A stretch of 64,000 nucleotides of DNA, from positions 16,730,722-16,794,721 of the forward strand of contig OZ037766.1 in assembly GCA_964035545.1 (NCBI GenBank). The letters run 5' to 3'. Origin of the DNA: Bugula neritina. Taxonomy: Eukaryota; Animalia; Bryozoa. Of this stretch, positions 1-64,000 are shown in pieces; the stretch's first letter is position 1, and each line of letters opens with the position of its first letter. The position numbers were made by a program, and so were the translations under genes. The notes under the pieces are model-generated. The model was not told where the DNA came from, ran no database searches, and was given only the letters and a program-made list of their open reading frames with translations.

Positions 1-2132
1 TGATAAGTTCAATGATGCAGGCATTGTGAGAGACTACAAAGAGATGAGTGAAAAGATGGAAAATGCTTTAGACATCAGCATGATAGAGAAATGTTATGTT
101 CCTCGCAAATTCCTGAGACCCGCAAGTATGAATATTTAATAAACAGAATCCATCACCAAAAATTTAGAATGACTTGATAATTTATTCCCAGCCTTGCACT
201 GAAAGATTTTTCTACTTTTGATGAGTTTTTCATTCTAGCAGTTCAACTGAAAGCCTTGGAGGCTGAAAGTATTTAAAAAAGGTTGATGCAGTTTATAGTT
301 GATATTTATTAGAAGATTGAGTTTTATTTCTACTCTCACATTATGAGATATTTCTTCAGGTTTTAGAGTTTATGATGTATAAGTGAGCTGCTAAACTGTG
401 TTATGCCGACTACTTGCTGTCAGTATTAACAAAACACTCTCTACCTGTGCAGGTTATGAGATTCCCAAGTTATAGAATTATCTGTTATGTTGTTGCAGAC
501 AGCGAAGACAGTCTGGGGCTGAAGCTGTTGCAGCCACCAGCTTCTCTACAGTCTAATGGATACTCTGCCGCTGGCTGTTTTTTCACAGTAAATATCTCAG
601 CTGATGGACATCTGATGCGTGGGACACGAAAAGGTGTAGAAGTAAGAAATAGACACACTCTTGATACTATCAGCTCAGTGAAACACAGCGACCCCACATT
701 ATGGGCAGAGATAATTCAACCTGAAGAGGTGGTGGTTGGCAGCTGCTATAAACGGAATGAGAATTCAGCTGAAGTCACACTTCTTCATCCGAAATCTCTG
801 AAGAAAACCAATTCTCTGTATAAACAGTCAGTAGATAAAATCACTTTTTATAAAATAGCACAGCACCTCTCACTGGTCTATATTGTAGACAAAAGAGAGA
901 GAAACAGCTGGTAGTCTATAATCTAGTTGACAATAAAATACAGAAGTTCCCACTTTTTGGGATAAAGAACCCAGACTCTGTATGCGTTCTCCCCGACTCA
1001 ACTCTCCTCATTGGAGACTTCGCTGTAGATGGTGGAGTGAAAAGATATAAAGTGGAGAACACAACGCTCACTTTAATGTGGGAGTTTACTTGCATCTCAG
1101 AACCAACTGGTATTTCCTTTGATCCAACATCTCAACTAGTTTACATCTGTATAGAAAATAGACCTCTCCTCATCCTCTCACTTGAAGGTAAATAAATACT
1201 TTGTTTATTATAGTAAGTTTAGTTAATTCAATAATAATTGGGATATTTTAGGATGAATGATTAATTTTAACTGATAGGCTGTGTTATGACTTATGATATT
1301 GTTAGTAAGTACTTGGCTCTCAGGCTAGTTTACTATGGGTAGTATTTCATAGAAGTATTTACAGTAATTTTAGAGGTGCTCAGTCTAACAACTGTACAGA
1401 CTGCAGCTACACATGAGTTACGATTTGCAGTTTGACTTCAGTCTAGTGCTGCTATTATTTTGGTCATCAGATAATTTAAAGACAAATAATTTGATACTTT
1501 TTGACTGCTATTACTGAGACTATTGTAACTTGATGATGGCTGGTAGAATAGTGTTTGTTGGTGAGACTCAAGTGGCTGTAATTAGTTCTTGTCAAACATT
1601 TAATATGTGATAATGTTGGAGTATATCTTATATTATGTAACTATTCATAATTATATTAGCTGGGCACTAAGTCTGTATTCTGAGTCTCTTCTCTTCATGT
1701 TGTCATTCATTATTAAGTAAACATTAGAGCAGTTGAGTAAATTATTCAATACTGACTGGTAGAACTATATTATCTTCAACATAATCTGCTTAGTTCCATC
1801 TTTAAATAAGGAAGTTTTTCTGAGTGAAAAATATGTTTGATACTTATTATAGTGCAGCTGCAGGTATATTATTGGATATATTTCAGTTACTATGTTATAC
1901 TAGAAAGTAGAAACTGCATTTAGTTGTGTTGTGATCTCACTGTAGTCTGTCTGTTTGTCTCAAACTGATACAATCTGGTGTTATTTTATTTACAGGGAAA
2001 CTGATGCACACCTTTTCACAGAGAAGTTTTGGTGTGAGTGCCAAGGTGTGTGACATTGCTGTGTATAATGGAGACAAGGTGCATCTAGCATGTGGAAAAT
2101 ATGGACTAAGGAGATACAAAATAAAATTCTAA
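1..2132 (+). pseudogene. 3' part of a TRIM-like gene (coiled-coil end plus NHL-like beta-propeller), frameshifted in this sequence
   Basis: Exons read by hand: <1-125 (DKFNDAGIVRDYKEMSEKMENAL..., helical), 499-1187 and 1996-2132 (GKLMHTF...RRYKIKF*), all with GT-AG boundaries. Blade-like motifs: NPDSVCVLPDSTLLIGD, EPTGISFDPTSQLVYIC, VCDIAVYNGDKVHLA. Exon 2 is 689 nt between two phase-1 introns (3n+2). Removing one AG from (AG)4 at 894-901 joins ORF 414..914 to the downstream open frame. The TRIM assignment is inferred from architecture because any RING/B-box would lie outside the window. Confidence 0.65.
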
Positions 2133-2852
2133 ACTTACCAGCTATATTTTACTCATTTACTAAATGAAGTTTATTTATGAAAATATTTTGTGACTATAGT
2201 TGTATGACTCAGTCACATATTTTTCATGCTTAGTCACAAGAATTCAAAAGAAAAATATAAATCTCTTTTATTTGAGTAGCTCTTATACTTGAGAGGTAGA
2301 TAAAAGCTGAGCCTAGGTTTAACACACAAGTCTACAAATACTAACCAATAAACTTCACACTCTAAAAATAATAAGTAATTTGAGTGTAAATAACAGACAT
2401 GCAGGTGCAGAGTAACTCAAACATACAGTAACTGCTGACAAGATATTTCTAACATTACATAATCATGTCTCAGAGTATGGCTGGGTAACATATTATAGTC
2501 TGTATTTAATATATATGACTGTCTGCACTGTCAACTCAGTTACCTCCACCTGGTACATTCCTATAAAATCTAACTTATGTATTCCCCCTCATCATTTCAA
2601 TTCTTAGGGAAATTGTCCTCCTAAAGCTTAGATAATACCACCATTTTATACTAATGTAAAGTACTAATATAATTTTTAATTAGCCAATAAGTTTTACTAT
2701 GTTGCTAGTAGTATTTGTAATAGAGCTATGTCGTAATCAGTGGTCACAGTTATTAATAATTATCAATCAATTGCTGCAATATGGATAATAATTCTGTCAC
2801 TTCCGGTTTTCTACAGCTCTACTGTTCACCATGTCAAACCATCTCAGCTGCT

Positions 2853-5800
2853 CTAAGACATTTCAACATCCTCATTAAAATAACCATCAGATTCCTTTCT
2901 GTAGACATGTTTTGGTCGCTCTAAAAACTTTTTAACTCTTTTTATTGCGTGTTGACTTGTTTCCTCCTCTTTTATTTCAGAATTCTACACATACAAGAGA
3001 ATTGGACATAATCCATTATTTTTAGTATATGAATGACATATTTCATACTATAGAAACATCAACACAAGTTTAGATATATTGATATTTGGAGTAAGGTATT
3101 GTGGTGAATTATGTAAGATATAAGAATTGGTAATTCATTGTGTAATTATGTTTATATATCTTTTTGGTCAAAAAATGATTGTTCCGTCATTACAATAATT
3201 TAGAATAAATTTAACAAGGCAGGTGATTTCTCAGGATTACCCAGTGTAAAAGACAACCAGTTTTAAAATAAACTCGTATTTTTATGGGCTTGTTTACTAA
3301 GCAATACTTGTTCCTCAATTTGATTATCAAACAGTTTCATGAAATAATTAATCTGAAATTACTCTGAAAGTCAACATATAGATTTTTGGGAATGGAAAGA
3401 GTATAACATACCTAAACTAAATGAAGAAAAGCTAATTGTTTTATGAATTATTTGCAAGCGAAAACATATAACGTGTAGTTTATAAAGTTAAATTTACAGA
3501 GTAAAGTATATGCAACTATCAAGTTTTTAACCCACATTATGACATCTAATATACAAAACACTTTACTCTTTAATCTTTTTTACAATGTGAAAGAAACAAT
3601 AAACTTTAAATTGTAAAACTGTTGAGTTTTGTGTGTTTTGTGTGGTGTGTGTGTGCGTGTGCGTGTGCGTGTGGTGTGTGTGTGTGCGTGTGTGTGTGTG
3701 TGTGTGTGAATAGTTGTCAGTCTGAGAAAATGTTTGTCTACAGTATCATGACCTAAATATCTAGTTTTTATTAATAAATGATATTCCTTTCCATATTTTA
3801 AGATATAACACAACGGAAAGAGTACTTGATCTACGATGAAGGGGGAGCTCTTCGAACAATGAGAGCATAGTAATAGCAACATGTTGCAATTCACAACTTT
3901 CGATTGACTATAAATTTATAAATTATATGACTTACATTAACAACATTTTCAGTGAGTATTGTGGAAATTGGAGGAGTGATATTCTCAATGTGGAGCTGTT
4001 CTCGGACAACAACTAGAATCCTATTTGGCTGATAACATTTCATTCCATATGTGTTTCTCCCTGTTGTTTAATAAGTGAGAACTATAGTGGATATATCATA
4101 AATATGATATAGCAGATACCTAGGAAATATAACTATCTCTTTAACTTAATAAATACATACATTGTTTATTAATCAGTAAAATGAAGTTCCGGCATCATGC
4201 TGGCAACATGGTCAAATACTTTTGCTCTAGCTTATAGGAGCAATTATGATCCGATGCTTTCCCTTAATCAACAATAACTCAGCGGAATTCTAGCCTATGA
4301 CCTAGCACATTTGTCATAATAAGTTATTAAATATTGGGCCGCGCTGCTCCCTGTAACTTTAGTTAATATAGATTAAGTAATAAATCGCATTAAAAACTGG
4401 TATATAAATTAAATTCATATTTTATATTAAAAAATTCTTGCTTGCAAAATTTGTGATCAAAATAAAAGATGTCATCTCATATCAACAACACACACAACAC
4501 AGACAACACACACATACCTGCAAGATCAGCTTCCGATCTACATTGCGCACTGGTGATGTATGAGTTACTTAAGAGAATCACCACCTTCCTACTCTTTTCT
4601 AGCACATTGCACATTTCGGTATGTCTTCTAGCACCTGGTACAGAATCTCTGTCGTACAAGTACAAGCAGCACTCATCCTGGAAGTTAAAGTTTCTGGTAT
4701 TTAGTAGATAGATTGCACTTATTTACTTATAAATGACTCATGGCATGCAAAGATATTTTGTCCTTATTAGTTATTTAGCTTTGTGACTAAATCACAAATT
4801 CATGTTACACATACACTTGTAAAATACAAAAAGAAGATTTTTGATATATACACTCATGGTTAAATAAAAAGCACATTTTATGGAGCTAGGCAACATATTA
4901 TGTCCCCTAATTGTTCTCTAAAGCATTCAAATTGTCATAAGTAACTGTATGAATAAGCTCTGTATACAACACTATATAAGCTATATATATAACTATATAC
5001 CTTTTTTTCAACAGCTGGAATTATTCTTTCTTTTAAAAATTTCACATCAACTTGAGACTCGGAATCATAAGAAATAAACGCATCATATGTACACTCATTT
5101 TCAAATCTTATGCTTCTCAGTTGATTAACAAATGTGGTCCAGACAACTTTAGGATGAGAAACAAACCACCTGAACTTGTAACAGGGTACAGCAATTACTG
5201 CTGTTAAGATTATACTACCAATGACACTCAAAGTTGCAATAAGCGGTATTTTTGTATCACATTCAAACACATTCCTTTGAAAACTGTAAACAAACTCATC
5301 TTGACCAGAACACCTAACTTCTTGATAACGAGTAACTAGTGCACGATTGTTCAACAACCAGCTTTTAAAAAAGATGTCACAGTCGCACGAAAATGTATTT
5401 CCATCAATGTTCAATGATGCAACTAGACTCTTTTCCAATTCCTCCAAAAACTCCTGAGTAAAGTTTGTAATTTGGTTGTGGTCCAAGTTGATAAGTTGTA
5501 GATTCAATAGAGGAGCAATGCCAATATCAAAACTGACTAGTCTGTTAAGGCTCATGTCAATTTCCCTGAGGTTCAAATTTTTTAAAAATGTGTCTCTTTG
5601 AACGCTTGATATGTTGTTATATCGAAGTTTTATAGTTTCCAAATTCATCATTTGAATTGTTAAATTGTAAGGAATTGATGGTATTTTATTGTCTGACAAA
5701 TCTAGAATTTTCAAGGCTTTTAGTTTAGATAATTCAATAGCTGTGTGATCCCAATTTGCTCCAAGGTTATTGTTTTTTAAATATAGTTCCATGAGGGATG

Positions 5801-7636
5801 GGCAGATGCCATATAAATTTGTAAGTCTATTATTTTCCATTTTCAACACCGAAAGAGCTGAAATATTGATGCAAAGTTGTGTCATGTTAGTGTTATCTAA
5901 AGCAATAGGATCTATAAATGAATGGAGAAAATTGTCATTTAAGTTTAAATTCTCTAATGATGTTAATTGCGGAATGCTCACTGAAATGCCATGATTCAGC
6001 TGTCTGCTATGGCATAACGTGTGTTGTTGCAAAAGCAAAATATCATTATTTCTGTAAGCTAACAAAGGCATGGTGTGTAAGTAATTCTTGCTCAGATCCA
6101 AGGACTTCAAATGATTAATTGCTATCCACCATCTAATTGGGAGAAAAGTCTGATATTCATCTGATGCTATTCCTGCACTTTTGAGACTTAATTCAATTAT
6201 ACTTAGTGTTGAGGTTTGCAATCTGGTTCGTCTAGTTCCTAGAGGGTTTCCATCAAGTACAACACTTTTCAGGTTCGGACAAAAATCAAAGGCATTGAAA
6301 GGTATAATGGAAATTCTACAGTACCCTAAATTCAACTGTTGCAAAGTTGTGAAATTAGTAAATACTGTAGTTTGCAACTCGGAACCAAAGGCCAAGTCAC
6401 TATACTTAAAGTTAAGTTCAATAAGGTTTGGTAGTTTTTTAAGCATATCCATTGTAGCATTTGAAAAATAACAATCAGAGAAAACTCGAAAAATTGTTCG
6501 CCATCTTTGCATATAAACTACCTGCAAACTTTCAGGAAAATATATAAAAGCATGCTTTGCATCATTTGGGCACTTTTTGTATGGTGCGACACCACTCAAA
6601 TCAAGCACTTGTAAATGGGTAAAATGAGCTAAAACTGTTGCACCAGTTTTCCAGAAGTCGAAAACATCTGACATATTCAAATTAACCAGCTTAGAGTTAA
6701 TAGGAGAGAAATACGATTTTGATAGCTCATTGAAGCCACAACCTTTAGGTCCAGTCATTCCAGCCATATTGAACTCTCGCAAACTAGCAAGGTGTTTAAA
6801 CTCTGGGCTAATTGTATCGCAGTTATGTAGTTTAATGCAATTGTTAGCCAAATTTAAAGAAACTAAATCTGGAATTTTAGAAAATATTTTCACAGGTATA
6901 TCAGTAAACAGGTTTCTTTCCAAATTTAAATGCTCAATGGAGTTATTTTGTACAAACAAATCATCAGGTAGTGTGTCAAGGGATGTGTCTCGGATAGTTA
7001 AACTGTTTAATGCTGAGGCATGCTGAAAGGTATGGGGAGAGATAGAGTGTAAATTGCCTGATATGGTTACTGTTTCGAGTCTGGGCAGAGCTTTCAGGTG
7101 TTCATCAGTAAGAGTCACACCAGGGCCATAGAATTTAATGTCTAGAAGCACCAAAGTCCGAGGAAGCTTTGCAAAGATCCCCGGATCTTCTGTTGTGCAT
7201 ATGGCAGTAGTGAAGTTGCATAATTGGCATTCATCCAAATTGCAGCTTTCGGATTTGCCATGTTTTACTGACAGCAGCCATATTACAAGAAAGCAACTCC
7301 AAATATTCTTCTAGAAATTCAAAAGAAAAATAAATATATGTATAAGCGTGTATAACATGTATAACCTGTCATGCATAGTAATGCTCCGCAAAAATGCATG
7401 GTAAATTGATTTGTCCAAGTTATTGCAATAGAATTAAATTTCATTGGGTTTTCTGTGATCACAAATAAATGAGCAAATTATTTCACAAAAATATTCACTG
7501 AAATTAGGTTTTGCATAAAACAAATATAGTACTTTTGACTGTGTATACTGTAAAGGCTACATCAAGCACAAATTAAAAATCTAAAACATAATACCAAAGT
7601 AAAGATTGAATGTACTTATACTTTTAGTGGTTTCAT
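2853..7636 (-). CDS. TLR: Toll-like receptor, single-cysteine-cluster type (signal peptide, LRR array, LRRCT, TM, TIR)
   Basis: Exons (minus): 7636-7622 (MKPLK, tentative start), 7310-5001 (KNIWSCFLVIWLLSV signal peptide; many LxxLxLxxN repeats; LRRCT GNTFSCDC...C...C; TM LIATLSVIGSIILTAVIAV; TIR box1 YDAFISY), 4677-4518 (LYLYDRDSVPG...SRKVVILLSNSYITSAQCRSE), 4060-3936 (RILVVVREQL...), 2984-2853 (AIKRVKKFL...EMS*). Splice phases 0,0,1,0 join into one open frame. Confidence 0.9.
3626..3708. repeat. (GT)n/(GTGC)n microsatellite in the last TLR intron
   Basis: Direct reading of a gtgtgt/gcgtgt run. Confidence 0.95.
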
Positions 7637-7806
7637 TAGCAGTACCAACAAAAGATAATAATCTTAGAGCCTAGGTTAGGCTACATGAATACTTTAATCT
7701 AATTACCACCTCTAATCACACCCTGTAAAGGAATGTCCATGTAGGGAATTATCACATCAAATTTTTGCATGTATTCTATATTCAAGAATATTTATTTTAT
7801 CATATT

Positions 7807-8233
7807 ATATGGGTCATTTTACTTAATTTAGTAATCACTGGAAATCTCCAGTTTTTAGTTATTTTTTACAATTTAGCTGTTAATGAACATGGGTTTTTGC
7901 CCAAAACTAGTAAAACATGATGAACACACCTAAATAATCAAGATTCTTCTTAATTTTGCTTGATTTCCCACATTTTTTCTAATTATTCAGCTACTTTTGA
8001 TTGCAGAGTGTTATGAAAAAACCATAACTCTCCGAAGTCAAAAGTAGCTGAATGATTAAAAAAAAACATGGGAAATCAAGTAAAATTAAGAAGAACCTTG
8101 ATTGTTTAGGTGTATTCATTCATATTTTACTAGTTTTGGGCAAAAGCCTTTCTTCATTAGCAGCTAATTTGTGAAAAATAGCTGAAAACTGGAGATTTCC
8201 AGTGTATACTAAATTAAGTAAAATGACCCATAT
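7807..8233. mobile_element. Fold-back MITE (~430 bp, inverted arms ~200 bp), TA-flanked, possibly Tc1/mariner-derived
   Basis: The left end atatgggtcattttacttaatttagta is the reverse complement of the right end tactaaattaagtaaaatgacccatat. Pairing continues inward with mismatches to a short loop near 8016-8022. No ORF. Confidence 0.85.
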
Positions 8234-10048
8234 ATATGTATATGTGTGCATGTTTTGTGTGCTCATAGATAGTTACTATAATAGTCTCAATATAATAATA
8301 GCATTGTTTCTAATTTTCTAATTTTCTTCTTACCTGATTTAAAGCACATTTTTGCAGTCTTGGTTTGTGCTGAATTATTGAATCAAAGTATAATATGTAT
8401 TTTTTAATTAAATTTCCTAGATGCTGCAAGAAAAACTATTGCACTACAAATATGCTGCTGTATGCCAGTTTTGTATTTTATTCCTTTGATATCTACAGCT
8501 GCGTTTTGTCTTGAACAAAGAGTTTCAGGTAAAAAAATGTGTTAAGAATATGTATTAAACAAAATTGATTTTCAATCCAGTCGTCATTGAAAATTTATGT
8601 GTCTAAAAACTCACTATGAACTTTTTCTTAGAACATTACATTGTTTGAGACATAAATTAATAATTTTTTTAAATTAATTTAAAAATGACACTTTTTACCT
8701 AACTCATACTATTAGTAGCTGCAACCACTTTGCTCTACATATTTTAAAAAAGTCTAACGTGCAAAATAATAAAATTTTAGTAAAAATGCTTCTGATTATC
8801 ATGAGCATATAAGTTTGTTGACAATACCAGCAGCTGTCTTGAAATATTTGCAATAATGTTATAACTCTTAGTTTTAATTAGATTGTTTACATAATCGTAT
8901 ATTTTTTATATTATATTATATGTTGCAATCTATTTCTGAAACAGTACTCGAAGCAGTTTTATTTTGATTAGCTTAATTTACCACAGGTAGTACATTAATT
9001 TATAGTCACAATCATGTGCTATACAACGTCATTATTAAGTAAATTTGTGATATATTATATGACCATTATAAAAAATGCATGTGATGGTGGACACTTAATA
9101 GTGTAATTATTAGTCATAGTTTATTGAATGTCAGCTGTGATAATCAAATATATTAAGGTCAAAGCATATAAATAATAATGATGCACTATTTTCCAAATAA
9201 AAAACCCAAAATTTTAATACAGAGATTTTGGTAAAAAGCATTGAAATATGTATACACATACATGATAAACTTACCATGTTTCTCTCTCATTAGGTAATAA
9301 ATTGAGACTCGCCTTTTCCCACATTTGTTAAAATATGACAAGGAAGAAAGAATAACCAAGATGAAGCTGAAGAACAATAGTGTAGATAAGAATGATTAAG
9401 GTATGGCGACATGTTTCTCAATCTGTCCTGCTATTGGCTTTCTACACAATATACAGGCCTGCTTATCATAGACACAATGTCTTCGTATCAACAAGGAGGA
9501 GATAAGATTAAACCTTAGTTGTATATGCAAAAGAAAATCTGATGAGAAACAGCTGATAGCTCAAAGGTTTCTTCTTTATCTTCAAGTCATAACATGATTA
9601 CACAATACATTTGATAGAGAGATTTCTTATATTTATATTTTATAAAATTTAGTTCCACTACAACAGTTGTTAAGCTTGAACAGTGCATAGCATACTACAT
9701 TCAACACCAGTCAAAAGTCTTTGGTCATAAGATAGAATTTTCAATTCAAATTCACAAAATATAATAAATAGTGTGGATAAAAAAACATGCTGTTTTAACA
9801 AGTCAATAAAACATAAAATATGTATAAATATAAATATATATATATGATTTCTTAGCTGAGCTTCAACATAAAAGTTATTTAATAATAACAGAAAGAATCT
9901 GATAGCTGCTATAACTTTAGACAGAGACTGAGCACATCGCACTACAGCAATGTCATCGTAATAAGGAAATTAAAATATCATGAAACATGATGGAGATAAC
10001 TTTGCCCATCTCAAGTGACGCTTAATGCAAAAAAATCCCACAATTGCT

Positions 10049-13000
10049 TCAACCACTGATATCCCAGTGTTTCCATGGAGTGTTTGAAAACATCTCTTTG
10101 TAAAGTTGAGGAATTATCTCCACTTGCTGGGCTGCTGAAGCAGCGTAACTTGGATATTTCTCAATTACAATCTTGGCAGCTGCAGCATGCTCTTTGGCAG
10201 CCTGCTGACAGTAACCAAGGGCGGTAGTCAGCTCTCTCATACGCTTCGTAGGGTTAGCATGACTCCCTAAAAACAAACACCAACAATGAAAAAATTATAA
10301 AATATGACTTTATAAAGTAAGTCAAATTTTTTAGTAGCTAAGAGAAAATATAGTTTCACAGTTATTGCATAGGTTTACAGGACATACAGTAATATGTTTT
10401 TTTTTAGGCAAATGCTAAAATAATGCCTGTCATATACACAGGTTGATGGAGCAAAACTATTAAAGGCAAGCCAAAGGTATGCAGCTGAAATATTTTAGTA
10501 TGACACATGCGTATAGGCTATTCATGCCTTATAGTTAAAGTTGATCCACAACTCTTTTTGATTTTTATATTACATAGACAAATATGTAAGATGAAATGGT
10601 ATGATAGAAAGGTGCATGTACTAGTAGCTACCTGCAGTGTTGAGCATTAGCAGCTCCATATATTCATTATAAAGTCTAGTCACTGCTTGTTGGTCTTTAA
10701 TGTCAGCCAAATTATCTGCAAGTACATAGGTCAACTTTGCACACAACAGCTTCACCAATACTCCACCTTAACAGCCCTGATTAGTAAAACCCATTAGAAT
10801 ATATATTATACTATATTTCAGTAGGTTACAGTAAATAATATACCAAAAATGAAACTATTTTTCCAATAGAATATTATAATATGTAGCATCAAACCAATTT
10901 GAAGTTAACTTTTACACACAAGGATGGAGTATAGAATAACAATGCTGCATATTTGATAAAATTTGTACCAAGTTACTTGAGTTATAAGACTAATCAGCAA
11001 TTAGGGAACCCATTTAGCAGCCTGACGTTACCTTAATTTCAGATAAGAGTAAATTTAACCACATGGTCAACTAATCTAATTAAAAATAAGGAGTATTCCA
11101 CTTAACATGACAAATTATTTATAATAAATATTCAAATATAAACATGAAAGTCCTCTAAATAGCAACCTTCATTGATAGTGTTGAGAACAGCAAGTAGTCC
11201 TAGCTCCTCGTCGCTGCATGCCACTTCCTTTAACTTCTTTCCAAAGAAATCGAAATGATGCACCAAGATCTAGCTCAAAATAAAAAAGCATTGAAAGAAT
11301 AAGACATTACCTAACATATAGCAAAACATTCAAATGTTGAATACTCTTATGAAATTTTCTAGTTGTTTTCAAAGGTGAAAAATGAAGTAATGTATAATTT
11401 TGCTAATCTATAAATATTCTATTTTTGTGTTTAAGAAAACTGTATCATTTCAAAGAAACTTTCATTTGAAGCCAAATAATAAGTAATAAATAACTAAAGA
11501 ACTAAATGTGTTACTTGAATTAGTTATAGTACTCTCAAGTTATTGTATTAGTTCTAGTACTACCAAGTTATTGTATTAGTTCTAGCACTACCAAGTTATT
11601 GTATTAGTTCTAGCACTATTATGTTATTGCATTAATTCCAACTAGTAGTTAGTTCCATTCTTATAGATGTAGCATTGATTTTAGAGAATCAAAGGAAATA
11701 GAGTCTCACTAACCTCATATTCTGGATACAGACTGACAAGTCTGCTAGGTGCTGCCTCCCACGACCTCCAACCAAAAAGATAATGCTTCCCGGTCTCCAG
11801 GTCATAACGCTGTGACGCTGCTAACAACAGTAACCTGTATATCGAGCACTTAGTCAGCAAAATCCTATCTTCCAAATGAAGTTGCATAAATCCTGAAAAA
11901 TGTCAATCAACTTGTTAAAAATAAATCATGTGACCTGGCCAATGATGCCTGATATAGTAATCAATGTTTTCACATAATTGTTCATTTTACATGGCACCTT
12001 CATACCAAAAATCCCTAGTGATCACGCTGAATGTGCCAAACCATTATTCTGCAATGAACTACCACTACAGTGCTATCCATCGTATTTTTACTGGCAGCAT
12101 TGTACAAAGATGACAAAACCAAAACTAAACTTAAATCTAGTTATTTCTTTGAGGCCAAAATGCAAAAATATTTATTATATTTCAATGTATTACTTGGTGC
12201 ATAAAAGGCAACATCTAATATTTAAATTAAAAAATAATATATTTAGCTTAATATGTTAATAAAAGATAATAATTAACCACAGCTTTGTTGTGCTGAAAAT
12301 TGTTTCAATTTTGACACACTAAAAATTGGTAGTAAGACATAATAAATAGCCCATCACTGAGCAGGACCAGACCAAAGGTGATCAGGCATAATAAATAGAA
12401 ATTAAAATGTTAGTAAAGTTAACTTTACTAAGAATCAAAATATAGATAAGAAATATAGCAACTATGGTAAAGAATATAATTCAAATTGTACCAATAACTA
12501 TTCTAGATTTATTTTTGTACAAATATGTAAATGAATTAAAGTTTGCATGAAAAAGGAATGGCTAGAAATTTTGTATGTACAAATAACCAAGCTTGAATAT
12601 TTTTATGAAAAAACATTATGCACAACTATTATGTGAAAGATGGAAATTATAAAAAAACCATTTGATTTTAAAAGCTTTCAATAGTCAATTATAAATGCAC
12701 CCTCTTTTCAGATATTGGGCTAATAATTCTTAATTCCAAATACCTTTACAACAGCTAAAAATAAGTGTTGAAACATCACTTGAAATTTTAAAAAATGCTC
12801 CAAAGTAATTTTGCTATAGCTAATATCATTTAAAATTTGAAACATGTTAAACCTAAAGTAACATCTCATGATATAGAATGGCTTTTTCCTGACTCGGGGC
12901 TAAATCAAAACATTTCTTTCTATATTGGAAAGTAAAAGATGTAAGGCTTAGAAAAAGTAACCAACAACATGAATGTATAATAGATAAATTCATTAGAGAA

Positions 13001-16000
13001 CCAGAGCAGCTTAGCTATATCAAGTGTACACTGTATTTATCGGCAAAAACTCACCATCTAATTTTTTAGAAAAGCTAACAACTAGCATCAAAGAACCCTG
13101 GAAACAGTCATAAACTAATTGAGCAAATGTTGGATCAGGTATTCCAGGCACTACCATCTTTTCATCCTAAAAGCAAGAGAGTATATTTAGTCAAATCAAC
13201 TGTGTGAAAATTTCAGATTTTAGAAAACAGAGAATGTGTATTTTATATAGAGCATAAGACAGAAGTTGGATTGGCATTTCCAAACAAGCATGTTCGTCCC
13301 CTCTTCTTCATGATGACATAAAAATAAGCATTTTATTTAAAAAATGGCTATTAACTTGCTTATATTTCACATATATATTTCATTCTGTCAGGAAATTAAA
13401 CGTGATAGGAGTGAAAGCAGAAAGTCTTTTGACTGAAGTAAAGTTAAAAACTATTCAAAGATCTCCTCACCAAACTCTCTAGTCTATACATCTGGTACTT
13501 ACAACATGGTAACTTCTAACAATGGTAACTTAGCAGACTCACAGTGATAATTTGATAGTAGTCTTTACGAAACGTGCTGAACAGAGAGGATATCTGCTGT
13601 ATCCTCAAACTCGCACTCCTTGGTAGAGGACACGAACTGAGAGCTGATGGTTTTGGGCAATTTATTGAGAGGTCCATCGGATGCTCCGCCTTGTCACTAT
13701 GGACTGAATCGGAAGAGTTACAAGCAGCAGGTAGAGGTGACTGAAAGGGGTGAGTTATGTTTGAAGAATGCCGAGTGCTACCATAGAGAAGATCCGTGTC
13801 AACTACATCCAGCGGTGCAGACGTCGGTGACAAAGTACATGTGTACCCGGATGGTCGGGTCATCGAGTACACAGCAGTACTCGAGGTTGAGTAGTCTGTA
13901 GTTGAGGAAGTCATGCACACTGGAGAGAGTGAGTTGAGATGAGTGACAGGGGATGATGATGAATAACTCAAAGAGGGCCTGCGTAAATACTCGGCAGAAG
14001 GCGCTTCTAGTTGACTTGCAGAAGAAGGCATAACAACTTCTAACGTTTTGCTATTGACTCCATTCTGAAATATTACACTTCGTATATTAGATACATTAAC
14101 ACAAAACTGGAATTATAGAACTATGTTGCGCTTGCTTCATACCATATGATTGTATAATGGTTAATGCTACAAAAATCAATTTAATACTTAAAATACTACT
14201 GATTAAAATGCAAAAGTAAGTGCTAATTTACTAATAGTTCATGATAATGTGCAAAACTTACTAGATTGGAAGAGTCAATTTCAGCTTGAGACATATTTTC
14301 TGCTGATATGTTTTTCATAATTCTTGCATAACGAACATTATTAGGAAGCCGACCAATTCTCGATGCTGGGAAATAAAATTAAACATTAAAAGTTCAAGTT
14401 TAGGTAACCTTACGTACTCACTAACTTGCACAGAACAGTGATTCAACAGTCCTTAACTTTTAAGCAAAAAACATACGAAATAAAAATGACAAATAATCAG
14501 TCGGTAACTTTATGTATGAATATAACCGTAACAAAATTTCCAAATCAACAGAAGTGATCAATTATGGATTTAAAAAAATTAAATGAAAACTTGAAACTTA
14601 ACCTAGTTGAATTAAACTTAATTAATTGCCGGTTGTCCATAAATAAATACAAGTTTGCACTGCAGCCAGTTCAGTTGGAGAAGTATGCTTAGTATAAAGT
14701 TCATCGGTTACTTCATTTCAATTTTGCACAGTTGTCTCCTCTTAGATGAGCATACATTTAGAACTTGTCTTTTTTTAATCATGTTCTTCATTCATTGTAA
14801 AGAAAAGTAGAGCGCAATCACTTTGTTCAATCTTATGGCCACAATCAATTCATGAAAGGGTTCTGAGGAATAATCTGCACTGGAGGTAGGCATGATATCA
14901 ACCCTTATAGTGAAAACTATAACTCTGATTAAGAGTACTGTAATAACATGATGCTATATTTACAGAGAGACTGTAAACTGTCAATGGAGAAGAGTAACAA
15001 AACCCAGTAACTATTTATCTATATATTATTACTGTATTGTTGTTAGGACTGTGATAGAAAACATCGGAATTCTCACTCTGTATCTTGCAGATTGAGCAGC
15101 ACTTATTTAGCCGTCACAAACTGACAGCCAATTGGCCAAACACAGTACCTTGTTTTGACATGCCAACTTTGAGACATTTTTGCAGACGACAAGCTCTGCA
15201 TTGAGATCTAGACATCATGTTGATAGGACAATTACCACCAGCCTGACAAATTAAACGCTCTGGCTTACAGTTTCCATTTTGAGTTCGTCGTCTGAAGAAA
15301 CCCTGTTAAATATATGTAGACATGACAAGTAAATGCCAACAAGGGTATACTACAGCTAAACTGACGGGGTCTCTGCATGACTTACAGAAACATTCACTCT
15401 AATACATTACTTTTCACTATGGCCATACGGTTGGATGCCCTTGTTTAACTTACATACCAACAGAATAGTCAACTAGGGTAAATTGAAGTGACCAACAGTT
15501 ATCTATTACCTCATTCAATAGACAAATTCTAGTATCAAGCACGTTAAAAACTAAAAACAAAGATTGTGAAAATTTTCAACATGTGATTTTGATAGGAAAT
15601 GTTGTAAATTCACCACTTAGCAAGCAAGTTCCTTAAGCTTGAGTAGTATTTCATTTGAATCTCGAGTAGCAGAGATGGTGTGTTACCACCTAAAGAAACC
15701 TCACCTTACAGCCTTCACAAGTAAGCACTCCAAAGTTGAAGCCTGAGGATGGAGATCCACAAACCCTGCAAGTCAGCTGCTTGATATTATGTGTGTCCAG
15801 TAGTCCTTTGCCTACAACAAACAGTGCACATGCTGCAACCTGCCAACTACTCACGCACACACTTTAAATTCATGTCTTGGAAATTTTTATCAGGGGCAGT
15901 TTTAAAAATAAAGTGTTAAAGAAGTTTAAATTTGTCCGTAGGCAAACTTTTGAGCATTGATACTTATCTAACCATTGAATCAACTAAACATAACACAAAG

Positions 16001-18957
16001 TCAGAATGGCTAAAAAAGTAAATGACAAACATAAGAGAACTAGAGTATAATTGGGTGATGTGATGAAGGTGCTAAGCCAACAGTTACATAATGTAAACAA
16101 TGATTATAATCATCTCTTATAGGTTTTAAATGACTGGAGTGCAGTTTAATTCATAACAAATTTAATTATCTTTTTAGATCCCATCCCACCATTAATTTCA
16201 GATAATTACTAATGAGTTGTGTATACATGATAGCTGGACTAAAGGACTGATTTATTTGGAGTTGTCCTTAATTATAAAAGCAAATTTCATAAGAATAGAG
16301 TATAGGCCCATAGGCACATGTGGTATTTTGTTTGATGCAATCCGAAAGAGCGTCTATTCCAACAATGTTAATGCTAAATGTGTGACTATCAGGTTTTTCT
16401 CTAAGCTGATGAGAGCTAATTGAAAACTATTGAAAACTATAGAAAACATACGATGAAGTCAATTTGCATGGGTACGCAACTCTAAAGTTGTACTAGAGTT
16501 GCAGTTAGGATATTCCTGCAGATTGGACTGTCACATTGAAAGAGACTAGATGGCACTACTTAAAGAAATATATACACTAGTTCAACAGATGACCCAATTA
16601 GGTTCAGCTACCATCTTAATTTGTATAACAGGAGAAAATTAAATCTATCAACTGTTCAATCCTGAGGAAGTTTAGAATAAGCTGAACTACAACATATTTG
16701 GTGATCTATCTACTAACCAGGAGATTCCATGCCGATGGCCAGACACTTCTGGAACCTGCAGTATGGACAGGAAGTTCTAGTGGCCTTCACTATGAGACAT
16801 GAATTCTTATTGGTTCGATTTGTACAGATGTAGGCACCATTAGAGCGCTTACAGCTTCTAGAGTAGAACTTCTTACAGGCTTCACAGACAAAGGCTCCCC
16901 AGTAAAAACCAATAGACGTGTCTCCACATATTTGACACGACTCCTTGAAGGATTCTAAAGAGGAGCATAACATTACTGTGATAATAAACAGTGTCTTGAG
17001 TTGAGCTGCAGTCAAAGCTATGGCGCCTAGTTGCCTCACAAACTTGGCAATGTACCAAGATCCTTCATCAAAACTGTATTACATAATAGGAAATTAAATC
17101 AAGATAACATAATGGCTCTCTGTGACAATGCTGGGTTCTTTTTACCATACAATAATGTTTTAGATACTCTCTCATACAGCATCCGGTGGATGATATTGTA
17201 GGCATATACAGGATTGACTGTCCCTTGGAGTAATATGCTGCTTAACTGATACAGCCTACAAGCTGTGCAACAGGAAGTTTTGGGATATTACAGAACTGCC
17301 AACATCTTTCATAACTTCATAATATTACTATCAATTGAACATTGATTAGGTTGAGTCCTTAAATTAAGCATCATTGTAAACTCTGGCTAGCGAGTTCAAA
17401 ATTCAATATTAAAAAAATACAACTAGATTATGAGAAGATGCAATCTAGTGTTAATTTAAGTCAACATTCAGAATTAGAATGTGTAGGGATATGAATTTAC
17501 ACCCTTAATTAGACTCTCTAGCAGCTAGGTGTTTACAGTGGATTTATACTCTAAACAAACCAACGGACGGAGAAAACAACTGCAGCAGCAAAACCAAATC
17601 ATAAGGAGGAGTACGCAGAAGGATGAAATAAATTCTGAAATACTTAAAAAAAACTGATTTATGATGGTAGTGAGTTGAGAGGTTATATGGCGCCCTTGCA
17701 TAATGTAACCTACCACCTAATAATTTTGTAGAAGACGAGTTTATTTCTCTCAGAACAACTAAGCTGCTTTATGGATGTAAGGTGCGGGCATTTCATGTTG
17801 TAGAAGTTACTAACAAATCTTGGAAAGAATATGAGGCAGTGGAATATAATGCATCAAGTTAAATGTGGGATAAATGCCAGACTTTTGATAGAAATTTATA
17901 TGGATGAAAGCTGCAAATGAAAGAGTCTGACTAATAAGCATGATGTGAACATAATTTAAAATGGCTATTTCCCGCTTCAACCAAAATTTTAATGGCGATA
18001 CCACGCATATTCATATTGATGGTCAACCATGTCTCTCACTTCCTTTTCTACAGTAGAATATAACTACACCAACTATGTTGTTTACCTAATTTGTTATTCT
18101 GCGGTATTGTGGGACTTGGCTGGTTTACACCTGGTGATGTCATCGGAAGAGTTGATTGAAAACTGCAGTTGGCATCAACTTCTGAGTCTAAAATGCATTC
18201 AGTATGTTATAGTTGTACTAATACTTATGAAGGTCATGAACAAACTAAAGTATAGCATTCTACATACACGTGCCAATTCATATACCTCCTCTAGTTTGAA
18301 ATAAAGCTAGAAGTAGTGAAAAGTATAATCTTTCGTAGGCTTTTGGCAAGACTTGGCCAAAGTATGACTGTCAGTTTTATTGCAATGTAACTGGCTTGAG
18401 AATGGTGCTAAATCTACGTTTTTCAGATGTTTTGCAGTCAAATATGCTAAATTAACATATTCTATAAACAGCTTTTGAGAGTAGCTGAAGGAAATACATT
18501 CAACTTTATGAAACTTGCAGAAACGCTTGAGCAACTGTACAGAGGCTATAATAAGCCAACTATTGGAGAAAGAAAGCAGGCAGACATGGCCAGCATAATT
18601 AGTATATATATAGAGATGTAAGCCAAAGATGTTAACTCCTGCAGGTATCACATGTAGTTGTTTACCTGCGGCACATTCCTGACCTAGTTTACTGGGTTCA
18701 ATGGGAGAATGATTTTCTCTCCAGCTGCTGGAGTTGTTCTGCACATTGGAGGGTGGCTGCATGGAGTCATCACTGTTCTCATCAAATGAGAGGGGAAACG
18801 GAGCTAAAGGAGTTAAGTCTGCAGCCTCTGTTTTTATAACCTGTGATTCAGTAGAAGGAGGGACCAACCGCTGATTATTGGTTGGAAAATATTCACTTGT
18901 CATCTCCCCTGCATATCTGTTCATAAATATAGTTTGCAATTTCTTAGGTAAATCCAT
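10049..18957 (-). CDS. 2DBD-NR: Nuclear receptor with two tandem DNA-binding domains (2DBD-NR; A/B-DBD1-DBD2-hinge-LBD), about 703 aa
   Basis: Eleven coding exons with GT-AG boundaries and consistent phases: 18957-18666, 16954-16718 (DBD1), 15811-15705 and 15302-15149 (DBD2), 14365-14262 (ASRIGRLPN C-terminal extension), 14064-13543 (S/T/P-rich hinge), 13166-13055 (H3 VVSFSKKLDG), 11892-11714 (FMQLHLEDRILLTK), 11269-11167 (SDEELGLLAVL), 10715-10632, 10266-10049 (AF-2 IPQLYKEMF, stop TGA). Total 2112 nt, open throughout. The start ATG (18957) is tentative; in-frame ATGs also occur at 18921 and 18903. Confidence 0.93.
11536..11645. repeat. 28-bp tandem repeat (3 copies plus a degenerate one) in a 2DBD-NR intron
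   Basis: caagttattgtattagttctag(t/c)actac starting at 11536, 11564 and 11592. Confidence 0.9.
15149..15811 (-). CDS. 2DBD-NR second C4 zinc-finger DBD (P-box CEGCKG), two exons 15811-15705 and 15302-15149
   Basis: CRVCGSPSSGFNFGVLTCEGCK | GFFRRRTQNGNCKPERLICQAGGNCPINMMSRSQCRACRLQKCLKVGMSKQ. The phase-0 intron falls at the K|G position commonly seen in NR genes. Not in the ORF track because the exons are short. Confidence 0.95.
16718..16954 (-). CDS. 2DBD-NR exon encoding the complete first C4 zinc-finger DBD (P-box CEACKK)
   Basis: CQICGDTSIGFYWGAFVCEACKKFYSRSCKRSNGAYICTNRTNKNSCLIVKATRTSCPYCRFQKCLAIGMESP; 237 nt, phase 1 at both ends. Confidence 0.95.
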
Positions 18958-20747
18958 CACGGTGAAGTAGTCAAAGGATTGCCCTTATGGAATACAGGCT
19001 ATTTCAGCAGTTAGACAGCAAGCGGGATGAATTCTTTGGCTTTGGGCTGTTTCAAAGTCCAGAGAAATTAGAGTGGAAGCTCATATAAATCAGCATTTCA
19101 TTTCTGTAACAGGAAATATCATTAAAATCAAATTAATTTAAAAACCATTTATATTACATATATAAGCTGATGGCAACATTGTTTAGCTGTAAATAATAAT
19201 ATTAATGCACCATTAGTTCGGCAGATGACAGGGTAATACCATCTCCACAGAAAACTCATTGAGTAGTCTACACACTTATATAATAATATATTTAGGGATA
19301 TTACAATACACAACTTAAATATTTTTTATACTTGAGCCATATCTCACTGCAAGTAATGGATCACGTTGGAGCTCAACAAAAACACATGAAAGTGTTGATT
19401 TAATAAACCCAGCCTAGTCACTCCTTCCTTTTGCCAAGAAGTCAGTGTGTGAAAACATATGACACATAACAACTATATTTATTGTCTTTAGTTCACAGTT
19501 TAAGCAAATATTTTATAACAATGCAGGTGGCAGCTGTATAGACAGCACAACCTAGCAATGAAGATTACAGAGTTGGATTACAAGAGTTAACAGGCTGAGT
19601 TGCCAGTGTTGAGTCCAGCTACAGCCTGGGCAAATTGAAAAGCTACTTCCCTTAAGTTTGAGCTCCAGGAAAAAGATGTTTGTGAAAAATAAAAAAACTA
19701 AGCTAAACAAAATAATATTCTTGTAAAAACAGTAGATATAAGTTACTACTTTTATTTATGGGTGGAGACTGAACATTTGGCTTGGTGGAGCTAAGACTCT
19801 GGAAAAAGATTATGTATGCGTTAAGTTAGGGATCAACATAATCAGTAATTTATAATGCCAGTAAAGTGGACGTCAATAGCCTAAATCTGATAAAAGTAAC
19901 ATCTTTTCAACAATATCTATTAATCATATTTGAACGTAAGAGGGCATGTATCTTAGAGAGCAATTCATGGAATATTTCTCGATTTCTAATCATAAATTTA
20001 TTTTATGCCACATAAAGTTTTCAACTAAATTTATTTTTACTTGAAACAATAAAAAGCTGCATAAATTACTGCTGATTAAAGAACGGACATTTCAAACATA
20101 ATATTATAAGCCTTTAATAGAAAATATTTTAATTTACCAGAAATTACTAGAAATGAAAGTTTGGTGCAAGCTTCCCTGATCCCTGAGAGCATTTTGGTGA
20201 AATGTCAGATTGCAACATCTCAAACATGGTAAAACAAAAAAGTGGCATGCCATACACGAACAATCCCTTAGCATTGAATTACTAATTGACTTTAGAGTTG
20301 AATAAATTATTCAACTCTAAAGGCAATGTCAATTTGATTTGTCCCTAAAGCTGTATATAATTTTGCTGAGCAGTTCCAGTCTCTTTCAGTCGAACCAATT
20401 CTAGTGGCAAAGCACTTTATCATGTCAGTATGACATCATTGGCCCACCAGCATTACTTATTTCTATAGCGTTGATATAATTATTGGAACTTTTGGATTGA
20501 AAAGGTATTAGTTCTCTGTTTCTGCCCTCTTTACCTGCAGAGGTGAGCACAGCTAGAATAAACACCATCCAGTACCGACATAGCTCTGCCCACTGTTCTG
20601 TACATGTATTGAGGTACAGTTGCGGTGGATTAACTTTGTAAGTATTACTTAGTTCTAACAGAAAATCACACCAACAAAATCACTCCATTAACAAGAAAGA
20701 GTGATTGATGATTGTTATTAAGGGGAGGTACAGGTTAGACAGATAAT

Positions 20748-21040
20748 AGTTATAGAGAGGAGGGTATTTATAGAGAAGAGGGTAGTTATAGAGAGGAGGG
20801 TAGTTATAGAGAGGAGGGTAGTTATAGAGAGGAGGGTAGTTATAGAGAAGGGTAGTTATAGAGAGGAGGGTAGTTATAGAGAAGGGTAGTTATAGAGAGG
20901 AGTTATAGAGAGGAGGGTAGTAGTAGAGAGGAGGGTAGATATAGAAAGGAGGGTAGATATAGAGAGGAAGGTAATTATAGAGATGAGGGTAGTTATATTG
21001 ATGAGGGTAGTTATAGAGAGGAGGGTAGCTATAGAGAGGT
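20748..21040. repeat. 18-bp purine-rich minisatellite (agggtagttatagagagg)n, about 16 copies
   Basis: Direct reading; it produces the ISTLLS-repeat pseudo-ORF 20874..21251. Confidence 0.95.
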
Positions 21041-24000
21041 GAGAAATTCTAGATTTCTCTGGTCTTCTGCACACCACAAGATATGATTTACATTTTTTCA
21101 ACTGCATAGGTACAAAATTAGCTAATAACATTGCGCTCTTCATAACAAAATATAGGCAGCGGCAGAGGTAGGTACAGATTTGTAGCTTTTTTGGATTAGT
21201 ACAAGTCATAGTAGAAGATTGTAGCATGATATAATAATTAATAGATGACACAACCCAACTTACACCCCAGCACTTTGCTAAAAATCAGACACCTATGCAG
21301 AGCAAAACTGTAAACTTCTGCAGCTGAGTGCAGTGGTATTGTTTAGATGCAGTAAATCTTTATGAATTGTGGAATTAGGAATATCATTAGTTTTTCAGCA
21401 CAACTTTTTTCTTACTTCTCTATTACTGCATCTACCTTAACTAGAGTGGGTGGAGGAGATCACAATACATAGACGCAACTCATCTCTAAAATGATATAAG
21501 CTAGCAAATTTAGTAAATAATGTAATAAATAACCTGACATATTCTTAATGTTGGGTTGTATAAATGATTATCCCTTACAATCTCGGTGGCCAAAGTAGAC
21601 CAACCCATTCAAGCAGAGCATAGAAAGTCAATTCTTCCCATTATAAATCACACAATTTGTTACACTCACCCCATGAATGTTTCAGCAGCCTTTTGAGGGC
21701 AAGAAGATGACTGATAGTGAGTAAAGTCCGAGCACCACCTAGTGACGTTGCACGCCTTACATCTGGCTACTAAATAATCCACAGTCACTATACCATAACT
21801 ATATAATAAGCATGAGTAATTGTAATGAGGAAACGTTCATATCCTGCTTTCGTGATGAATTGCTTTTCAGTCAATAGACAATTTATAAGCTCTTTAACAA
21901 TGTTAGTGCCTGTAACCTATAAACCACAGGCTATGCAAGAGAACACAGCTATCCCTTAGCTAACTGACCACAACAATGTCAAATAAAATGCATATATATA
22001 TATTTAGCAAGTAGCCTTTGACTTGCGAAATAATTGTTTCCCCACGTGAATGTGTATTTTGCAAGCAGGACCTGTACTCGACTGATGGCATCCAAACTGC
22101 TATTAAATACACAATATATCATTAATAACTGCTATGATATTGAAGTAGTAAAGGCACTTAGAACAATATAATTGTTATGGATAAGTAATACATGCAGATC
22201 TGGCACACTCCAGTACACACCAACTGATGGTATACCTACACTTATATTAACTGGGTTACATACTTCACCACACCAAACATGCCAATTACACTAAAATTGC
22301 CATTTCTAAGACTAGCCACATTTATAGTAGACTATTTAAGCAAATTGTGAATCCCAAAAAGTTAAAAATTGCCGTTTCTTGCAGCTATTATACACCAACC
22401 TCTTTTCACAGCACAGATCTCAGTGGCGGGTAGGTGGGGGGGGGGGGGGGTTATTTTTAGATTGAATATTTTCTACGACTTCTTGCTGCTTTTTCTTATA
22501 AAACTGCAACATATTAAATAAAATTAGCTTGCCAAACCATTGCTAGTCAACTGAAAATAATTTGTTATACCTAATTGCCCTAAATACAACGATGGGCTCA
22601 ATTTTGTTTCAACAACTTACTGCAGCATTGAACATTACAATATATTAGTACACTATCCTACACTGCCGGCAGTTGAAACAGGTAATTCACATCTTGTAGC
22701 ACAAATATGGAAAACGGATTTCTTACTGGTAGCATAACATTTCCATGGCTGCAAAGTTTTTTGCAGGCAGCCAACTTTTTTAACTTTGTATGTGCTGTTC
22801 AGCCTAGAGCTGAGTAGACGGACTGGCTGTGATCAACCAAATCCAAACTTTGATCTATTTTTTTCGTTTTGTACTGACTAAGAAGGTTATGCAACTTGCA
22901 AGAGCTCATAAAATGAGTAAGCAACTCCAAAAATAAGAACCAATCATTCAAGTAAAATAATATTTATGCTGCCTCCAGCAGATATTCTCTTCATAAGAAA
23001 GCATACATCAGTGTTTAGTGTGAATGTTGATCAAAGTTAGCAGCAAAAAATTTTTTTCATAGAGTGCAACTAACTCTAGGTTTAAAATGAACTATAGTGG
23101 AAAAATTTAGAAATTTTAAAATTGAATAGGGTTTTTTACATGAAACCAACAACACATATTTTTGTAACTTATGAAAGATGTTAAATCTGTTTGGGGGGAG
23201 GGGGGGGCATTACTCATACCGCACACTGTTATACTGTTACTGGTAAACAGCACAAATAAAATTGAATATCAGATGATAAATTTGTATTGGAGTTAAGCTA
23301 CACTGATAACTTTCAATTAGTTGAAAAGTTTAAGATATACAGAAAATGTACAATGGTTTGCATGTAAATGCGCATAAGCCATTTTCTCCCCAATTTAACA
23401 GTCTAAAATAGATACATTACATAATAATTTAATTTATAAATATAATCATATAACATATACCAACTCAAGTTAGTAATTTGATGTTTAATAATAGATTCTT
23501 GGGCTCTTTTGGTAAACAAACTGGTGTAGCTTTCCACATTCAGCTACAACGGCAAAAATCGAAAGGGCATTTTACCAAACTTTAACCGGCACCTTCTTAT
23601 GTTATTTGTCTTAAAGATCATAAATGTGAGGTAATCCTCAGAATTGATGTATTGATGAATATATGATAAGGTTTAAGCCAAATAATCTATTTCCACTTGT
23701 ATTCATCTTGACACAAAGTATGGTGACGTTAATGGGATGCAAAGGGGTTTCTTTTTAAAACCCGGAATACAATGAGGCCCGCACTCTGACTTTGAAAGCA
23801 CAATGATATAGAGAAGCTAATTTGGCAGAGGAGATGATTTCATCATTTAATAGCAATTTTAAACAATCTCAGTAAAACATTATTGCTAGCATGAATCTCA
23901 TAAGAACAACCCTTTTAAAAATTTCTTGTCATGTCATGCTTGGTAAGCTATTCAATCTGCTTTTCCAAAGGTCAAATGGGGTTACACAGAATGAAAAACC

Positions 24001-27000
24001 TCTATGTTAATACTTTTTTTAACTCAAAAAACCAGCTCTTCAATTCTCTCCGCTATAACTTCAATTCATATTGTGGCTTCATAATGTAAAAAATATGACT
24101 GATACAGGTTAATGCTTTTCAGTGTTTTCACTCTGTAAAATTTTCAGCTAAATTTAATTAATAAACTTGCAAAAGCCTAGAATTGCATAGCTCTTTTATA
24201 AATTAAAAAAAAGCTAATGACAGTCTAGATTATTTTATGACACATTAAAGTACAGGTATGAGTCAAAATTAATTCCAAGTCCCATAATGCCTTTGCCCAC
24301 ATAAAATATATTTTACATTAAGGTGCTTGGCAATTACTTACATAAAATGATAGCTTCTAGAATAAATAAAGTTATTAAATTGAATTAAATTCAACTCCAG
24401 CTATAGGTTATAAATTAAAAGAGATGTTTATAAAATCTATTGTTTACATTTTGTAACTATTCCTGTTAATTCTACTTTTTTACAAAAAAATTCACCATAT
24501 TGTAACTAAATGACCACTCCTATTGATCAAACAAGTTAGAGCAGTCATTCCATTCGAATGAATTGTGAGAATAAATTCTTGTCCATACTGGATGTGGTTT
24601 CATTCGTATGATACTGTTTCGTTGATTAAATAATAAATGCATTCGAATAAGTTAAACCTATCAAGTTAAAGAGTTCGACTGATATGAACTGAACACAGAG
24701 AGCAGGCAAGTGCAGCAAACCCACTAGATATTAACAACCAGGGAGGAGGGGCTATTTTCATAGAACATACAATATGGCTGTCTAATGATGATCAATGGTG
24801 ATGCAAATGAACTGAAAGCTGAGAAAGGTGAAGTGTCACCTACCTCCTATTTGCATTACCACGCGAGTAACAAGCAATCATATTTCTGGTAGCCAAATGC
24901 TTGCCTAAGAATACGTATTTGACATAAATTAATGTATGTTGTATGACGCAAACAGCCATTGCAACAACAAACTTTAACCAATAAATATTAGCCTCTGCAA
25001 AGATTGGTGTACAAATTTAACTGCAATTATCAGCAAAATACTCAAGGAAAACCAATTGAAAAAAGTGAAATGTAATGAAGTGTCATCATTCAGGACCTAG
25101 GTGAAGGCATTGCATTGATATCAGTACATATTTATTTGACAGGAGTTGTGTTCACCCTTAAGGCTTTTTTGAGGATGTTGCTATTTTGTGTGTCAGCTAC
25201 CACAAAATCACAAACATCAGTATGAAATTGATGATACTAGCAAAAATTATAAACAGAAAGTATTTATTGTTTTGGTTGTCAAAACGCTGCAGCCAGGCAA
25301 CCTAGCTACAAAGATTAGCTAACAATATTTGTCTAGTTACTGCATGTAGTGCTCACGAATACACGTTAGATTGCAAGATCAAAGCTTTAAAAAAAATCCA
25401 GAACAAAATTTGGGCAGTCAATTGGAAGTGTATAGAAAGAAGCAATTGCTCAAAGATAAATCTAAATTTAGTAACTAGTCACCAACAGCCAAAAAGAATA
25501 ACTTGAATTAATTACTACAAATAAAAAAAACAAGTAGCCTACTCACATCAATAAGTTGAATGTAATTTGCATAATAAACCAAGTAAGCTCGCATTTTGAA
25601 AATATTATTTACGGGTAAAATTTCAACTAGCTTAATATTATGAAGTTGATATATCAAGTATTAAAGGAGCTCTTTGAAAAATAATGCTTATAGCTAGCAA
25701 AAAACAAGCTTTTCTGTTGAAATAGTAACCCCTCATTAAACCTTGTCACTATATTCCCTGGCAATTGTATCAAATTATTTGAGTGGAAATACAATAAGAT
25801 GGAGATCTACGTTCCAGATCTGAGTGTTATGACATTTTGACAATAAAATTATGTGGAGCGGTCAAGCTTTGAAATTAAAAATACGTTGACAAAATTGATA
25901 CAATTATCAATATTTAGAGACCCAAACAGGATCAACATAAAATAGGCTTAAAAACAGTTTAAAAGGTAAATGTAATGATCAGCTTTTAGAAAATATAGAG
26001 CTGTACGGAGAGTTGCTGATTTTTAAACTAAAACCCATAGTTATAACATCCATTAGTGAGAACTCAAACAACAAACTACCATTCAAGCTATGCAAATATT
26101 TACATTTCTGCGCCTAAAAGCGAATGAGAACTCAAAAATTGTAATTGGAAGTTTCAAAAGAAGAGGTCAATATTTTACTATATTACAGCGTTATATTGTT
26201 TGGCAAAAAAAGCTATACACGTAGTACCACAAAAATATAAATACTGCTAGCCAAATCTATAAAATTTAGATGAATTTGAGTAACATCTACTGCAAGTAGG
26301 GGAAATCTACAAAAATTATATATTTGAAAAAAACAACATCATGTTGCCACCAAGCTCTGGCGAAGTGTTTTAAACCTAGTACCTGACTAAAATATATTTC
26401 ATAAACTTTTCACTAAAACCGCTACAAAGAGTTTATTTGTGAATGTAACGTATTATAAAAAAATTAGGTTTGAAGACATTTAGGCAGTACCTTTTATTGT
26501 CGAAAAGGCCACTCAAGCTTTAGAGCTGTCACCATCTTTGCTGAAAACTGCAACAGGCCACCCGAATAATTTCAAGCCAGTTTCATAGCATATAGGGCTG
26601 GTGCTTAAAACTGAAATTAAAACAACAAACTTATACATATTATGCTCATTTACCGAGGGATGTGATAAAAACTAATGATTTTGACAGCTTGTGGTGTAGC
26701 TTCTACTGTGTCAATGAACGTCTACCCTCTACATACTTTGCTACTTTGACTTCTACTATCTAGAGGCAGCTGACTGCACTGACAAGTCTCAGTTATAGTA
26801 ATAACACCGGAGTCAAGCTAATAGGGTCCAAGTTATATCAATACAATCAAGAAATTTAGAGACAAGTTTACTACATCATAACTAACTTGAGTTATTATAG
26901 CACATGATGATCACAGTCAACACTCATGTTATTAGCACAGGATAAATTACCATACTACAAGATTTATCTCCACAATATTGAAAAGTGTCCATTTTTTAAA

Positions 27001-29764
27001 AAATTTAAACAACCATTGTATGATCAGAGCTTCAACAATATATGTGCATACTATAAATTGGTTTATAAAACAGTGCACATATGATATGTCAAAACATGCA
27101 TAAATTATATTTGAGGCATTTGAATTTTAATTGAGAGTTTAAAAAAATTGCTTGGTCATTTGACTGAATAAAAATAGACTCTTCCTATGTAAAAGACGTG
27201 ATAGATTTGGCAAGAAATCACATAAATAGATGGAGGTGTGTTAGAATTCAAGGCAAAATGAAAAATTATACTCCAGAATGTTAGACAAACTCACAATCTT
27301 ACACCACAGCTAACCACCCTCATATTCAGACATAGTTGGAAAGCTCCAGGAAACTATATATATACAATATAATAAAATACTAATAAACATGATAAACGGG
27401 AAGCCAATGATGAGCAAAAACTATTGTTTTGTTAATATAACAAGATACTAAGAAACCATAAGTCACCCTTATGAAATATCATTATGGAGACATACTTTAT
27501 ATAGATAGGTTGTTCTCCAGAAATTCTTTCTTAAGGAAGACCAAAAAGCAAACCTATAAAAAATAAAACCATAAATGATAAAAAGTTATATATGTAACAT
27601 AATGATACTATCTTTAGTCACTCCTATCTTTTATATATTTTATATTATATACTGAAGAAAACTGTGAGTAACTTAAACAGTTTTAAAGCACATTAGTTTA
27701 CTAAGGTGTACCATAAGCATATTATATAATTACTCCAGACAAAACTCAGGAATTCTAAATACAGTGTATACAAATTATAATTATAAAATTCAATTTGACA
27801 AGCTACTTATATTATTAAAAATCAAATTTATCGAGTAGCCTAGATCAACATTGCATCCATTACCAAACCCCACCGAGTGTTGCCTATCTTTTATATACCA
27901 AGTAAATTACTATTATATTTAACTGATATATTGATCAACTAAGGTGTTTAAAAGTGTTTAAAAAAAGCATGTTGCAAAAATATATGCAAAAAATTAAAAA
28001 CATTTTCAAACTAAAAACAAATGCAATTAAAGAAGTTTGTCTGGTGCCAAACAAATTATGCTGGGCAAGTGCTACAGTCTACACCTAAATTAGCAAAATA
28101 TCAGCTGTCGCCTGTCACCCTAGCACTTTCACATGTCTTTAGAAGCTAAAATGCTGATTTTTACACGACAAGTATTATTCTGAAAATTAGGTAAAAAACT
28201 GTTAAAAATCATCATTGTCATTGGTTTATTAGGTCCTACGATTATTCTGTAGGTACGTATTTTTAGGTTCAGCAAATCTTTAAGTTTGTGATGTAAAAGT
28301 TGCTAGGTAGCAGAAAACTTTTAAACATAATGAATGAAGCATTTAGTTTGTGTATAGGGTAAGTTATAGTGTTTATATATCAAAACAAAAGACAAAATTT
28401 CAACATGAATAATAATGCCATAATGTAATAGGTAATGAATTATAACAAGATCTCCAGTTCTATAATAATTTTTGCATTATTCTAATGATATATTTTTATT
28501 ATAACAACATTGATCAATGTTATTAGCTTATTTAAAAAAAACTTTTCAAACTTTCAATACAACAAGTTAAGAGACTTATTAAAGTTACAGTTATGTTAGC
28601 CACTTGTGAAAGCTTATCTCACTTAAAATATGTGGTGCTGACTTTAAAGTAAACAAAACTGTGATGGTTATTCAATTACTACTTGAATGTATGAAGATAG
28701 AAGATTGAAATTTACATTTTAAATAATGGGCTGCAGATGTATTAAAAGTTATGTGTGCTGTGCTAATGATTAAATATCCAATTAATAGCTAAGCAAAGAT
28801 TATATAACTCATGGGGGTCTGATAAATATTATTAAGATAAGGTATTTAAATGTCAGAACACTCAAACACATATTTGATGGAACTTCTAATTTTATAGCAA
28901 CCAAATTTAATATTGACTATTGAAATTTTTTTGCTATCCAACAAAGTCTATAAAAAATATTAGGAAAAAACAATCATCAACTAGGATGAGCCTACAAGAT
29001 AGCCACCACACTTCCATTTTATGCTCAGAAATGAGCATTCTGTGACAGAGCACTTTCACTATGGCTGTCAATTTAAGCTATATAGATAAGCTTAGTACCT
29101 GACTCAAATATACACACCTTTCAAATATGTGTTAGGTTTTTCACTGTGAATGCATGAGCTATGGTACTTTGTTTTATGCGCATAGAGTATGATGGCAAAC
29201 TTTGGGAAAACAACTGTTGTACACAGTTTGAGTCATTTAAAAACACTAACATACAGTTTATGATACTTCTAAATAGTGCCTAATGGTGTGTTTGAATATT
29301 AACTGTATCATTTAATTTTTAAATCAATGTTGATATTAATTGTTTGATGTACAACATTAAAAAAATCTTTGATTTGAATACATTGTACTGTTGGCTGTTC
29401 GAAGATGGTTTGTGATTAATCAAGTATTTTTGTTTTTTAGCTTCTATGCATATTTTCAAAGCCAAACTGTTCATATTAAAAAACTTCATAAAAATTAGAC
29501 AAATTTTGATTTATATTTTATTTTAGAAGATATTGACTCATAACTTCACAGGTTATGTGTAAATTTTTGAAACTTCCAATATCTACGGCATGTATATAGA
29601 CCTTCATTGAAAATAGGCAGCATTTGCAATAAATGAAAGATATCAATGCACTGTACAACAAGCTTTTCAATTGCTTTCTTTGCAAAATCATTAAACTTAA
29701 TGGCGACAGTTGAGCCCTATACCGTGAGTTGATTTGATGGATATATGTGCTTTTTACTATCAAT

Positions 29765-30174
29765 AGACCCTTTTCAGAGGTTCCCAATGTCCCCCCCCCT
29801 TGCAATTAAGAGTTGTGATCTCCCAAAATGAAATTTGTTAAGCAAAATAGGCTTGAACTCATTTTTGTGGTTTTGGTTGCTGTGCAATGCTGAAGTGCCA
29901 CTTTAGCATTGCTTAGTAACAAAAAAAAGATGCTTTCAAGATTTCTCCATGAAGAAATAGTTTTCAAATTTTGTTGAACTGCTAATATGTGTGCTTATAC
30001 CAAAATATCTATTTCCTAAAATAACAATTCTATAGCATGATTAGAATTCTAAGTTGCAGTCAAACTTTAAATTTTTAATGAGTTTGCTCTTGATGCATAG
30101 GTTCAACCTATTCCCTTTGGAAGACCACAACTCTTAATTGTAAAGGGGATATCAGGAACCTCTGAAAAGGGTCT
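29765..30174. mobile_element. MITE with ~60-bp imperfect TIRs (AGACCC...GGGTCT) and AT target duplication, ISL2EU/PHIS-like
   Basis: aat|agacccttttcagaggttcc...ttgcaattaagagttgtg pairs with cacaactcttaattgtaa...ggaacctctgaaaagggtct|att. The superfamily call is inferred from the AT TSD in an AATT context. Confidence 0.75.
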
Positions 30175-31337
30175 ATTGAAATCCACTTAGAGTTCATTAT
30201 AAAAATGTAATTAAGAATATGGTTATGATGGGCACTTGGTGCAATGCAAGTGAATCAAAAGAAGTTACCTATATTGCGCCATATAATTGCGCTAAAACAT
30301 GTATGTTATAAAGGTATATAATTATGTTTAAATTTGAAATATTTTGCATTTATGCATAAATTGATTAAGTTGTGCAAAATTTTAGTTGAATATTTCATAT
30401 GTAGTATTGATCATTATTTTAATATTGCATAAATTTCAGATTGACAATGTATCTAAAAACAAATGATGTAAGAAATACAAGAATAATAGTATTACCAAAA
30501 AACCTGTCTAGTACTATGGCTTAAAAATCACTTTGGAAATTTTATCAAGCATGATTCAAGATACTTTAATTATATTATTTGGTAATTATAATTTTGATAC
30601 TGTTGCAGCATGCTTACATTATACACCGGTGTCATCATAAAGTAGCTTTACAGTAAATTTTGTAACCAATGAGTTTTAGCCCATTCATAAAGTTTTAATG
30701 AGTTACTATTTCAACAGATAAAGCTAATAATCAACTCATGGTACACAGAGGGCATTAATTACAAAGAGTAAATTAGAATATACAAGTTGATGCAATGCTG
30801 ATAATAGTATGTAAATTGATAACGTCACAGAATTTGTGTTGGTGACATCTAATATATATTAACTGTATGTGAGTAAGTAAACATATAGGATTTAGATGAA
30901 TCACTGCCACTGATTTTAATTTTTATCGGCTTTTAGTTATGTTATGTTGATATACTGTCATTTGATCTAAAAAACAAAGGTCTGCTTTATGCAATTAATA
31001 TCAGCATTCAATGGAATTTAGTATGGTATCCAGCACTTGTGAGTATTGAAATAATTTGCCGAAACAATATATTTTATCAAAAGCTATAACCATTCCTTTT
31101 AGCATTAATAGCGGTGGTATTGATTTTTTTGCTTAAACATTATTTCATTAAAACTTTTAGTAGTTGACAAAATTTGAAAACCAGATGAGGCTAGTGCTGG
31201 TGGTAGAAGTCCTTTCATAACATGCTATAGGTTGTCCACTGATAGAAGCAACCATGCCACACCAATTCAGCAAAAACATAGCAAACATCAAACAAATGTA
31301 GACAATAAAAAATGTTTAGAGGCGGCATTAGCTGTAA

Positions 31338-31640
31338 CCCCCTTCACACCTTTTATTGTAACGTAGGCCGTAGCGTAAAATGTCAGCCATTTGTAATGTG
31401 CCTGGGCTTAAGTTATCAAAGTCCGCTATTGGGTGCAATTTATGACACTTCATTGGACATTTATATCCAATGAGTTGACGCAAACATCTCCCGTCCAATA
31501 GAAGCCTGACGCAACTTTTTAAATCAAGCAGTGCTTGATCCTGACATACAGTAATGTCGTACGGCCAGCTCAGACATTTTTAAAAATGGCTGACAATTGC
31601 TGGTACTGTTGACACTACAACAAAGTGTGCCAAGGGGGAG
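31338..31640. mobile_element. Degenerate MITE-like inverted repeat
   Basis: cccccttcacac...tgta pairs with taca...gtgtgccaaggggg, and tgtcagccattt pairs with aaatggctgaca. The interior has repeated ccaat and tgacgca motifs. Confidence 0.5.
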
Positions 31641-31978
31641 GGGGGAGGCAAAGTGAAATTAATAAATCATAAGGTTTTATTTTATCAAATAAAAGTATAT
31701 CCAGTATGCTACTTTATGACTATGTTTGATATTATAATCTATGACAACTTTCTAAAAATTAAAAACTAAAACTAAAATGTATTTCTATTACTTTTTATAG
31801 AAAATACTAAAACTTAGAGTATGGCTATATCACTGATTCACGTGTTGACTTCTATCTGTATGGTATTTTTATACTGTGGAATAAATGGAGAAGGAGCAAC
31901 AAATATTTTAGCATGCACAAATAAAATAGAGCTTTATGGATGCATAGGATATTAATTCTGTTTAATACAGATTTAAAC

Positions 31979-32135
31979 TGTTGTATTATAATGTACTCGC
32001 TATAATATTATGCTTTTATTAGGTCAAGGTTACTTTCAGTTTTCAATAAAGTTATCACCATCTTAAATACTATACTTGCTCAAATTCAGTGTCTAACAAA
32101 ATATAATCTGCTACATCCACAGTCATAATATTACA
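31979..32135 (+). repeat. 5' LTR of gypsy element 1
   Basis: Direct repeat of 36160-36316; followed by the PBS. Confidence 0.95.
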
Positions 32136-32217
32136 TGGTGGCCAGTGCGTGTTGCTGAAACCAAGTTGAAGTTATTAGCTATTTTATATTTACAAAGTTA
32201 AAGTGTGTTTTATCGTT

Positions 32218-35200
32218 ATGGCTAAGTTTGACCCCCCCTAAAGAGTTTGACTTTGATCTGTCTGGCTGGGCAGAATGGTTTACTCGCTGGCGTCATTATA
32301 GAACACTGTCAAAGCTCAACCAGGAAGAAGAACAGTTACAAGTTGATAGCTTTCTCTATTGTATGGGAAATAAAAGCGAGAGTATTTTCAATGGTTTGGC
32401 TTTGTCAGATGAAGAAAATAAGAACTACCAAAAAGTATCCGAGGCTTTTCAGAAGTATTTTTCTCCACATAAGTACGTGTTTTATGACAAAGCCTGTTTC
32501 TTTAAGCGCTGCCAACAACAAAGAGAAACTGTTGAACAGTATGTTAGGTCTCTAAATGACATAGCAAATAGGTGGGATTTCTCCAATAGATCGGAGCAAA
32601 TGCGAGACAGAATTGTAGTAGGAATCACGGACACTAACTGCAGTCGTGAAATGCAGAAAATTAATGTTGAAAACCTAACGGAAGAAGTTGCCATAAATAT
32701 GGCTAGACAATTTGAGCATGTAGACAAGAACATTAAAGACTTGACAGAAAGTCATACTCAGGGTAGTACTAGTAGTACTTCGGTATATGCCGTCTCCGAA
32801 TTTAGTAGTAGTGGTGGTCACACAAATAACAAGTCTCAGAAGCATAGCTCTAGGAGTAACAGTACTAGGCAAACTAATAACTCTACTCCCTGTGGTCGAT
32901 GTGGTTATGTGAAACACATAAGAGGTACATGCTCCGTTATATTGTAAGTGTAAGCGCTGTGGTAAACTCGGACACTATGCAAAAATGTGTAAATCTAAGC
33001 CTGCCAGTCATGTTCAGCAAGTCAAAAAAGAAGTGGAAAGCTTATTTCTGGGTGAGATAGCGGAGAGTAATGTAGGAGTGTAGACCAAGACTATTGTTGA
33101 AGACAAGCTTGACTTTCCAGTTCAGTTCAAACTTGATACTGGTGCAGATGTCTCCATACTTCCTCAAAGGCTATGTTCTAATGTGCCATTAATCAAAACT
33201 AAGAAATAGTTGTTAGGCCCAGGTAACACTAAGATACCAGTTGTAGGCTGTTTTAATGCTAAACTTTCTGTAGACAATGTTACTCAAACTGAAACTATCT
33301 ATGTTGTAAATCAAACAAAAGCCTTGCTAAGTCGAAATGCCTGTGTTAAGCTAGGGTTAATTTCATGTAAGTGTGATGTAGACTCTGCTTCTAATGTTAC
33401 TGACAACTCTGTATTTTGTAGAGAATTCCCAAAACTTTTTAGTGGTCTAGGTAAAATGAACCATACTGTACGTATAGAGTTGTGTTCTGAGTGTACACCA
33501 TTTGCTATTAACACCCCTCGTTTGGTCCCCTACCTCTTGTTGTCTAGTGTTAAGCAGGAGTTGAGTGATATGGTCGCAAAAAGAGTAATTTCTCCAGTCA
33601 GTGAGCCCACAGATTGGTGTGCTCCCATGGTTGTAGTCCTGAAGGCTAATCGAAAGGTGAGAATCTGTGTTGATTACACTGAGTTGAACAAAGTTGTTCG
33701 TAGAGAAGTACACCCCATGGGTCATGTTGAGTCAAGTCTCGCCAAGCTTGGTGATGGTAACTTTTTTACAGTACTCGATGCTAACTCAGGTTTCTATCAG
33801 ATTCCTTTCTCCCTTAAAGCTATAATGTTGACTACATTCTTGCCTCCGTTTGGTAGGTTTGCTTTTAATCGTTTACCTTTTGGGTTGTCGTCTAGTCCAG
33901 AATTGTATTGCAAAACTGTTTCACGGGTTCTGGAAGGTCTGGGTGGTGTTGTCTGTTACATGAACGATGTTTGCATTTGGGGTAAATCTCAAAAAGAACA
34001 TGATAGTCGTGTTCGTGTTGTTTTGCGTAGGATGGTTGACGCTAGTATGACTCTGAATGTTGAGAAATGCAAGTTCTCTCGTAGCAGCATCAAGTTTCTT
34101 GGTTATGTCATATCCTCTTCTAGCATTCGTGCTAATCCTGAAGCAATCCAGGGTATAGAAGGTTTTGCCATTCCAACTTGTGTTAAAGATGTTCGTAGTT
34201 TTCTTGGAATGGCTAATCAGCTTAGCAGGTTCTCCATAAGGTTAGGTGAACTCAGTGCTACCTTGCGTGAGCTTCTTCATAAAAACACTCCTTGGATTTG
34301 TGATGTTGCTCAAGAACAAGCCTTCTGTGACATCAAAAAAGAGTTACAACTTTGTGTTGAAATCGCTCCCTATAGTCTGCAGCGTGAAACAGTTATTCAC
34401 ACTGATGCTTCTCATTGTGGTATAGGTGCTGTTTTGTCCCAATTTCAAGACAATGGCGAGTTACACTTAGTCTGTGCTGCTTCTCATGCAGAGAAGAGGT
34501 ATGCTACTATAGACGCGTTAGCAGTTGGTGGGCTTGTAAAAAATTTTAGGGATTATATTGTTGGCTTTGGAGTGGTTATCAAAACTGATTACAAACTTTT
34601 AGTGCCCCTTTTGAATGATATTGAGCTTGACAAGAATCCTGCACGTATTCAGAGATTTAGAATTCGCCTCATGAGGTTCCAATATAAGGTGGAACACATT
34701 TCTGGAAAGAAAAATGTTATTGTGGATGCCTTTTCTTGTTCTGTAGGTCCCATTAGTAAGGCTGATGTTAAGTTCATGGAAGAAGAAGAGCTTTTCGCTG
34801 TGTCAGCATTGCATAATACTGCCGCTTCTCCTGGCTTGAAAGTTCAACAAGAGAATGATGAAATCATATCTCGTGTTTTTCAATATGTGAGGTCTGGTTG
34901 GCCCACATTTGCCTTTTCATAAAATTTTGTTGCGCCCCTATTTTGAATGTAGGCCTAGGCTTTCTACAATTGATGATATCTTGGTTCTTGACAGTCGCAT
35001 TGTTATTCCCCATGCCGAACGCCTAGCTGTGCTTGACAAAATTCATAGTGGTCACCTTGGCATAACCAAATGTAGATCTTGAGCTGCACAGTCAGTCTGG
35101 TGGCCCAATATGTCCCAGCAAATTGCAGAGATGGTTCAGAAATGTGAGTCCTGTAGGAAGGAGTCAAACGTTCAGCAATCCACACTCCTTCGTTTTGAGT

Positions 35201-36009
35201 TTCCTAGTCGTCCTTGGAAAAAGCTAGGCAGTGACTTGTTTTATTTTGACAAGAAGTGGTTCTTGCTAGTAGTCGATTACTATTCTCGTTTTATCGAAGT
35301 TGCATTGTTAGAGGATCTCACCAGTTGCAAAGTTATACTCCATTTGAAGAGCTTATTTGCTCGACATGGTGTCCCAGAGGTCCTGATTTCTGATAATGGT
35401 GTGCAATATGCTTCAAGAAATTTAAATCCTTCGCCCGAAAGTTTGGTTTTACCCATGTTACCAGTTCTCCTACACAACCTCAGGGAAATGGTGCAGCCAA
35501 ACGAGCCATTCAGACTATTAAAAACATTTTGAAAAAAGAACAAGATCCCTATTTAGGGTTAATGGCTTATAGGTCTTCACCGTTGGAAAATGGTGTCTCT
35601 CCAGCTGAGTTGTTGATGGGTCAAGAAGTGCGCACTACGGTGCCTTTTTTTTCCATCAGTGTTGGCCCCAAAGCAGCCCGATGCAGAACGAATTAAGCAA
35701 AAAGAAGCTCAAGCTAGAGCTCAGAGCGAAGATACATTTGACTTGAGACATCGAGTTGCGGTCCCTCCATCGTTAAGCCCTGGTGATAGAGTTCATGTGC
35801 GTGATCTGAATCCCGATGCTGAGGTTGTTAGTACTTCCCCTGCAAGGCCCCGATCGGTTGTTGTTAAAAGTACTAATGGTGCTTCACTCAGACGCAATGT
35901 TACCGACTTAGTGCCATTACAAACTACTGAGTTGTCTGATAAAAATAATATTGCTAAAAAATTTAGTTTTGGTAGAACTATTAAACCTAGACAGATTTTG
36001 GATTTGTAA
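32218..36009 (+). pseudogene. Disrupted gag-pol (Gag-PR-RT-RH-IN) of gypsy element 1
   Basis: ATG 32218 is out of frame with ORF 32228 through a C7 run. Stops near 32945, 33081, 33208 and 34920, and a frameshift in the integrase. ORF fragments 32228-32947, 33210-34922, 35110-35532 and 35659-36009. Confidence 0.9.
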
Positions 36010-36159
36010 ATAGACTATGTGCATTACTATTGTGTTTGTTTTCACTAGCGTACTAAAATATTTTTGTGTATTAACAATATGTTGCCAATGTGTGTTTTCT
36101 TCTGTATTATGGTTTTGTGTAGTCTCCCTATTTTTTATTATGGTCTTGAGAAAGGGAGG

Positions 36160-36316
36160 TGTTGTATTATAATGTACTCGCTATAATGTTATGCTTTTAT
36201 TAGGTCAAGGTTACTTTCAGTTTTCAATAAAATTATCGCCATCTTAAATATTATACTTGCTCGTGTTCAGTGTCTAACAAAATATAATCTGCTGCATCCA
36301 CAGTCATAATATTACA
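36160..36316 (+). repeat. 3' LTR of gypsy element 1
   Basis: Preceded by the PPT and followed by the TSD TAAAC. Confidence 0.95.
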
Positions 36317-36773
36317 TAAACCAAATAGAAGAAAAATTAAACCATTTTTATTAAGAAGGGAAATTTATAAAATTAACATTAGGTTAGACAGTGCAATACT
36401 ACATCAAGTGTCAAGGTTCTAATATCTCTGCAATACCATTTCGGCAAATGATCTTACATACTTGATCAAAAAAATTGCTAAATGTACTAAATTTTCTGCA
36501 GCTGACATAAAAATTTAAAGGTAGTATGAAGTGTCACCATAGATTAAATGAAAATCTTTGCAGTCGAATAAAATTTTACACCTAAAAGATATCAATACTA
36601 TAAATTGATTCAAAGTGCTAACTTCTCGAAAAAAAATAACAGAACAAGTAATTATTACACAGCTATAAAATTAACGTTATTTTTTTACAAGATAGCCCCA
36701 CAAAAGTTGATGCCAATATATAAAAAAATCTCTAACTGAAAGCTTTTGAAAAAGGGTTATTAGTAGTCTATGT

Positions 36774-36990
36774 AACTCTCACGCAAGCTTATAGTCACTA
36801 TTCGCTTGAGAAACCCTTGATGGAAAAGGTTTTTTGTTAAATCGGTCTAAAGACTTATTCAGATAGGGCACAGGAGCAATTATGACTGGATACTATTCCT
36901 AACATCACCAATGGCCTTTGTCGGGTTTCGAAACCATGACTTTGTCTTTACTAGGCAAATGCTTTAACCCCCTAGACCACGACTGCTCCC
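36774..36990 (-). mobile_element. tRNA-derived SINE (217 bp) with a 14-bp TSD
   Basis: Flanked by the direct repeat TTAGTAGTCTATGT (36760-36773, 36991-37004). The minus strand begins GGGAGCAGTCG-TGGTCTAGGGG (A-box-like), followed by GGTTTCGAAACCC (B-box-like). Confidence 0.8.
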
Positions 36991-37001
36991 TTAGTAGTCT
37001 A

Positions 37002-37118
37002 TGTTAAGCTTTCGTTTGCTTATGTAACAAAAATTGCTTATTTTGATGTGTAGTAGTCCATGTCATAACACATCAAAATAAGCAATTTTTGTTACATTAA
37101 CAAGTCGAAAGCTTAACA
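37002..37118. repeat. Hairpin with a perfect 30-bp stem (37022-37051/37068-37097), a 16-nt loop and an outer stem
   Basis: atgtaacaaaaattgcttattttgatgtgt and its exact reverse complement; outer tgttaagctttcg/cgaaagcttaaca. Confidence 0.9.
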
Positions 37119-39501
37119 GAGCTCAATGAAAAAGTACGCTTCTTTTTGTCCAACCATGACCGGGATAAAGGGTTCTAATTAATGCTTTTAAAATAGACTT
37201 TTACAGATATTTATAGACATTAAGTATGATTAAATAAATAGCTACCAAGCCAGCTATTTGCTTTTTAATCCAATGTTAAAATATTAAATCAAACTATGAC
37301 AATTATCTCCGTATGTACAGGAGAGGATTTTATCGGTAATTAATTGTTTCACAATGAACCAGACAGCAGTCATCAAGAAGGGCCAAGGGCATAATATTTT
37401 ATACATGAGCTACAGACACCAAAAAGATCGAACCCATGGATTAAAACAGTATTGGAGATGTGTGGGTTTCAGTCCAATAGACGACCCCTAGATAGACGGC
37501 CATCAATATAATCTACTTAGGTGACCCCTAACTGGACAACTTCTATTTAGAAATTAAAAAAATGATATTTGATACTGAGTTGCATTTATTTATGTTATTT
37601 ATAATGATAATATTTACTTTTATATTGATATTAATTCATAATGATATTTATCACCATGATGACAATCTTAATTATATAATGATGTGACTTTTATTCACAT
37701 TGACTATTGTGATAGAATTCGTCTTGATATTCATAATGCTCAAGTTGATACTTCCAATCACCAATGTGAATGTTAGTTTGAGCCAGAAGGTGAAGGGCAG
37801 TGACACTCAGTCTCACATTGACAGTTAAGTGCTAGCGGATCCAGACATTTCAAAAATGACAATTGGAAAACACCTATTTGGAAACTAAACATATCACTAA
37901 TAGACAACTGGAAAATAGACAATTAGAAAATGGGTAATTGGAAAATAGACGTTTGGAAAATGAAGAATATTCAATATTGCCTGGTCCGGAGGGTGTCCAG
38001 TAAAAGTAGCACAGGTAATAATGGCACAAATGGCAAAGTAGCTAAAAATGTTGTATAGTAAATCTTTATATCATATATGTGGTTTCTAATATCTCCATTA
38101 CTGCACCTACCTCATTTTCTAAAAGTCTTTATTTCAATTGTCGCATCACCAGTGCTGGCCTAGGGCATAAATTAAGGTAAAGTATTTAATTGAATTTTAA
38201 ACAAAAATAAATCAAAATAAAATTGAAATATGATTCCAATACCTGCTACTTTCAAATTATGATGATTATCATAATTATAATAAATGATTAGGTATCATTA
38301 TGACTATGAGTATCAGTATGACTATGATAATTATTATTATGGTTATCAGTATGACTAATATTATGTTTAATAGTATTATAGTTACTAATACCACAAGGCA
38401 TTACTGAGAGTACGCCTAATATTTATATTTAACTTTATATCACAATGATCAAGATGAAGATCATACTCAAATCAACTTGAATAATAATATCAATATGAAT
38501 ATGATCATAAACTTAAAGAATATAATATAAATATTATAATATTTTAATTCATTCTTCATAATTTGAATTAATATTATTAAAATTATTACTATGAGTTATA
38601 CTGTATAAGTATATTAACACATTAATATTATTTGCATCTTAGTTTATTACCCTAGTAGTAGTTGATGTAGAATTTCCGCAGCAACTGAAATGTATAACTT
38701 AACTATAATAATAAACTTAAAGTTAAAGGAAAGCTTACTGTTGCGTAATTATTTATTATATTCATATTCATATTGATATTCACTTATAGTAATAAATTTG
38801 ATTTTGATTGAAATTATGAGAATTGTTAGCTTTTTATCATATTGATACTTGTTACCACTACCAGAGTTATAATTTTTGTTATTGCAGTCATAAATGAGAC
38901 TAATGAAAAGCATGCCGCGAATACTTAAAACCCGGAAATTCTAATAACCGCATGTTCACGACTTCCTATGGCTATTAATTTTACTATAATTATTATTACT
39001 ATAACAATCAGTATCAGCATTAGTAGCTTACCTTAACACTATTGCTCTGTATTCCATTCAAAAATTTTAAAGTGAAGTATAAAATTTAAGGGTTGTCATT
39101 ATTATCATTACTGTTATGCCTAAATATATTATAATTTAAAAGTTAAACTGTTACTATAGGCAATGACATAGTATTAGTATCAGTATGAGTATGACTATGA
39201 GTATGACTATGACTATCATCAGTGCTAGACTCAGACTGCTAATATAAATATATAAATTTCCTAGTAATCAATACTAATGAGTAGTTATTTGACATGTTCA
39301 TGTTAGCACTACTACTTCTGCTGCTGCTGCTGCTACTACTTGTACTGCTAGTGCTACTGTTGCTACCAGTACCACTGGTAGTACTACGTCTACTGGTAGT
39401 AGTGCAAGAAGGCCAAACAACCTAAGTCATTTGGTAAAACAGCTGAAAAGATTGTTTATAAACAACAAAGAACATATAACAAGTGTAAGCAATAAGAATA
39501 T

Positions 39502-39910
39502 TGTGATAGATTTTAGTGGTGCAATCGTTATTGTTATTAATCGAATAGGTTCACTCTATATTGTTTATTATATTGTAAGTTCGACCACATCGGCATGTAG
39601 CTATGGACAGCAGTGGCACCACTAGTAACCACCAATCAGGACAGGCACACTAATTGAAGGCAGGTGGAGCTAGCTACTCGTAGTTGCAGTGTGCTGAGTA
39701 GCTAGCCAGCAGAGCAGCTTGGGACTTCATTTAGAGTAGTTGTGTATTAAAGCTCACTAATTATGTAATCGTTTCTATTCATGTTAGCAGTAAATAACCT
39801 TCTTGTATTCGTGTAAATAATAAAGTTATCTTAGCGTAAACAACCTGGTGTAGTGGCTTTGTTTAAGTTGACCCACACATAATAATAGTGAACTGGCAAA
39901 ATTCGCTACA
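39502..39910 (+). repeat. 5' LTR of gypsy element 2
   Basis: TG...CA direct repeat of 43663-44071. Confidence 0.95.
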
Positions 39911-40244
39911 GTGGTGGCAGCGGTGGGATTCCACTTAATACAAATGCTCCTAGCCAGGGAGTAAGATGGCCGACAAAGTCGACGTGCCCAGACAGGAGCC
40001 AGCAGCAGTAGAGGAGGATCACATTGACAGCAGTCGACAGCCGAGAGACCCAGGAGGTCGTCGGTAGCTGTCGACGACAGGCGCAGCCCCGTATGCTGGG
40101 GCTGTGGTAGTGGTGGGCACTTCATACGAAGTTGCCCCCGCGGCAGTGGGAGGCGGTTAAACAGAGACGGCCCACGGTAACTTCCGCCGACCGTGGGCCC
40201 CAGTTTAACCCCCAAGGCAGAGGCCAAGGCCCAAACCCCACCGG

Positions 40245-42877
40245 GTGAGGAGGCCGCCTTCGCCAGAGTGGCAAGCCCCAAGGAGAGTGAGTAGGCCGCA
40301 AGGCCCACCAAAACCTCCGGCTTGGGCACTCAAAAACCGCTTTGAAGGTTTGCTTGATGAGGGAGTGAACGACGAGTGGGAGCAAAACAGGGATTTTCCT
40401 CGGTTGCCCACACGAGCATCAGTCCGAGAATTCACTCGGCCGCCCGTGTGTGAGCGAGACCGAGACGTACCCTGCCCGCCCATGCAACGTCGACGACCCC
40501 CTCGCAACCGAAAAGCACAGGTGCATCCCCAACTCCATGCACATGAGGTGTCGCCTCAAGAGACGAACCGCTCAGTGAGCGCTCAGCCATATGGAAGCAG
40601 CTATTTCCTCCCCGGCAAACTTGCTGGCAAAGCTGTCACATTCCTGTTGGATACTGGGTGCACCACAAATCTACTGAGTCGGCGTCTATTGGACACTCTC
40701 AGTGCCAGGGACAGGGCTAGCCTAGAACCATATGAAGGGGAACACGGCACGTTGGCGGACGGGTCGTGTATTCCTTTCTATGGGGTAATCCAGTTGACTG
40801 GTAGAGTCCGTGATCAGACGACCAGTGAGACCTTCATCGTCAGTCAACTCAAGGAGGATGCCATCTTGGGCATGCCATTTCTGAAACGACACAGGTGCTA
40901 CATAGACTTTAGCAAGTCGGCAGTAGTGATGGCCGGGCGTGAGCTGGCCTGTGTCGACCGATTTGGCCGACCCTTGGTGGGGGGAGTGCAGGTGGTACAG
41001 CGCTGTACTGTACCTGGGCGCTCCCGGGCTACAGTTCGCTGCAGAGTGAACTGTAGGGAAATCTCCGAGCTCGGAGTGGTGGAAGGTGCACTGGGGGGTG
41101 TCCAGCTCGCTAACAGTCTGAATAGGCTGGATGAGCGGGGGAGTTCCTGGTCCAGTGCGTAAATCCTTTTACGGAGCCGGTAGAATTACCGGCTGGGTCT
41201 CTAGTGGGGAAGTTCCACTCCGTACAGGAGGAGGATGTAGGGCCCACGCTGGAAACAGCGGACGACGCCCGGGGAGTACCCACTAGAGACGGCAGGGGGC
41301 TGGTGCCTGAACACGTAGCAGAGTTGTACGAGGATGCCTGCGATGGCTGTGAGAGCAAGCGAGAACGCCTGGTGATGGCGCGGCTACTCTCTGAGTACAA
41401 GGACGTGTTTAGTTGCGGCGACCATGACATGGGTCTGACTAAGACTGTCTGTCATGAGATACCCCTGGCGGCGGGGACGGCGCCCATTCGGCAGCCGACC
41501 CGCCGGTTAGGTCCTGAGAAGGAGAGAGAAGTGAGCCGTCAGGTGCAAGACCTTCTGAACCGGGACCTGATTGAGCCAGGCCATGGGGCCTGGAGTTCTC
41601 CAGTCGTCCTGGTTCGGAAAAAGGATGGTAGCTGGAGGTTTTGCGTTGACTATCGCAGGCTGAACAGCGTGACCATCCAGGACGCTTACCCTCTCCCTAG
41701 GATCGATGAGTCGCTCGATGCCTTAGCTGGTAGCAAGTTCCTCAGCACGTTAGACTTGCTAAGCGGGTATTGGCAGGTGCCCCTGAGTCCTGAAGCACAG
41801 GACAAGGCCGCGTTTATAACGCGGGATGGGCTCTAGAAATGGAAGGTGTTGCCATTCGGACTTACGTCCGCACCGGCCACCTTCCAGCGACTCATGGAGC
41901 AGGTCCTGAGTGGGCTGCACTGGAAGACCTTGCTCATCTATCTCGATGATGTCATCGTCATCTCCCCCGACTTCGACACACATGTCAGTCGACTCAGGGA
42001 GGTGTTCGACAGACTTCGAGCTGCGGGCCTGAAGCTCAAGCCCTCGAAGTGTGCATTACTGCAACGCGAGGTTAAGTACCTGGGCCATGTAGTTGGTCGA
42101 GACGGGGTCGCCACCGACCCCGAGAAGGTACGGGCTGTGAGGGACTGGGCCGTCCCTGTCGACCTCCCTGAATTGCGGTCATTCCTGGGGCTGGTAGGGT
42201 ACTATCGTCAGTACATACCAGACTTCGCCGGAATTGCACAGCCGTTAAATCGGCTGACAGCAAAGGGGGTGCGATGGCAGTGGACGCAGGCCGAGCAGAA
42301 GGCATTTGACCACCTGAAGGATCGCCTGGTGGAAGCACCCATCTTGGCGTATCCTGACCCTGCGAAGGAGTACATTTTGGATACTGATGCCAGTAACCAT
42401 AATGTGGGGGCTGTGCTATCGCAGGTCCAAGATGGTCGCGAGGTGGTGGTGGCTTACTATAGCAAGGCCCTGTCGGCGCCTGAGAAGAACTACTGTACAA
42501 CCAGGAGGGAACTCTTGGCAGTAGTCAAGGCGGTCAAACACTTTAGACCATGTCTATATGGGCGTACATTCCGGCTTCGGACGGATCATGCGTCTTTGAT
42601 ATGGCTGTGTCGACGGGCAGAACCATCAAGCCAAGTAGCGCGCTGGCTAGAGATCCTGGCAGAGTTTTCTTATCGGATCGAGCATCGACCCGGTAAGAAA
42701 CACGGTAATGCAGATGGACTCAGCCGCCGCCAGGCAGATGGGTGTAAGCAGTGCCAGAATATCGAGCGCAGGGACGGTGGACCCCCTCGCTCGGACGTTG
42801 AAGCGCAGTTGGGGAAAGCGGGTGTGTACAGCTGGGAAGAAGGGCAACTCCTGCCCGAATCTCCAAGAGACAACTGA
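40245..42877 (+). pseudogene. pol (PR-RT-RNase H) of gypsy element 2, disrupted and lacking integrase
   Basis: ORFs 40245-41162, 41204-41836 and 41846-42877. Frameshift in a G-run near 41140, in-frame TAG at 41834, and the frame ends shortly after NADGLSR. Confidence 0.9.
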
Positions 42878-43662
42878 CAGAGAAGTTCTTTCCTTTTCTC
42901 GTCCTAGCGACAACATATCGACGTAACATATTTTAAGAAGAATACCGTTAGGCAGAGTAGCTCTTCCCTCTTCTCTCCTGGCGACGACATACGATGTAGA
43001 CAGAGTAGTTCTTCCCTCTTCTCTCCTGGCGACAACACACCGACGTAAGCAGAGTAGTTCCTCAACCTTGAGCAGTCTCACCCGTGGGTACATCCTAATA
43101 ATAAAACTGTATAAAATAATAAGAAGAAGAAGTAATATTAAAGATTCCTGCATGAAGTAAAAAGTAAATATAAAAGTCAAGATGAAGAAGTCTTTCCTTT
43201 CCTCCTTTTTGGGAATTCGACGGCGATGAGTGTGGATGTTGGTATTAAAGAGACCAGTCAACCCCCTCCATCTCCCCCCTTTGGGGAGATTCCTTCGTAC
43301 TCTCCAACCCCTTTTCCTTCTCTCCCCCTTTGGAGAGATTCCTTTGCCACGCTTGATTCTTCTGGGGACTCCTCGACCCCCATCGCTTGGTTTCGACTAT
43401 ATGAGTGTGAAGCAGTACCTCTCCTTCTCACTAAGTTCATGCTACCCTACATTATTTGGTGAGAGACCCTCTACCCTGTGACGGACCCGGATCGATCGTT
43501 TTACAATATGGAAATCATTTTGAATACATATTTTGTGTTCTCTCATTCCTGTTGTTGTTTTTGGTCTTTTATTTTATTTTATTTTATTTCATTTTATTTT
43601 TCATTTTTATGTTGTCATGCAAGCATCAATCGTAGAGTGTACTTTTCGATAGGTGTGGCGAG

Positions 43663-44071
43663 TGTGATAGATTTTAGTGGTGCAATCATTATTGTTATTA
43701 ATCGAAAAGGTTCACTCTATATTGTTTATTATATTGTAAGTTCGACCACATCGGCATGTAGCTATGGACAGCAGTGGCACCAATAGTAACCACCAATCAG
43801 GACAGGCACACTAATTGATGGCAGGTGGAGCTAGCTACTCGTAGTTGCAGTGCGCTGAGTAGCTAGCCGGCAGAGCAGCTTGGGACTTCATTTAGAGTAG
43901 TTGTGTATTAAAGCTCACTAATTATGTAATCGTTTCTATTCATGTTAGCAGTAAATAACCTTCTTGTATTCGTGTAAATAATAAAGTTATCTTAGCGTAA
44001 ACAACCTGGTGTAGTGGCTTTGTTTAAGTTGACCCACACATAATAATAGTGAACTGGCAAAATTCACTACA
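43663..44071 (+). repeat. 3' LTR of gypsy element 2
   Basis: Followed by the TSD ATAT. Confidence 0.95.
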
Positions 44072-47000
44072 ATATAAACAAGGCGAAGAACGACTAAAAA
44101 TAGGTCAGAGGGATGAAGATCAATTTCCTTGTGAATAAGATATTTGGCCAACTGGCAAGAGAAAACTCTTTTTATTGCGATAGTGCTGTTGGAGTTTAAG
44201 CGCATTGCTATTTCATATGTCGATTTCCTTTAATTTTTGTAATAGCTGTTGATAGCGCCATGGATGAAGTTTTGTTGAAAAACCAGCAAGCCTGTGATCA
44301 GTGTCACAATTAGCACACTGATATGTCTGGTTATATAACACTTTCAACAGGTGGTTCCAGCAAATAATTACAAAATTCAAGTTGATGACACCAATAAACT
44401 TTCTGGTGGATCTTTCTAAAGAATAATAAGTTGGTAATATAGCGATAATTTTTTGAGCAGAGCTTTAGGAAGTGTTGGCCTTTTATGTTGTCTGTCCTAA
44501 CACCAAACTTTCTCAAAAAACTTGACTGCTTCAACTGGGGTAAATATTTCTGCAAAGAGAACTATTTTTGAGGTGGATTATTGCATAATTGTATCATCTA
44601 GATAGAATTAAAATATATCATCAGTTGTTGTGAGTGTTGGTGCAAAGGCATTGATTTTTTTATATTTCCTTGTCACTTTTAACTTTGGAATAAAAAATGC
44701 AATCGCTGATAGCTTATGGTGTTTTTTGTAGATTATTCAACATAGTGAAATCAGTTCTATAGGTATGGGGTTTACACCAGCTTCTTCAAACCAGCAGAAG
44801 GTACATTTTGATGGTGCCCATTCCTTCAAGACGGTTTTCCTACAGACCAGCTATTGAATCACATCCTTGTGGTAAATTGGAGTCAATCAGAATTTGAATC
44901 ACTATGGATAACATCTAAGCCACTAATTGTGTTTATTTTGGCCATTATCGACTGTAGGTTTTATGTAGATATATTTAGTTTAAAATTTTGAGGTGAATTT
45001 AGAGCAAGGAGATTGGAGCAAATCAATTAAAGTACTGTTGGTGCACTAAAGCACCTTTTTGGCTAGGAGCTGCCTGGTTTAAGTGGACAGTAATTACCAT
45101 CAATTCGCAAAAAATCATTTTAATCTAGGGATAAATGTTCATGGCACTTGCACTTTCTTACTCTGACTCATTATTTTTAACCAATCAATCTCTTTCCCTA
45201 GAAGCTTTTTCTTGCAAAGGCACACTATCAGATTTTTTTGTCTGTTTCTTGGTGGCTGAGTTGAAGATGTTGAAAGAGCCTATTAACCTCTCTTGGGTGG
45301 TCCTATCACTTATCAGGGGATTTCTTATCTTGACATAACCTTTGCTAGACGAAGAGCATAGCAAATACATCTGACAGCATGTCTAGATGCAAGGGCTGCT
45401 GCCAAAGCATGCTGCCGCTAGCTATTGCCATCATTAATTTTTAAAATGTAGTTAAGGTCGTGGAAAAGAAGAATAAGGAGAATAGCATGTCATTTATATA
45501 GATTCTAAATACAACATAAAGTAACTGTAGATAATCTTATTTATTTCGTTAGCCATAACCACAACATTTTCTATTTTAAAGTTGATGTTTCTCTAGCCAC
45601 AGAGTTGGATTTAAATCAAATTATATGGCAATAATCATTATCATAATGGGTTCTATTTTCAATGTGACAGGATTTCACTAATTTTACTGATAATAATAGT
45701 GTTTATTGTACCAACAACACTATTGATTGCATTAAATTTACGATGAATATTAGCATTAGCATAAAATCATTATTGTCATTGCCATTATAATCATTATCAG
45801 TGATAATGATTAGTTATAATAATAATCATTAAGCCCCCTTTATAAAGTTATTTTGCCTCTATATTTATCATAATTATTAAAAATTTTTAAAAGATGTTGT
45901 AATCTAAAAGTTAAAAAAAAATTGTGATAGCAATAGCTGTGATGATGATTTCGTGGTGCAAAACTAAGTGATTCTCACATTTTCATTTTAATATTAGTAT
46001 GATAATGTGAATGCTACCTACAAGTGTATATCTACTCTTTACTGTATTTGTAGGTCATTCTGTAGCTTACCAAATGTCACGATGAATTTAACAACTGGTT
46101 TAAGCTATCAGTATTGTGGATGTAACTGTCGCCATTACTGATTACTAATTAGTAAGTGCACAGACAGGTTCAATTGGAATAGATAGTTTTAATAGTGCCA
46201 TAATCATGATTGCATTCACAAATAGTATGAATATAAGTAAATAGTATCACACCATTGATCTTACATCTAAAATAATTGAATTTGTATCATTATATTGAAG
46301 AAGTAATGACTGTCTAGGCTCAAAATTAATATTTATTCCGCCTGTGTATAATTGCAAGAGTGAATGTTACATAATTTTCAAACATAGGACTTGCTATTCC
46401 AGTGTACCTACCATATTTTATGCTCATAACTTGAAAAAATATGTGCCTAATGAATTATCATTCATAGTACAGTAAATTGTGTGCGTGTGGTGTCAGATAG
46501 TTGTTATATCTTGTTTTAAAGTGTCTTACAGTGAGCCTCTACATATGTTTCAGATTTGGTTGATTTGGAAATAGTGGTGTTCTTATTTAAAAGTAGTAAA
46601 ATGGTTCCTAAGCATGACACCTCCCAGATAGATAGCAATGTTCTTTTTCTTTGTAAAAGAGGGCTTTTTCAAGCAATAAGGGTTTTTATGGAAGTAATTT
46701 CACACTTTTTCCTCGTATAGTGTACTTCAATTTGTGTTTTTAACCACTCTTTCAAAAGTGGTCTTGCTGCCTCATCAAATCTGATGATTTAAGTGATCTA
46801 AACTCTTTATTTGTTGACTAATTGTGAAAACATTAAACAGATTTAGTTCTAATAAATTGCTAAACCTGGTGATAAAATGTGAAACTAATAAGATAACAAT
46901 ATGCTTGACTCACAGATTTTTTTTCTCACCGACTCAGTACTAATTATACTCTGTATTGAACAACCCTTAGTTGGTAACTGAGACTGATCTATGGGAAAAA

Positions 47001-48065
47001 TGTAATCGTATACTTAGATGTAATGCATCAGTAATGAACTTTATAAATGTTTGAATTGTAATATTATGTTGTTTAACTTACCATCTCAATTTGTCACAAC
47101 TTTATTTTCATAAGCAATAATAAATGCTGTATAAAGTTTGTTGATCAATAATCTTTAGCTTACAACTAAGATGATATGTAAATTTTATTACTGGATAAAT
47201 TAGTTGTTGAAGCTCATTTTTTTAAAACTAGTTAAGTCCGAAGGTAGCCAGTTCTGTAATAAAGGCATGTAACTACAGCTATCAGTTAGTGCCATTACTT
47301 GACATATAGCTGAAAAAATATCTAGTTGCTAATGCTGCTGTGATATGTAAACAATGTTGCCTTTTTTGTACTCTAATGCACTTAATGAGCACCAATTAAA
47401 ATTTTCCTTTTGTAAGTTTTTTGTATTATGGCATTTAATTTAATTTGGCATCTTATTTCCAGCATCAACTCTACTGGCTGAATATTTTTAGCTACATGCA
47501 GTTCTATATGTATGCTATTTAAATTATCAAAAGGATAATTAATACAAGTTAGTTTTCATTATGTAAAAATCAAGGTTCAAATGACCACTAGGCTTGTAAA
47601 GACTATTTTAATTAGCTATAATCCTACTCCCTTAATGACGTCACTTTGTTTGCAAAACTTGAGTATGTGTGTAGAATTATACTGCGTATCAACTTTTTAT
47701 TTAATTAAACAAGTATATTATGCAATATTTAAATTGCTGTTGGCTAATAAATCTGATAGCTTTGTTTACAGAAACCCTTTGATATTGATAAAGTTTGATA
47801 TTTGCTTATTTCCAGGGACATGAAAGTGATGAAATGACATGATAGCATAAAATATTCATTTTTATCACCATCATATTATTATTTGAGAATAAAATTGTGA
47901 CTTTAATTAATTAAGTTATGTTTTTTTTCAATTTAAATTTACTCTCTGGTAAATATTGAAGTGAAAGCAGAGTTTAATCATTAAGCTATTAATATTGTAT
48001 AATATGGGGTTTGCAAATAGAGCCATTGCTAAAAGTTTCTCTATAGGGCACTAATTTGTAGTAGT

Positions 48066-48110
48066 GACCAATCACAAGGTTCTTGCTGTCAAGCTGATCT
48101 ATAAAAGCTT
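48066..48110 (+). promoter_or_regulatory. Putative core promoter of the mucin gene (CCAAT box and TATA box)
   Basis: gaccaatcac near 48068 and ctataaaag near 48100, about 70 bp upstream of the signal-peptide ATG at 48170. Confidence 0.55.
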
Positions 48111-48169
48111 TTGCTAAACTTTAACTGGGCATATTATTTTGCGCCACTTGAGGAGAAATTTTTTCAATC

Positions 48170-51100
48170 ATGAGGCGCCTAGGCACTGTCTGCTTAGCTG
48201 TTACAGTGCTGACAGGGTAGGTCACCGAAAGACTAATGTGTTTAATTTAATGCTGTCTAACTTACTCTATAGTTCAGAAAGTATATATAGCTATAACAAA
48301 TGTCTTTATATTATGTTTTGTTTTAATTTTTTGTTGTTGATATTTCAGGCTTATACAAACGACTCAAAGTGCTAGCGAAAGTAAGTTTGCTTAAATAATT
48401 TTTTTAGATTTACAACTTAAAACCACATTTTATAATGTAATTTAGTTTCGGAAATTATTTTCTGTAGTTCTCATTAGTATGTAGGTACTAGGTATAGCCA
48501 TTAGAAGAAGTGTTATTCCAAAAACTTGAACTAATTTATTGTAAAGTTTAGAGTATGATTTAATATTCTATATGGCTTTGTTAAATTTAAATCTGTTTAT
48601 TTTAGATATTTATCTTTTTCTCTAATTTGATAAATCTGTATAATGCTTTCAAAATTATTAATTAGTGAACTCCTCATGCCATAGATTCTGTGTGTTGACT
48701 CAGTGTTTCTGCGTTTGTAGTTCTTACTGTGCCGTTTTTCACTGGAGACTCTTACAATGTGCCAAATTCATTTGTAACCAGCAGCTCTTCAGCTAAAGAG
48801 TATTGTCTGGCATGGAACCAAGGGCAGTATCGCACATTTGATGGCAAAGAGTATACATACCCAAGCAAATGTACATATATATTTGCCAAAGATTGTGAGC
48901 TTCAGACATTTTCAATCTACACAACCAATGGTGAAACATGCTCTCCCACAGAGAAGTGTGTTACTCAAATAGATGTATACATTGGGATGGAGCATGCTCT
49001 GAGTTTAAACAGAGTTAATGGAATTGTCACTGTGAGTATCATTTTGCTATATTACGCGAAATTTTTATTAGTTGTTGGCATAGATAGATAACAATATAGC
49101 GCTTTACTTTATGGTGTTTCATAGAATTTAAAAATATACTGGTAAAAATGTAGACAATATAATTATAATTGTAAGGATGCAGCAAACTTGCAATGCTTCT
49201 TTTATTTTATATAATACTCACACATTTGATTTATATACCTGTACATGTCTGAAAGTGTTTGGTCTGTGTATTATGTGATGGATATGTTTATATGTTTGTT
49301 GTTTTTTTTTATAAAGTTTGATTGCAAACAATATAGTAAAACAAAAAAATATTGTTTTTTCTTCTAATCTTATGGTAGTTCATCGTTCAAATTAGCTAAA
49401 TACCGTTTATTCAGAACCTTCTCAGTGTTTGGTGTTTGTCACAGGTGACCGACAGACTGACAAACTCCCTGGTTGTGGCTCCATCTATTGTGCAAGGCTT
49501 GGTGGTGGAAGAAATCTCTCACTATGTGTTTGTTGAGAGTAAGAAACTTGGCTTCAAGCTGCAGTGGGATGGCTTCAACTACATCAACTTTGAAGTATGT
49601 TAATTATCTAACTGCAACTCTAGAATAATTCTGCTCAGAGTTTATTTTTATAAAAAAGAAAATAATATTTTTCATTGTATTATAAACCCATCAGCAGTAA
49701 TATGCTGTTTTCCAACAGATGTTAGAAATTAATAACAGAAAAAATTTAAATTGAAAAACTTCTTACGAATAATTTGAAAGTACTCCTAAGTTCTGCCTTT
49801 TTTCTATTTGCTGCCATGCTCTATGGTTTATCTTGTATTTGTAATTAATTTGTTTCTGTTTTAAGGTGGATGAAGCTTTGAAGAATAAGACTTGTGGTCT
49901 CTGCGGCTTATATGATGGAAATCCAGACAACGATTTCTTTTTGCAAGACAAGTCTCTGGTTACTAGTCCCTCTACATTTGCCAGCGACTACAAGAAGTCT
50001 GAGCTCACAGGCGGTAGGGTGTTGAACTATGCATTGATTTCAGTCTGGCACTTTCATGTCCTGTAGGCTGGTTGGTGAATAATATATTAAACTGAAAGTT
50101 CAAGATATTTCAAGTTGATGTTAGTCTGGTTTATGTGGCCGGAATTATACTTGCCCTGAAATAACCACTGCGTGATAACAGTCATACATTGATGTGTAAT
50201 ATAGTTTACTTGTTTTGCATTTGAAATTAGATCTGCATAAGTGCTTATAAACAATTTGTTTTTACCAAAAAAGCTGAAATTACCAAAATTAAATGAACTT
50301 CCAATATATTTGGTCAGCCAGTGGGTGCCATTTTAGATTAGTTCTACATTGCACTATGTCAATGAGATCAGAGCATGTCCTCATTGTGGTTAAACATGTC
50401 TGTCATATCCCACGCGCATCTATCTCATGGTCTAGACTTAGGCTCATACTGTTGCAGCCCAATGTCAAGAGAATGTTCTCTATGATTCAACCTGCAACGG
50501 AGATGACCTTGCAAAAGCCCAGGCTTTCTGTCAAGACCTTATGAAGACAGACTATTTGGCTTGCCATGCTGTAAGTGACAATGTTAACATTTTTTTACAG
50601 CTTTGATATATTTTATTTGTATCCTGGATGTGACACTGGTTGGTTGTTTTGGCTGTAAAACTAGCTGCATCGTAAAAGCAAAGCAGTTAAAACTTTAGAT
50701 ATATCAATAAGCTTTATTGGCACTTTACTCAAATTATTTTATTTTGTATATTTTATTCATTTTTTCATTGTTTTATACCAGGTGCTAGAGCCACAATGGT
50801 ACATTAATACTTGTATCTCCAGCCACTGTGCTTCTGGGGAAATTGATGCTTGCACAAGTTTCCAGGCCTACTTTGATAACTGCCAGAAGAAAAATATTAG
50901 AATTGCTGATTGGCGAGCACTCCAGCCTGCTTGCTGTAGGTTTCAAAAGCTCATATATTATGCTAGCAACACACTGCAAGTTGAAATGTTTTATAGCCAG
51001 CTTTACTACTTGCACACACTCTGTTGTCATCCTCTTTTACCAAGTTATTGTATCATTAGAAATTGACTAACCAGCATAATGCTTTCGGCATCCTAGAAAT

Positions 51101-54100
51101 ATGTTTTGTAATATGGAATAACAGAGATTTTTCAAAAAATTAAGTAATGAGATATCTTTTAATCTTTCACATTTCATATTTCTATGTAATAGCATTGGAA
51201 TATGAAAGTGAAAGAATAAATCTTAAGATTTTTGCGTAGCATATACTAGTAGTTAGATAAGAACAAATAACTTATAAATTTGTTTAATGCTTACTTATAT
51301 CTAAAAGAACTATTTTGAATATTACTGACTCTTTTCAATGGCTAATAAGTGTTAAATATGTGGCCATTTTTGATGTCTGTAGGTCGAGTACATGTAGCTT
51401 ATGTTCTTTGTTTCAGCTGTCAAGTGTGATAACGGTATGGTGTACAACCAATGTGGAAGCAGCTGTGAGAGCACTTGTGCTAATCCTAACCCAGTCTGTG
51501 CAGATAACATATGTGTTGATGGCTGCCATTGCACTGATGGCTATGTAAAAGAAGGAAACCGATGTATTAGGAAGGATGAGTGCCCCTGTCAGCACGGCGA
51601 CTCCATCTACCCTAGCATGTCTACTATCAAAAAAGATTGTAATACTTGGTATGAGCATCCTCAGCTGTGCTTCTGCGTCATCTGCCTTTACATACGTGGC
51701 TAGTTAAATGCGCAGCCATACTAAGTTACCTGATAGTTGTATATTGTCTTGCTGGGATTAATACTTGTAAATTGGTTTGCAGCACTTGCAAAGGGGGCTC
51801 TTGGGACTGTGAGAGTAAGAACTGCGATGCTGTGTGCTCATCTACTGGTGATCCTCACTACAAGACGTTTGACGGCACTCGGTTTGACTTTCATGGTCAC
51901 TGTAACTACTACCTGGTGAAAGGGGATCGCTACGAGATTGCTGCTCAAAATGTCGAATGCGGAAGAGGTATGCTACGAGATATGTAATATGATGTGTAGC
52001 TTGTGGTGTCTATGGCAATTGTTGCATCATTTGATATTTATTATCTGTAAATTGAGTTTTTTTACGTTGTTAATCGGAAATTGGAGTATGACTTGTCGTC
52101 AACCAACTTTGTTTTACCCGTCAAATTTTCTGTTTTAAGTTTCACTACTTCATTAAATATATTTGTACTGGTTGAAGGTGGTGCTGCCTGTACCAAATCC
52201 TTGTCTGTGATGGTTCCACCACACACCATTCAGTTACAGCAAGGTAGAGCTGTATTGGTTGACGGAATTCCAGTAACTCTACCCCATACTATCAGCGATG
52301 TTGGTGTGAATATAATACACGCCTCTTCACTTTTTGTTCAGGTAATTTTATATAAATATGAACAACAATTATTGAAAAAATAAAAAGTTGAAAGTCAACT
52401 TTTTAATAATATTCATACAAATTGCTTTTTATTCGAAATGCTTTGAAGACACAACTGTGGTCAATCGAAAGCCAAGTCGAACTTATAAACATTTCTCACT
52501 TTTAAGCCTAGCTAGTTTTGTTCAGTTAGTTCTCCGACTCAAACAGCCCATTTTGATTGTAAAGCAGCCATACACAGAGCAGGCCACTTGATGTTTCTGA
52601 AATTTTTAGGTCAAATTAGCAAATGGCGCAAAAGTGTTGTGGGATGGTCAGACCAGGGCCTACATAACTGTACCTCACTCTCAACAGAATAAGGTGAAAG
52701 GTCTTTGCGGAACATTCAATGGCATGCAGAATGATGACTTTATGACAAAGCAAAACATCATTGAAAATAACCCAAATATATTTGGTATGTTCTGATATAT
52801 AACTTTAATTTTTACCATTCATATCCACGAAGAAATGATCAAACTTTGAAGCTGAATCTTGGACAATTTTTCATTATGTATCAACAGCATAGTTTTCTTG
52901 TTTAAGTTAGCCTTGATAGAAAGATAAATTTCCTTAAGGTATCTAGTTGAATATTTATGAGTGAATGATCTAATTTATTTTAAGGCAACGAATGGAAGGT
53001 TGACCCAAAATGTAAAAATGTTGACAAAGACTTTGAGCTACCCCCTCCGTGTACCAACTTTGTTGAAAGGAAGGCAACAGCTCAACGAGAATGTAACAAA
53101 CTTGGAGGTCCAGTATTTGCTGGTGAGTAACGTTACACCATTTTACGAAAGCTCTACTAGCCAAACTTTATTGAAAAGATTATTTGGAAGGATGGCTGTA
53201 ACCAATGAATATGTTGCTTTCCAATTGATGTACCAATAGTAAATGAATGTAGACTTTCTATTCTGTCTTGAGTTATTGTTCCAAGACTATGTTTGTTTAT
53301 TTAGCCTGCAGAGACTTTGTTGACAAGACAATGTTTGTTGAGAACTGTATGTACGATGTCTGTGAGTGCCAGACAAGCCTTGAGAAATGTATGTGCGACT
53401 CATTTGCTGCCTATGCTGATGAGTGTGCCAAGAGTGGTGTGCTCATTCCATGGAGAAAGGAAATCGCTATGTGTGGTAAGTAGCTGTCTTATGTTTTATT
53501 ATACTGAGAAGTGATGCGTATGTTTCCGAAAACCTCTACACAATGGTGTAACCTATTTTGAAGACATTCTTCGTTACTAGATCATATTCATCAAACTTGC
53601 ACTTTTATACTGTCATTTCATTAGGTTCAACTAAATGAATTACAGGCATTATGCACTCTAGAATAATATTTCAAAAACGTGCAACCATCACAGCATAAAC
53701 CGCCAGACTTGATGCATTTTATGAGAATAAAATGTGACAGGCTTTTTTAATTAGCTTGGGATTTGTATATATTGTCCGTTACATAACAAATTTTAGAAAA
53801 TCCGCAGCCTAATTAGCATTACTCAGCACATTTACCATATATGCAATATGTTGAATGTGTTGCTTTGAGGGGGTATTTTAAAGTAGCTCACATATATACT
53901 GTTATCTTTCAACTGATTACAGAATGTTTTATTATATAAAGTATGACCACTAACCACTTGAAATTCACCAGGGCTTTTAGATTTATAGACATCTGTTGTT
54001 ATGTTCAACAGGTTCATTTTTCAATTCACTTTCTATTGGTAAGTCGAAATGATAAGGTAGACACACAGCATTGCTTGACTACAAAAATCTTGAATTCTTT

Positions 54101-57100
54101 GCTCACTAAGGGTCTGTGTAAATAAATCTCGAGTACCTTATATCACATAAAATTAAATAATTACCTTGTGACATTAACTTTATCAAATTTTAAGCACTGC
54201 ATGTAATTTATTATTGACTAATTATATAAAGCTATGGTCATGCTGCATTTCTCTATGCTAAGATAAGAAAAGAATTGGGCTTATGTTGAGCAGACAACTA
54301 CCATTGTTAACATTTAGTTGTTTATTAATTTGATAATTTTGAAATAAACTTTTTTTTACAAGTCATTTATTTACCACCTTTAGGTGTCCAATGCCCAGCT
54401 GGTCAAGTTTATCAGGTCTGTGGATCATCATGTAATGCTACCTGCAGTAATATTGCCAGCGATCCTAACTGTGAAGATAGTTGTGTTGAGGGCTGTGCTT
54501 GCCCCCATGGCCTCACTTTGAATGATAAGAACCAGTGCGTTCCAGTAGAAGAATGTCCATGTGAGTTTGACGGAAAGGAGTTGTCTGCCGGTGCCAACCT
54601 TCTAAATGGTGACGAGATTTGGTGAGTTGAAGTTTCTTGTAGTTTTTGTAGCTTGCTGTCACAGTAGTTGCTGTTGAAAACTTACCAAGTGTATTATGTA
54701 ACTTTTGAATTTATACAGCTCTTGCACCAAAGGCAAGCTGATATGTCAGCCTAAGACGGTTATCCTCAATGACCCTAAGAGACCACCAATCACCAGTCCT
54801 CCTGAACCGATCTGTAAGAATGGCAAGGAGTACACTGACTGCAAGAGCAAGTGCACACCAACCTGCCTGCACCCTAAAGGCGAGCCTGGTTGTGAGAATC
54901 TTGTGGCTACATGTAAATCAGGTTGCGAGTGCCCTGCAGGTATAAACATGTACATACTATAGTATTTGTGCTAAGCTAATCCTATGTATTAGTTGTGGGC
55001 AATAATAAAACATATTTAGTTATGAGAAATTTCAATTGGAAAAGATAGAAAAAATAATTTGTTGAAGATTTTATAGAAAAAGGAAGCTTTTGTAAAAGTT
55101 TGGAATATGAGCAAGATATAGACTTGATGTAAATAGTGCTTGTTAAATTTTCCCATTTCTAAAATATTGGTCGTTTGTAAGACGGGTTTGATCTTGATTT
55201 CATTCTTAGGCACTGTGATGGAGGGGGATAACTGTATTCCAATTGGCCAATGTCCTTGCTACTATCATGGTATTGCCTACTCTCAAGGCCAAAAGATACC
55301 CCAAGACTGCAAGACATGGTAGGCTTGCAGAAGTTACTCATTGCTTCCATGATATATTATTTGCCAAACATTTGACTTTATTTGGCCAATTATTAGTATA
55401 TAAATCAAATCAAACTTAAACTTTTGAATTGTATAAATAACATAATGTGCTAACTGCCTTGGAAGATGCTGGGTTTGAAGTGCTACATATTATTAGTATA
55501 ACTGTTTGCACACAATTTGACATGTGTATTTTATATTCACTGCGACTTGTAAGAGATGTAGATACTTCTATTCCTATGTAAATATTTCTAGTAGTAATGC
55601 TTTGAAACAAATTCTGCGTTCAGTCAAAATAGATATTTTGCAATATGCCTTCTCCTTTTTGTTAATTAGCACATGCAACAACCAACAGTGGCAATGCGAT
55701 GACACTGTATGCCCTGCAACATGCTCAGCTTATGGAGAATCACATTATCGTACCTTTGATGGCAAAGAGTTTCAGTTCCAAGGCGAATGTGACTACACTT
55801 TGGTGAAGAGTACCATTTCTAACCCAGAGAAATTTCATATTTCTGTATCAAATGTGCCTTGCGGTTCCAGTGGTGTTACTTGTACCAAGAGTATCGATAT
55901 CTCCGTAGGAGATCCATTTGGCTCAGGTCTGTTGGAAACTCAATCAATAATTCTACTTAAAACCTGTGACACACTTCTCTAGTGCAAATTTTTGCGATGT
56001 TTAAAATCAAACACAATGTTTATGCAAAATGTGGAGACAATTTATCATTTATTGAAAGTAAATTTTATTGTCTTAACTATTAGTCCAATTTTCAATTTTC
56101 ATCAAGTCTTTGAAATGATTGCAGGTAACGATTTCCATCAGCTTCATTTGGTAAGAGGAAAGCCTATTAAAGTACAGGCTGGATCTCCACTTACCGTGAG
56201 AGAAGTTGGGCTTTTTGTTATTATTGACACTCCATTTGGTTTAACTATTCATTGGGACAAAGGTACTAGAATCTATGTCAAACTGCAAAGGAATCATGTT
56301 AACAAGGTAATTAGGAAATCACACTCTGGCTAAGTTTTTTATTTAGTAGGTGTGTTCTGTATATTTTTTACTTTGTACTTTGTAAATGCCGTTGCATTAG
56401 CCTGTTGTTAGTTGCTTTGGCACAGAATATTAGTTAAGTATTTAAAAAAACTGATGCATGTTATTTTAGTAAATTATTGTTTCAATATATACCTGAAAAC
56501 AATAATAAATGATACAACCAAAATTTAGTTTTTAGCCGAGTTTAATTTTATTCACTACAATGAAGAAAAAATTATGGTCTAAATGACTCAACTTGTAGGT
56601 ATCTGGTTTGTGTGGAAATTTCAACAATAATCAGAATGACGATTTCACGGCACCAAACGGTGGAACTGAGGCTAGACCAACCATATTTGCCGACTCCTGG
56701 AAGGTGAGAAATTAGGCAAATAGTCTCTTTACTGCTTTTCATAAAACCAGTTTGCTTCACCAGCCGTCTGAATAGTTTAATAAGAATGCTTTTCCTGTTG
56801 GTAAACCTGACAAAAGAAGCAATTATATAATTTGTGTGCTACTACTTGCCAAACAAGAAACTCTCAGCTCTGCTATAGTCGAGTGTAAGTTGATGAGGAT
56901 ACAACTTTGTTTAAATCAATTTTAAAGCAAGTTGCGGTGTTTTAGTGAGAGAACTATCTACATGTTTATGCTTGTTGACACGTACACTAATAGTTTTACC
57001 TGCAGAGTTTGTGTTGCACTCCCAAAGACATATTGTCAGAATGATGCATGCTCACATTTTCTAGGTTAACAACCATTGTCCACCAAGTCAAGAAATCCCT

Positions 57101-60100
57101 GAACCCTGCTCTCTGCAGCCACACAGAAAACCGTGGGCTCAGGAGAAATGTGCACTTATTCTCTCCGATGAATTCAAATCTTGCCATGCTGCTATTGCTC
57201 CCAAAGCTTACTATGACAGGTAGAGATAATCCCTATGTTTACATTAATTGTTGCTTATTCAGAATATCAAATGTTAATTAATATTAATACCCGAACAGGA
57301 CAAAGCGGAGTTAGGTGAGAATAGGTGAGAACATATCAAACACATTGGATGCCTTTATACACTCTGCTTTTGGATCGTTGTATAAACATCTATATATGCA
57401 CAAAATTTTAAATAAACTAGTTTGTCTATTTAATTCTTTACCTCAGGTTTAGCTCATTGTATTTTTTTTCAACATTGTAGTTTTCTAGAGCTTTTACACA
57501 TCGCTCCCAATATTGAGGCTATATAACTTAATACTATGCATCTATACCTGTATACTACAATCTTGTAGGTGCGTTTATGACGCCTGTGCCTGTGATTATG
57601 GTGGCGACTGTGAGTGTCTGTGTACAGCTATTTCTGCCTATGCACAGGAATGTTCTAACAAGGGAATTGAAATTACTTGGAGAGACCAAGATAATTGCCG
57701 TAAGTACAAAATATATTTGTAGTCTAAGTCAGATATTGGTTGCAAATACAAATATAGTTTCTTTTTTTATTTATAAATTGATAATAATGTTGTAAAATAT
57801 GACTAACAAAACTATGTTTATCTATTTTGAACATTTAAAATTTACACTATGCTTTATTGAAATAAATTTAATTAGTGTAGAGTTTAAATGTTTTTTGTTG
57901 CCCATCATTTTTGTATCTTCGGAAGGACTGATTGAATAGATTTGGTATGAAAGGCAATAAAAATACATTAGAGAAGGATGCTGTTCAACAATATAATTTT
58001 AAACTACCTACACATCTGATTTTAAATTTTTTAACGGAAATTGCCAATTTATGATCCCAAATGCATTTATAATTTTGGTTATTGTTATTTTGTGGATATT
58101 TATATATGCGTGTAACCAGTTAGTACAATCATAGTGTATGCAGCTTGTCATGTGGCTCGTATTTAATGTTATATAAGAACTTTGTTGTATGTATACCTGT
58201 TTCTACAGCAATACAATGTGAAGAATGTGATACATATTCACCATGCATGTCATCCTGCCCCAAGAAGACTTGTGACAACAAAGCTGTGTATGACGCTGAG
58301 TTCTTAGGATGTGAGAAGGCCATGTGTGTGGAAGGCTGCAAAACCAACCCCTGTCCTCCTGGTGGGTCACCAATACCTACATTTCAGTCTTCTCGTTCTA
58401 AACTAAGACTTTTATTTTTAATTTATCTGTAGTCATACAATATTATAAACATTGGTTCTGTTAACCCAACGAAAGTCTGGTAGACTGTACACTTAAATAT
58501 TGCGGCAACATGTTAGATGCACAATTGAAAATGATGGCGAATAATTTTGTATGGCATATCTACCCCAGCCATGTTTATCTTAGCACTGCTAACATAAGTA
58601 CCCGCAATAAGAGCAGTTGCAGAATTTAAGGACTTTGGTAATGTTTTGCCACAGGGCAAGTGTTCCTCAACACAACAAAGCCATACCAGTGTGTACCAGA
58701 GGCCAGATGTCCTAGCAAGGAGTGCATCGTCAATGGTAGAATCTTTCCTCCAATGCGAGTGATCACTGACGCTGATCTGTGTGGCGTTTGTGAGAATTGG
58801 TAACCACATAATATTCTGCTGTTCAACTAATTAAAGGAAAGGACACATATTTTATGACGTGCTCATTTATTATGTTAATGGCTTTTGCATATTATCACCG
58901 CATAATATGTTATCACCATACCATACAAAAGAATGCATCTCTGACATTAAAAATGCATTTATTGTAGTTGGTGTGAAAATGGTCAAATTGTAAAACGCCA
59001 AGTACCAAACTGTAGAGCAACCACTGTGAGAATGGATACCACCCCTCTATGCATACCCGACCCATTTGCAGAAGATCCTTTTGCTGGATGTGCCCCTGAT
59101 CCAGTGACTACTTTAGCACCTTCCACCACTATGGCACCCACTCTACCAACCACAGCCAGCCCACCCGGTTAGTGCATCACTCTGGTCATATAATGAAAGT
59201 GTGCGTGTGACAGGTATAAATATGTGCACTCATAAAACTAAGTGTTATTAGGCAACATTTTTTTAAAGGCAAGGTGTCAGAGCAATAACAGTACTGTTGA
59301 AATACGAAACAAAATGGTCTTCAACTTTATACGTTGAGTTGTTTTAAAGTAAGATTGTTTTGTATAATCACTTGTGTTGATGCGTTACTCAGCTCTGTGT
59401 TCCTGTAACGTGTTTGAAGCTCTCTAATATGTAAATTATTATCACTATTTCAAGTTTGGTTTGCTTTTCTTTTAGGTGATGTGATTGAAGCCAAGTGTCT
59501 TCAGACTGGCTGGACAGATTGGATGGATTCCAGCATTCCAACCTCATCTAGCGGTGGAGATATAGAAACCCATGCTAAACTCAGGAGTAAATATCAGTAT
59601 TGTAAATATGAAGAGGTGAGGCGTTGTAACCTGTGATTGTGAACTCACTGTGACTAAATAACCAATACCTCTAGAGCTTCAGCCGGCATAGCAGATGAAA
59701 CAGGTTTTGTGTATTTTGACCTCATTTAACACATGCATCCAGCGTGCTAGTTTTATTGCCAATGTTCACCCCTAGGAAATAATTAAGTTTATTTGTTTTT
59801 AAAAGTCTTATGCTTGAGCTTGAAAGTTGTTTTAATTAAATGTTAGCAGTTTACTTGCAATCTAAGTTTTAAAAAAAATTGTATTGACAAAAGTATTAGT
59901 TGATTTACAAAAAGTACAGCAAAGCCACTTGTAAAATGACAAAATAAACAAACACATTTTGATATTTAAAGTTTTTACTGTAAGCCAAGTTTAAACTATC
60001 TGTTCATCCTTTGTTTGCTAGCTAAAATTTCTCTGTCAACTGTAATTGTTAGCCAGTACTATATAAAAATGAACACAATATAATATGTTTGTAAAATAAT

Positions 60101-63100
60101 TATTCCATCATTGTTGCAACTTTGGTTAACTACCCTTGTTCCATGCAAGCTATCTCTTATGCAGATCACATCTGTTTAGTGTAAAGGATATTTTTGCAGA
60201 TTACATCTGTTCAATGTGAGCTTCAAGGGTCCTCCAAGCCTGCTGACCAAGCTGGTCAAGTTATTCACTGTAACATTAATGATGGTTTCAAATGCCTCGA
60301 TTCAGAGAATGGTAACTTTGCTGGAGCATGCAAGAATTACAAGCTGAGATTTTACTGTGAATGTCAGACAGGTATGATTATAGGGACTTGGGTTGACTTA
60401 TTATCAGATATGGTGTTGATATGTTGCTAAATGAAGCTTATTTTCTACTTTGAATGTAATTGTGATAAACATATATATTGGACAATTAATGAACAGTCCT
60501 TGGAATGAAATAGGTTTTCTAGAGCAGAATAATGGTATTTAAAGATGGCAAAAATGTTAAACTATTAATCGCTTTGCCAGAATCTGGCTCTCACTCTATT
60601 TTTGTTTCAAATTGTCTTGAAATTTTACAGAAGTTCCAACGACTCCTATGGTGACAGTGCCACCCACATTACCTTCAACAACAAGGAGCTCAAGAACCAG
60701 GAGAATACCTAGAGCTAATGCTACGACGACTGTAAGACCTACTTCCTCGTAAGTTAAATTATCCAAAACTTTAAAATATACTGATTATGTAATTTTAAAT
60801 TGGTTTTATGTGACCATATAGTTATTAAGTTTATAACTGGCATATTTTTTGAAAATTACATTTGGATTGGCATTGGTAAATAGTAGAATGCTAATATATT
60901 TTCTTATAAAGTATGATGTGGTTACCACTCTGGTAACTTTAGGTACGAGTATTTAGCTTTACAACTGCAATTTTATTATACGCTTCAATGGTTTTCAACT
61001 ATTTTTCATGCAATGTGTGCTGTCTTTACCATTAGCGGTTGTGATTACTGGACTCCATTTATAAACTCTGCTGTACCCATTCCTGGAGAGATCGACTCTG
61101 AGTCGATACCATCTATTAGAAGCACTCTGACCTCAATGGGCCGACCTCTTTGCCTGGATAGTAAGATTGTAGACATCAAATGCAGGGAGGTGCTAACTCT
61201 CAAGCCAAGCACTGCATTTTGTAAGTTGAACCAATGAAAGATTCTTCTAGCTTTAAATTTAGCTTCCTGCCTGCTAAGGATAGAATGCAATATTATTTTT
61301 AATTGGTTTTTGTTTGCTCCTATGGCACACAATTATTTATGCCAAAGCAGGGAAACACTACAAATATTTGATTAATAAATAATACTAGTTTGTGTCATGA
61401 CTTTAACATTAATATTTTAGTTAAACTGTTTAATGGCATATTTTGAAATTGAGTTTGTTGTGTATTGAAAAAGGTAGTAATATTGCTTGTAAGATAATCG
61501 GGCAAACAACATTCATACTATATCCAAGAAGCAATACACTTTATGGTATTTGCTAGTAATGCAAGCATGGTAATTTCATTTAGTATGACAAAGTGTGTCT
61601 ATTTTTAGCTGACATCAAATGCCAAATACCGCAGGACAAATCACAAGATGTGATGTCATGTGACCCAAGAGATCACTTTGGTGAATGCCCAGATATGGAG
61701 GTGTCTGTAAGATGTTCATGTGATGGTAAAACACCCATTATTCCCCCTAAAATTGGCGCCAGCACACCTTCTCCTAATGTATCACCATCTAAGTCAACAG
61801 TTCCTATGCCTAAAACTACTATTACAGTAATAGCAGGGGAAACTACAATAGTCTCTGGTTAGTGGAATATATTTTGAATACTTCAATATTTATTACAGTA
61901 ATGGCTACAGCTTTTATAAATGCTTAGTACATGAATAATTACAATTGGTATACAAAAGTTTCATTGCATCGACATTTGCAATCACACTTCAAATAGTGGT
62001 TGAATGGCTCACCACCATAATTGTCTTAGTGACAAGCTTTGTACTTTATACATAATTTGCAATCACTATTGACATGCTTTGGTTATGCATATTGTAACAC
62101 TTTATTGTGTTGAACAGACGATACTAGTACTTTTGGACATACAAGACCTTCAAATGGACCTCCAACAAGGACCCCTCCACCATATAAGCCTCGTATAGAA
62201 AGAAACAGTACAACTCCTGCAACTACTGTTGTCAGAACTACTGCTGGTACAGGTAAAAGTGCTGTATATTTTATAGAAACAATTGATATATTGTAAAATT
62301 ATGTCCAGTATTTGAGTTCTACATCAATTTTATTTCAGATTGTAAAACCAAGTTGCTAGTGATTTACACACAATCAGCAATAACAACATGAGGCATTTGT
62401 ATGTTGTAAGCAATCTAGACTTTAATTATTATTGCTTTACTGTGTAATCAAGTAGGACATTCTTTTAGATGGACTGTCAACCCCTGCATTTACAAAAGCA
62501 CCATCTTGTGTTCAGAACGGATGGACAGAGTTTATGAGTGTTAGCACACCAACACAGGTTGGAGAGTTCGAAACTATTAATGGTCTAAGAACTAAATATT
62601 CTTTCTGTGAATTCCCTACAGATATTGACTGCCGTGTTAGAAATAACAAGGTAAATATACTAACGTTATTATAAAATCCTAGAAATTAATGTTTTGAATG
62701 AAATTAAAATCACATAGAACGGAATTATTCTTGTACAGTTTAAATTTGTTTTGTACTGACTGTAATATTGCTTAAAGTCTAAACCTTTGAATGAATAGTA
62801 ACGCCATTTTTCAGATGTGTGCACTTGACGCTATTAAAGCAAGTCTGACAAACTATATTGGTGTAGTATTAAAGCCTGCAGCAATATCTTGGCTGCAGCT
62901 CAAGTGCAAGTTTAGAGTTTTGTACTCAATCAATTTGATTTTATAATACATTTTTTTGCATGTGTGTTCAATGAATTTATCAGCTTGGGCAACTTAATTT
63001 TGATTAAGAAAAATTGTTGAAAACATTATGCAAATATAGCGATGTTAATTTGGGCTTTTGCTTGCCCGGGTCACTTATAGTCACCATTTGGGATGCTTTA

Positions 63101-64000
63101 TTGAATGTTAGGTTATAGATATGATAGCGTACTCATTGAATAAACCCGAAGAATTTTTATTAGATTATTTGATAGATAGATTATTAGAATAATTGTAATT
63201 GTTATTGTTGGCAAGGTGGTAGTATACTATTAAGTTATGAAAAATAACTATGTTATCAGTATGGATTGAACTTGGAAGAACTAAAATTAAAATGCACTGC
63301 TTTTATTTATATAATACTTGCATTGACTGTCGAAGTGATTAGAAGTAAATACAAAAGTTGCTATGGCAATAGTGAGCCTAGGGCCACACGGTGCGTATTT
63401 TCGCATGTGAAAATTGAAATCACAAGTAGTAAAGGTGTCCATTGTACGCGTTGAGAAAACATTCGCACTTGTCGCTCAGCATTTTCAACGCAAGTGCGAA
63501 TTGTCTCTGTCGTCGTCACCTAATTGGCTGGTAGTTATTCAGCAAGCCCAACTTCTTCATTTTAGTGCCATATTCCAGTAAATTGCGTTTTATTGAAAGC
63601 GAGTGCGATTTAAAAATGAAAGCTTTATTTATCACGCATCACTGACGCTACAGTGGACACCTTTGCTACTTGTGATTTCAATTTTCGCATGCGAAAATAT
63701 GCAAGTGTGGCCCTAGGCTTACTGGTTATTATATAATTAATTTGGATTTAATGCCTCACAGAATTATACTTGTGATTTATTAGTTACAGATTGTTAGCTT
63801 AGTATGTTATTGTATAGCATCACTGAACTAAGAATAAAATGTTGGCTAACTATTCTACCACAAAACACAGAGATAGCTTAAGTTCATGTTAAAATAGTAT
63901 TATTGCCTTAAATTACCACTCATCCTGTTTCCAGCTGAAAATAGGCTATTTTAGTTTTCTGTCACTCAATATTTTAATAGACAGTAGCATTTATTCAGGA
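48170..64000 (+). CDS. Gel-forming mucin / VWF-family protein (MUC2/MUC5-like: D1-D2-D'-D3-CysD-PTS-CysD-PTS-CysD...), 3' incomplete
   Basis: Exons read by hand: 48170-48216, 48349-48380, 48721-49031, 49445-49594, 49866-50013, 50458-50570, 50782-50935, 51417-51648, 51783-51967, 52178-52341, 52610-52784, 52985-53122, 53305-53475, 54384-54621, 54719-54939, 55210-55318, 55670-55926, 56125-56306, 56599-56703, 57065-57219, 57569-57699, 58209-58361, 58655-58799, 58968-59167, 59476-59615, 60200-60371, 60631-60748, 61036-61220, 61609-61857, 62118-62252, 62469-62650, and possibly 63981 onward. Signal peptide [16 protein letters not shown]; three VWD domains ([26 protein letters not shown]; CGLCG/KGLCG/SGLCG); C8 and TIL domains; CysD with WTDW; Thr/Pro/Ser-rich spacers. 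Confidence 0.92.
63376..63718. mobile_element. MITE with ~70-bp TIRs (PIF/Harbinger-like) in a mucin intron
   Basis: gcctagggccacac...attttcgcatgtgaaaattgaaatcacaagtagtaaaggtgtcca pairs with tggacacctttgctacttgtgatttcaattttcgcatgcgaaaat...gtgtggccctaggc. The flanks TGA/TTA resemble a TNA target duplication. Confidence 0.8.

What the first reader, a model, noticed from the sequence alone, without database searches (positions are those of the whole stretch)
10049..18957. Complete nuclear receptor with two tandem DBDs (2DBD-NR, CEACKK + CEGCKG)
Seen: a second full C4 DBD in two short exons (15811-15705, 15302-15149) follows DBD1 after a 17-aa linker (ESPGKGLLDTHNIKQLT), then hinge and LBD, all in one open spliced frame. 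Established: nearly all nuclear receptors have one DBD. 2DBD-NRs were first described in flatworms (Schistosoma) and later in other spiralians, and a CEACKK first P-box with a CEGCKG second P-box and a short linker is their signature. Their response elements and ligands are largely unknown. Inference: this is an intact member, possibly from a lineage where the family is uncharacterised.
Basis: partly seen in the sequence, partly recalled or inferred. Interest (0 to 1): 0.85.

Follow-up and report, generated by a model that had tools for sequence, protein, structure and literature searches.

The report
Bryozoan two-DBD nuclear receptor gene
This is an intact, expressed gene for a nuclear receptor with two DNA-binding domains in a row; the family is known, it had not been described in moss animals (bryozoans), and what it binds is unknown in every species.

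Summary
On the minus strand, 18957-10049, twelve GT..AG exons give one open 737-codon frame. The order is A/B region, DBD1 (P-box CEACKK), a 17-residue linker, DBD2 (CEGCKG+FFRR), a hinge with G-box RIGRLP, and an LBD ending in the AF2 core LYKEMF.

Pfam zf-C4 hits DBD1 whole (6e-21). It hits DBD2 as two complementary halves in two exons.

Intron-less contigs from four public studies join exons 1 to 9 at exactly these borders, including the key DBD1-to-DBD2 joint. The gene is single-copy.

The joined model is 97.4% identical to GenBank KAF6040142.1, a 'hypothetical protein' of Bugula neritina. That protein scores two zf-C4 and Hormone_recep (32.7 bits, cut-off 23.5). Its LBD folds like RAR, ROR and LXR LBDs.

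A careful tree places the gene with a Watersipora orthologue on the 2DBD-NRA side. The same genome also has a 2DBD-NRB gene on another chromosome; another note of this scan (s1-467074) had already flagged that one.

The 2023 family survey lists no Bryozoa.

Verdict: a new member of a known family. It has two small lineage oddities, an enlarged D-box in DBD1 and a G-box Q-to-L change. Interest is modest.

The parts
18666..18957 (-). Coding exon 1 (A/B region, start ATG at 18957-18955), 292 nt, ends in phase 1
   Evidence: Frame check. Joint 18666|18187 is seen in contigs of X1, X3, X5 and X7. Six of the 7 listed differences from the transcripts are synonymous.
18086..18187 (-). Coding exon 2 (A/B region), 102 nt
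   Evidence: Joints 18666|18187 and 18086|16954.
16718..16954 (-). Coding exon 3: the whole first DBD. P-box CEACKK; finger II is C-X8-C-X9-C-X2-C. 237 nt, phase 1 in and out.
   Evidence: zf-C4 6.1e-21, profile 2-69. D-box length. All 5 listed nucleotide differences from the transcripts are synonymous.
15705..15811 (-). Coding exon 4: inter-DBD linker plus zinc finger I of DBD2, up to P-box CEGCK
   Evidence: zf-C4 1.8e-7, profile 2-24. Joint 16718|15811 in X3, X5 and X7, and as a loose end in X1.
15149..15302 (-). Coding exon 5: GFFRR plus zinc finger II of DBD2
   Evidence: zf-C4 4.4e-12, profile 25-70. Joints 15705|15302 and 15149|14365.
14262..14365 (-). Coding exon 6: C-terminal extension of DBD2 with G-box RIGRLP
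   Evidence: Joints.
13543..14064 (-). Coding exon 7: Ser/Thr/Pro-rich hinge (174 aa), the fastest-evolving part
   Evidence: No Pfam hit. Only one copy in the genome. Eight of 14 listed differences from the transcripts are non-synonymous.
13055..13166 (-). Coding exon 8: start of the LBD (about helix 3 and the first half of the Ti signature, FSKKLD)
   Evidence: Joint 13543|13166. The loose end at 13054 reads as the start of exon 9. Alignment A2.
11714..11892 (-). Coding exon 9: LBD, second half of the Ti signature (GFMQLHLEDRILLTK) through the beta turn
   Evidence: Colinear with P0178.
11167..11269 (-). Coding exon 10: LBD
10632..10715 (-). Coding exon 11: LBD
10049..10266 (-). Coding exon 12: LBD helices 10-12 with AF2 core LYKEMF; stop TGA at 10051-10049
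   Evidence: LBD fold.

Best explanation
The locus is the single-copy, transcribed bryozoan orthologue of the 2DBD-NRA group (proposed NR7A) of nuclear receptors. The host is Bugula neritina or a very close sibling. One polypeptide of 737 aa carries two complete C4 zinc-finger DBDs 17 residues apart, a hinge, and a canonical 12-helix-type LBD with an AF2 helix. Shown here: the gene structure, its splicing, the domain content, the family placement, and purifying selection on DBD1. Inferred from the family and from general nuclear-receptor knowledge: it acts as a DNA-bound transcription factor. DBD2 (EGCKG+FFRR, with an RxGRxP minor-groove 'grip' five residues downstream) should read an AGGTCA-type half-site with a 5' extension, as NR1 monomer binders such as Rev-erb and ROR do. 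DBD1 (EACKK, closest to the ERR P-box EACKA) should read a second, adjacent site, so one molecule covers a composite element. By analogy with the flatworm proteins, LBD-mediated homodimers, not RXR heterodimers, would bring four DBDs to the DNA. The AF2 core LYKEMF should recruit co-activators. The ligand and the response element are unknown.
For: Twelve GT..AG exons give one open 737-codon frame. zf-C4 is found once whole and once as two complementary halves. Intron-less contigs from four studies join exons 1-9 at these exact borders; one 3024-nt contig spans exons 1-8. The hinge exon and the DBD1 exon each have only one copy in the genome, so the contigs are not from a retrocopy. All 5 listed DBD1-exon differences between the window and the transcripts are synonymous, against 8 of 14 non-synonymous in the hinge. 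The public protein KAF6040142.1 is 97.4% identical end to end and scores zf-C4 twice (142.9 bits) and Hormone_recep (32.7 bits, cut-off 23.5). Its LBD model has pLDDT 85.6 and pTM 0.83 and matches RAR, Nur77, ROR, LXR, TR and VDR LBDs at TM 0.7-0.75. All 16 zinc-ligand cysteine positions are kept: 15 are invariant columns and one (Cys5 of DBD1) is kept in at least 90% of 45 family members, the bryozoan included. In the careful tree the model is sister to Watersipora XP_067937169.1 (100/99). A 100/99 branch separates the 19 group-B rows from the side holding all CEACKK rows and the model. The family features (P-P module, 17-22 aa spacer, G-box, Ti, AF2) come from PMC10497141. Homodimerisation without RXR binding was shown for Sm2DBD-alpha in PMC1810520.
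Against: No DNA binding, ligand binding or dimerisation was tested here. The homodimer prediction gave no answer. The flatworm DBDs bound none of the AGGTCA direct, everted or palindromic repeats with 1-6 nt spacing that were tried, so the half-site inference from the P-boxes may be wrong. DBD1 departs from the family norm: 8 residues in the D-box instead of 5. The G-box is RIGRLP where 78 of 87 group-A sequences have RxGRQ(P/S). The runs are only guessed to be RNA by their records. Junctions 9-10, 10-11 and 11-12 rest on colinearity with the public protein and on contig length, not on laid reads.
Confidence: 0.9

Rival explanations
1. There are two neighbouring genes: a DBD-only gene (exons 1-3) and an ordinary one-DBD nuclear receptor (exons 4-12), wrongly fused by the reader.
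For: About 0.9 kb of intron separates the two DBDs. DBD-only nuclear receptors exist in animals (Fig 1 legend of PMC10497141).
Against: Contigs in X3, X5 and X7 carry the joint 16718|15811 in frame, and single contigs run from exon 1 to exon 8. An independent GenBank model of 735 aa has the same fusion, and so does the Watersipora orthologue.
Confidence: 0.02
2. It is an assembly artefact or a recent local duplication of a DBD exon, or a decaying pseudogene.
For: Tandem domain repeats can arise from misassembly. The window assembly differs by 2-5% from the transcripts.
Against: The two DBDs have different P-boxes and different exon structures. The same architecture appears in an independent assembly, in RNA-like contigs of four studies, and in a second bryozoan genus. 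The frame is open, and the listed substitutions in the DBD1 exon are all synonymous.
Confidence: 0.01
3. It is an NR1-type receptor (PPAR, ROR or Rev-erb-like, as NCBI's automatic names for relatives say) that gained an extra DBD on its own in bryozoans. On this reading it is not a member of the old 2DBD-NR family.
For: Automatic names of relatives include 'PPAR delta-like', 'ROR-beta-like' and 'NR1D2-like'. DBD2 and the LBD do resemble NR1. The best structural matches are NR1 and NR4 LBDs.
Against: DBD1 alone retrieves mainly two-DBD proteins as best hits. The P-P module and spacer length are those of group A. In the tree of both DBDs the bryozoan pair sits inside the CEACKK-CEGCKG side. The LBD aligns colinearly with the LBDs of dozens of 2DBD-NRs, E down to 1e-20.
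Confidence: 0.04
4. The two DBDs are alternative cassettes. Exon 3 (237 nt) and exons 4+5 (261 nt) are both phase 1 to 1, so skipping either keeps the frame. The main products would then be one-DBD isoforms with switchable specificity.
For: The phases and lengths are as stated. A predicted Ptychodera flava isoform (XP_070577175.1) starts from another first exon and lacks zinc finger I of DBD1.
Against: No skipping joint (18086|15811 or 16718|14365) is present in the contigs of four runs; all carry both DBDs. The two Watersipora isoforms differ by 6 aa and both keep two DBDs. However, contigs drop rare variants, so a minor isoform is not excluded.
Confidence: 0.08

Closest known systems
2DBD-NRA group (proposed NR7A) of Wu & LoVerde 2023. 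Examples: Schistosoma mansoni Sm2DBD-NR alpha/beta/gamma, Crassostrea gigas Cg2DBD-gamma, Lingula anatina La2DBD-NRA1/2.
   Same: [quoted passage not shown] The P-P module is CEACKK-CEGCKG followed by FFRR. The spacer is 17 aa. The pre-grip stretch is 5 aa, followed by an RxGRxP-type G-box. The Ti signature and an AF2 core of hydrophobic-hydrophobic-x-E-hydrophobic-hydrophobic type are present. The tree places it on the A side.
   Different: The phylum, Bryozoa, is not in the survey. The DBD1 D-box has 8 residues (10 in Watersipora) instead of 5. The G-box is RIGRLP where nearly all group-A members have Q. The fifth residue after the G-box is Y, not the 'ancestral' H. There is an insertion of about 10 residues before helix 12. 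The stem branch is long.
XP_067937169.1 / XP_067937168.1 'peroxisome proliferator-activated receptor delta-like' of Watersipora subatra (Bryozoa, Cheilostomata)
   Same: It is sister in the tree (100/99). It has the same P-boxes and a near-identical linker (GKGLLDTH core). Its DBD1 D-box is also enlarged, its AF2 is LYREMF, and its Pfam content is the same.
   Different: It is only 36-44% identical outside the conserved cores. Its G-box is the canonical RIGRQP. Its automatic name hides the two-DBD nature.
2DBD-NRB group (Cg2DBD-delta type, P-P module CLPCKS-CEGCKK)
   Same: It has the same overall two-DBD architecture. The same bryozoan genome carries one, on G000:C3 about 4568973-4583234.
   Different: Its P-boxes differ, its G-box type is KxGR, and it forms a separate starred clade (100/95). 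The window gene is not of this group.
NR1 monomer-binding orphan receptors (Rev-erb NR1D, ROR NR1F)
   Same: The DBD2 P-box EGCKG+FFRR, the RxGRxP grip box in the C-terminal extension and a ROR-like AF2 (P-x-LYKE-hydrophobic-F) are shared. The LBD fold matches ROR, RAR and LXR at TM 0.7-0.75.
   Different: Those receptors have one DBD and a 12-residue T-box region. Here a second, EACKK-type DBD sits upstream, and LBD sequence identity to any solved LBD is only 14-21%.

Membership tests
2DBD-NR (proposed NR7) | Two complete C4 zinc-finger DBDs in tandem, followed by one LBD, in a single polypeptide | tested here: met
   zf-C4 on exon 3 (whole) and on exons 4+5 (complementary halves). There is one open spliced frame. 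Single contigs span both DBDs. P0178, 97.4% identical, scores zf-C4 twice plus Hormone_recep.
2DBD-NR group A | P-P module EACKK (DBD1) - EGCKG (DBD2), the latter followed by FFRR | tested here: met
   CEACKK at model residues 155-160 and CEGCKG+FFRR at 242-251. Definition in PMC10497141.
2DBD-NR groups A/B | 17-22 residues between the two DBDs | tested here: met
   There are 17 residues (ESPGKGLLDTHNIKQLT) between the GM of DBD1 and the first Cys of DBD2. The Cys-to-Cys distance is 27, inside the family range of 26-32 found here.
2DBD-NR (typical, 'most members') | Finger spacing C-X2-C-X13-C-X2-C and C-X5-C-X9-C-X2-C in both DBDs | tested here: not met
   DBD2 fits. DBD1 finger II is C-X8-C-X9-C-X2-C (D-box TNRTNKNS); Watersipora has X10. 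78 of 87 group-A sequences have X5. All 16 ligand cysteine positions are kept (15 invariant columns, one kept in at least 90% of rows). The survey itself allows exceptions, so this is a variant, not an exclusion.
2DBD-NR group A | G-box RXGRQ(P/S) five residues after the DBD2 core, with H at the fifth position after it in most members | tested here: inconclusive
   The position is right (pre-grip SKQAS, 5 aa). The box is RIGRLP, which fits the general RXGRZP grip consensus but not the group-A Q; only the model and P0178, out of 87, have L. The fifth residue after it is Y, as in 11 of 82.
Nuclear receptor superfamily | LBD with the Ti signature, an AF2 core and the Hormone_recep fold | tested here: met
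   Hormone_recep scores 32.7 bits (cut-off 23.5) on P0178 residues 522-662. The single exons of the window score nothing alone. The Ti-like stretch FSKKLDGFMQLHLEDRILLT departs from the consensus at two of the specified positions (R for Q/K, T for L/I/F); AF2 is LYKEMF. The AlphaFold model has pLDDT 85.6 and at least 500 PDB matches, of which all 50 listed are nuclear-receptor LBDs.
2DBD-NR group A | Phylogenetic placement with group A on both DBDs | tested here: met
   IQ-TREE careful run, 61 rows by 152 columns. A 100/99 branch sets the 19 group-B rows apart from the side holding all 41 CEACKK rows and the model. The labels need the minimum possible number of changes. No single-DBD outgroup was included.
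2DBD-NR | LBD homodimerises and does not bind RXR (shown for Sm2DBD-alpha and Eg2DBD-alpha1) | not testable with these tools
   Complex prediction on two copies of the LBD gave 'no answer'. Experimental basis in PMC1810520 and PMC10497141.

The most novel reading that the evidence does not exclude
Bryozoan 2DBD-NRA receptors may have re-tooled their DNA-reading geometry. The D-box of DBD1, the loop that sets DBD-DBD contacts and half-site spacing in other receptors, is enlarged from 5 to 8-10 residues in both bryozoan genera. Bugula has also changed the minor-groove grip box (Q to L). The two DBDs are each frame-neutral exon cassettes. Together this could mean a response-element architecture, or a splice-switchable one- versus two-DBD output, found in no characterised nuclear receptor.
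Probability: 0.12. Interest if true: 0.5.

Novelty: new member of a known kind. Interest (0 to 1): 0.3.

Why it matters
2DBD-NRs are the least understood nuclear-receptor subfamily. No ligand, no response element and almost no biology are known for them, and the one published EMSA attempt failed. This locus adds Bryozoa to the phyla that have the family. Together with the group-B gene on another chromosome, it shows that bryozoans keep both ancient paralogues, as brachiopods do; the 2023 survey found only group B in phoronids. It also corrects public annotation ('hypothetical protein', 'PPAR delta-like'). It offers a compact, transcript-verified tandem-DBD sequence with a natural D-box variant for DNA-binding experiments. 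It does not change the picture of the family.

Tried and rejected
1. I ran Pfam on each LBD exon alone. There were no hits; the pieces of 27-71 aa are too short. This says nothing against an LBD, and the question was settled through P0178.

2. I ran complex prediction on two copies of the LBD. The verdict was 'no answer' with score 0.00. It is not evidence either way.

3. I searched for the species' own protein with the DBD1 exon in the 50%-representative library. It was not among the best 150. It was then found with an alignment of three homologues plus the exons given by reference.

4. Rfam on the whole window found nothing.

5. I suspected that G000:C9 5725645-5726174 was a third two-DBD gene, because of overlapping profile ranges. 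It is an ordinary one-DBD receptor.

6. I looked for DBD-skipping joints in the laid contigs. None were found.

7. A retrocopy as the source of the intron-less contigs is rejected, because the hinge exon has a single genomic copy.

I re-ran it from locus references.

9. The joined 737-aa model was never sent to any search, Pfam or folding tool. It was built only inside local scripts from window.fa, for the frame check, for BLAST against proteins already fetched, and for the trees. The public near-identical protein stood in for it elsewhere.
Full report
WHAT IS IN THE SEQUENCE

Reading the minus strand from 18957 to 10049 and joining the exons in a local script gives twelve coding exons:
- 18957-18666
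- 18187-18086
- 16954-16718
- 15811-15705
- 15302-15149
- 14365-14262
- 14064-13543
- 13166-13055
- 11892-11714
- 11269-11167
- 10715-10632
- 10266-10049

Every intron is GT..AG. The joined frame is open for 737 codons and ends at the TGA at 10051-10049. Only the number of junctions is off: there are 11, not 10.

The protein has these parts in order:
- an A/B region of about 137 aa;
- DBD1, with P-box CEACKK;
- the 17-residue spacer ESPGKGLLDTHNIKQLT;
- DBD2, with P-box CEGCKG followed by FFRR;
- a C-terminal extension with the grip box RIGRLP;
- a Ser/Thr/Pro-rich hinge of about 175 aa;
- an LBD of about 230 aa that ends with IPQLYKEMF.

DOMAINS, EXON BY EXON

Pfam zf-C4 matches exon 3 over profile positions 2-69 (6.1e-21). 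It matches exon 4 over 2-24 (1.8e-7) and exon 5 over 25-70 (4.4e-12). DBD1 is therefore one exon. DBD2 is split right after the P-box lysine into two exactly complementary halves.

The five LBD exons are 27-71 aa each and score nothing alone.

The joined model itself was not sent to any search or folding tool. It exists only in local scripts.

TRANSCRIPTS

Thirteen public runs of 'organism A' or its 'symbiont metagenome', from four studies, hold about a tenth of the words of the gene. That is about what exons alone would give.

I laid four of them, one per study, on window:12958-18957. The result is intron-less contigs whose joints fall exactly on my exon borders: 18666|18187, 18086|16954, 16718|15811, 15705|15302, 15149|14365 and 13543|13166.
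- The 14262|14064 border is bridged with 27 divergent letters. These translate to the allele of the public protein.
- The loose end at 13054 reads as the first bases of exon 9.
- One contig of 3024 nt (X7) runs from 378 nt upstream of the ATG through exon 8 and about 1 kb beyond.
- X1 supports the DBD1-to-DBD2 joint through a 28-letter loose end that is exon 4 with three changes.

The runs are only guessed to be RNA. However, the hinge exon and the DBD1 exon each occur once in the 216-Mb assembly, so the intron-less form is not a genomic retrocopy.

No joint that skips a DBD is present. Contigs cannot exclude minor isoforms.

SELECTION

The contigs differ from the window by 2-5%. All five listed differences in the DBD1 exon are synonymous, as are six of seven in exon 1. 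In the hinge, eight of fourteen change the residue. The gene is therefore under purifying selection where it should be.

THE SAME PROTEIN IN PUBLIC DATA

The DBD1 exon, searched alone against 1.8 billion representatives, returns mainly proteins with two matched stretches as its best hits. Ten of these scanned as two zf-C4, and seven of the ten also as Hormone_recep. They come from a hemichordate, an oyster, amphioxus and a monogenean.

A profile made of three such proteins plus the window's exons by reference found two bryozoan proteins:
- KAF6040142.1, 'hypothetical protein EB796_001535 [Bugula neritina]', 735 aa;
- XP_067937169.1, 'PPAR delta-like isoform X2 [Watersipora subatra]', 702 aa.

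The Bugula protein is 97.4% identical to my model from first to last residue, with 17 substitutions and two one-residue gaps. Only one of these differences lies in the LBD. Its differences are those seen in the RNA-like contigs. The window therefore comes from B. neritina or a very close sibling type. The independent gene model confirms all twelve exons.

On that protein Pfam gives zf-C4 twice (142.9 bits) and Hormone_recep at 32.7 bits against a cut-off of 23.5.

The model's residues 528-728 also align colinearly with the LBDs of dozens of two-DBD receptors, with E down to 1e-20.

STRUCTURE

The LBD of the Bugula protein was folded with 24 family LBDs. The model has pLDDT 85.6 and pTM 0.83, and is an all-helical sandwich with a small beta turn. 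It has at least 500 PDB matches, of which all 50 listed are nuclear-receptor LBDs. RAR-beta, Nur77, ROR-alpha, LXR, TR and VDR lead at TM 0.70-0.75, with only 14-21% sequence identity.

The tandem DBD unit folds with pLDDT 88.3 and pTM 0.68. The spacer is the least confident part.

All sixteen zinc-ligand cysteine positions are kept in the bryozoan. Fifteen are invariant columns across 45 family members; the sixteenth (Cys5 of DBD1) is kept in at least 90% of them.

WHICH FAMILY

Wu & LoVerde 2023 (PMC10497141) define group 2DBD-NRA by these features:
- the P-P module EACKK-EGCKG;
- 17-22 residues between the DBDs;
- a G-box RXGRQ(P/S) five residues after DBD2;
- a conserved Ti signature;
- an AF2 core.

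The window gene has the module, a 17-residue spacer, the five-residue pre-grip and an AF2 core (LYKEMF). Its Ti stretch is recognisable, but R replaces Q/K and T replaces L/I/F at two of the specified positions.

In a careful IQ-TREE run on both DBDs (61 rows, 152 columns), it is sister to the Watersipora protein (100/99). It lies on the CEACKK side of a 100/99 branch that sets off all 19 group-B rows. The quick tree had already agreed.

It departs from the norm in these ways:
- The D-box of DBD1 has 8 residues, and 10 in Watersipora. 78 of 87 group-A sequences have 5.
- The G-box is RIGRLP. Only Bugula has L there; Watersipora keeps Q.
- The fifth residue after the G-box is Y, not H.
- Both bryozoan LBDs have about ten extra residues before helix 12.
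- The bryozoan stem branch is long.

THE REST OF THE GENOME

A six-frame zf-C4 scan of the assembly gives 64 matches, by my grouping of adjacent half-matches roughly 35-40 DBDs.

One other locus has the two-DBD pattern: G000:C3, about 4568973-4583234, minus strand. It carries CLPCK and CEGCKK and falls in the group-B clade (100/95). Another note of this scan had flagged it independently.

Bryozoans therefore keep both ancient paralogues.

HOW IT PROBABLY WORKS

Shown here: a single expressed polypeptide with two intact DBDs and an intact LBD.

Inferred:
- DBD2 with its grip box reads an AGGTCA-type half-site plus a 5' flank, as NR1 monomer binders do.
- DBD1 (EACKK, nearest to the ERR box EACKA) reads an adjacent site.
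- The short, conserved spacer fixes their distance.
- LBD homodimers bring four DBDs together, as shown for the schistosome and Echinococcus proteins, which do not bind RXR.

Caveats:
- The only published EMSA, on AGGTCA repeats spaced 1-6 nt, found no binding.
- My homodimer prediction gave no answer.
- The ligand is unknown.

NOVELTY

The survey lists Mollusca, Brachiopoda, Phoronida, Nemertea, Annelida, Rotifera, Platyhelminthes, Echinodermata, Cephalochordata and Nematoda, but no Bryozoa. No paper in the library pairs Bugula with 2DBD.

The proteins are nevertheless already in GenBank under uninformative or wrong names. Their presence in a lophophorate is what the family's distribution would predict.

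This is a new member of a known kind. The D-box enlargement is the one feature worth an experiment.

Noticed in passing
G000:C3 about 4568973-4583234, minus strand (L003:7235-7149, L003:3653-3510, L003:2997-2890, L001:3117-2974): This is a second two-DBD nuclear receptor in the same genome. It has P-boxes CLPCK(S) and CEGCKK, the 2DBD-NRB type, and both of its DBDs are split after the P-box lysine. It falls in the group-B clade (100/95). Its LBD and its transcripts were not examined.
   Followed up: partly
window 16718-16954 versus 15149-15811: DBD1 is a single exon, while DBD2 keeps the usual intron after the P-box. Both DBD units are frame-neutral (237 nt and 261 nt, phase 1 to 1), and both end three residues plus one base after the GM of the DBD core. 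This fits an origin by duplication of a DBD unit and later loss of the intron in DBD1.
   Followed up: partly
window 12958-18957 against runs X1, X3, X5, X7: All RNA-like contigs differ from the window by 2-5% and carry the allele of GenBank KAF6040142.1. They include a 3-nt deletion at 13952 and a further one-codon loss within the 27 divergent letters at the start of exon 7. The window assembly is therefore a diverged haplotype or a sibling type of Bugula neritina.
   Followed up: partly
window 40245-42877 (+) and 32228-34922 (+): Two GC-rich islands (up to 58% GC in a 33% GC background) hold retrotransposon remnants. One has aspartyl protease, reverse transcriptase and RNase H in three broken frames.
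   Followed up: partly
window 4938-7238 (-): A single open frame of 767 aa full of leucine-rich repeats (LRR_8, 8.5e-32) lies 2.8 kb downstream of the receptor gene on the same strand.
   Followed up: no
P0152 (XP_070577175.1, Ptychodera flava isoform X3) versus P0151: This predicted hemichordate isoform starts from another first exon and lacks zinc finger I of DBD1, while keeping DBD2 and the LBD. It hints that some lineages may switch DBD1 off through alternative 5' exons.
   Followed up: partly
P0178:700-720 and P0202 (alignment A2, columns about 247-257): Both bryozoan LBDs have an insertion of about 10 residues (YAASAAQQVE in Bugula) between helix 11 and the AF2 helix. None of the other 22 family LBDs in the alignment has it. 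In the model this stretch has low confidence (block mean pLDDT 59).
   Followed up: no
G000, whole assembly: There are 64 zf-C4 matches, by my grouping of adjacent half-matches roughly 35-40 nuclear-receptor DBDs. One of them, at G000:C4:24618411-24618617, is an intron-less DBD inside a 436-aa open frame.
   Followed up: no
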